DNA of 41,628 nucleotides from NCBI RefSeq assembly GCF_004010195.1, contig NC_057719.1, positions 44,925,097 through 44,966,724 of the forward strand. The letters are read 5' to 3'. Shown here piece after piece: positions 1 to 41,628 of the stretch. The notes under the pieces are model-generated. The model did not search any database and had not been told where the DNA came from. It saw nothing but the letters and a program-made list of their open reading frames with translations. The position numbers were made by a program, and so were the translations under genes. This stretch comes from Chiloscyllium plagiosum (taxonomy: Eukaryota). How positions within the stretch are numbered: position 1 is the first letter of the stretch; each line of letters begins with the position of its first letter.

Positions 1-696
1 CTGGACTAGGGGGGGATAGGACAGTGTCGAGGTAGGTAGATTTGAGTTCAGTGGGGCAGGAGCATGCTGAGACAATGGGTCGGCCAGGGTGGTCAGGCTT
101 GTGGATCTTGGGAAGGAGGTAGAACCGGGCAGTGCGGGGTTCCCGGACTATGAGGTTGGAAGCTGTGGGTGGGAGATCTCCTGAGGTGATAAGGTTGTAT
201 ATGGTCTGGGAGATGATGGTTTGGTGATGGGGGGTGGGGTCATGGTCGAGTGGGCAGTAGGAAGAGGTTTCCTCGAGTTGGCGTTTGGCTTCAGCGGTGT
301 AGAGGTCAGTGCGCCAGACTACCACTGCACCCCCTTTATCCACTGGCTTGTTGGTGAGGTTGGGATTGGAGCAGAGGAATTGGAGGGCTGCGCGTTGTGA
401 GGGTGAGAGGTTGGAGTGGGGGAGGGGGGTAGACAGGTTGAGGCGGTTAATGTCCCGGCGGCAGTTGGAAATGAAGAGGTTGAGGGCAGGTAATAGGCCA
501 GCGCGGGGTGTCCAGGTGGATGCAGTGTGTTGGAGGTGGGCGAAGGGGTCCTCGGAAGGTGGGCGGGAGTCCTGATTGTGAAAGTAAGCTCGGAGACGGA
601 GGCGACGGAAGAAGTATTCGATGTCACGGCGTGTATTAAATTCATTGATGCGTGGACGGAGGGGGATGAATGTGAATCCTTTGCTGAGGACTTAAA
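1..696 (-). mobile_element. Penelope-like element (PLE) ORF fragment, N-terminal part of the reverse transcriptase; runs off the left window edge
   Basis: Minus-strand frame reads without stops: VLSKGFTFIPLRPRINEFNTRRDIEYFFRRLRLRAYFH...KPVDKGGAVVVWRTDLYTAEAKRQL...RTARFYLLPKIHKPDHPGRPIVSACSCPTEL. The KPxDKG, YLLPKIHK and GRPIVS motifs are typical of PLE RTs. CpG-rich, so probably young. Confidence 0.9.
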
Positions 697-802
697 CGTC
701 GATTTTGCTGAAGCTCCTCGGATGCTGCCTGAACTGCTGTGCTCTTCCAGCACTATTGATCCAGAATCTGGTTTCCAGCATCTGCAGTCATTGTTTTTAC
801 CT
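696..802 (+). mobile_element. Inverted partial PLE terminal repeat (pLTR) joined to the 5'-truncation point of the element at 1-696
   Basis: aacgtcgattttgctgaagctcctcggatgctgcctgaactgctgtgctcttccagcac...ccagcatctgcagtcattgtttttacc is the near-exact reverse complement of 29222-29325. Confidence 0.85.
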
Positions 803-879
803 TGTTGATGACACTGTGCTGTTGACCTAAGATTAATCCGAGCCAATACCATCTTTGGTCTAAAGTGTTACCTTCTATG

Positions 880-1175
880 TCTCACTTGGGAAGTAAATTT
901 CCTGGCACTATTTAAAGACAAACTGTTCTCCTGGTTTGTTAGCGAGCAATATTACTCATAACAAATGGCATCAAAAAAACAAGACCATTTGCTCATTTGA
1001 CTCACTGCTGTTTCTAACATCACTGCTGGATATGGCCGACTGGACTTGTTGCACTTCTTAATTACAGAAGTGACTTGGGAAATTACAAAGTGATCAGATT
1101 AGATAGAAACAGAAGTGTTTACAAAGATTTTATGGTGATCTTGGATGTCAAAAATGTACGAATATTTACTTTGTT
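880..1175 (+). mobile_element. Highly decayed SINE, possibly Deu-domain (SacSINE1/DeuSINE-like)
   Basis: tggcactatttaaaga...caatatt...caaaaaaacaagaccatttgctcattt...ctgctgttt...gaagtgact follows, in order, the Deu-domain layout as I recall it. Very divergent. Confidence 0.4.
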
Positions 1176-1482
1176 TCCTGCAAGTTAAATTAGTGCAGAA
1201 GAAAAGTTTGGTGAGGAGGAGGAGAAGAGACAGATTCGATAATATCTGTGTTCAGACATGGGAAATGTGATGTGCTTCCACCCTTGTTGAAGCAGGCAGC
1301 ACATAAGCTTTTAGAAGCCTGAGCATCCAGATGACTGTAGAGTGCAGCTCAATGCAGAATGGACTGCTGACTGGCTACAGGGGTTAAATAGTGTGCACAG
1401 CTAACATAATGCTTGGATACCTGAAAGCACAGCTCTGCTCCTTCAATAGGAGATACTGCAGCAATGTCTGGAAGATTTAAAT

Positions 1483-2003
1483 TCATAGAAGTTTACAGCA
1501 TGGAAACGGGCCCTTCAACGCAACTTGTCAATGCCACACAGTTTTCACAATTAATCTAGTTTCATTTCATCCGTATTCCTCCATACCTATTCCAACCATG
1601 TACCTGTTGAAATGTTTTTTTTAATGACAAAACTGTACTTGCTTCCACAATCCAATCCAGTCACTCTATTGAAAACATTACCTCTTTTGTATCTGTCCCC
1701 TCATCTTAAAGGAGGAGAAAGTGAGGACTGCAAATGCTGGAGATCAGAGTCGAATAGTGTGGGGCTGGAAAAGCACAGCAAGTCAGGCAGCATCCGAGGA
1801 GCAGGAGAGTTGACGTTTCGAGCATAAGCCCTCCACCTTAAACTTGTGCCGTCTAGTTTTAGACTCCCTTACAGTGGGGGAAAAAGCTGTTGGCTATCTG
1901 CCTTATCTATGCCTCTTATGATTTCATAGGTCCCTGTATGGTCACTCCTCCTATGTTCCAGTGAAAAATGTCCCAGCCTATTCAGCCTCTCCTTATAACT
2001 CAA
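1483..2003 (-). mobile_element. CR1 (HER1-like) LINE 3' fragment, interrupted by a PLE pLTR at 1711-1832
   Basis: Begins with the CR1 tail (catagaagtttacagcatggaaacgggccctt) and is collinear with the better-preserved CR1 at 32170-32600 (ccttaaac..tgcc..ctagtt, cccagccta/gttcagcctctcc). Confidence 0.75.
1711..1832 (-). mobile_element. PLE pLTR fragment
   Basis: ggagaaagtgaggactgcaaatgctggagatcagagtcg...gcatccgaggagcaggagagttgacgtttcgagcataagccct; same family as 15742, 30819 and 33570. Confidence 0.85.
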
Positions 2004-2049
2004 CAGGATAAGTACAGAAATTTAAATGGAGTGACAGGCAAGGGCGGAG

Positions 2050-2640
2050 ACTCTTCGATGTGATGTGGGAGATGAGTGCTTTGGATAAAAGAAGGATGTC
2101 ACGTGTTCACTGTGGGGTCAGAAAGTCCTCGAGACCAACCCTGAGAAGCAACTGGGTGCGGGTGGCTACGGACGTCATCTCCATCTTCTGGCTGGAGTAC
2201 CACAACACGTTCAATGACCTGGCATGGGCAGTAAAAGGCAATAGCTTCAGATCTTTACACACATCTCCTACCCATCATCTCCATGCTGAATGCGTCATAT
2301 CTGTATCACTCATTCAAAAACGTTCAGGACTTCTGCCTAACATTCAGATCTTTCACCTCATCCTATATGCCTATGCCACTCTGACTCGCACATCTTGCAG
2401 TTTCCATGTATCTCCTGTATTCAGCTGTACGTGAGCCAAACACATTGCAACACATTCCTGATGAAGAGCTTAGCTCGAAACGTCAACTCTCCTGCTCCTC
2501 GGATGCTGCCTGACCAGCTGTGCTTTTCCAGCACCACACTTTTTGACATTGTAACACACACTGACAAAGGTCACTCTCTTTTGCAGGCCAGGACAGCCCA
2601 TAACCCCAGGTAGCAGTTGGGAATCCACATGGGATGGGTG
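2050..2640 (+). mobile_element. PIF/Harbinger transposon relic, Myb/SANT-like protein gene fragment
   Basis: Translation ...LDKRRMSRVHCGVRKSSRPTLRSNWVRVATDV...WLEYHNTFNDLAWAVK resembles the Myb/SANT W..VA....WxQCRKKFNDL pattern. It is followed by an acceptor ctctcttttgcag and ARTAHNPR, resembling the second exon of such genes. Confidence 0.55.
2454..2546 (+). mobile_element. PLE pLTR fragment carrying a minimal hammerhead motif
   Basis: attcCTGATGAaGAGCttaGCTCGAAAcgtc followed by ctcctgctcctcggatgctgcctgaccagctgtgcttttccagcaccacac. Confidence 0.85.
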
Positions 2641-2651
2641 TGTCTTTATCT

Positions 2652-2810
2652 GAAACAAAATCAGAAAACGCTGGAAAACCTCAGCATGTGCGGACAGAAA
2701 GCAGTTTTAATGTTTCTGGTCCAGTGACCCTTCTTCAGAACTGACCCGCTGAAATTTTCCAGCAAGTTGTGTTTTTGTTTCTGATTTCCTGCATCTGCAG
2801 CTCTTTTTGG
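2652..2810. mobile_element. Inverted pair of pLTR fragments from a second PLE family
   Basis: Left arm (minus) contains CTGAAGAag-GGTC-actg-GACC-aGAAAcatt. The right arm (plus), ttttccagcaagttgtgtttttgtttctgatttcctgcatctgcag, is complementary to the left arm start gaaacaaaatcagaaaacgctggaaaa. Confidence 0.65.
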
Positions 2811-3444
2811 GGTTTTTTTGCTTAGTGTCTTCAACAACTGTCCTCTGGACGATATAGTCCTGTGTCATGGAGCTAACTGTTACTGAGGCCAATTCATCCT
2901 GAGTACGTTCAGGATAAAGGTGTGCTCCTGCCATGAGTCCAATCTCAAATCCTCAGCATAGACTCATCATGAAAAGCAAGAGCTGCACCAGAACAAGGAC
3001 TGTCACATGATAAGTACCTACTCAAATAGTGTCATAGTGTGAATTTTATAAGGATGTATAGAGTTGGGATCGGCATGTTGTGAAACACTATGTGAGTGGA
3101 CTATGGACAGGGCAGGTGGGAAGGATGTCTGTGTGCCCACTCACTGGAGGAAAGGTTGCAGACAGGTTCTGGAGAGTATTCTGGTGGGGACTCCACTGGG
3201 GTATTACGGATATGGCCATCACTGATGCTTGCTGCGTTGACATGTCTTTTACACAATCTCATTTCATCAATAAAAAGCATGGACATTGTATGGCTATCAG
3301 AGCCCATCATTTCCAATATGGAAGTTGTGGTCAACCCCGTGGAAACACTAGTGGGCAAAGCCATGGTGTAGTACCTGATGGCTGCTGACTTGGCTTCCAT
3401 TGCAGTGTCTCTATGGGAAGTGAGTGGAGGCTCAGACTGAGCTC

Positions 3445-3621
3445 ATAGAGTCATAGAGATGTACATCATGGAAACAGACCATTCGGTCCAATCCGTTCAT
3501 GCTGACCAGATATCCCAACCCAATCTAATCCCACCTGCCAGCACCCGGCCCAAATCCCTCCAAACCCTTCCTATTCATATACCCATCCAAATGCCTCTTA
3601 AATGTTGCAATTGTACCAGCC
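3445..3621 (-). mobile_element. CR1 LINE extreme 3' end (5'-truncated)
   Basis: catagagtcatagag microsatellite tail, and near identity to 32170-32340. Confidence 0.85.
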
Positions 3622-4219
3622 TCAAAATCAATATTTATTGCTGTGCAAGGTTCCCAGAGAGACTTGTCCCTTTTAGGTGATAACCAGGTTGCTACCTTGG
3701 GGCAGTGTCAGTGATTCAGAAACCTTTATATCCTCTCTCTCAGGCTGACAACCTTCATACTTGCCCCATTACTGCTCTACTTCTGCCCTTGCTGTTGCCT
3801 CTCTGGAATCCCAGGACACTGCCAGACCCACACCAAGACAATGCATCTGAGCCTGAGCCCATAGCACCCAGAGATGCTCGAAGAGGTCATAAAGATTGAG
3901 CTGCCTTTCCCCCTGAGTGAAGGCCAGCAGCATCCATCAACCATGCTGCAGTAATTAAGATAGCTCTGTAGAAGTGCAGGAAAGGAAACTGAATGGCATG
4001 CACTAAGAGCATGCACAAGGGTTGAACTTGAGCTTAGTATATGTGGTTGAAAGTGTTGGGAAATTGCTGTGGAATGTGGGAGCTGGTGTGGCTGAGAATG
4101 AGTGGGGGAAGATATTGTATTCAATACTGAAAGAGGGAGAGTATGAGCCTCGGTGGGAGGTAGATGCAGGAGCTAAGGTAGGGTGAGTGTGAGGTAGCAG
4201 AGAGAAATTGGTGGCACAT

Positions 4220-4440
4220 TCCCATTGGCCGCCTTCCTGCATTGTTGAGTGCTCATCCAGACTGTGGATGCTGCACTGCCTGAGTAGCAACCTCAAGTCA
4301 GGTTGGTAGGGCTTGGTATCATGGTCACCTTTACTGGTCCTTTGGAAAGATTATGCCCCTCCTCTGTGCCACACTGTCCATGGGACGTCCACGTCCCTGC
4401 CCACAAAACAAAGCACCAATTTGTCTTGTCTGCCATGCCT
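4220..4440 (-). mobile_element. PIF/Harbinger relic, second Myb/SANT-like fragment (frameshifted)
   Basis: Stitched minus-strand translation: KLVLCFVGRDVDV-MDSVAQRRGIIFPKDQ*R*P*YQALPT*LEVATQ-SAASTVWMSTQQCRKAAN (PRF...W.EVA..VSA.S...QQCRK pattern). Confidence 0.55.
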
Positions 4441-5973
4441 CAGCAAAGGTCTACAACTGTGCTGGACTGCTGTGGATGAACACATGACCAGATTTAACAA
4501 TGACAATTTAAATGTGGCACCGGTGCTAGGTTTGCCATACATTCTGGCTGTGACATGTACCTTGGGCTGCGGTGAGTGGGAGGATTGTGCTAACGAGACG
4601 GGCACCACAGCAGTGCAGCACCTTGTTAATGAGGCCTGTTTGCGCCTATCATGTGAGCAAACGCAGTGGCTCCCGCAGAGAAAAATCTCTATGAAATTCC
4701 ATGAAAATGAGACTTAGCCCAAATATGGGAACATCCAGCCCACCAAAGTCCTCCCCTGGAATTTGGATGCTTCAAATAATGGCATAAGGGTACTGTGGAC
4801 TCCATTGTGAAGCTGGGACAGATGATATGGGATTAGTACATGGACTTGAGCAGTCCAAAATGGCAGATTGTGCACCAAGTTGAAGTCAGAGGCTGTCTGA
4901 TCCCTCAATCTGCAAGCATCTGGCACATGCGCAGCAAATCTGCACGTGTGCACTATCAGTCAAAGTGCAGCATAGTGGCATATAACACCCAATGGCTAGT
5001 TCCTGAGTTTGGGGTTTCAATAGCACAGCCAATAACAGCACTGTAGATCCTAAGTTTACTTTTTTTTGCATCACAGAGTAGTAAAGTGATCCCAAAATTG
5101 CTGAATAATGCCCCTTTCAGCAATCAGCGGAGCTTATTTCCTTGCTCTTCAGGTCACACTGTAGTCATGATGCAAATTTATGTAATTCAGATCCATAATG
5201 TTGCCATGGTGCCAATGTTATATCTAGACATCAGGAATATTGTGCCCAAAAATCATGCCATGAACAAAGGATAGAGAAATAACCCAGAGCGAGTGGCAGA
5301 ATAAAATACAGTGAATGAGTATAGAAAGAATTCAGTGGATTAAGAGTAGAAGAAAAAGAAGTTGTAAAGAGAATGCATGAAGAAAAGTTAAAAGGACAAG
5401 CAGAAACTGATCAGTTGTAATGCGTGTTGGGAATTGTTGCATCGATTCTCGAGAAATTGAGTTGAAAGACCAGGCAATTATGTGAGATGGTCAAACATTA
5501 TTACTCATACTGTATTTCAAAATAATTTTTTGTAGGGAATCTGTCCAATTTGCAATTGAATGTCATAACCAAGCTTCACCTGAAAATGATCAACTTCTGA
5601 CACTCATGCCCAAGAAAATTCCACGTACACAGATTGGAATTGAGTTTTAAGAAGGTCTTGGGATGATTCACACACTGCTGGACTGGGACTCCTTGGCTTC
5701 ATTTGTTTCCTTGCTAGCTCTCCAAGGTTGTGTTTCATGTCAGGATCATAAATTACATTAACAGTGTCCTTACAACATGAATTACTCGCTCCAACTGGAA
5801 ACAGGAGAAATCCAGCAAGTTCAGGACACACAATGCAGAGGCTCACTACTGGGTTGCAGTTTTTTTCACTTTATTGAGGCTAGAAGTAGAATGGCACAAA
5901 TTAGTCCAATTTGTAGAGAATTGGAACTCATGCTATTTCTTCTTCACTACAGATTGCCAGATTTTATTTCTAA

Positions 5974-6276
<303 letters not shown>

Positions 6277-6649
6277 TAGATTTAATTAAGCAAGTACCTA
6301 TTTACTTTAATTTTAAAAATACTGCTGTACAACTGGTTTTGTTAGAACAGGACAGACAAACTAACCAACATACTATGTGATTATTTTCTGTTCCACACAT
6401 GTTGAACTATCTGCTTCTCTACCCCATGGTAGCCCCATGGAAATGGAGCAAGTGAGGGAGGGCTAAGATGGCAGGAGGCATTGCCAAAATGGTTTGCCTG
6501 CTGGCATTAATCTTATTGCCTTTTTCTCCAGGTATGAGTTACATCCAGCATTTAAATAAGGTTCAAGAGTTAATATCTCTGTTTATGAGTGGGCACCTGT
6601 AAATTTACAGCCTAAGGAGGGAAAGTGGCTTCTACACTGCCTCCTTCTT

Positions 6650-7850
6650 CTTTTTAGATTCATTCACAGGATGTGGTCCTTGCTTATTAGACCATCACTT
6701 ATTCCTCCTGCCTAGCTGCTCCTGACAAGCTGTGGTGAGCTGCCTTCTTGAACCACTGCCTTGGTATAAGTGTTAGAAAGTGAATTTCTGGAGTTTTGAC
6801 TCTGGAACAGTGAAAGAATGGTTTTTAAAAAAAAGTTTCCAAGTCATAATGTTATGTGGCTCGAAGAAGGACTTTTGGACATTGAAGAGAGTAAGTGGAG
6901 TGCCGGTCATGTGGGCTGCTTTGTTCAAGATGGTTTTGATCTTCTTGAATGTAGGTGAAGCTGTGACCATCCAAGCAAGCAGAAAGTATTCCAATACATC
7001 CTGCCTTGGGTCTTGTAGATGGCAGACATGCTGTGGAGAATCTGCAGTTGAGTTACTCATAGAATTTCAAATGCTTTATCTGTTTTTTTTTGCTGTAATG
7101 TTAATATGGCCGATCTAGCTCTGTTTCTGATCAATGGTAAGCCTCAGGACATTGCTGATGGGGACAATCAGCAATTCTAATGGTGTTGAATATCAAGGGA
7201 AAATAGTTACGTATTCTCTTTGTGGCACAAATGTTACTTGGCATTTATCAACTCAAATGTGGATATTGTTGAGGTCTTGTTGCTTATGGATACTGAGTAT
7301 CTGAAGAGTCGTGAATGGTCCTGAATATTGCGCAGCCATTAGCAAAGATCCCTACTTCTGACCTTTATGATTTAGCAATTCAAGATGGTTGGGCCTAGAA
7401 TCCTAGCCTGTGGAACACCTGCAGAGATGTCCTGAGGCTGAGACAACTGACATCTAACAGCCACAACCATCTTCCTTTCTGCTAGCTGTAATTCCTGCCA
7501 GCAAAGAATTGCTTCATCCATGATTCCCACGGACTCCGTTACGTTCAGACTCCTTTTCGCTGCACTTCAGTTAAATGGTTCCTTGATGTCAAGAGGAATC
7601 ACTCCCTATCCAAGTTCAGCTCCTTTAATTTATATTTGGATCAAGATTGTAGTGAGGTCAGGAACAAAGTATTTCCTTATTGAACTGAAGTGAGCTTCAG
7701 TGAGCATGATCTTGCTGAGGAAGTTCTGGAGCACACCTTCAGTGTTATTGTGGCAATGATAGGGTTCACAGATTCTGTGCACTGCAAGAATGCTGAAGCC
7801 CTTGCTGATGTTATCTGTTAGGCCTTTAGTGCCCTGCACCAAGAACTCTG
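6650..7850 (-). mobile_element. Decayed CR1-group/L2-like LINE, RT region and 3' tail
   Basis: Minus frame ...QDVLEYFLLAWMVTASPTFKKIKTILNKAAHMTGTP (cf. RSVMEYSPLAWM..APTTLKKLDTIQ.KAARLIG). Collinear with 17630-18410 and 35860-36430; A-rich tail at ~6650. Confidence 0.75.
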
Positions 7851-10006
7851 TGGAACTTAACCCCAGCATACACTTCCTCAGAGTGCTGTTTTTGCAGATC
7901 CCATAATTTCACTCTGTTTTTCCACTGAAGTAGATTCTTGAAGATGATTTTTCTTCCATTGCAACAGGCACCCCAACGAGGTGACACTGTATTGATTCAG
8001 GCCTGGTGAGGGGAAGCAGTTTCCTCCTTTGGGCGAATCTTGTCAGATGTGGACTCCTTTACCCAGAACAAAGGTTTCCTGTTGTAATTCACCCGAAGGC
8101 AGAAGCGTATTTCTGACAAGGAGATAAAATATCACTCGTGTGCACGTTTACTATTCACTTTTTGAAAATGGCACAATGAAGAAGGCAGGAATTTCCATTG
8201 CTTTCAAAAGAACACTTTATTTTTTTGTCTGGTCAACAAATCAGTTGAACAAACCGGTACAGATGAAAATATAACAATGCTGTCCATAGTACAATGATCT
8301 CAACAATGGAGTGACCACATTTGAAGCTGGATTAGTTTTAAAAATGAAATACCTGCACAGAGCTCTGCAAAGTAGGCAGAAACTATTATGAGCAAGCTGG
8401 CCGTGGTGTTCCCTTTTGATGTTATAATAGTTTTAAAAGATCAGCAATACATACTAATTTAAATTAATTCCCCAGATTTCTGCAATACAATGGGGTGAAC
8501 CTGTCTCTTATCTTTCTGGAACCTTTTAAAGGGAATTCAAAACAAATATTTACATTTTTACTTCCATCGGAATCCAAAGCAACTGTCCACTAGTTAGTAC
8601 GTCAATACCATACTTAAGTACTTCCTGTAGTTCCTGCTACCGTTTTATGCCACCATCACATTCCAAGAGCCAATAGCATATGTCACAGGAGTTGGACACT
8701 TTGGGCATCTAACATTTTCTTTTCTATCCAAGTTAGAAATGGAAAGCTTTTGACTTATTTCTGTATTGAATAATTTTGTTAGATGTTGCATGTTTCTATA
8801 ATGTGCATTTTTAGATTTCTTTAACCCATCAGTGTTTCAAACCTTTCCTGCTGTGTGCAGATATTCCCTATGACTAAATTCTGCCATAGAAGAGGAATAT
8901 TTCACATAGGATGGTTGTGTACCTAACTGTTGTGCCACAATGGCCATTAAAAAATTCACTGCTCGTATCTGTGATTCATTCACTTGGACCAGTAACCTTT
9001 TTGCAAAATGAGCTTCTGTGACTTATACAGACCTGCATGATGATGTAGAACTACCACTGACATGAACCCCAACCTGTTCTTTCTGCAATAATCCATGCTT
9101 GTTAGTGTACAACAATAGCAGAGTAGGTCAACAGAAATGCTGGCTTTCATTGTAACTCAACCCACCTGGTGAAAATGGGGTGAGTGGGATGTTTACAATA
9201 GCAACAATCAATATATTCGCCTGGTCCTCTGAAATCACTCTGCCATCTTCATTTCAGATTCAATTAAATCCAGTATGCACCTGCTTGACATAGGTAGGTA
9301 TCTCAAATATGAGTCAGACTGTGTAATTTGGATCTCAGTGCCAAAGTGACTGGAAAGGTCACAAGTTCCATTCAGCACCAAATGTAGAGTAAAACTTGAG
9401 GCAACCTTAAATCATGCCTAACCATATAGCTTTTGCAATGCTGTGAATATAGTGACAAGTGAATATAGTGCTTGGTGGTGCACAGCTATCTGCTAATAGG
9501 CAAATCTACAAAAATATATATTCCCAAGGAACAGCACTCAGCATGTTGGACCCTCAAGTCTCTCCCAAATGCATCCACTCAGTAGATCCAGACAAAATCA
9601 CAATATTTAATGGTGAACTTAAAACTGAAGCATGCATTACAGTTGAAGTACTGGCACGGGACAGTCGATACCCAAAAATATCAGTTAACATCCAAGCTGG
9701 TGATTTTGTTTATCCATTTGGCTCATTATCCTTTAGATCAACTTAACTGGATAAATCATGTTTGTTTGTTTTCAAAAACCTTTAGTACTTGTACACCTTT
9801 GGGTCTAGCTGAAACAGTGTTTCCAAAGATCAGATTTACCTATTTTTATTTCTGGAATTAAAAGTTCAGCCATTCAGTTGAATTTGACAGCATCTAATAT
9901 AGGCTACGTGAAGACTTGCCTTTTAAAATTTATTTGCAAATGATTTTGCAGAGATTCGGTTAGCAGTGACTTCTGATCAGTTAAAGTTTTGAAGTTATTT
10001 GAGTGA

Positions 10007-10330
<324 letters not shown>

Positions 10331-12105
10331 ATGTTGAATTTTTACTATGCATTAGTGATGTGTACTGTAAGTCTGGCTGCCTACTGCATTCCAATGACCT
10401 TCCAAATCGACTGCCTACACTTCTCTGTTGAGTTGAAAGACTTTTTGTTTCAATCATCCAACGAACAGTTAGTTTATATTCTGCAGTTCTTCCATATTTC
10501 TGAACATAAACAACTTAGAAAGCAATGGATGCCAAGAAGCCAAAGAAACATGTTAACAGGAGTCTAAAACAATGATAAGAAGATGTATATTTTTGAGAGT
10601 CAACGAAAGTTCAGTTACAGCAAGACAGTCAGAATTCTTTGCACATTGACTCTTCTGTGGAAAGTTAGATCCACGGTGTTTGGAGTATTACAATTCAGTA
10701 TTACACAAACAAAGAACTTTCTAAAAAAAACTTGTCTTTTTTATCAAGCAAATGTTACATAGTAAATCCTTAGGGTTTTTAACACATGTGTTAGTGGCAC
10801 CATTACTATGTTGTTGAGCAACTTCTTGAAAATATTTCAGTTAAAGGTGTAGACTTGACCTTGGTACTGTGAACCTTGCAGTGTTGTGCTATTCTGTTTT
10901 ATTCTTGTACCTTTTTAGGTGCCTTTATTTTACTTGTTGTCAGATGTATATGAGTGCAGTGACAATCAGAATCTTTTCTCTAGCTGCAAACTTTCGTCTC
11001 CACCCATAATAGACACAAAAAAGAAAATTACTTTATTGTGGGAAATGATTTGTCTTCTATATAGACACACAATCATATTGGGGATGGAATCTAAATTTGT
11101 TTTATGTGAGGTGTGGGATTGTTGGTCAATTTGAATATTTTTGCAGTTAGCTGGTAAATTCCACTGATTTTTGAAGATGGGTGAAATCTGCCGCTATGTA
11201 CCAGGAGATGACTGCAAATGTGTGAGTTGAGAAATAGAGTCAGTTATAGTTTGCTGGTGGGTCAATGAAAGTACGAATGAGTGGGTAGCCCAATTGGCCT
11301 TTGAGTTCCAGTGTACCAAGGGACAAATTCAAGTTGAGTACTTTTGAATTCCAGTACATTTGTATTCAAAGACATGCTATTTATTTATATGCAGTTACTC
11401 AATGCGTATGATTCTAAATTCACATTTCTGTTTAATTTGCTGTCAGATTGGTTTGATAACTATAGTTTGCATTGATTTTCATTCTAAATTCCAGTGTTGT
11501 ACGAGTGTAAATATGACACAAACCAGCACAAGTCAAGCAAATTTTTTTCAGTAATCATAGTCAAAGAATGATAATGTCCCATATACATGAAAAGGTTCCC
11601 CGCTGCAGGACAAAGGTTGTAATAGCAGATCACTAAACAGCTGTTGGGATCCATCAAGCTTTACTCATAGTATGAGTATAATAGATAACAAGGAAATTAA
11701 TAGACCACATTAAAGGAATTTCATTTTTAATTTCATTAAGACCGTGTCATTTACATTGTGGCTGATATACAAATTAGCTTTAAGATGAACTAGCTTTGTT
11801 GCTAAATGGCTAAATTTTCAAGCTAATACATAGTATTTTACAATACATTATTGATGGCAATATTTTAACATTTAGCAGCATTTTTGCAACTGGAAGTTTC
11901 TTAAATATTTTTTGATATGAAACATGTTTCTATGGTATTTTTATATAACTGATATTTTTACATAAAATTATATTAATCAAGTAGTTGTCAAGTGCAGTGC
12001 AATTTTTAGCAGTATTATGGCAGTTAGCAGTACTGGAGGCAGTATTATAAACTGATAATTTCAGTAGATTGATATTTGTAAATAAATATTTTGTTTGGAT
12101 AAGTA
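10331..12105 (+). promoter_or_regulatory. frmd6: frmd6 3'UTR (predicted extent)
   Basis: AT-rich, transposon-free stretch after the stop codon with many miRNA seed matches; ends at TGTAAATAAA followed by a GT/T-rich tract. The end position is inferred. Confidence 0.65.
12081..12086 (+). terminator. Polyadenylation signal AATAAA, candidate for frmd6
   Basis: gatatttgtaAATAAAtattttgtttggat...gttggttggccttgtg: upstream UGUA element and downstream GU-rich element. Confidence 0.6.
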
Positions 12106-12403
12106 AGTTGGTTGGCCTTGTGAAAACATTGGATTACTCTATCCCTTCCCCACATAAGCACATTAATGACGGTTACTTCATAAAGGATCAAGGTACATTT
12201 TTAATTGTGATTCAATAAAGATGAATCAACTATTTCCAGTCACAGAAGGCACTAATCACAGTGTATTGGGTTCAATAACAAGGTAGGCATAGTTTGGGGT
12301 TTAATCGGACTATGTAGATGTTTTTAATACTGTGCAACCTTAAAACCTCCTTCTAATGAGATTACTAAGCTAATGATTGAATAATAACAAACATTGTTTC
12401 ATT

Positions 12404-12480
12404 ACATTCATGAAATGTGGGGCATCATCGGCTAGGCCAGTGTTTTTTTGACCCTATCCCTAATTACCCTGGAGAAGGCA
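12404..12480 (-). mobile_element. Short 3' tail of the CR1-group LINE or its partner SINE
   Basis: cattcatgaaatgtggggcatcatcggctaggccag...ctatccctaattaccct is the reverse-complement homologue of 15185-15250. Confidence 0.6.
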
Positions 12481-14861
12481 GAAATTATCAGTAAACATTA
12501 TTTGTAAATATATCACATTCTTTTGGGTATTCCAGTTTAGTTTGAAGCTGTAGTTGCGGTCTAAAAATGCATCAAGAATTTTAAAATTTGTTGAATTCTC
12601 AATACTTATTACTGAAGAATGTATTGGCAATTTAGCCATATTGGTAAAAAAATCCTTTGTTAATTGACCATATCATTTTAAATGGAGGCTTAATCATATA
12701 CCTACATCAGATTTTTGAAATAGCAGAATTCCATGTTAGTTATATGAGGGATACAAAAGAGACTGGTTATCCACAGGTTAAGCTTGTAATTAAAGTCAAC
12801 GTGGCACAGATTTTGTCCCATATTATTACTCGTAAGACCAGCAGGTTTATGGCATTGAAATTCCATCTGCTCCACGATGATGGGGCAAAGAAGAGCAGAA
12901 CTGGATGGTTGGTGATGCCCTTATTTCCATAAATATGTATATCAATAAAGTCTGTTTCCAAAGATCAAGATCTATCAGTTAGTCTTTCATATGCATGTTT
13001 GTGACAGTGGTTCATGTATTCACAGAATCCCATAAATGCTTAATTTTCCTATCAACAATGTATCAGAATCAAACAACAGTTTCATGACAAGGATGTGAAA
13101 GGAGTTGACATTAGCTAACACTTGTAGCAAATCCTCAGTAGAAACTAGTTATTACATTATTTAATGTGTACATTTTTTAAAGGCATGAACAATTTATATG
13201 CATCATTCCATTTAGCAGAGTTATGAGAGTTAGAAATGCACAGAGGAAGTGGATTATAAGTTAATTCACTTTGTGTTTGACACCACTTGTGCAGCTGATC
13301 ATTTGTGCAGAGGTAAAACAAACATCACTTTTGATGGTTTATCAAAACTCAATATTAATTGGCAATATGTCAGTTGATCAAAACTTCTGACACCCTAACA
13401 TTCTTTACATTCAACAATGTTAGGAGCTTTTAAGAATATTCTTTTAGAATCCATGTCTCCAGGATTATCAGGGCTGTTGCAATGGCATATTGTTTGAAAG
13501 TTGATAATGATATACTAGTTTACGTTGTTTGCTCTAATTGCCCTTATGCATGTGAATGTTGGACTTCTGTAAAATACCAGTAATCTGCCCAACAGAAACA
13601 AAGAATCTCTCTGTTAATTTGTTATTGGAAAATCAATCTACCATCTTATTAAATTGTTAAACATTTTGATTCCCTATTAACCAATCAGAAAAAGAAAATA
13701 ACAATCAACACGTTTGGTTTCGAATGAGGATTCATGTGATATAAAGGAGGCCCACCTTTGACTGGAATAATGATCTTCCATAGCTAATTAAATTTGGAAT
13801 ACATTGCTGCATCAAGATAGGCACTCAAAAAATACTGTGGTACAAGGGTCCCAGGGTACATCATCTTTAAATTTCTTAATGCTGTTTGAAACTAAACACA
13901 GAGATGGACATTTTTGGCTAAGCACTGCTTTATCTTGCAAAGATATAATTTCTTTTATGTATCCAGTCTTGATCTTTTGCTCATACTTTTTATTGGCTTC
14001 ATAGAACCTGGGCTTAACACCATCTTAATGTCCAGCAACATCTGGAACTATACTGAAACATTGCATTGGTTATTTATTCTAAAATAGGTTTTATGCATTA
14101 GATTAAAAAGGCCGTTTTTTTTCAACAGCTTGGTAAAATTGTTATCTTCCATATTCTTTAATGTAATAATTGCACAAGCAGCATAAAATCCTTTCTGTGA
14201 AAGGTGCTCCTGTCAAAATATGTAAAGAAAGATAACATTGTGCAACTTGTAATTGAATTACTTTGGTAGAATGAAGTCCAATGTGTACCTTCAAGGTACA
14301 AATGCCAAAATATAATAAAAAGTAACTTTGTTTAAACATATTACTGTTCTGTGTATTAATTTTAAGTTGTCAAGTTTGTAACTGAAATTCTGTTATGGGT
14401 TATTGGATTCTGGTCTTTGTAACCCAGGGGATTGTCACTACAGTCTCCCCACATCAGTTGATCATTACTTGCAGGAGCTTAATTATAATGTGTGGCAGCA
14501 AGATGATATGACATTTTCCTTATCTCAATTCTAGGACTAGGATATGACTAGAATGATTGATTGGCACACAGAAGTTTATAGCACAGATGGTAGTGTTTGC
14601 CTACGTCTTATTAATTGAAAGGCGCAGAAAAAAAAACCATGTATCAAACCAACTTGCTTTAATTTTAAACCCTTGGACTCTTTCAAAAACTTCAGCTTTA
14701 AAAATCTGTATTGGAATTTTCAAGTATTATCCATATCCATATACCATTTCACGTGTTGGTTAAATTTCCAGTGGTTTGCATAAGAGAATTTTTACTACAC
14801 CTTTCTTAATTTTAAAAGAAGTATGAGATGAACCTAGTGATCATATACTGTATTGCACAAA

Positions 14862-15255
14862 GGGAGGTGATAGCCTAGTGGTATTATGGCTTAACATTAA
14901 TCCAGAAACTCAGGTAATGTTCTGGTGACTTGGATTTGAATCCTGCCATGGCAAATGGTGGAATTTGATTTCAGGTTTAAAAAATCTGCAATTAAGAATC
15001 TACTGATAACTCTGAAAAAATTGCCAATTGTTGGGCAAAAGCTCATCTGATGTCACTTGACCCCTTCAGGATGGAAACCTATCATCTTCACCTGGTTTGG
15101 CCTACATGTGACACCAGACCCACAGCAATGTGATTTTCTCATTATTGCCCCCTGAAATGGCCTAATAAGCCACTTAGTTCAAGAGTAGCTAGGGATGGGG
15201 AATAAATGCTGGCCAGCCAGTGATATCCACACCCTATGAGTGAATTTAAAAAAGA
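14862..15255 (+). mobile_element. tRNA-derived SINE (second family), full length
   Basis: A-box-like tagcctagtgg, B-box-like gatttgaatcc, body, then tail agggatggggaataaatgctggccagccagtga...gaatttaaaaaa shared with the LINE end at ~6650-6730. A second copy lies at 21268-21620 (-). Confidence 0.75.
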
Positions 15256-15741
15256 ATTAATCAGTCCATGTTTACTGACCAGTCAAGGAACTTAAAAATA
15301 CAGAGATCTGTATATATTCTCTGTGAATTTTCTCATTTAGAATGTGAAATCAGTGACCCATCAATAAGAATCAGCAAGCGGGCCACCATTAAGATAGCAG
15401 TTTTTTTAAATTCTCAGTGCAGCCAATGGCATCTGCACAGTTAATGTGTTTTAAAGAGCTTTTTCATTGTAGCATTTTCTGAACATTCAGCCTCTTTCTA
15501 AAACACATTGAACAGGCAAAGGTTGCAAATTTAGCAGCTAAAGGCTTTGCTAATATTAAACATGATAGAAAACAGTCCCAAAATTCTAGGGTTTTAGTAA
15601 TGGCTGTGGAGAGAAACTGCTTCTTCTGAAAAATGCATCTGAAACCAGTGGTCATAAATTTAAAATAATTGGCAACAAAACAGGGTAATGAAAAGAGATG
15701 GCAGAGGCACTTTCAAAAGTCAATTAGGTATGTCTCATAAG

Positions 15742-15946
15742 AGGAGAAAGTGAGGACTGCAGATGCTGGAGATCGGAGGTGAAAAATGTGTTGCTGGAAA
15801 AGCGCAGCAGGTCAGGCAGCATCCTAGGAGCAGGAGAATCGACGTTTTGGGCATAAGCCTGAAGAAGGGCTTATGCCCGAAACGTCGATTCTCCTGCTCC
15901 TTGGATGCTGCCTGATCTGCGCTTTTCCAGCAACACATTTTTCAGC
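15742..15946. mobile_element. Palindromic PLE mini-insertion (minus pLTR + plus pLTR) with intact hammerhead core and imperfect 16-bp TSD
   Basis: Arms 15780-15858 and 15868-15944 are inverted repeats. Flanks atgtctcataagagga (15730-15745) and atgtaccataagagga (15947-15962). Confidence 0.85.
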
Positions 15947-16739
15947 ATGTACCATAAGAGGACTAACTTGGAAAGTTTCTGGGAGAATGTTGGGTGTGGC
16001 ACTAAACTCGAGAACATTTTCAGAGTGCTGAAGGTTGCAGCAGCCTCTTACTAGAAGAAGAACAAAGCATATTAGTTCAAGTTATGTCTGAAACTAAAGA
16101 AAAGCAGCCTAAATGGAAAATATTAACAAAATGTATTTCTTGGAATTCCAAGGCTCAAAAGTTAAAACTATGTTCTTGTAAAATCTACCATAATCAAGCA
16201 AGCTGTGCAGTTGCTGGGAAATAATTGCTATATCCACATATTATGAATTAACATGTCAGTCATTTTATGCCTAGATGATTTGAAAAGCTCCCTGTCTTTC
16301 CCAAAAACTAACATTGATGCTAACCTTAAAGAACAGCCCTTCCTGGACCATTGCATGAATATTGGAGTCTTTTGAAATTGACAAAAAATAGCTAGTATAG
16401 TACTATGGGTTTCATTTATCTGTGGACCCACAGTACACGACAAATGGAATAACATTATCTAAACATATCACATGTAGGATCTTTACAAAATAGTATTCTA
16501 AATCATAATCCATTCAATTAACTTTACCTGATTTGTTTGTTTTCATATTTTAGAATTGATGGATGCCACACTAAAAGAAGCAGAAATTTAAAATGTTGCA
16601 TTTGTCCTGCAGCAATCCACTGTATTAGTTACATTTAAGTATCATATATAATAAAGCAGAAGGTACTTTCTGTACAGGAGGAACTGTGATGCCCTGTCTC
16701 AGGATAAGAGTCTCTAGATACTGCATGTAATCAACACAG

Positions 16740-16900
16740 GGTGTGATAAAGCACATCATATGGCTGCTGAAACACAGCTTTCACTGCCTGGACCACTCTG
16801 GAGGTATAATGCAGCTGTCACAGAGCACATCACCTTAACCTCACCATGATGACAGCATTGCCGTCACCATATGGTGAGGAGGAAGAGAAGGCAAGTAGGT
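16740..16900 (+). mobile_element. Harbinger (HARBI1-like) DDE transposase C-terminal relic
   Basis: From 16743 reads VIKHIIWLLKHSFHCLDHSGGIMQLS, cf. the Harbinger motif VIEQTIGLLKxRFRCLDRSGGALQYS. Confidence 0.7.
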
Positions 16901-17624
16901 GATAATCGCTAAGATAGTGGCTGCGGTTGCCTTATCCAATAAGTGAAACCAATAAATGCAGCCTCAAGATGTCATTCATTAGCTGTTCCACATCTTCCCC
17001 ATCAGCCCCCAACCATCACAATCTGCTTGAGCACAATACTAAAATAAAAGCCATCGCAAAATAAATGTTCCAAACGAAATGTATAAATCAAACCATATCA
17101 TCCATTATGTACCATATCATACTGGACAGCAATTCAGTCAGTCTCGTTCCCCTGCTCTATCCCTGTAAAATGTATTTATCCATCCAGTTTCATTCATTGT
17201 CTCTGCTTCCATCCTTCTCGTCAGCAGGCAGTTTCAGGTCCGTTTCACTCACTGCAAAAAAAAATCTTCCTTAGGTCTCCCCTGCATCTATTGCATAAAA
17301 TGTACTGTTAACTAATGGGAAATCATTATGTTAAGTTGTGATGAAGTAGGGTGGGTAGAAGGTTGTGTGGAACATGGACAGCACAGACCAGTTGGCCTCA
17401 CTGCACTCTCCCGAGCAAAACAAATGGCTGCATAGATTTGGGCTTTCACTCAAGACAATGGGAACTCTAATTCCTAGAACACCCACCATGCGTTTGTTTG
17501 TGAACATGTTGAGCCGTATGTGAGGCAGTCTCTTTAAAGAGGGACAGTGCTATCTGAGTTCAGGGTCCCACCAAGGCATAGGCCTCAGTCACTTGCATCC
17601 TCCTCTCCCAGGCCCTGTGAAGAA

Positions 17625-18410
17625 GCCTTGCTGAGTTGCTGTAGTGCACCTTGTAGATGATACCAACAACTGCTCCTGAGTGCCAATCAAGGGACTGAAT
17701 GTTGAAGTTGTTGGATGTGATGTCAATCAAGCAAGCTGCTTTGTCATGGATGTTGTTGAGCTGTTTAAGAACTGCACATATTCCAGCCAAATGAAGATTA
17801 TTCATTCTCACTCCTGACTTGTATGTCGTGAGTGGTGGATGGGCGTCTGAGAGTCAGCTACAGTATTAGTAGAGCTGGTCCAGTTTATTATCTGGTCAAA
17901 GGTAATCCCCAGAATGTTGACAGTGGATTTCAGGAATGGTGATGCCATAGAGTGTTAAAAGGAAATGTTTAGATGCCAACTTGTTAGGGATAGTCATTGT
18001 CTGACCCTTGTGTGCTGTGACTGTTCCTTACCATTCATCAGGTCAAGAATGTCTGTTGTCCAGGTCTTGCTGTATTTGGACATGGACTGCTTCAGGATCT
18101 GAGGAATTACAAACAGTGATAAACATTGTGCAGTTATCAGTGTACATCTGCATTTCTGATCTTGTGGTGGAGGGAAGGCTATTGATAAAGCAGCTGAAGA
18201 TGGTTGGGCCTCAAACCTGCAGAGATGTCCTGGGACTGACATGATTAACCTTAAACAACCACAATCACCTTTCTTTTTGCTCGGTATGAGTCCAACCACT
18301 GAAGGTATTTTTCTCCTTATCCTCTTTGACTCCAGTTTTGCTAGGGCATCTCGATGTCGTGTTTGTTCAAATGTGGCTTGATATCAAGGCCAGTCGTTCT
18401 CACCCCAAGA
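17625..18410 (-). mobile_element. Decayed CR1-group/L2-like LINE RT fragment
   Basis: Collinear with 6900-7600 (caggtcttgctg, cagctgaagatggttgggcct, caaccacaatcacctttcttt); minus frame KQLNNIHDKAACLID. Confidence 0.75.
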
Positions 18411-18807
18411 TTTTAGAGGCGGTAGATATATATTTCTGTTTTACCAGTGTTAGTATACGAGTACCATACCAGCTCATGACTTTAAAACTAATAGCCAAGA
18501 AGCCATGTTCTAATACACCAACTGAGTTAGAAGAACAGTTTTGTAAACGCATTCAGTTAGTTATTATTCTTGTCTCGCAACAATTTTCCATCAGAGGTTC
18601 AATGCACTGGATCCTTTGGCCCAATGAAAAATGATTGAGGAGTTTAATTTTAAAAGTGTCATTGTAGTTTACATTGTATCGTTGTTAACTTTGCTTATGC
18701 TCTGTGAGTTTGCAACTTGCATAATGCAAGTTTAGAATCTGTAATAAGAAGGTTGCACTAAATGCACATGAATAATTACTCAGATAAATTCAAATAGCTC
18801 GAATATT

Positions 18808-19128
18808 GAATAGTCTAAAAGTGTGTTTTTGGGAAAGCACAGCCAGTCCAAGGAGCAGGAGAATTGACATTTTGAGCATGAGCCCTTCATCAGGAATTCA
18901 ATACTCATTTTAAAAATGCTTACTTGGATTGTAGCCTGAATGCAGTGCTCAGGAATGCATACCTTCCTGACGAAGGGCTTATGCCCGAAACGTCTACGAT
19001 CCCTGATGAGGTTTATGCCAGAAACATCAATTCTCCAGCTCCTCGGATGCTGCCTGACCTGCTATGCTTTCCCTGCATCACATTTTTTGACTCAGATCTC
19101 CAGAATCTGCCATCCTCACTTTCTCCTG
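18808..19128. mobile_element. Outward-facing PLE pLTR pair with tandem hammerhead motifs
   Basis: Minus arm 18808-18897, ~65-bp spacer, plus arm 18965-19128 with CTGACGA-aGGGCttatGCCC-GAAAcgtc (18967-18994) and a degenerate second copy CTGATGAggtttatgccaGAAAcatc (19003-19028). Confidence 0.8.
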
Positions 19129-20575
19129 GAATCTAGGTTACTATCAGACTTGAGTGAAATGACTCCAGATGACCATTGTAGGCAGAATTATAGAGTCCCA
19201 ACAACAAAATATACATAGCAGCTTCTAAACAGAAAGAGCCAATAGTCACAGAAACACCTTCTCTGGTTTATTTAAGCTAATCAGAAATGAAGGAAATTTG
19301 TTTAGAACAGGTACAAACAGGAACTGGCTTTAGCCTTAGAGGAGTGGCTCATATTTCCTGGGTACTGCCTTCAGGCTACTATCCAAGTAAACATTTTGAA
19401 GATGAGTGTCAAATTTCCATCTATACTATGTAACAAATCAAATGCTTTCAGAAAGAACATTTTCAGCAGTTTTGTGTTATTGGCATTTATGCCGTTAGTC
19501 CTATTGAAACCATCCACGCTTCATGCAACACTTAGAGAAAGGGAAGAAACCAGTCTCAGTTCAAATGGTAAGTGGGAATCATTTATGATTTTCGGACTGA
19601 ATTCTTTTGTTGTTTGGAAGATGCTTAAAATATATTCTCTTTGAAGAAAATGTAACAACCAGTAACCTGATTTCAAAAAAAAATCACAAAAGCCTTTCAT
19701 TAACATGTCTGGGGCAAGTGGATTGCATCTGTAAGAATAATTAAGTGCATCCTTCTCTAATCTGTAAACTGAAAAGGGAAGTAGTCTACAGACTATTGTG
19801 AACAGGAGGAAAGAATTGGCAGTCATACCTTTCCCTCAAAATAAACAGACGTGCAAGGCATCTTCAGATCCAGTGGGAGCTATAATTCTAGTATGGGTCC
19901 TTCTGAGATTTGTCATTGCTGAGCTGCTGAACATTCTACTTAGGGGTCTCTTAAGAGTTAATGGGGAGGGCTTTTGTGCTGTGATGATAAAGTCCCTACC
20001 TCTGACCCAGAAGCCTGGGTTCAGGTCTCTCTTTATAATAACATCTTTGAATAGGTTGATTAGAAAATATCTTAAGTTAATGGGTTGAATTCACATGATG
20101 ATCCTGGAATTCTCGACACACTTTCTTAATGCTGAGGCTGGGTGAAAGATTCAAGAATGACATTGTAATCCATGCACTTCATAAGAGGTTTCAGACTTAA
20201 TATCATTAAAATGTAGAAGTATAGCACATATTGAAAGGAAAATGTAATTGTGCACTGATTTTATTCTGGTGCTTTGAAAATGCAACAACTTGTCTAAAGA
20301 AACAGGAGGTGGTTCTTTGATAACAAAGGAGAATTTTGTACTTGTTAAACATTTTAGCCTGATGCTGAGTGATGTGATCAGCTACTTAGCAGCTACCCAG
20401 AATTTGAATTGCAAGATAATAGTAAAATGATTAAATATTCTTTCTTAATATGGTAAGATTGAAATTTAAATATATTGCTGCTTCCTTCATGCGAGAATTG
20501 CTAATTTATTACGAATTGCTAAAAATATGTTGTCAAAGCTTTTCATCTTGCAATTATCGTGGCAGATGCTCATAT

Positions 20576-21152
20576 ACTGGGAACTGAGGTCATGTTGTGG
20601 CAATACAGGCCACTTTTGGAATATTGCTTTCAATTCTGGTTTACCTGCTATAGGAAAGATGTTGTGAAACTTGAGCGGTTTGGAAAAGATCTACAAGGAT
20701 GTTGCCAGGGTTGGAAGGTTTGAGCTCGAGGTACAGGTTGAATAGGCTGGGGCTGTTTTCCCTGGAGTTGGAGGCTGAGGGTTGACCTTATAGAAGTTTC
20801 TAAAATCACGAGGGGCATAGATAGGGTGAAAAGTGAAGGTATCTTCCCCAGGGTAGCAGAATTCAAAACTAGAGGGCATAGGTTTAAGGTGAGAGATGAA
20901 AAATCCAAGAAGGACCTAAGAGGCAACTTTTTTCATGCAGAGGGTGGTGCATATAGAATAAACTGTCAGAGGAAGTGGTGGAGGCTGCTGCATTTAAAAG
21001 GCATCTAGATGGGTATATGAATAGGAAGGGTTTGGAGGGATATGGTCCAAATGCTGGCAAATGGGTCTAGATTAATTCAGGATATCTCGTTGATGTGAAT
21101 GAGTTGGACCAAAGGGTCTGTTGCTGTACAGCTCTATTACTCTATGACTCTA
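20576..21152 (+). mobile_element. CR1 (HER1-like) LINE 3' fragment
   Basis: Reverse-complement homologue of 32170-32760; ends in the tail ctctattactctatgactctat. Confidence 0.9.
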
Positions 21153-21267
21153 TATTAATTATAAAAGGAGCAACAATTTATATTTCATGAAAAAAGGGGT
21201 ACTGATTGATTGGCAACTGAACCCTGATTAAGATATGCCATGGAGAAAGCTCCAGAAAACAGTTTTT

Positions 21268-21620
21268 ACTCTTTCACAGGGTATGACTGCCTCACTGCAG
21301 GACCAACATTTATTGTCCATCCTTATTACTATTGAACTAAGTGGCTTGCTGGACTAATTCAGAGTCAACCACGTTTTTGTGGGTTTAGAGGCACATGTGG
21401 GCCAATCCAGTTAAGAATGACAGATTCTTGTCCCTAAAAGCCATCAATGAAACAGATGGATTTTTACAACAGTTGATGAGAGTTTCATGGGCACTATTAT
21501 TGAGACAGGCTCTCAATTTAAAACTTCAACTCGATTTAAATTCCACCCACTGTAGCAGGATTTCAACCTCTCTATGGAAGTTACTAGTCTACTGACTTTA
21601 TCACTATGTCATCATCTCCT
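21268..21620 (-). mobile_element. tRNA-derived SINE (same family as 14862-15255)
   Basis: catttattgtccatcctt...gaactaagtggctt...cacatgtgggcca...cagatggatttttacaaca...aaattccaccc mirror the 14862-15255 copy. Confidence 0.7.
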
Positions 21621-21776
21621 CAAGCTTTTCTTTATGTTAAATAAAAGGTAGGTTAACTCTGATTGATTGAAGTGTTGCCATGGGTTGCAGTTTTCCCCAA
21701 GTTGTTCTTTTAAAAAAAGTACAAGGCCTGGACAGGTTATCTATGTTTACAAACAACAGGGCTTTGAATATGGATA

Positions 21777-22334
21777 TGGAGGGTCGGTGTGGACTGGTTG
21801 GGCCGAAAGGCCTGTTTCCACACTGTAGGGAATCTAATCTAATGTAAATTAATTGGGGATGGGGGAGAGGAGTACGGGTGTTGGGAGAGGGGAAATATAG
21901 GTTTACAAAGTAAGAGTATATAGCAAAATTAAAAGGCAGTTATTTGGATAACGATACCCAGAGTGGTATAGGAAGGGACATAACATACAAACATGGAAAA
22001 ATAGCTGTAAATAGGGTCAAAAAGCAGAAAAATATTTTTTTATGAAAGGCAGAATTAATGGTTCTTTACTTGAATGTACACAGTATTCAGAACAAAATAG
22101 ATGAATTAACTGCACAAATTCAGGTTAATGGATATGATTTCATAACCATGACAGAGACATGGTTACAAAGAGATCAAAGCTGGGAACTAAATATTCAGGA
22201 GTATATGACTTTTCAAAAGACATGCAGGAAAAAGAGGGTGGTAGGTTAGCAGTGTTGGTATGTATGGGATGGAATAAGTACAACAGCAAGAATGATCTTG
22301 AATCATATGTTATAGAATCCATACGGGCGGATGT
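21777..22334 (+). repeat. Left arm of a ~557-bp inverted duplication (V-SINE tail + CR1 ORF1/ORF2 junction and endonuclease start)
   Basis: Near-identical reverse complement of 24378-24934. Both arms encode the identical MVLYLNVHSIQNKIDELTAQIQVNGYDFITMTETWLQ (CR1 APE endonuclease). Confidence 0.95.
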
Positions 22335-23145
22335 AATAAATCAAAAGGGAAAGAAGTCACTGGTAGGAATTCTCTATAGCCCCCAACCGTTGCTGTACAG
22401 TGGAACAGAGAATAAATCAGGAAATAACGATCGCATGTAAAAAGGTAGAACAATACTCATGAATGACTTTAATCTTTAATCAGAAAGAGAATGAAAGGTT
22501 GTGGGGAAAAGACAGGAAAGTGAAATTGAGGATTATCAGATTAGCCATAATCTCATTGAATGGCAGAAGAGATTGAATGGGCAGAATGGTCTACTCCTGC
22601 TCCTATGTTTTACAGACTTATGAACTTTGATATGACCACATTTGGAATAGTGTGTGCAGTTTTGGTCTCCATATGCAAGGAAAGATCTACTTCTATTGGA
22701 GGCAGTACAGTGAAGAGTCAACATATTGGTTCCTGCAATAAGTGGATTGTCTCTATGTTCTCTAGAGTTTAGAAGAATGAAAGATGACCCCAATGAATCT
22801 TACAATATTTTGAAAGGATTTGATAAGATAGAGACTGAGAGTTTGTCTCCCCGAGCTGAAGAATCTGAAGCTTGGGTCACGACAACAGTCTTAGGATAAG
22901 AGGATCCATCATTTAAGAAAAAAACAGTAAGAAAATGTTTCAATCAAAAGATTGTGAATCTTTGAAATTATTAACTCAGAGAGTTGAACCATCACTAGAT
23001 ATATTTAAAGCTGGGATAGGCAGATATTCAGTCTATCAGGAAATCGTGGGATATAGGGAGATGACAACAACATTGAGCTGAGTTCAAAGAGCAGCCACAG
23101 TCATATTGGATGGCAGTACAAGGTGTATGGTCTAGTCCTGCTCTC
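21844..23145 (+). mobile_element. Old CR1 LINE relic (endonuclease start, internally deleted RT, 3' end)
   Basis: APE motifs YLNxxSI..K..EL and TETWL, later aatgactttaat (cf. GDFN); RT-end sequence gaccacatttggaatagtgtgtgcagttttggtctcc; tail tcctgctc at ~23140. Confidence 0.8.
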
Positions 23146-23259
23146 ATCTCTTGTGTACTTTTAATGTGTGCTCAATTGCAAAAATCAAATGCTTTTTCCA
23201 TAAAATTGGTGGCTTCTTAAAGACCACTGTGTGATAATATTTGAAGACAATCCATCCTA

Positions 23260-24257
23260 CAGCTTTGTAAACAGAACTTGTACGCATTTGCTCACTGAAT
23301 GAGCTTGGTGCCAAAACATGAAGCATAAGTGATCCTGTGGGATAATACCTACCCAACCGGATATACGGAATGGTCATCATCTATCATGAAAGCTCATAGT
23401 TGGGCCTAAGGCCGTCACTTTCAGTCCTGCAAAGTGCCAAGTATACCTTCGATTAACCTGAAAGATAAGGTGTCTCAAGATATATCAAGAAGCAGTGATG
23501 CTAGAGGTTATACAGTTGTTTTTTAATTTCAAAATATAATTTATTCATAATATAAGTTTATGTAAATACATGCTCACTAAAGCAGTTTGTTTCTTCATAT
23601 GCTAATGTGAAAAACCAAACAAATATCGGAGTTTGACTCCATTCAGCAAATAAACCAAAGGGATCTCTTACTTGTATAGAACTATATTTATATACATTTG
23701 AGGTTCTGGACAGATGCCCCATTTAATTTCAGCAGAAAGACCTTAGATAGTGATGTTTCTCCACTGTGCCTTGGCAGCAGCTGTGCCAAGCTTTAGTGAA
23801 TCTCTCAGCACGTAGTCTAAAACCTTGAAACATGCCAGTCTGGAACATTCTGTCGAGGTCAACTCCTTGCTCTGGAAAACCAACAGGTTCCAGCGACAGC
23901 AAATGCTGCTGCTGCTATGCAGTTGCAATAAGTGATGTTCCACAACAGGATACTGCCAGCAAGCCAAAACAACATTCTTTCTACCACACAAATGAGTAAT
24001 TGCCAGCAATTAAGCCATACCTCCCAAAGACTGGGAAATGATTTCAAGCATTGTATCCTTTCAGCTGTTTCCAAACGTGAGAGTACTTACTGAATTCAAC
24101 CAATTAATGCGCTCACAACACAGAACATATTCTTAATGGTAAGCATAAGAATATGAACAGATATCACAGAATAATCCCAAGTGTGTCAATTACACTGACC
24201 ATCAATTTAAGATTATCAGTTGGGCTTGCAATGTAGCTCATTATATTTGCTAAAAGC
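23260..24257 (+). mobile_element. Old PLE, RT-thumb/linker/GIY-YIG region, interrupted by a Tx1/L1 fragment and cut by the inversion breakpoint at 24257
   Basis: Decayed translations LVNR...ILWDNTYP...GPKAVTFSPAKCQVYLRLT*KDKVSQ; CCYAVA...RILPASQNNILSTTQMSN...HTSQRL; NNPKCVNYTDHQFKIISWACNVAH.YLLKA. Confidence 0.7.
23518..23895 (-). mobile_element. Tx1/L1-clade LINE 3' end
   Basis: ORF end RWNLLVFQSKELTSTECSRLACFKVLDYVLRDSLKLGTAAAKAQWRNITI*, followed by a 3'UTR with AATAAA and an A-rich tail on the minus strand. Confidence 0.7.
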
Positions 24258-24343
24258 AAGAATGATCTTGAATCATATGTTATAGAATCCATACGGGCAG
24301 ATGTAATAAATCAAAAGGGAAAGAAGTTACTGGTAGGAATTCT
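24255..24343 (+). repeat. 89-bp direct copy of 22285-22373 (templated insert 1)
   Basis: agcaagaatgatcttgaatcatatgttatagaatccatacgggc(a/g)gatgtaataaatcaaaagggaaagaagt(t/c)actggtaggaattct; 2 mismatches. Confidence 0.95.
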
Positions 24344-24378
24344 GTGATATCTGTTCATAATCATATGCTTACCATTAA
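24339..24378 (-). repeat. 40-bp inverted copy of 24133-24172 (templated insert 2)
   Basis: attctgtgatatctgttcataatcatatgcttaccattaa versus the reverse complement of ttaatggtaagcataagaatatgaacagatatcacagaat; 2 mismatches. Confidence 0.92.
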
Positions 24379-24934
24379 CATCCGCCCATATGGATTCTAT
24401 AACATATGATTCAAGATCATTCTTGCTGTTGTACTTATTCCATCCCATACATACCAACACTGCTAACCTACTACCCTCTTTTTCCTGCATGTCTTTTGAA
24501 AAGTCATATACTCCTGAATATTTAGTTCCCAGCTTTGATCTCTTTGTAACCATGTCTCTGTCATGGTTATGAAATCATATCCATTAACCTGAATTTGTGC
24601 AGTTAATTCATCTATTTTGTTCTGAATACTGTGTACATTCAAGTAAAGAACCATTAATCCTGCCTTTCTAAAAAAATATTTTTTGCTTTTTGACCCTATT
24701 TACAGCTATTTTTCTATGTTTGTATGTTATGTCCCTTCCTATACCACTCTGGGTATCGTTATCCAAATAACTGCCTTTTAATTTTGCTATATACTCTTAC
24801 TTTGTAAACCTATATTTCCCCTCTCCCAACACCCGTACTCCTCTCCCCCCATCCCCAATTAATTTACATTAGATTAGATTCCCTACAGTGTGGAAATAAG
24901 CCCTTCGGCTCAACCAGTCCACACCAACCCTCCA
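24378..24934 (-). repeat. Right arm of the ~557-bp inverted duplication
   Basis: Reverse complement of 21777-22334, with roughly a dozen differences by eye. Confidence 0.95.
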
Positions 24935-25184
24935 AAGAATAACCTACCCAGACCCATTTCCCTCTGACTAATGCACCTAACACGATGGGCAATTTAGCAT
25001 GGCCAATTCACCTAACCTGCACATCTTTGGACTGTGGGAGGAAACCGGAGTACCCGGAGGAAACCCACGCAGACACAGGGAGAATGTGCAAACTCCACAC
25101 AGACAATCACCCAAGACTAGAATCGAACCTGGGACCCAGGTGCTGTGAGGCTGCAGTGTTAGCCATTGAGCCACCATGATGCCC
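24868..25184 (-). mobile_element. V-SINE (HE1-like), full length, inserted in the CR1
   Basis: tRNA-like head (ggtggctcaatggctaacactgcagcctcacagc...ggttcgattct), V-domain tgtgtggagtttgcacattctccctgtgtctgcgtgggtttcctccggg, tail tttccacactgtagggaatctaatctaat. Confidence 0.92.
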
Positions 25185-25189
25185 TTAAA

Positions 25190-25545
25190 GTCATCGTGCC
25201 GCCCTTAATGTTCTCCCTACATTCCTAGTTATGTAATTCACCAAGACGTTGGTCCCAGTATGGTTCAAATGAGGCCATGACACCAGAACAGCTCTGTTCC
25301 ATGCCAGTACTGATGCTAGAGCCCCACAAACTTAAAACCTTTCACCCATACCAATCTTTAAGCCATGTATTTAACTCCTTTACTTTACTTTCCCAATGCC
25401 AATTTTCCCATGACTCGGGCTGTAGACCAGAGATGATCACCTTGAAGGTTCTGCTTTTCAATTTAGCTCCTCATTGTTCAAAGTCTTTCAACACAGCCTC
25501 CTTTCTCATCCTGCCAATGTCATTGGTGCCAGCATGAATGATAAA
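25190..25545 (-). mobile_element. CR1 ORF1 (SGNH esterase domain) relic; 5' part of the CR1 whose 3' part lies inverted at 22335-23145
   Basis: Minus frame IHAGTNDIGRMRKEAVLKDFEQ*GAKLKSRTFKVIISGLQPE...VKELNTWLKDWYG contains the HxGTND esterase motif of CR1 ORF1. Confidence 0.85.
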
Positions 25546-26283
25546 TACCCGATCCATTCCCTCCGTCTATATTCTTCTTCAGCATTGACCTGTGCAATTG
25601 CAAAAAGCCTGCTTTATTCTTTTACTCTGGTCCCTTTCCGATAAACATTAACATGCTATCTGTCTTCCTATTTGCCAGTTGCAGTAGATTCCAGCACTTT
25701 CCTGATGCCTGATGCCTCACGTCAGACTAATTAGTGTATTGTTCCCATTTTTCTTGTATAGTGGCGCTACATTTAGTAAATTCCAATTCGGTTGGGCCAG
25801 TCCAGGATCCAGGGAATTTTGGAAAATTATGGCCAGTGCATCCACGATCTCTGCAGCTATCTCTTTCAGAACTCTAAGATGTTGGTCATCTGATCCTAGC
25901 GATTTGTCAGATCTCAGTCCTTTTTTCCAGTATTTTTTCTCTGTTAAAATTAATTACCTTAATTTCATTACTCTGTTTATCACTTAAGTAATCCTGTATT
26001 TCATGATATATACAGCTTATATTTTTGACTGTAAAGACAGACACAAAATATTTCTTCCATATTCCACTGTTTTCACATTCCACACCATTTTTTATGTCTG
26101 TGATCCTAATAGACCAACATTTACTTTAGCTATTCCACCCCTATTTATATTTTATAGTCATATTTTAATAAAAATTTATATTTTTAGATTATACCCTTTG
26201 CTCTTTGATTTTGTATTTGGTTTTTTATTCTTTTTCTGAATCTACTGGTGGCAGTTTTCTGGTTCGAGCTTCGATAGAAGGGA

Positions 26284-26334
26284 TTGAATTTCTTAAGAGT
26301 GACACTGTTGAATTTCTTAAGAGTGACACTGTTG
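26284..26334 (+). repeat. Perfect 24-bp tandem duplication
   Basis: ttgaatttcttaagagtgacactg x2 plus ttg. Confidence 0.95.
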
Positions 26335-27029
26335 CAATCTGCTGTTCAGAAAAGACAAGCAGACAATGTTTAAGCACCTTCCCTTATCCCACCCTCATAT
26401 CTCCAAGGTGAGAAATGTGATGCTCAAAAAGTTTGTTCAGGTGATGGCCAAGTATTGTTTCTTCTTTCTTCCAGTAATGCATGGCCCTTTGTTCTGAGTC
26501 TGAGTGCAGGTTCACAGTTACAGCTCCTGGTGAATCCACACTTGCTACTGTTTCAGGCCATCACCAGCAGACGTAGGATAGACAGATGATAGAAAGATTA
26601 TGAAAATGACGTCTGAATAAACTGGATTGTAGTGTGGGAGTATTGCACATTGTCGGTGTCACTCTCATGTCCTGACATATCTTGGTCCACTGGCGAGATG
26701 GTTCTGGGCAGCCGGAAATAGAGTTGGACAAGGCATGGAAAACAACCTGGTTATCCACTGCAGCTGGATATAGGACCCTATGGCATTGACCTGCCTTTAG
26801 CACTGTTGGGTTTTGATTAATCTCATCCAATTGAACCAATCTTGGCATAGCAGAGTAGATAAATTCCCTCAGTTGCCAAAGGTAGGAAATCTAATTTCTA
26901 AACTCACCTGGTTTGGCCCACCTATTGAAGCTGTTTCTTGGAGTGTAGTTGCTGTTGCATGCTGACAACTACTTGGAACCACTGGCGAAAGCTGAGTGAA
27001 AAAATCTTGCAATACAGGTTGAGCTGGGA

Positions 27030-27430
27030 TGAGGGGTTGTCCTCTATCAAGTGGCTGTGTAAATTGGGTGTATGTTCTCTAGAGTTTAGAAAAATGAGAG
27101 GTGATCTTATTATAACATCCAAGAAGAGGTGGATAGTGAGAGGTTGTTTCCATTGATTTGAAAAATCTAGAACAAGGGGGCTGAGTTTCAGGATTGGGGG
27201 TGATTGTTTGGACTGAGATGAACAGAAATGCCTTCAGTGAAAGGGATGTGAACTTTTGACATTTTCCTAAGCTTTATGGATAGGCCATCATTGAATATAT
27301 TTAAGTTTGAGATTGGCACATCATTGATCTCTCATGGAATTAAAGAGAAACGGGGAACAGACTGGAAGTTGGTTTTGAAACCCAGCAATAATCAATTGGT
27401 GAAGCAGACTTGAAACATTTATGTTCTGCT
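27030..27430 (+). mobile_element. Decayed CR1 3' fragment
   Basis: tatgttctctagagtttagaaaaatgagaggtgatctt (cf. 22755-22790) through to a CR1-type 3'UTR. Confidence 0.7.
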
Positions 27431-27439
27431 TTGACATGA

Positions 27440-27575
27440 CAGCTGAAAGATTGAGTAAATAGCAGACTATACAGAATGAATGCAACAAGACTGCTGCTAG
27501 GATAGTGGGCATTCATCATCACAATGTGCTGACTGTAGTCACACACCAACTGCACATTCAAAGAGTGATAGCATT
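27440..27575 (-). mobile_element. Harbinger (HARBI1-like) DDE transposase relic
   Basis: Minus frame YHSLNVQLVCDYSQHIVMMNAHYPSSSLVAFIL, cf. HSLNVQLVCD....I..V.ARYPGSSHDAFIL. Confidence 0.8.
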
Positions 27576-29222
27576 AGCAGTGTGATACACCTCAGTCTTG
27601 AGATGAGACGACTACAAAATTGCATTTGCAGTTAATGGCATCCTGTGGGAGCCCACTTGCTAATCAAGCAAAATATGCGACAATACAAACTGTCCTATCA
27701 TTTCGTATTGACACTAGAAATGAAATCTTTAGGCAAATAATTCCTGTATCTGAGTGCAGAAGGTCAACTCTTTCTAAGGGAAATCCTTAAGCCTGAACCA
27801 TCGATTCTTGTTTTCTTAAATCTGATATCATTTTTGAAAATATATTCTCATTCTCAATTATTAAAACTTTTAAACACAATAGATTATTAGCCTGAAGTCA
27901 TAAATGATTTATGGCAAAAAAAAACAAATATTTTCTGCCAGAAATATAGGAATCAAAATATACCAGCAATTTATAACAGTTACAATAAGTATCATAAATC
28001 TTTGCTGAGAGTTTAATGGAATCTTTACTCAGCACTCAAGGAACTCAATTTCTCACTGAGGTTCATTTGTTCCCAACTGATAGTAACAACAGAAACCAGT
28101 TGTATTTGCATTTATTGTACTGGGGTAGCACTTCATTTTAGTGTCATTCCTAAATTTCTATCCTTATCTAAATATATATTACATAATCCCTAGAATCAAA
28201 ATAAATTATCTCAAGGCTCATTTTATTGTGATCAATAGCATTACCCAGCATTTAATTTTGTAACTAGTAATGCCGATAAGATGATGTAAAGTTTCAAATG
28301 ATTACTATTGGTCATATATTTTGCCACACATAATTAAATCAATTCCTCACTCTAGAGCTCCAATGTAAATGTTATCCATTCCCATACTTCGACATATAGC
28401 TTGACTTGACAACCATGACTCAGTTTAACAGACCCTGTCTGACCTAATGTTTGCTCTGTGGAGGCAGGCAAAGTGTAGCACAGTGACTCTGAAAGTAGGG
28501 CAGGTACAGGGCTGACCAAGTTTGGAGGTCTGGCTTGGAAGCTGCCCCACTTCTCTGGAACTTTATCCCAGTTTTTATTTTACAAGCTCACCCTGCACAT
28601 CCTTTCACACTTACTCACTGCCCTTGGCCCCTCTATACCAACTCATGACTCCATTGAGTTCTGCTTACTTCCATACCACTTTCACAGCCATTCACCAAGT
28701 ATTCATCATGAGTAGAAGCTAGGAGACTTGGGGAGGTAAATAAAACTGTTCTAACAATCTGCATTCAGCTCTCACTCTTACACACTTGACAGTAAAAATA
28801 CTCCAATTCATAAAACTCAATCAAAGTTTTAATTATGCTCAAGTGATTAATCTCATACAAAAACATGCTTTTATTCTGATCCCACATCAGACATTCTTTA
28901 GGCAATGAAAGCAGAAACTCCAGCTGAGATAATAGCCACTTTTGAAATTCAGCCAAGCATTCAAATTGACATTACATTAGCTCTGTATTGAAACTGCATG
29001 ACAAATTGCAGTGCTTTTATCTAATTTAAATCAGGTGGTCTATCAATCAAAGCAGTCCAGTAAAGGGGTTTCAAAAGCCTGTTCTTTTCATCTTTAAAGA
29101 GATTATTTTAAAACAGTAGAGTATGAAACTTAAACAACTCAAGAATGTCTAGTGTGTAGGTTTATGACTCTTGTACTGCAAGTTAAGGCACTTTAATGGG
29201 ATAGTCTGAACTTAGCACTAAG

Positions 29223-29517
29223 GTAAAAACAATGACTGCAGATGCTGGAAACCAGATTCTGGATTAGTGGTGCTGGAAGAGCACAGCAGTTCAGGCAGCA
29301 TCCAAGGAGCTTCGAAATCGACGTTTCGGGCAAAAGCCCTTCATCAGGAATAAAGGCAGTGAGCCTGAAGCGTGGAGAGATAAGCTAGAGGAGGGTGGGG
29401 GGTGGGGAGAAAGTAGCATAGAGTACAATGGGTGAGTGGGGGAGTGAATGAAGGTGATAGGTCAGGGAGGAGAGGGTGGAGTGGATAGGTGGAAAAGGAG
29501 ATAGGCAGGTAGGACAT
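29223..29517 (-). mobile_element. Young 5'-truncated PLE (3' end + pLTR) with perfect 11-bp TSD and intact hammerhead core
   Basis: TSD ttagcactaag at 29212-29222 and 29518-29528; minus strand attcCTGATGAaGGGCttttGCCCGAAAcgtcgat. Confidence 0.9.
29320..29347 (-). ncRNA. Minimal hammerhead ribozyme motif (PLE type)
   Basis: CUGAUGA core, stem II GGGC/GCCC with UUUU loop, GAAA, palindromic ACGU stem III, GUC cleavage triplet. Activity not demonstrated. Confidence 0.75.
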
Positions 29518-29930
29518 TTAGCACTAAGATCAAGTGGCCCTGCTGTGTTTAGATTTGCCTACTGTGTCAGTTACACACCTTCACACAGCTGGGAAAAATT
29601 GTATAGGGGTTAGTTTTCTGCCTTTGGGACTTGCCTATAATTTTAAAAGTTCCAGAATTTTACTAACTCTACAAAAACCCAGGCCAGAAAGTACAATTCC
29701 TTCTCCTCTACCATAACAGGTTTCTTTAGCCTGTACTTGTACATAGTGGGTATTCTCCTTCCTCCCTACAGTATAAATCTACATCACTCATCTTAATACT
29801 TGACTCATGTGATACTTTACATTTACCAGCATCCATTTACATGTAACTTTCCAACTGGATTGCAATTGAATCCAAATGCAAACTGTTTACTGGACCCAAT
29901 ATTTTTGCTGCTCACCCTTTATTAGACCTA

Positions 29931-30120
29931 GTCAGAAATCACACAATGCCAGGTTCTAGTCCCACAAGTTTATTTCAACTCACAAGCTTTCGGAGCACTG
30001 TTCCTTCGACAATGCTCCAAAAGCTTGTGATTCCAAATAAACTTGTTGGATTACAGCCTGATGTCATGTGCCTTCTGACTTTGTCCACCCCAGCCTGACA
30101 CCTGCACCTCCACATCATGG
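29931..30120. mobile_element. Palindromic pLTR pair from a third PLE family
   Basis: Inverted arms gtcagaa...caagtttattt...tcacaagctttcggagca / tgctccaaaagcttgtga...aaataaacttg...ttctgac. Contains the hammerhead 3' half GGA(G/A)C-agt-GCTCC-GAAAgctt. Confidence 0.7.
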
Positions 30121-30349
30121 CCCTTTATTGGGAGCATTTAACAAATTTGCAATTGATTTCAGCACACTGGTCGTTTATTTCTGACTGTCCTCATCAACTA
30201 TATTAGAGGAGATTTCACCACTTGGTTTATTTAAAGTGGTTAACCATCATGAATTTCAAAATTCCCCTTAATTTATGTTAAATATTTCTTTTGCTAGAAG
30301 GATTACCTTTCCTATCTTCTCAATAATTTCCAGTATTTTATCTACATTG

Positions 30350-30700
30350 GTCTTACTCATGATTTTGTTAATTTTAAGCTTGACTATTCCAATGCTTTCC
30401 TGCTGATTTCCACCATTCTACTCTTCGTCTACATGAGATCATCTACACCTCTGCATTTACCTGCAGCAAATCTTTCTCCTCTGTTACCTTCATGTTCTCT
30501 GACCTATATAAGTTCTTGGTTTTAAAATTCTTATTCTAGTTTTCAAATCTTTCCATGGTATCACTGTTCCCTATTTCTGTCATCTCCTCCAGCCTCAAAG
30601 CCTCTGAGATACCTGTGCTCCTCTAATGTTGGCCTCTTCCGAATCTGAAATTTTGATCTCTTCACCACTGGTCGCTCAGCCTTCAGTTACTTTGTCTGGG
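30350..30700 (+). mobile_element. Decayed L2 LINE 3' region
   Basis: cttgactattccaatgctttcctg (LDYSNAFL)...ttttaaaattcttattctagttttcaaatctttccatgg (FKILILVFKSFHG) are L2 RT C-terminal motifs. Confidence 0.65.
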
Positions 30701-30818
30701 ACAAATATAAGGGGTCATGCAAAATATCAGGAACCGTGCAAGGCAGTTCCAGGCTAACAGTGCTTGCTTGGATACACCGCAGCCTTTTAAAGATTATGCT
30801 GGTGCCAGGAAGTTTGAT

Positions 30819-31697
30819 AGGAGGAAGTGAGGACTGCAGATGATGGAGATCAGAGTCGAGAGTGTGGTGCTGGTAAAGCACAGCAGGTCAGGCAGCATCC
30901 GAGGTGCAGAAGAGTCGATGTTTTGGGCATAAGGCCTTCATCGGGAAAGAGGCTTGTGGGCCAAGGGGCCTAAGAGATAAATTGGAGGAGGGTGGATCTG
31001 GGGGGAAAGTAACTGGGAGTGTGATAAGTAGATGAAGGTGGGGGTGAAGGTGAGAAGTCAGAGAGGAAGGTGGAGCAGATAGGTGGGAAGAAAGATGGAT
31101 AGGTTATAGGGAGTTGGAGGCTTGGGAGGGGAGGGGAAATGACAAAACTGGTGAAATCCACATTAATCCCATGTTGTGGTTGCAGGGTCCCAAGGCAGAA
31201 GATAAGGCATTCTTCCTTCAGGCATCAGATGGTTAGGTTTGGCGATGGAGGCAGCCCAGGACCTGCATTTCCTTGGTAGAGTAGGAGGGGGAGTTACAGT
31301 GTTCGGCCATTGGGTGGTTTGGGTGGTTGGGTTGGTTGGTGTGGATGTCCCAGAGATGTTCTCTGAAACAATCCTGCTGGTGTCCTGTCTCCCCGATGTA
31401 GAGGAGACCACATTGGGTGCAACAGATACAGTAGATGTATGGAAGTACAGGTAAATTTCTGGAAGTACAGGTAAATTTCCGTTGGATGTGGAAGGACACT
31501 TTGCAGCCTTGGACAGAGCTGAAGGGGAAGGTGTGGGCGTAGGTTTTGCGGTGGTAAGGAAAGGTGCCGAGAGTGGAGGATGAGTTGGTGGGAGATTTGG
31601 ATCTGATAAGGGAGTAGTGGAGGGAATGGTTTCTATGAAATGCTGATAGGGGTGGGCAGGGAAATATATCTTTAGTGGTGGGGTCTGTTTACAGGTG
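30819..31697 (-). mobile_element. PLE 3' half (GIY-YIG endonuclease + pLTR), left arm of a large outward-facing inverted PLE insertion
   Basis: ORF 31233-31499 FTCTS...IYCICCTQCGLLYIGETG...FREHLWDI...PMAEHCNS (GIY-YIG with CxxC); pLTR at 30819-30947; internal 20-bp tandem duplication at 31440-31479. Confidence 0.9.
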
Positions 31698-32169
31698 GTG
31701 GAGGTGGCAGAGGAGGCCTTCTTCTTCAAGGACTGCAATTTCCCCTCCCACATGATTGATGATTGCCTCTGGTGCATGTCCACCAATTGCCACACCTCCG
31801 CCCTTGACCCCCATCACTCCCAATGCAACAGGACAGAACCCTCCTGGTCCTCACCATCCACCCCACCAACATCTGCATACATCACATCATCCTCTGCCAC
31901 TTCTTCCACCTGCAAACAGACCCTACCATTTGGGATATATCCACCCCTATGTGCATTCCAGAGAGACCATTCCCTCCATAACTCCTGCGTCAGGTCCATG
32001 CCTCCCACCAGCCCGACCCCCGGCACCTTCCCCTGCCACCGTAGGAAGTGCAGATACTGCGCCCACAGCTTCCCCTCACACCTCCGTCCAATGCCCCAAA
32101 GGATCCTTCCACATCCGACAGAAATTTGCCAGTACATCCACTCACGCCATCTACCAGACGCCAACTTGT

Positions 32170-33124
32170 CATAGAGTCATAGAGGTGTACAGTACAGAAA
32201 CAGACCCTTCTGTCCATGCCAACCAGATATCCCAACCCAATCTAGTCTCACCTGCTAGTACCCAGCCCACATCCCTCCAAACCCTTCCTATTCATATACC
32301 CATCCAAATGCCTTTTAAATGTTGCAATTGTACTAGCCTCCACCACTTCCTCTGGTAGCTCATTCCATACATGTGCCACCCTCTGGGTGCAAATGTTGCC
32401 CCTTAGGTCTCTTTTATATCTTTCCCCTCTCACCCTAAACCTATGCCCTCTAGTTCTGGACTACCTGACCCCAGGGAAAAAACGTTGTCTATTTATCCTA
32501 TCCATGCCCCCCATAATTTTGTAAACCTCAATAAGGTCATCCCTCAGCCTCAGACGCTCCAGGGAAAACAGCCCCAGCCTGTTCAGCCTCTCCCTGTAGC
32601 TCAGATCCTCAAACCCTGGCAACATCCTTGTAAATCTTTTCTGAACCCTTTCAAGTTTCAAAACATCTTTCCGATAGGAAGGAGACCAGAATTGCACTCA
32701 ATATTTCGACAGTGGCCTAACCAATGTCCTGTACAGCCACAACATGACCTCCCAACCCCTGTACTCAATACTTTGACCAATAAAGAAAACATACCAAATG
32801 CCTTCTTCACTATCCTATCTACTTTCAAGGAGCTATGAACCTGCATTCCAAGGTCTCTTTGTTTAGCAACACTCCACAGGACCTTACCATTAAGTGTATA
32901 AGTCCTGCTAAGATTTGCTTTCCCAAAATGCAGCAACTCACATTTATCTGAATTAAACTTCATCTGCCTCTCCTCAGCCCATTGGCCCATCTGATCAAGA
33001 TCCTGTTGTAATCTGAGGTAACCTTCTTCGCTGTCCACTACACCTCCAATTTTGGTGTTATCTGCAAACTTACTAACTATACCTCTTATGCTCAACTCCA
33101 AATCATTTATATAAATGACGAAAA
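32170..33124 (-). mobile_element. CR1 (HER1-like) LINE, 5'-truncated, RT to 3' tail
   Basis: FVIYINDL...SKFADNTKIGGVVDSEEGYLRLQQDLDQMGQWAEERQMKFNSDKC; QFWSPSYRKDVLKLERVQKRFTRMLPG; tail catagagtcatagag. Confidence 0.95.
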
Positions 33125-33571
33125 ATGTGAATTGTTTCAGAGAACATCTCTGGGACATGCGCACCAACCAACCCCACCGCCCCGTGGGCGAACACATTAA
33201 CTCCCTCTCTCACTCCACCAAGGACAAGCAGGTCCTGGGCCTCCTCCATCGCCACTCCCTAAACACCCAATGCCTGGAGGAAGAATGCCTCATCTTCTGC
33301 CTTGGGACCCTGCAACCACAACACTGGATCAATGTGGTTCTCACCAGTTTTCTCATTTCCCCACCCCCACTTTATCCCAGTGCCAAGCTTCCAACTTGGC
33401 TCCACCCACTTGACCTAGCCATCTTCCTTCCCATCTAACGTCTCCACCCTCCTCTCCGACTTATCACTTTTAGTCCCACCTTCATGAACCTATCACATTC
33501 CCAGCTACCTTTCCCAAGCTCCACCCCTCTCCCATTTATCTCTCAGTTCTCCTGGCCCACAATCCTCATTC

Positions 33572-33599
33572 CTGATGAAGGGCTTATGCCCGAAACGTT
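33572..33599 (+). ncRNA. Minimal hammerhead ribozyme motif (PLE type)
   Basis: CTGATGA-a-GGGC-ttat-GCCC-GAAA-cgtt (AACGTT palindrome, GUU triplet). Confidence 0.7.
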
Positions 33600-33972
33600 G
33601 ATTTTACTGCTTCACAGATAATGCGTGACCTGCTGTGCTTTTCCAACACTATACTCTTGACCAGGAAGTTTGGGGTATTCCAGGTTAGAAATCCAGCATC
33701 TGCAGTCCTCACTTTCTCCTGTATTCCAGGTTATCCTGGCAGTGCCGAGTTGTTGCCGGAATGGTGGGTGCTCAATGGAGCTAGAGCTAGATGAGTGGGA
33801 GGTCATAAAGGTCGAATGGGTAATTAATGAGGCATGTTTATTAAGATACAGTGAGAGCACCATTAGGTATTGAGGTGAGAAACCTTCCATAAAACCAAAT
33901 GCAATTGGTACTTAACCAAAAAAAAATGACTCAGCCTTTGTGGCATCTGATCTGAATTCACCTTGTGTAGAC

Positions 33973-34290
33973 AGAATCCCTACACTGTGGGTACAGGCCA
34001 ACAAGCCCAAACTGACCCTCCCAAGAGTAACCCACCTATACCCATTCCCCTACCCTATTATCCTATATTAACCCCTGACTAATACACCTAACCTGCACAT
34101 CCCTAAACATTATGGGCAACTTAACAAAGCCAATTAACCTAACCTGTACATCTTTGGATTGTGGGAGGAAACCCACAGAGACATGGGGAGAATGTGCAAA
34201 CTCCACACAGTCACCCAAGGCTGGAATTTAACCCAGATACCTGGTGCTGTGAGGCAGCAGTGCTAACCACTGAACCACTGTACCACCCTA
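33973..34290 (-). mobile_element. V-SINE (HE1-like)
   Basis: Collinear with 24868-25184; V-domain ggggagaatgtgcaaactccacacag. Confidence 0.9.
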
Positions 34291-35134
34291 CACTCAGTGC
34301 TTGGTATGATACCTTGTTTTATAATGTTTCTATGAAGCACCTAGGAAAAGTGAAGGTGCTATATAAATATAAATTGTTGTTGACGATGATTACAAGCTGT
34401 TACCCTAGATCAGGGCTATTCCCCTTTGAAAATAATTGCTTCTCATCCTGCAGAAATTCACTTTCATTAATAATTCTTCAAATCTTCTACAAATTCTAAA
34501 TTAAATGTAACCTGCCCAATGATTTTAATGATAGTCCTTTTGATCCTTGAAGCAAGACTGAAATAATTACAACCATTGTCAGGCAAAAGTTATGAGTAAT
34601 CAGGCTCCTCCTTAAGGCCACACCATCACATACTGGCGTAAAGCTAGTTTGACTCACTCCATATGCTCTCCACCTGTTTCAGTTCAGTGGGTGCAGCTAA
34701 TGTTGCAGATTCTAGCAACATCCCAGTTATAGTACTAAATGGAGTGAAAAATTAGCTGCCAATTCATTATAGTCTTTTCTTTGCTGTTGGCATCAAATAA
34801 TTTTAGTCCCCGTACCTCTATTTATAAAGCTCAGGATCCCATTTTCTTTATGAACTGTTTTGTTAATCTCTCCTTGAGCGCCAAAGATTTGGGTTGAACT
34901 ATCTATCTTTCTTGCATGTTCAGTAGGTATTGTCCTTTTTTCATTTGCCCTGCATTGAATTTTATCTGCCGTGTGCCTGCCCCTTCTGTAACCTGGCTGT
35001 GTCCTCTTGAAGTCTCTTGCTACCTTCCTTGATGTTTATTATACATTCAAGTTTTGTGTCATCTGCACATTTTGAAATTCAATCTGGTCCTTTTTTGAGG
35101 TCCCTTGCTGTTTGTGGTATATGTTAATGATTAG

Positions 35135-35815
35135 ACTTAAAGTGGGAGACATTATTGGGAAATTTGCAAATGACACAAAATTGACTGTGTGGTTGACAGT
35201 GAACAGAATAGCTGTTGTATGCAGGATGATTTAAGTGGATGTGAAAGTGGCAAATGGAATTCAGCCTGGAGAATGCAAAGTTATATATTTGGAGAGGGCA
35301 AAAAAAGCAAGGGAATGCATATAGAAGGGTATTGAAAGGGATAAAGGGACTTTGGAGAGCACATCCACAGGTTCCTGAAGGTGGCAAGACAAGAAGATCA
35401 GGTGGTAAAGAAGACATACCAGACTGATTCCTGGGATGGCATGATATATGGATTGACTGGGCTTCTACTCGCTGGAATTTAGAAGAATGAGGGGGACTCT
35501 GATAGAAACATATAAAATCCTGATATAGCAATAATCAATTACTGGGGAACAGATATAAAGTGATTAGTAGGTGGCTTAGAAGAGACATTAGGATAAATGA
35601 CCTCCTCCAGACGGTGGTAGGTGTCGAGAGTCACTGCCCAGTTTGGTGGGTGAGGCAGAAAGTCTCAATTCATTTCAAAGGAACCTAAATCTGCACCTGA
35701 AGTGCTACACCCTACAAAGCTATGGACCAGAAATTGAAAAGTGGGATTAGAATGGCTGTTTATTTAGCTAGCGCAGAAATTATGGGCTGAAAAGACTTTT
35801 CTGGTGCTATAACAT
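35135..35815 (+). mobile_element. Decayed CR1 RT/3' fragment
   Basis: aaatttgcaaatgacacaaaattg (KFANDTK), tggcaaatggaattc (WQMEF), ctggaatttagaagaatgagggggact. Confidence 0.7.
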
Positions 35816-35819
35816 TTGA

Positions 35820-36430
35820 ATGATTCCAGATAGCAGTGTCCCATGTGATTGTTGCTTTTGTCCTTCGAGGTGACAAAGGCTGTAGTTTTGGAATGTGCTG
35901 TTGAAGGAACCTTGATGAGTTGTTGCATATTGTACCTTGTACACATTTCTGTATATTTTTGCCACTATGTGTTAGTGGTGGAGGGCAGAGGATGGAGTCA
36001 AGCAGGCTGCTTGGTCTGAATGGTGAAGATCTTCTTGAGTAGTGTGGGGGCTGCGAATATCGAGACAAGTATTCCCTCATATTTCTGATTTGTGCCTTGT
36101 GGACAGTCTTTAGGGAGTCAGGTGGTGAGTTACTTGCCTCAAACTCCTTGGCCTCTGATATGCTTCTAGCCACTGTATTTACATGGCTGCTCTAGCTCAG
36201 TTTCAGGTCAATGGCAACCTGCCTTTGAGCTGTTAGATCTTGTCTGAATCTTTCCCATTTCGCACAATGGTGGTTTCACATAACCAGCTTGAGGGTATCC
36301 TAATTGTGAAGATAGGACTTTGTCTCCACAAGGACCATGCAGTGTTCACTGCTATCAATACTGTCCTTGTCAGATGCATCTGTATCATTTCAGTTTGTGA
36401 AGGATAGGTGCAGTAGGTTTCTCTCTTGAT
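35820..36430 (-). mobile_element. Decayed CR1-group/L2-like LINE fragment
   Basis: Minus frame LKTVHKAQIRNMREYL (cf. TIYKAQVRSVMEY); homologous to 17630-17900. Confidence 0.65.
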
Positions 36431-38321
36431 TCTGGCTCTCATCATATTCCATTTCAAGACAGGAACTCCCCCTGACATTGTCATGGTTGATTGTTATCAT
36501 TGAGGGCATGGCTAAGAGGAAAGGTAAGTTTACACCCTGCTTCATGAACAGGGACCTGGAGATACCTTGACAGCACCCTGATTGCCTGGCTGTAACTCCT
36601 GGACTGATTTCATTTCATCTGTGGGACTGACTATGACCAAATCCCTCGCTCTGGAATTGGACAAGCTCCTTGATTTACTGGCGGTATTCCCTGCCTAACT
36701 GTAGTGGCCTTTGAATGTACCTTTGACTTTCACACATGGTCATTTGCTTGGAGCACACACAGTGTGTTTGTCACATAGACAGCTGGCACATGCTGTAGGT
36801 GTAACATTGCTGTCACACACTACTGTATGGCAACATGCTCACCCCACAGTGCAACAATCAGCCTCCCTGTCCTTCCTTGTCAAAACACAGTGTAAAACAC
36901 AGAGGCTGGCAACCTGCAAGTGAGAAAGCAATGTAAAGGAGAAAGGCTGCAGCCTCCAAATAAGTGCAAGGTGAGTGAGTGCTTGGACGGCAAACTAAGA
37001 GCCACAAGAAGCTTTTGTATCCCTGCATTCATAGTGTCTGGGCAGAAGTGTGTTTATCATAGGTGGCCCTGAGCTTCAAAGTAAAATGTCGCAGTGCTGT
37101 GGTGATGTGTGATGTGGTGAGGTTGGTGGTTTTCTGATGCTGACTCACAGGAGGATGGTGGCCATGCAGCATGTGGGAATCTTATTGTGAAGAGACGATT
37201 GGGTGCTGGCTGGGACAAGCAATGGACACCAGCAGCCACCAGGTACCCACCCGGATTTACACACTGGGAATTTGTGCTGTTCAATTTCTCAGGGAAGGGG
37301 AGGATAAAGTTGTGTATAAATAAAGTCAGGTGGAATCTTAATGACGTGCAAATACATAGAAATTAGGTAGCTACTGCTCAATAGTGTGGTTCTGAGATCG
37401 TCATTCATAACTTGAGGGAAAAATTGGAGGGTCGGAATGGACTTGATGGAGTGAATGGCCTGTTTCCACACTGTAAGGATTTATGATTCTAGGGGGTTAT
37501 ATTACCTTTCAGATAGTTAGTCTATCGTGCTCAGCAATTTCCATGTTTCATTTTCAGTTTTGGTGTAGTGTAACTTTAAGACTCCCCTGCTTATGAAGTC
37601 TTAGTCGTCTAACCAGCTGTGCATCATCAAATGTGAAGGCTAGACTGTTTGCAGGTTTACAGGCAGATGTTATATATTATGTTCCAGGTGAATCTATTTA
37701 AGCTCACTGTTCATAATAGAACACAGGTGAAACAGTAGTAGACCTCCATTATTTAAAATAAAAGAGTGAGGTGAGTTAATGACGTGCCAGTTCACATCGG
37801 CCTAAATCCTTTATCTGTTGCCAAATATTTAAAAGTTTTTAAACTAAACAGAAAGTTCAGCCTCACTACATTTCTGAAGAAGATTTCAGATAAACGTACA
37901 TGTTGCTGTCTCTAGTAAATTACTCAATGGCAAGGGATTTACAGGATCATGTCTACATGGTGACTGAACTCAAACATTTGTTGTTTTATGTGAAGATTTT
38001 GCCAATGGCTAACTTTTCTTGCTGAGCCCATTTTCCTACACCAGAACATAAAACACAACATAAAGTGAGCACAAGATTAACCATATTGATTCCTAATCTC
38101 ATGTTTCCATTTTAAATTGCTGGGCAAGAGACTCAAATTGAATGTCTTTTTTTGTCATGTCTTAATAAAATTGATCACAACTTTACACGTGCTTGCTAAC
38201 AATTCTACTTCATGATATAATTCTTTATGTACTATCTAATTCTAAGCAAAAACAAATATATTTTTCCACCAATTATTTTTGGTCCACTTCATTGAATAAT
38301 AACTGGGTTTGTTTTCATTGG

Positions 38322-38710
38322 AATGCAGGGGGTTGAGGGGTATCCGGATAGAAGTTTCTAAGATTGTGAATGGCATGGATTAAGCAGAAAGTATCAGGCA
38401 TTTTGTCAGGATGGAGGGGTCAATTACTAGAGAACACAGGTTCAAGGTGCAGGAGGGAATGTTTTAAAAGAGATGTGCAAGGCATGTATTTCACACAAAG
38501 GGAAGTAAGTACCTGGAACGTGCTGCCATAGGAGGTGATGGAAGCAGACACGATTGCAATATTCAAGAAACACCTAGAAAAATACATGAATAGGAAGGGA
38601 ATAGAGCATTGTGGATCATGTAATTGAAGACAGTTTTAGTATGGAAGGGTAAAATATGTCATGCAGGCTTGGCGGGCCGAAGGGCCTATTCCTGTGCCCT
38701 ATTGTTCTTT
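38322..38710 (+). mobile_element. CR1 3' fragment
   Basis: ggttgagggg...gatagaagtttctaag...actagagaacacaggttcaaggtg...atgaataggaaggg...gggccgaagggcctattcctgtgc. Confidence 0.8.
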
Positions 38711-38776
38711 AATACAGCATCGAAGGAGGCCACTTAGTTTATCATATCTATGCACAACTAATTGAAGAAGACCAAA

Positions 38777-39022
38777 TTAGATTAGATTACTTACAGTGTG
38801 GAAACAGGCCCTTCGGCCCAACAAGTCCACACCGACCCACTGGAGCACACCCACCCAGACTCATTCCCCTACATTTACCCCTTCACCTAACACAACGGGC
38901 AATTTAACATGGCCAATTCTCCTAACCTGCACATCCGGAGCACCCAGAGGAAACCCACACAGACACAGGGAGAATGTGCAAATTCCACACAGTCAGTCGC
39001 CTGAGGTGGGAATTGAACCGGG
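38777..39022 (-). mobile_element. V-SINE (HE1-like), internally deleted, 5'-truncated
   Basis: ttagattagattacttacagtgtggaaacaggcccttcggccc tail; partial V-domain. Confidence 0.88.
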
Positions 39023-40167
39023 TATACAGTCAGGCTAAATATTTATTTAAATTACTTAATAATCCAAAGTAGAAGAACATTAGAAAAATATTTCCATCTC
39101 TAGGGCAGTAACTGCATATTTCATAGTGAACTTTAATCATACAGAAGGAAACAAAAATGGTATTTTGAATAATGGGAGTGTCAATAATTATGAAGTTTCT
39201 CTTTCCTTACAACAAAGCTTCAAACTTGAGAAATGCAGTTATTTATCTGCTTCGATCTATATGAGGTGAGATCAGGACTTGCAGTGTCTATGTTGTCTTG
39301 TGTGAATCTACTTTTAAATGTGAGTTCCTCTCAAGTTGTTATTTTGCATGAGATGGAGCTGTGTAAACATGTAACAGGAGAACTTGAAGGTTTTCTCAAA
39401 AGTAGCAGAAATGCTTGAGGAAATTCATGTATGGGAACTTTTGAGTTCAAAACTGGCACAAGTTAATTGCACACCAGTTTCCTTGTGGCGGGGGGGGGGG
39501 GGGGAAGAATGTACAATTCTGCTTTCAGGTTGTAGTTATGCTGGAAAGCTTCCAGAAACTCTGAACCAGATTACAACTCATATCTCCATATGTAAAATAA
39601 TTAGTTTTTTTTCAAAAACTAACTCCATCAATCAATTAGAATCTTTATTTTATCATCCATAAAGATGCAAAGTATTTTCTGTTTATCTCTGTTTATTTAA
39701 ACTTTGTTTTAACCTACTTTAGGGCATCCCCAATGCCATCCCCATATCCTAGTCTAGACATTGGCTACAGGGAATGTTATTGAAGGTACTGGAAGTAATA
39801 GACTTGTTCCTGTGTCTCAACAATTTCCAAATCATTACGTTACTGGCTGCCAGGAAATTTACAATGTGAGAAGTTTCTAGATTTTCGCTCTTGGCTACTG
39901 ACCATTGCACCGATCACAACATTTCACCATGTAGGTCAACCCAAATGTGCAACAGCTTTCAAATCAATAAGTTGACTGTGTCAAATTTGACTCATCTTTA
40001 GAATTTCTTGAGGACATAATTTAATTGGAACCAGTGAATAAAGTTTATTTGATTTTCAAAAACCATTCGACATTATGGCACACAAAAGATTACTTATACA
40101 AAATTAGAACAAAAAAATCAGAATAATATATTGATGATGATAATAATAATACATGACTGTGTGGAGC

Positions 40168-40442
40168 TGACTGTCTGGAGTTTGCACATTGTCCCCGTGT
40201 CTGTATGGGTTTCCTCCGGGTGCTCCGGTATCCTCCCACAGTCCAAAGATGTGTAGATTAGGTGAATTGACCATGCTAAATTGCCCATACTGTCCAGGGA
40301 TGTGCAGGCTAAGTGGATTAGCCACGGGCAATGCTGGGTTGCAGCAATAGGGTCGGGATGGTCTGAGTGGGATACTCTTCAGAGGGTTGGTGTGGACCCG
40401 ATGTGCTGAGTGGTCGGCTTTCACACTGTAGAGATTCTGTGT
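40168..40442 (+). mobile_element. V-SINE (HE1-like), headless
   Basis: ggagtttgcacattgtccccgtgtctgtatgggtttcctccgggtgctccgg...tttcacactgtagagattct. Confidence 0.88.
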
Positions 40443-40487
40443 TATTAGCATGGAGTAAGAACAGAGTAGTAAAAATAAGACATTTTG

Positions 40488-40769
40488 AGGCAGCATGGTG
40501 GCTCAGTGGTTAGCACTGCTGCCTCACAGCACCAGGGACCCGGGTTCAATTCCCACCTCGGGCAACTGTCTGTGTGGAGTTTGCACATTCTCCTTTTGTC
40601 TGCTTGGGTTCCCTCCGGGTGCTCTGGTTTCCTCCCACAATTGAAAGATGTGCAGGTTGGGTGTATTGGCCATGCTAAATTGCCCGTAGTGTTAGGTAGA
40701 GTAGTCAGGGGTAAATGTGGGGGAATAGATCTGGGTGGGATGCTTTGGAGGGTCAGTGTGGACTTGTTG
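40488..40769 (+). mobile_element. V-SINE (HE1-like) with intact tRNA-like head, tail missing
   Basis: A box tggctcagtgg, B box ggttcaattcc, V-domain; fused directly to the following LINE fragment. Confidence 0.92.
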
Positions 40770-41122
40770 AGAAAGGCTGCCAATATCATCAAAGACCTAT
40801 CCCATCCCATCCCGGTAATGTTCTCTTCCAACCTCTTCTGTCAGGCAGAAGTTTGAACACATGCACCAGCAGGTTGAAGAACAGCTTATTCCCTGCTGTT
40901 ATTAGACTGATGAATGGGCCTCTCTAACTGTTGATCTTGTTAATGTTGACCTTGCCTTGCGCACATCCTGTGCGGTGTAACCTGTATGCCTCATTCTGTC
41001 CAAATTTTTTTTCACCCTAAGATCTGTCTCTCCTTGCTTACTATGATCTGCCTGTATTGTTCACAAACAAAGCTTTTTACTGTACTTAGGTACATGTGAC
41101 AGAAATCAAATCAAATCAATCA
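40770..41122 (+). mobile_element. Rex1/Babar-like LINE 3' end
   Basis: RKAANIIKDLSHP / HPGNVLFQPLLSGRSLNTCTSRLKNSLFPAVIRLMN*, then a 3'UTR and (aaatc)n tail. Confidence 0.8.
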
Positions 41123-41175
41123 GTCAATCCTTTGAACTTCCACCCCAACCCCCAGCTTATTAAATGCGTACCCCT

Positions 41176-41628
41176 GGGGGATCCAAGATGGCGGCGACCC
41201 AGCAAGACTCAGTCTATAGTGCTCCTCCCAAGACTTGGGTACAGTGGGTCACCCACCCCCTACCACGCCCACCAAATCATTTATAATAGTTGTGGAATTT
41301 AATTAGTTGTGTAATATTACATTTAAAAGATTTAATCCTAAGTAAAAATGACTAAAGGGAAGGGAGCCCGCAGCTCTCAGCAAGCAGGAACCCCTCCCCC
41401 ACCCTCTCCAGCTGCAGCAGAGGCGTCCACAGCCGCCCCGGGGGACTTACCAACAGTAACAAGCCTTGCAGAAATGATTTCCAAGCTGGATTCGAAGATC
41501 GATGCCTTTATCGTCGAATCCAGGAACCGTTGGGAGTCACTGTCGGCCGCGCTGAAGAAGCACGACCGTGAAATTGATGAAATTCAACGCCGAGTCGGAG
41601 GGGCGGAGCTAAAGGCCACGACCTCCGA
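41176..41628 (+). mobile_element. 5' end of an L1-clade LINE (5'UTR + ORF1 start), probably full length
   Basis: Starts GGGGGATCCAAGATGGCGGC (G-run + YY1 motif, as at vertebrate L1 5' ends), preceded by a TT|AAA endonuclease-type site; CpG-rich; ORF open to the window end. Confidence 0.85.
41348..41628 (+). CDS. L1 ORF1p N-terminus and coiled coil (partial; not in the ORF track because no stop falls inside the window)
   Basis: MTKGKGARSSQQAGTPPPPSPAAAEASTAAPGDLPTVTSLAEMISKLDSKIDAFIVESRNRWESLSAALKKHDREIDEIQRRVGGAELKATTS...; basic N-terminus then heptad repeats, no stops. Confidence 0.75.
   Translation, partial: MTKGKGARSSQQAGTPPPPSPAAAEASTAAPGDLPTVTSLAEMISKLDSKIDAFIVESRNRWESLSAALKKHDREIDEIQRRVGGAELKATTS

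Follow-up and report, generated by a model that had tools for sequence, protein, structure and literature searches.

The stretch of Chiloscyllium plagiosum DNA analyzed here (41,628 nucleotides, hereafter the window) carries an exon-like frame at 10007–10330, which was not named by Pfam and which we take to be frmd6. Further along, dead transposon DNA contains an inverted repeat that no gene is involved in and that has no evident function. The two arms are those claimed in the earlier note: the left arm (21777–22334, plus strand, 558 bp) is the reverse complement of the right arm (24378–24934, minus strand, 557 bp), with 97.85% identity over 559 columns. The 12 differences comprise 9 substitutions, all of them transitions, and 3 one-base gaps; in a self-comparison of the window, the second-best match of more than 500 bp reaches 77%.

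Between the arms lies a spacer of ∼1.92 kb (22335–24254, plus strand) in which the continuation of a LINE endonuclease relic (to ∼22470) is followed by LINE 3′-end pieces (22470–23145) and, from ∼23200, by a Penelope-like relic that is broken up by a high-copy repeat at ∼23520–23900. The left flank (21600–21776, minus strand) is, judging from its translation, presumably the tail of a Penelope-like relic cut at the break. On the other side, the right arm runs into the body of a full SINE (24868–25183, minus strand; 81–91% match to other window copies) and into an ORF1 relic (25190–25566, minus strand) whose translation is esterase-like and which we take to belong to a CR1-type LINE. The reading frames quoted previously were all found, namely the esterase-like frame at 25345–25566 (minus strand), the endonuclease-like frames on the arms, a C-terminal-like frame ending at 24258 (plus strand), and one starting at 21778 (minus strand). 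The proposal that 22335–23145 forms a single continuation of the endonuclease survives in part: ∼22335–22470 reads as endonuclease, whereas 22624–22830 matches 3′ ends of LINEs at other sites in the window. An open frame at 22138–22440 spans the arm/spacer boundary, and because the LINE endonuclease relic continues across that boundary, the spacer is almost certainly inverted relative to the right flank.

External references for these relics were scarce. Of 10 translated fragments from the various relics, one matched PF03372 at an E-value of 0.05, which is below the Pfam cut-off, and the look-alike found in the protein atlas belongs to a cluster with PF03372 on 21% of its members (score 0.93); other searches yielded two candidates, neither significant, chance matches in the PDB, and none among viral contigs. 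Two esterase-like ORF1 fragments gave no Pfam match. For the Penelope-like relic, no usable reference came from Pfam, the atlas, or word-based searches; phmmer on representatives returned two matches, both to unrelated repetitive proteins, a metagenome scan returned 254 pattern matches of which none was confirmed, DNA motif scans returned 0, and other copies were not found in the window. Rfam, searched at E-values up to 1 over 20500–26200, likewise gave 0 matches. The two Penelope-like texts, which would belong to a C-terminal GIY-YIG endonuclease, seem to adjoin across 24258/21776 to within a few bases of what is expected for shark Penelope ends, and the left flank was very probably once joined to this end of the spacer.

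The arms are not equivalent. The right arm occupies the site of the original single copy, and the left arm is the derived, inverted copy, consisting of a 67-bp SINE/LINE tail, the end of the ORF1 region, and the start of the endonuclease relic. It begins abruptly inside the SINE tail, the whole SINE being present only at 24868–25183, and because that tail sits within the duplicated arm, the SINE must be older than the event; that the event is younger than the elements it cut, as the earlier note held, follows by logic. Thus, formerly single-copy DNA is present as an inverted duplication at one breakpoint; the end of the left flank has no copy elsewhere in the window that would mark a duplication at the second. 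Differences between the arms are unevenly spread. The left arm's outer 38 bp (21777–21814) hold 5 of the 9 substitutions, and among 200,000 random placements a fraction of 0.0028 put as many as 5 of 9 into some 30-bp span; the interior (21815–22334) has 4 in 518 aligned bases. We read the former as unhomogenized and the latter as homogenized. At 21796, both arms carry G, whereas the other window copies (4 of 4) carry T.

At the right junction, the earlier note saw a plain join. The local rearrangement is real, but two locally copied inserts, of 89 and 40 bp, had been overlooked. The first (24255–24343, plus strand) is a direct copy, with 2 differences in 89, of 22285–22373, that is, of the final 50 bp of the left arm and the initial 39 bp of the spacer. 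The second (24339–24378, minus strand) is a reverse copy of 24133–24172, with 2 differences in 40. The inserts overlap each other by 5 bases, and the second overlaps the right arm by 1 base. Altogether, four new junctions lie within 2.6 kb, and the copied segments of 557, 89, and 40 bp all have their sources within 2.6 kb; this is a four-junction copy-and-paste rearrangement that combines direct and inverted copies from local templates. Together with the right arm's inner end, insert 1 also forms a nested short inverted repeat (24255–24427) with a 50-bp stem and a 73-base loop, which, folded as single-stranded DNA, has a stability of −50.1 kcal/mol (z −13.1), equaled by 0 of 200 shuffles. The initial 50 bp of insert 1 constitute a third copy of arm sequence and may also have been converted.

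The junctions were checked in raw-data contigs from four of 24 listed runs (X4, X6, X13, and X15) covering this species (A) and two others (B and C). New junctions are spanned in contigs of two individuals of this species, from two studies, and of both other species, which disposes of the assembly artifact that the earlier note had allowed for: the rearrangement is real. The left junction, present in A, B, and C, is crossed unclipped in all four runs, with 62 letters beyond it in X6, 30 in X13, and 28 in X4 and X15; a 31-letter crossing rule is satisfied by X6 only, the other runs being 1–3 letters below it. The spacer/insert junction is crossed by 34 letters in X13 (record 8) and, among the contigs listed, in C only, those of A and B ending at 24167–24233. 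Both the insert/insert and the insert/arm junctions are crossed in X4 (record 24). Across the single-copy flanks and spacer, B differs from the window at 69 of 2414 positions (2.9%) and C at 83 of 2381 (3.5%), compared with 14 of 2672 and 10 of 1673 (0.5–0.6%) for the same-species runs; the letter comparison between runs and window draws on 40 of 172 letter rows. That the event is older than the split of the three species is thus close to certain. The ancestral join was not seen among 15 of 437 joints, and the contigs showed no intermediate allele. A pile-up of SINE sequence, with a summed depth of >700,000 at 21700–21919, swamped the tables of joints and loose ends, so a missing ancestral joint there is no evidence. 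Because no run displayed the ancestral join, we infer the ancestral order: the left flank, then the spacer turned the other way round, a single arm copy, and the right flank.

The similarity of the arms does not give the age of this event. The earlier note used the ∼2% difference between them as an age gauge, and this fails: with junctions shared by species that are 2.9 and 3.5% diverged, the event must be older than the 0.8% difference of the arm interior implies. In this one lineage, the arms are more alike than are orthologs between species. For the interior (4/518), Fisher's test gives p = 0.0003 versus C and 0.003 versus B, the division into interior and outer segment having been set after the cluster was seen; for the whole arm (1.6%, 9/556), p is 0.021 versus C and not significant versus B (0.11). 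Over the 191 bp of 21933–22123, the arms differ at 2 sites, and comparison of the left arm with two contigs of C (depths 6.5 and 3.5, each of which may be either arm) gives 12 and 13 differences (p = 0.011). A stretch covered in B has 7 differences in 136 versus 1 between the arms here (p = 0.066, not significant), and 22173–22318, with a one-base difference in each of B and C, carries no signal. At 21868, both arms here have A, whereas contigs of B and C have G, which is absent from another contig of C (depth 3.8 of 12.3); at 21984, both have C, whereas C reads T at full depth and B reads T in 1 of 2 contigs. With regard to GC-biased conversion, these two informative sites changed in opposite directions (G to A and T to C), and GC content is 37.6% in the arm and 37.9% in the spacer. 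The outer 38 bp pooled with the inserts are 5.4% diverged, compared with 0.8% for the interior. It is therefore very likely that later arm-to-arm gene conversion homogenized the interior of the arms, in one lineage only as far as is seen and perhaps in a single tract. Given such conversion, an arm divergence of 2% under-dates the event. At 7e-10 mutations per base per generation, the rate given in PMC10587355, divergences of 2.9–3.5% correspond to 20–25 million generations, which we take as an upper-range figure; the age of the event is many millions of years, and nothing finer.

The best explanation, which we regard as reasonably probable, is that dead transposon DNA preserves the trace of one repair event and that the arms made by this event later recombined with each other. 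The chromosome would have broken within the Penelope-like relic, and the left end would have been extended along the opposite strand, starting within the SINE tail 2.5 kb off, or else that end may have been joined to a filled-in staggered end at the SINE tail; either would have duplicated 557 bp and reversed the spacer. The other join holds the copies of 89 and 40 bases described above; two short template switches, via overlaps of 1–5 bases, may have closed it by copying DNA that adjoined the two ends. The structure was inherited by the three descendant species. Later, on the branch leading to C. plagiosum, gene conversion in one tract or more would have replaced most of one arm by sequence of the other, so that the outer 38 bp and the inserts stayed more diverged than the interior. 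The earlier proposal of a local inversion with a duplicated breakpoint is supported in that the rearrangement is real and that, with respect to the right flank, the spacer almost certainly lies inverted; the proposal is incomplete, and the inversion need not have come first, even if we lean slightly toward the first event, and not a subsequent flip, as its origin. Two simpler routes were rejected. Twin-priming inversion within one LINE does not account for an inverted block that spans several unrelated elements, and simple crossover of two pre-existing inverted SINE tails predicts a reciprocal tail that is missing at the spacer end.

The least unlikely of the other readings retains every junction of this scheme and changes only the order: a templated insertion of 0.69 kb (reverse arm, 40 bp, and 89 bp) would have come first, and a later crossover between the arms would have flipped the spacer, so that both orientations may exist today. 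When the spacer is flipped between the arms on paper, all of the new DNA gathers in one block at one break; moreover, the arms here appear to have exchanged sequence, and in yeast (PMC9731477) and humans (PMC3961182) spacers flip back through crossover between the inverted repeats at their ends. Against this, an extra step is required, conversions far outnumber inversions, by 56 to 3, in a Y palindrome (PMC3723533), and the contigs break inside the arms, placing spacer orientation in other samples outside their span. There is also a slender chance that the join was triggered by a retrotransposon, the 67-bp tail on the left being a new 5′-truncated cDNA primed in the old SINE tail and bridging to the break. 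This would account for the five clustered differences, for at 4 of these 5 sites the left tail equals another window copy, the right tail being the one that deviates, and L1 activity is described in PMC11702581 as yielding local inversions and inverted duplications in cells. The arms nevertheless share the G at 21796 and have tails of equal length, and 5 in 38 exceeds the species-level rate only slightly (p = 0.011), which fits an unconverted edge.

Readings that dispense with conversion fare worse. An event slightly older than the species splits, with interiors alike by chance or slow mutation, is improbable: it is consistent with the nearly unchanged 22173–22318 and with the whole-arm comparison to B, but orthologous arm pieces diverge (7/136 in B and 12–13/191 in C), whereas the two arms here show 1 and 2 differences over those pieces. 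More improbable still is that assembly polishing made the window arms alike. Near-identical repeats are prone to such artifacts, which were also weighed in PMC9731477, and a contig of a diverged arm could exist beyond those listed. In run X4, however, the arm contigs have about double depth (11.9 and 16, single-copy pieces having 6.5–8.7) and contain 5 and 0 other letters, indicating that the arms collapse in an independent graph; they also hold right-arm gap states at 21860 and 22043, and the substitutions between the window arms are exclusively transitions. A young, private, or polymorphic event, or an assembly chimera, we consider next to impossible. The 97.85% identity of the arms would suit it, but the junctions recur in two individuals from two studies and in two species with flanks diverged by 2.9–3.5%, and the diverged letters beside those junctions argue against contamination or hybrid origin of the B and C runs.

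Events of this kind are already known. The 2h and 2q inversions of Drosophila mojavensis carry inverted duplications from staggered breaks, and, in PMC3355041, inversions are dated from the divergence of the duplicates and a single staggered break is allowed for 2h. As there, formerly single-copy DNA is duplicated in inverted form at the ends of an inverted segment; in contrast, the shark segment is 2 kb long, only one break is duplicated, two templated inserts occupy the other join, and the duplicates have not diverged in a clock-like manner. The tight cluster of breakpoints on one chromosome, the low copy gains from local templates, and the mixture of inverted and direct junctions resemble the local n-jumps of PMC7025897, which are features of human tumors and larger in scale, whereas the shark event took place in the germline and predates three shark species. 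With the human Y palindrome P6 (PMC3723533) and the Saccharomyces flip/flop region (PMC9731477), the shark repeat shares boundaries common to several species and arms that resemble each other more closely than orthologs from different species do, the latter in one shark lineage. Its arms are 0.56 kb of gene-free, dead transposon, compared with 4 kb with genes in yeast and ∼100 kb in P6, and a steady-state conversion rate would be ∼2e-7 per base per generation, compared with the 2.2e-4 quoted for Y palindromes. Inversions in herring (PMC11499932) and humans (PMC3961182) likewise have inverted repeats at both ends, inviting re-inversion; in these papers, the repeats are held to predate and cause the inversion, whereas the shark repeat was created by the event, because its left arm starts within the SINE tail. 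No shark case of such an event was found in open-license full text and listings.

The locus suggests that arm-to-arm conversion acts on arms of 0.56 kb that lie 2 kb apart, with no gene to protect. A bolder and rather doubtful view is that an insertion-born inverted repeat of 0.56 kb is still recombining in living sharks, its arms homogenized species by species; this predicts a flip/flop polymorphism of the 2-kb spacer. If true, continuing recombination here would be among the smallest vertebrate cases of the palindrome process, and among those free of selection, and the outer 38 bp together with the two inserts would serve as built-in, unconverted clocks for measuring how conversion compares with mutation in a lineage that mutates slowly. 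Dating the inversion by the divergence of its breakpoint duplicates, as in PMC3355041 and in the earlier note, gives an age several-fold too young. The value of this repeat is as a clean natural test case, and as a warning against dating inversions from their mirror-image ends.

The inverted duplication described in an earlier note is present: the left arm, 21777-22334 (+), matches the reverse complement of the right arm, 24378-24934 (-), at 97.85% over 559 columns in a self-comparison of the window, in which no other self-match of similar length exceeds 77%. The arms differ by nine substitutions, all of them transitions (9/9), and three one-base gaps. The anatomy given in the note was largely right, except that it overlooked two further copies between the spacer (22335-24254) and the right arm. 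Insert 1, 24255-24343 (+), is a direct copy of 22285-22373 (the arm's last 50 bp and the spacer's first 39 bp) with two differences, and insert 2, 24339-24378 (-), matches 24133-24172 in reverse complement, also with two differences. The inserts overlap by five bases, and insert 2 overlaps the right arm by one, giving four new junctions at 21776/7, about 24254/5, 24339-43, and 24378. Insert 1 and the right arm's inner end can form a nested 50-bp stem (-50.1 kcal/mol, z -13.1, 0/200 shuffles).

The left arm's start falls within a 67-bp repeat tail, the whole element of which lies at 24868-25183, which makes the right position the original and the left a copy. The boundary between left arm and spacer lies within an open frame, 22138-22440, that looks like part of an endonuclease. 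In the atlas it scores 0.93 against a cluster in which 21% of members carry PF03372, and in Pfam the arm fragment matches PF03372 at E 0.05, below the cut-off. Such a frame implies that the spacer's left end once followed the single original arm. Since that arm sits to the right and points the other way, the spacer is in inverted orientation with respect to the right flank. The endonuclease relic had been thought to continue up to 23145, which is too long, as 22624-22830 aligns with the 3' ends of LINEs at other places in the window. The translated texts quoted for a Penelope-like relic were found as given, and we take the two to fit elements of this kind to within a few bases; Pfam, atlas, phmmer, word-based, metagenome-scan, and DNA motif searches returned no reference for it. 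From this relic, we infer that the left flank was formerly joined to the spacer's right end. Within it, at about 23460-23900, lies a high-copy repeat (summed depth up to 3,000 versus about 10 alongside) found in all three species discussed below. The left flank carries the same 12-13 base motif twice (21200-21215 and 21658-21670; weak alignment score), which may be the Penelope-like 3' end in partial tandem. Another LINE piece, 25717-25953 (-), lies immediately upstream of the esterase-like ORF1 relic; it has no Pfam hit and a text that presumably represents a reverse-transcriptase region.

The stretch is present in 18 of the 24 runs listed, under three species labels: one taken, by share, as that of the window (A) and two others (B and C). 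Four of the 24 were aligned to 21150-24420 at 88% likeness, namely X4 and X15 (A, two studies), X6 (B), and X13 (C). All four cross the left junction without a clipped end, by 62 letters in X6, 30 in X13, and 28 in X4 and X15; the tool's 31-letter rule is satisfied there by X6 only, and the contigs of the other three appear to end where a 31-letter-word graph should branch in a high-copy repeat. At the spacer/insert junction, X13 reads 34 letters across; the listed contigs of A and B end before it, at 24167-24233. Record 24 of X4 (24269-24407) spans the two remaining junctions (24339-43 and 24378). Compared with the window, contigs of the flanks and spacer show differences at 69/2414 positions in B (2.9%, 95% interval 2.2-3.6), 83/2381 in C (3.5%, 2.8-4.3), and 14/2672 and 10/1673 within A. 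These sums use 5/8 listed records for B, 5/8 for C, 6/8 for X4, and 5/8 for X15, omitting records that lie in the arm, as well as two from X15 that represent different copies of repeats; a few of those kept overlap an arm end. Because the junctions occur in contigs of three species with diverged flanks, the rearrangement is real, not an assembly artefact, and is older than the split of A, B, and C. No ancestral joint was found among the 15 listed of the 437 joints in the four runs over 21150-24420. At 22745, X6 carries 19 extra bases that the other three runs lack.

The earlier note had taken an arm difference of ~2% as a sign of youth. This dating is wrong: the structure is common to all three species, with an arm interior only 0.8% apart. 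In the absence of exchange, the arms should be no closer to each other than orthologs are; they are closer, which argues for gene conversion between them. Over the whole arm, the difference is 9/556 (1.6%; p 0.021 versus C, 0.11 versus B). The outer 38 bp hold 5/9 of the substitutions (clustering 0.0028 in 200,000 placements), and the interior, in a split chosen after the fact, has 4/518 (0.8%; p 0.0003 versus C, 0.003 versus B). A better, direct test comes from 21933-22123, where the arms differ at 2 sites and the two contigs of C show 12 and 13 differences to the left arm (p 0.011), an order that is wrong without exchange whether those contigs are left or right orthologs. For B, the same kind of comparison gives 7/136, versus 1/136 between the arms (p 0.066). 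Single sites point the same way among the 40 letter rows listed out of 172: site 21868 is G in B and also in C's main contig, and A in both window arms, a minor contig of C lacking the G; 21984 is T in both contigs of species C and in 1/2 of those of B, and cytosine in both window arms. About 145 bp of the arm (22173-22318) show a single difference in each of B and C and are uninformative on conversion; this near-unchanged stretch adjoins 191 bp with 12-13 differences in C, a contrast due either to chance or to conversion in the direction of the ancestral state. Pooled, the two inserts and the arm's outer 38 bp show 9/167 differences (5.4%, 2.5-10%; p 0.0007 versus the arm interior); they seem to have escaped homogenisation, and their value is consistent with an event that slightly predates the A/C split. 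Such homogenisation is seen in the lineage of A only, for which a single long tract is sufficient. That assembly polishing made the arms alike is unlikely, as the arms merge in X4 into contigs with depths of 11.9 and 16, versus 6.5-8.7 for single-copy pieces, and with 5 and 0 other letters. At the shark pedigree mutation rate of 7e-10 per base per generation, given in PMC10587355, the species splits correspond to 20-25 million generations, a crude conversion and probably high; we claim an age of many millions of years and nothing finer.

Most likely, repair of a break within the Penelope-like relic proceeded by DNA synthesis from templates close by. One end would have taken up the opposite strand within the SINE tail, or joined a filled-in staggered end, thereby duplicating 557 bp, and the other join would have involved two short switches of template next to the joined ends. 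Either polymerase theta or replication template switching would yield such a structure. Gene conversion between the arms would afterwards have reset their interior. We think it somewhat more likely than not that the inversion arose in the first event. Since the arms recombine, it may instead be a later crossover between them: when the inter-arm sequence is flipped on paper, all of the new DNA becomes one 0.69-kb insertion at one break, with the spacer un-inverted. We regard this order, insertion before inversion, as rather unlikely. A minor alternative has the left tail supplied by a cDNA donor. This is in keeping with the commoner letter there at 4/5 differing sites, but the G that the two arms have in common at 21796 is missing from 4/4 other copies in the window.

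The window holds other inverted structures. Six kb to the right is a second, nested one (30855-31372 with 33131-33661, and 31460-31714 with 31890-32140), whose arms are 77% and 72% identical and not homogenised, and one side of which includes the 3' end of a LINE; it is either an old fold-back or two independent copies. A near-palindrome at 15780-15944 (88% self-complementary) is built from a common short repeat, two copies of which meet tail to tail, and 29930-30080 is a 151-bp MITE-like element with inverted ends (74% self-complementary). An open frame ending in a stop, 10007-10330 (+), lies 11.4 kb left of the rearrangement and has only a weak, unrelated Pfam hit; it resembles the last coding exon of frmd6.

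No function of the rearrangement is evident, and no shark case of such a structure was found in searches of open-licence full text and listings. Its origin resembles that of inversions made by staggered breaks, with their inverted duplications (PMC3355041), and that of local n-jumps, with their templated copies (PMC7025897); its later history resembles arm-to-arm conversion in Y palindromes (PMC3723533) and in the yeast flip/flop region (PMC9731477); re-inversion is also described for humans (PMC3961182) and herring (PMC11499932). The rearrangement differs from these systems in its very small, gene-free arm, made by the event itself. It belongs to known kinds of event.

Follow-up and report, generated by a model that had tools for sequence, protein, structure and literature searches.

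What kind of event leaves a chain of short copied pieces at one end of an inverted segment, and did the chain and the inversion arise together? The question is raised by a locus of the shark Chiloscyllium plagiosum, within a stretch of 41,628 nucleotides (NCBI RefSeq assembly GCF_004010195.1, contig NC_057719.1, positions 44,925,097 to 44,966,724 of the forward strand) that we refer to as the window and to which all positions below belong. A preliminary description, made from the letters alone, had reported three template switches at the right breakpoint of an inversion, joined by microhomology and yielding an 89-nt direct and a 40-nt inverted copy of nearby DNA, and had ascribed them to a FoSTeS/MMBIR or Pol-theta-like process.

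Pieces, donors and joints

Aligned against itself, the window yields the features collected in Table 1. Insert 1 is identical to its donor at 87/89 positions (self-BLAST E=2e-37) and insert 2 to the reverse complement of 24133-24172 at 38/40 (self-BLAST E=7e-11), and the right arm, from 24378 on, pairs with 21777-22334 over 559 alignment columns at the identity given in the table; the coordinates first reported for these pieces are correct. The exact microhomologies that had been named for the joints were likewise confirmed as AGC (3 nt, J1), ATTCT (5 nt, J2) and A (1 nt, J3, or ATTA if a 1-nt bulge is allowed). At the local base composition, their chance probabilities are 0.06, 0.006 and 0.46, respectively, so that only the 5-nt joint is unlikely individually, and a sum of at least 9 nt over the three joints has P=0.003. 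While all three joints stand, a fourth, J0 (21776|21777), had been missed. It shows a visible microhomology of about 1 nt, and the left arm, which starts abruptly inside a SINE tail, belongs to the copied chain as its longest piece.

Table 1. Features of the locus, with positions in the window.
Feature	Position	Strand	Remarks
Left flank, degenerate retroelement relic (3' half)	21640..21776	-	Ends at joint J0; identified by translation, without database homologue
Left arm, derived 558-nt inverted copy of the right arm	21777..22334	+	97.9% identity to 24378-24934
Left arm, outer 44 nt	21777..21820	+	5/9 of the arm substitutions; SINE 3' stem-loop with compensatory pair
Insert 1 donor	22285..22373	+	Straddles the inner end of the arm (22334)
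Single-copy segment, 1923 nt	22335..24257	+	Inverted relative to its original neighbour
Insert 2 donor	24133..24172	+	Lies 85-124 nt away from the break and shares sequence with a native 12-bp hairpin (24126-24155)
Insert 1, 89-nt direct copy	24255..24343	+	J1 via AGC, J2 via ATTCT
Insert 2, 40-nt inverted copy	24339..24378	-	J3 via 1 nt
Right arm, native, 557 nt	24378..24934	-	Runs on into the SINE and CR1-like ORF1 at its right
Whole SINE between CR1-like ORF1 and ORF2	24868..25200	-	Present before the event; tail duplicated

The hairpin of about 50-bp arms described earlier (24255-24304 / 24378-24427) is also present, with 2 mismatches and a predicted DNA fold of -49.5 kcal/mol. Insert 2 has two changes, 3 nt from each other, that create a 9-nt match to 22301-22309, which 36 of 1350 simulated pairs equalled; this match is a hint that one more small template switch may have taken place. 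The native 12-bp hairpin overlaps one end of the insert 2 donor, with copying starting or stopping inside the stem, and the copied arm ends, on its outer side, at the base of a predicted SINE 3' stem-loop (21777-21845 and 24866-24934).

The native arm and the split relic

Read on the minus strand, the sequence to the right of the structure holds the end of an ORF1, a whole SINE (26/236 columns of its body depart from the majority among the other window copies), the inter-ORF region, and an endonuclease start that runs through the right arm, in a relic that we take to be CR1-like. Pfam matches were weak and below the cut-off both in the ORF1 end at 25345-25566 (Lipase_GDSL_2, E=0.0012) and in the arm ORF (Exo_endo_phos, E=0.048). 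The left arm comprises the SINE 3' tail, the CR1-like inter-ORF region and the endonuclease start. On the plus strand the CR1-like frame continues across 22334|22335, and the CR1-like ORF order seen at the right (25566 down to 24378, minus strand) resumes on the plus strand in 22335-24257. Because the CR1-like frame and the SINE are continuous with the right arm, whereas the left arm opens within the SINE tail, 24378-24934 is the native arm and 21777-22334 the new copy; the segment 22335-24257 once followed the right arm on the minus strand.

Besides the remainder of the CR1-like relic, this segment holds a relic that is presumably L1/Tx1-like, and the 5' half of a split relic. The latter breaks off at 24257 and seems to resume at 21776, reading on the minus strand. 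We take 21640-21776 to be the GIY-YIG end and terminal repeat of a Penelope-like element, and the halves to make up between them a GIY-YIG C-terminal motif that is short of about two codons. For the split relic, Pfam returned no family, a word search for homologues that included longer and near lengths returned none, and HMMER on representatives gave 2 repetitive, uninformative matches; window-wide blastn, tblastx and nhmmer gave nothing bearing on its label or on how wide the gap at the left break is. Rfam gave 0 matches in 21000-25700, a likeness between 21176-21220 and 21630-21675 is weak and not significant (19/500 shuffles), and at this locus we saw no gene to preserve. A reading of the arms as a native Penelope inverted pseudo-LTR was ruled out: they consist of SINE tail and CR1-like sequence, whereas the inverted arms of native Penelope structures are described as truncated copies of the Penelope element itself (PMC8557442).

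Other repeats in the window include a perfect 24-nt tandem duplication (26287-26334, seen by eye), a 151-nt degenerate palindrome (29930-30080, 74%), and two opposed copies of a LINE 3' end that are 75% alike (20586-21148 and 32168-32751). A 165-nt near-palindrome (15780-15944, 88%) is built from a head-to-head pair of a repeat with about ten occurrences in the window, and its centre carries what we take to be a hammerhead-like motif (CCTGA-N-GA...GAAAC). The inverted repeat 30855-31372 / 33131-33661 (84/507 substitutions) nests another, 31460-31714 / 31890-32140 (49/241), and the two (30855-33661) may together be an inverted insertion of what we take to be the Penelope type.

Junctions in relatives and probable conversion between the arms

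Short-read contigs of four out of 24 listed runs were compared with 21150-24440, one run from organism A (X3), whose label matches the window best, two from organism B (X6 and X8) and one from organism C (X12). A joint was counted as bridged only by contigs with at least 31 letters past it, and all contig figures rest on the records listed for each run, with most pieces lying outside them. J0 is bridged in X6 (62 letters past the joint) and X8 (67), with X12 reaching 30 letters and X3 28; J1 is bridged in X12 (record 23856-24288, 31 letters), and J2 in X3 (contig 24269-24407), which also passes J3 by 29-30 letters, the maximum for a k=31 contig. In X6, record end values indicate an aligned part across J2 (24260-24380) that stops 2 nt past J3. 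Among the records listed, X3 has no bridge of J1, J3 is not seen in B or C contigs, and no single run has all joints.

The preliminary description had called for confirmation from raw reads; the support here comes from the ends of short-read contigs. Simulated unitigs of the rearranged structure (k=31, with the arm difference at 24388 set equal) break at 22314, 22305, 24269 and 24407, while the ancestral order predicts no contig breaks; the X3 record ends coincide with all four predicted positions, and X6 ends at 22314, where insert 1 merges. Because the X3 contigs break exactly as predicted, it is practically certain that the rearranged structure is real and not an assembly artefact. The region is one of high-copy repeats, and thousands of foreign contigs match it at 90% identity or more, as would suit an artefact or the capture of the inserts from other transposon copies. 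Both are extremely improbable, in that contig ends in independent runs fall at the predicted breaks, the junctions occur under three organism labels, and the inserts keep the degenerate letters of their local donors at 87/89 and 38/40 positions.

Flanking sequence differs from the window at 73/2552 positions in X6, 63/2033 in X8 and 83/2375 in X12, a divergence of 2.9% and 3.1% for B and 3.5% for C, compared to 0.5% for A; these counts drop the records within the arms (2/8 of those listed for X6, 1/8 for X8, 3/8 for X12 and 2/8 for X3), and some records that were kept overlap the arm edges by 30-67 nt. Our prediction, made beforehand, that B and C would carry the un-rearranged allele failed, as their contigs show junctions. 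Since the junctions are also found in two relatives that are 2.9-3.5% diverged, the event very probably predates the split of A, B and C. With the epaulette shark as a proxy (7e-10 mutations per generation, repeats probably mutating faster; PMC10587355), this divergence corresponds to 21-25 million generations, for which "millions of generations" is the safe statement. At 22745, B contigs (X8 and X6) carry 19 extra letters that are absent from the window, X3 and X12, and at 24328 B retains the donor's letter in insert 1.

Between the arm interiors there are just 4 differences in 514 sites and 3 one-base indels, compared to 15-18 differences expected from flank divergence (P=0.001 for X6, 0.0004 for X8 and 0.00009 for X12). 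The inserts (2/89 and 2/40) fit species-level divergence, which is exceeded at the outer edge of the left arm (5/44 nt). Because copies made before the split should differ by at least 3%, the near-identity of the interiors argues well for repeated arm-to-arm conversion that keeps the arms 99% alike, a process that we consider probable. The inverted repeat is older than the species split, and its arms are more alike than orthologues, as in Y palindromes and toggling inversions, in which arm-to-arm conversion and, for inverted repeats, flipping of the spacer are known (PMC3723533; bioRxiv 10.1101/2021.12.20.472354). With 557-nt arms of dead repeats and a 2-kb spacer, the locus lies between cases in yeast (7-16 bp arms) and humans (at least 10 kb) (PMC8604942; bioRxiv 10.1101/2021.12.20.472354). 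Homogenisation is not universal in the window, since its two older inverted pairs (84/507 and 49/241 sites) are 17-20% diverged.

Several contig observations fit repeated conversion as well. At 21868, 21926 and 21984, a letter common to both window arms is absent from B and C contigs. In X6 at 21926, a contig of depth 9.2 runs in parallel with about 11 of further depth (single-copy flanks, 8.5-13.4), so that this contig accounts for 9.2 of 20, and depth lacking the change is present as well, which suggests that B has two arms still differing at this site, with depth as a weak hint of copy number; two arms in B would also follow from the limits of the contigs. X3 has one contig, of depth 11.9 (listed single-copy records, 6.5-8.7), that differs from both window arms at 21869, 21923 and 21926, and no listed contig carries the window's letter at these sites, which is a hint only in that contigs can drop variants. 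It is conceivable, though we put it forward tentatively, that a single repair event made a 0.56-kb inverted repeat from dead transposon DNA, that the repeat has homogenised itself over millions of generations, fast enough for both arms to share letters that are still polymorphic within the species (21923 and 21926, X3 vs the window), and that the spacer is a toggling inversion polymorphism.

The preliminary description had proposed that similar divergences of the inserts and the long arms would support one event. The pieces do differ, with 9/173 sites in the pooled inserts and arm edge vs 4/514 in the arm interior (Fisher p=0.0009), but this comparison is misleading and most likely reflects later homogenisation of the arms. 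With conversion between the arms probable, arm or insert divergence can neither date nor unify the event, and dating by either was rejected.

Candidate histories and related rearrangements

Compared with the inferred ancestral order, the window allele carries an inverted segment, one breakpoint of which is accompanied by a duplication. When 22335-24377 is flipped by script, the ancestral order returns and all three extra pieces fall at one point, a net gain of 678 nt from two inverted copies (558 and 40 nt) and one direct copy (89 nt), with all donors on one flank and within 2.5 kb. Both spacer orientations share the same junctions, and short-read contigs cannot tell them apart. The chain need not be the breakpoint of an inversion formed in the same event, as had been proposed, because a flip of the spacer makes the locus one insertion.

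The history that we favour would begin with the Penelope-like relic being broken once in the germline (a double-strand break or a collapsed fork), between the positions that are now 21776 and 24257. A 3' end would have primed on 1-5 nt of microhomology, copied, been released and re-primed three times, using templates on one side and at most 2.5 kb away. Whichever way synthesis ran, it would have had to read both template strands, so that copying would have proceeded in a D-loop or at a fork (MMBIR/SDSA-like synthesis), and Pol theta may have performed the short primings. The 558-nt piece would thereby have formed an inverted repeat around the 2-kb spacer, and a later crossover between the arms would have flipped the spacer into today's inverted order. 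We favour a single break because this history uses both ends of one break and the arms are shown to recombine; moreover, judging by the motif that we take the relic halves to share, these appear to abut at the insertion point. Donors on one flank, as here, were also reported for 16/17 complex inserts in C. elegans (PMC5068794). Against this history, one-step and two-break models give an identical final sequence, and the insert 1 donor straddles the inner end of the arm with the insert 2 donor by the other end, which is the pattern of two ends joined at J1-J3. Against the flip in particular, no allele with the other spacer orientation was seen in the short-read contigs of the four runs, crossovers in Y palindrome P6 are rare relative to conversions (3 vs 146; PMC3723533), and most toggling human inversions have repeats of at least 10 kb, far above 557 nt (bioRxiv 10.1101/2021.12.20.472354). 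Taken together, a single break followed by three rounds of microhomology-primed copying and an arm crossover has, in our judgement, about an even chance of being correct, and we are equally divided on whether the inversion is secondary to the insertion.

The window order could instead have been made directly by one event, a FoSTeS/MMBIR inversion-duplication with four switches that was followed by arm conversion without a flip, which extends the mechanism of the preliminary description. Its path would lead from the left end to the SINE tail, through 2.48 kb copied backwards to the break, and then by way of insert 1 and insert 2 to a rejoining at 24378. For each insert, the donor is found no more than about 125 nt from one or other of the two ends that meet at the right junction, which this path and staggered breaks both explain more simply, and CNV-flanked inversions are a known class (PMC5338099). 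We nevertheless consider it unlikely, as it requires a 2.5-kb copy ending exactly at the break and the loss of 1.9 kb at the receiving end; its advantage of giving the window order at once is small, since with repeated arm recombination today's orientation is a poor guide to the original. A two-break inversion, with a near-blunt left break and right nicks staggered by about 560-600 nt, would produce the inverted duplication by overhang fill and add inserts 1 and 2 by Pol-theta end joining. At Drosophila O7, inverted duplications of 58 and 534 nt have been attributed to staggered breaks (PMC7584159), and the snap-back geometry of insert 2 and microhomologies of 3-5 nt fit Pol-theta joining (PMC13596132), but three lesions are required, the lengths of the two inserts (40 and 89 nt) exceed what is usual for Pol theta (PMC5068794), and according to the Drosophila paper repair synthesis alone can leave such a footprint (PMC7584159), making this route improbable.

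Combinable with any of these models is an origin of the outer 44-65 nt of the left arm from another SINE copy. An already truncated SINE tail could have primed homeologous invasion, the last switch could have gone to SINE RNA or to a different genomic copy, or ectopic conversion could have come later. There are 5 differences in these 44 nt vs 4 in 514 (p=0.0002), the left copy is nearer than the right to the majority of other window copies (1/38 vs 4/38 scored columns differ), one stem pair has changed on both sides such that the 3' stem-loop is kept, and microhomology at J0 is only about 1 nt. Yet a G at 21796 that is common to both copies and absent from all 5 other window copies points to a local origin, part of the excess is accounted for by an edge left unconverted (P=0.013 for a divergence of 3.1%; 0.27 for the upper bound of 7.9%), and hairpin-templated changes cluster and are not independent (PMC8604942). 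We regard a second SINE source as improbable.

Among known systems, the locus resembles Pol-theta (TMEJ) inserts in its short microhomology, repeated priming, one-flank templates and one snap-back-like inverted insert, but its pieces and donor distances are far above the usual values (PMC5068794, PMC13596132). Pol-theta inserts in C. elegans are mostly <25 bp, with about 85% primed within 10 bp (PMC5068794), whereas the pieces here measure 40 nt (donor 85-124 nt from the left break), 89 nt (1884-1972 nt) and 558 nt (up to 2480 nt); if two breaks are assumed, the donor of insert 1 is within 50 nt of the second end. The "Pol-theta-like" label is not supported as it was given: pure Pol-theta joining fails on size and distance, and an MMBIR-like complex templated insertion fits.

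Human complex MMB-TI germline insertions, which make up 33/103 and 26/99 calls per person, share with this locus several local templates, mixed orientation, microhomology or microhomeology of at least 1 nt, and fixation in the germline; unlike them, as far as they are described, the shark locus has a 558-nt piece that forms an inverted repeat with a later history, is non-mammalian and is shared between species (PMC8421209). Here, the insertion exceeds 25 bp, draws on at least two local templates in mixed orientation, and has microhomology of 3, 5 and 1 nt at its joints (about 1 nt at J0). In bridges of templated insertions and local n-jumps, copies of local segments are likewise strung together between a departure from the host site and a return to it, through inverted and direct joints, although those are somatic cancer events and this locus is sub-kilobase and inherited (PMC7025897). 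With dupINV/INVdup (PMC5338099) and the O7 staggered-break inversions of Drosophila (PMC7584159) it shares an inversion, an inverted duplication at one end and filler DNA; what differs is that the same junction set also reads as an insertion, to which the inversion may be secondary. On these features, the locus would qualify as a complex germline MMB-TI or a bridge of templated insertions. The earlier proposal of serial microhomology-primed copying from local templates in the germline is supported.

A scar of this type is already known from human germlines, and its occurrence in a slowly evolving fish lineage widens its range without being surprising; in a search of Creative Commons PMC and bioRxiv (titles and the starts of abstracts), we found no shark report of templated insertion or of inverted-repeat conversion with template switching. 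High similarity between short inverted arms does not measure age: the arms here differ by 0.8%, although the event predates a species split of 3%. Likewise, what looks like an inversion with a duplicated end may have begun as a templated insertion and been flipped afterwards. If the tentative reading of a self-homogenising repeat with a toggling spacer held generally, small inversion-duplications would often be insertions flipped later, and arm identity would under-date them several-fold.
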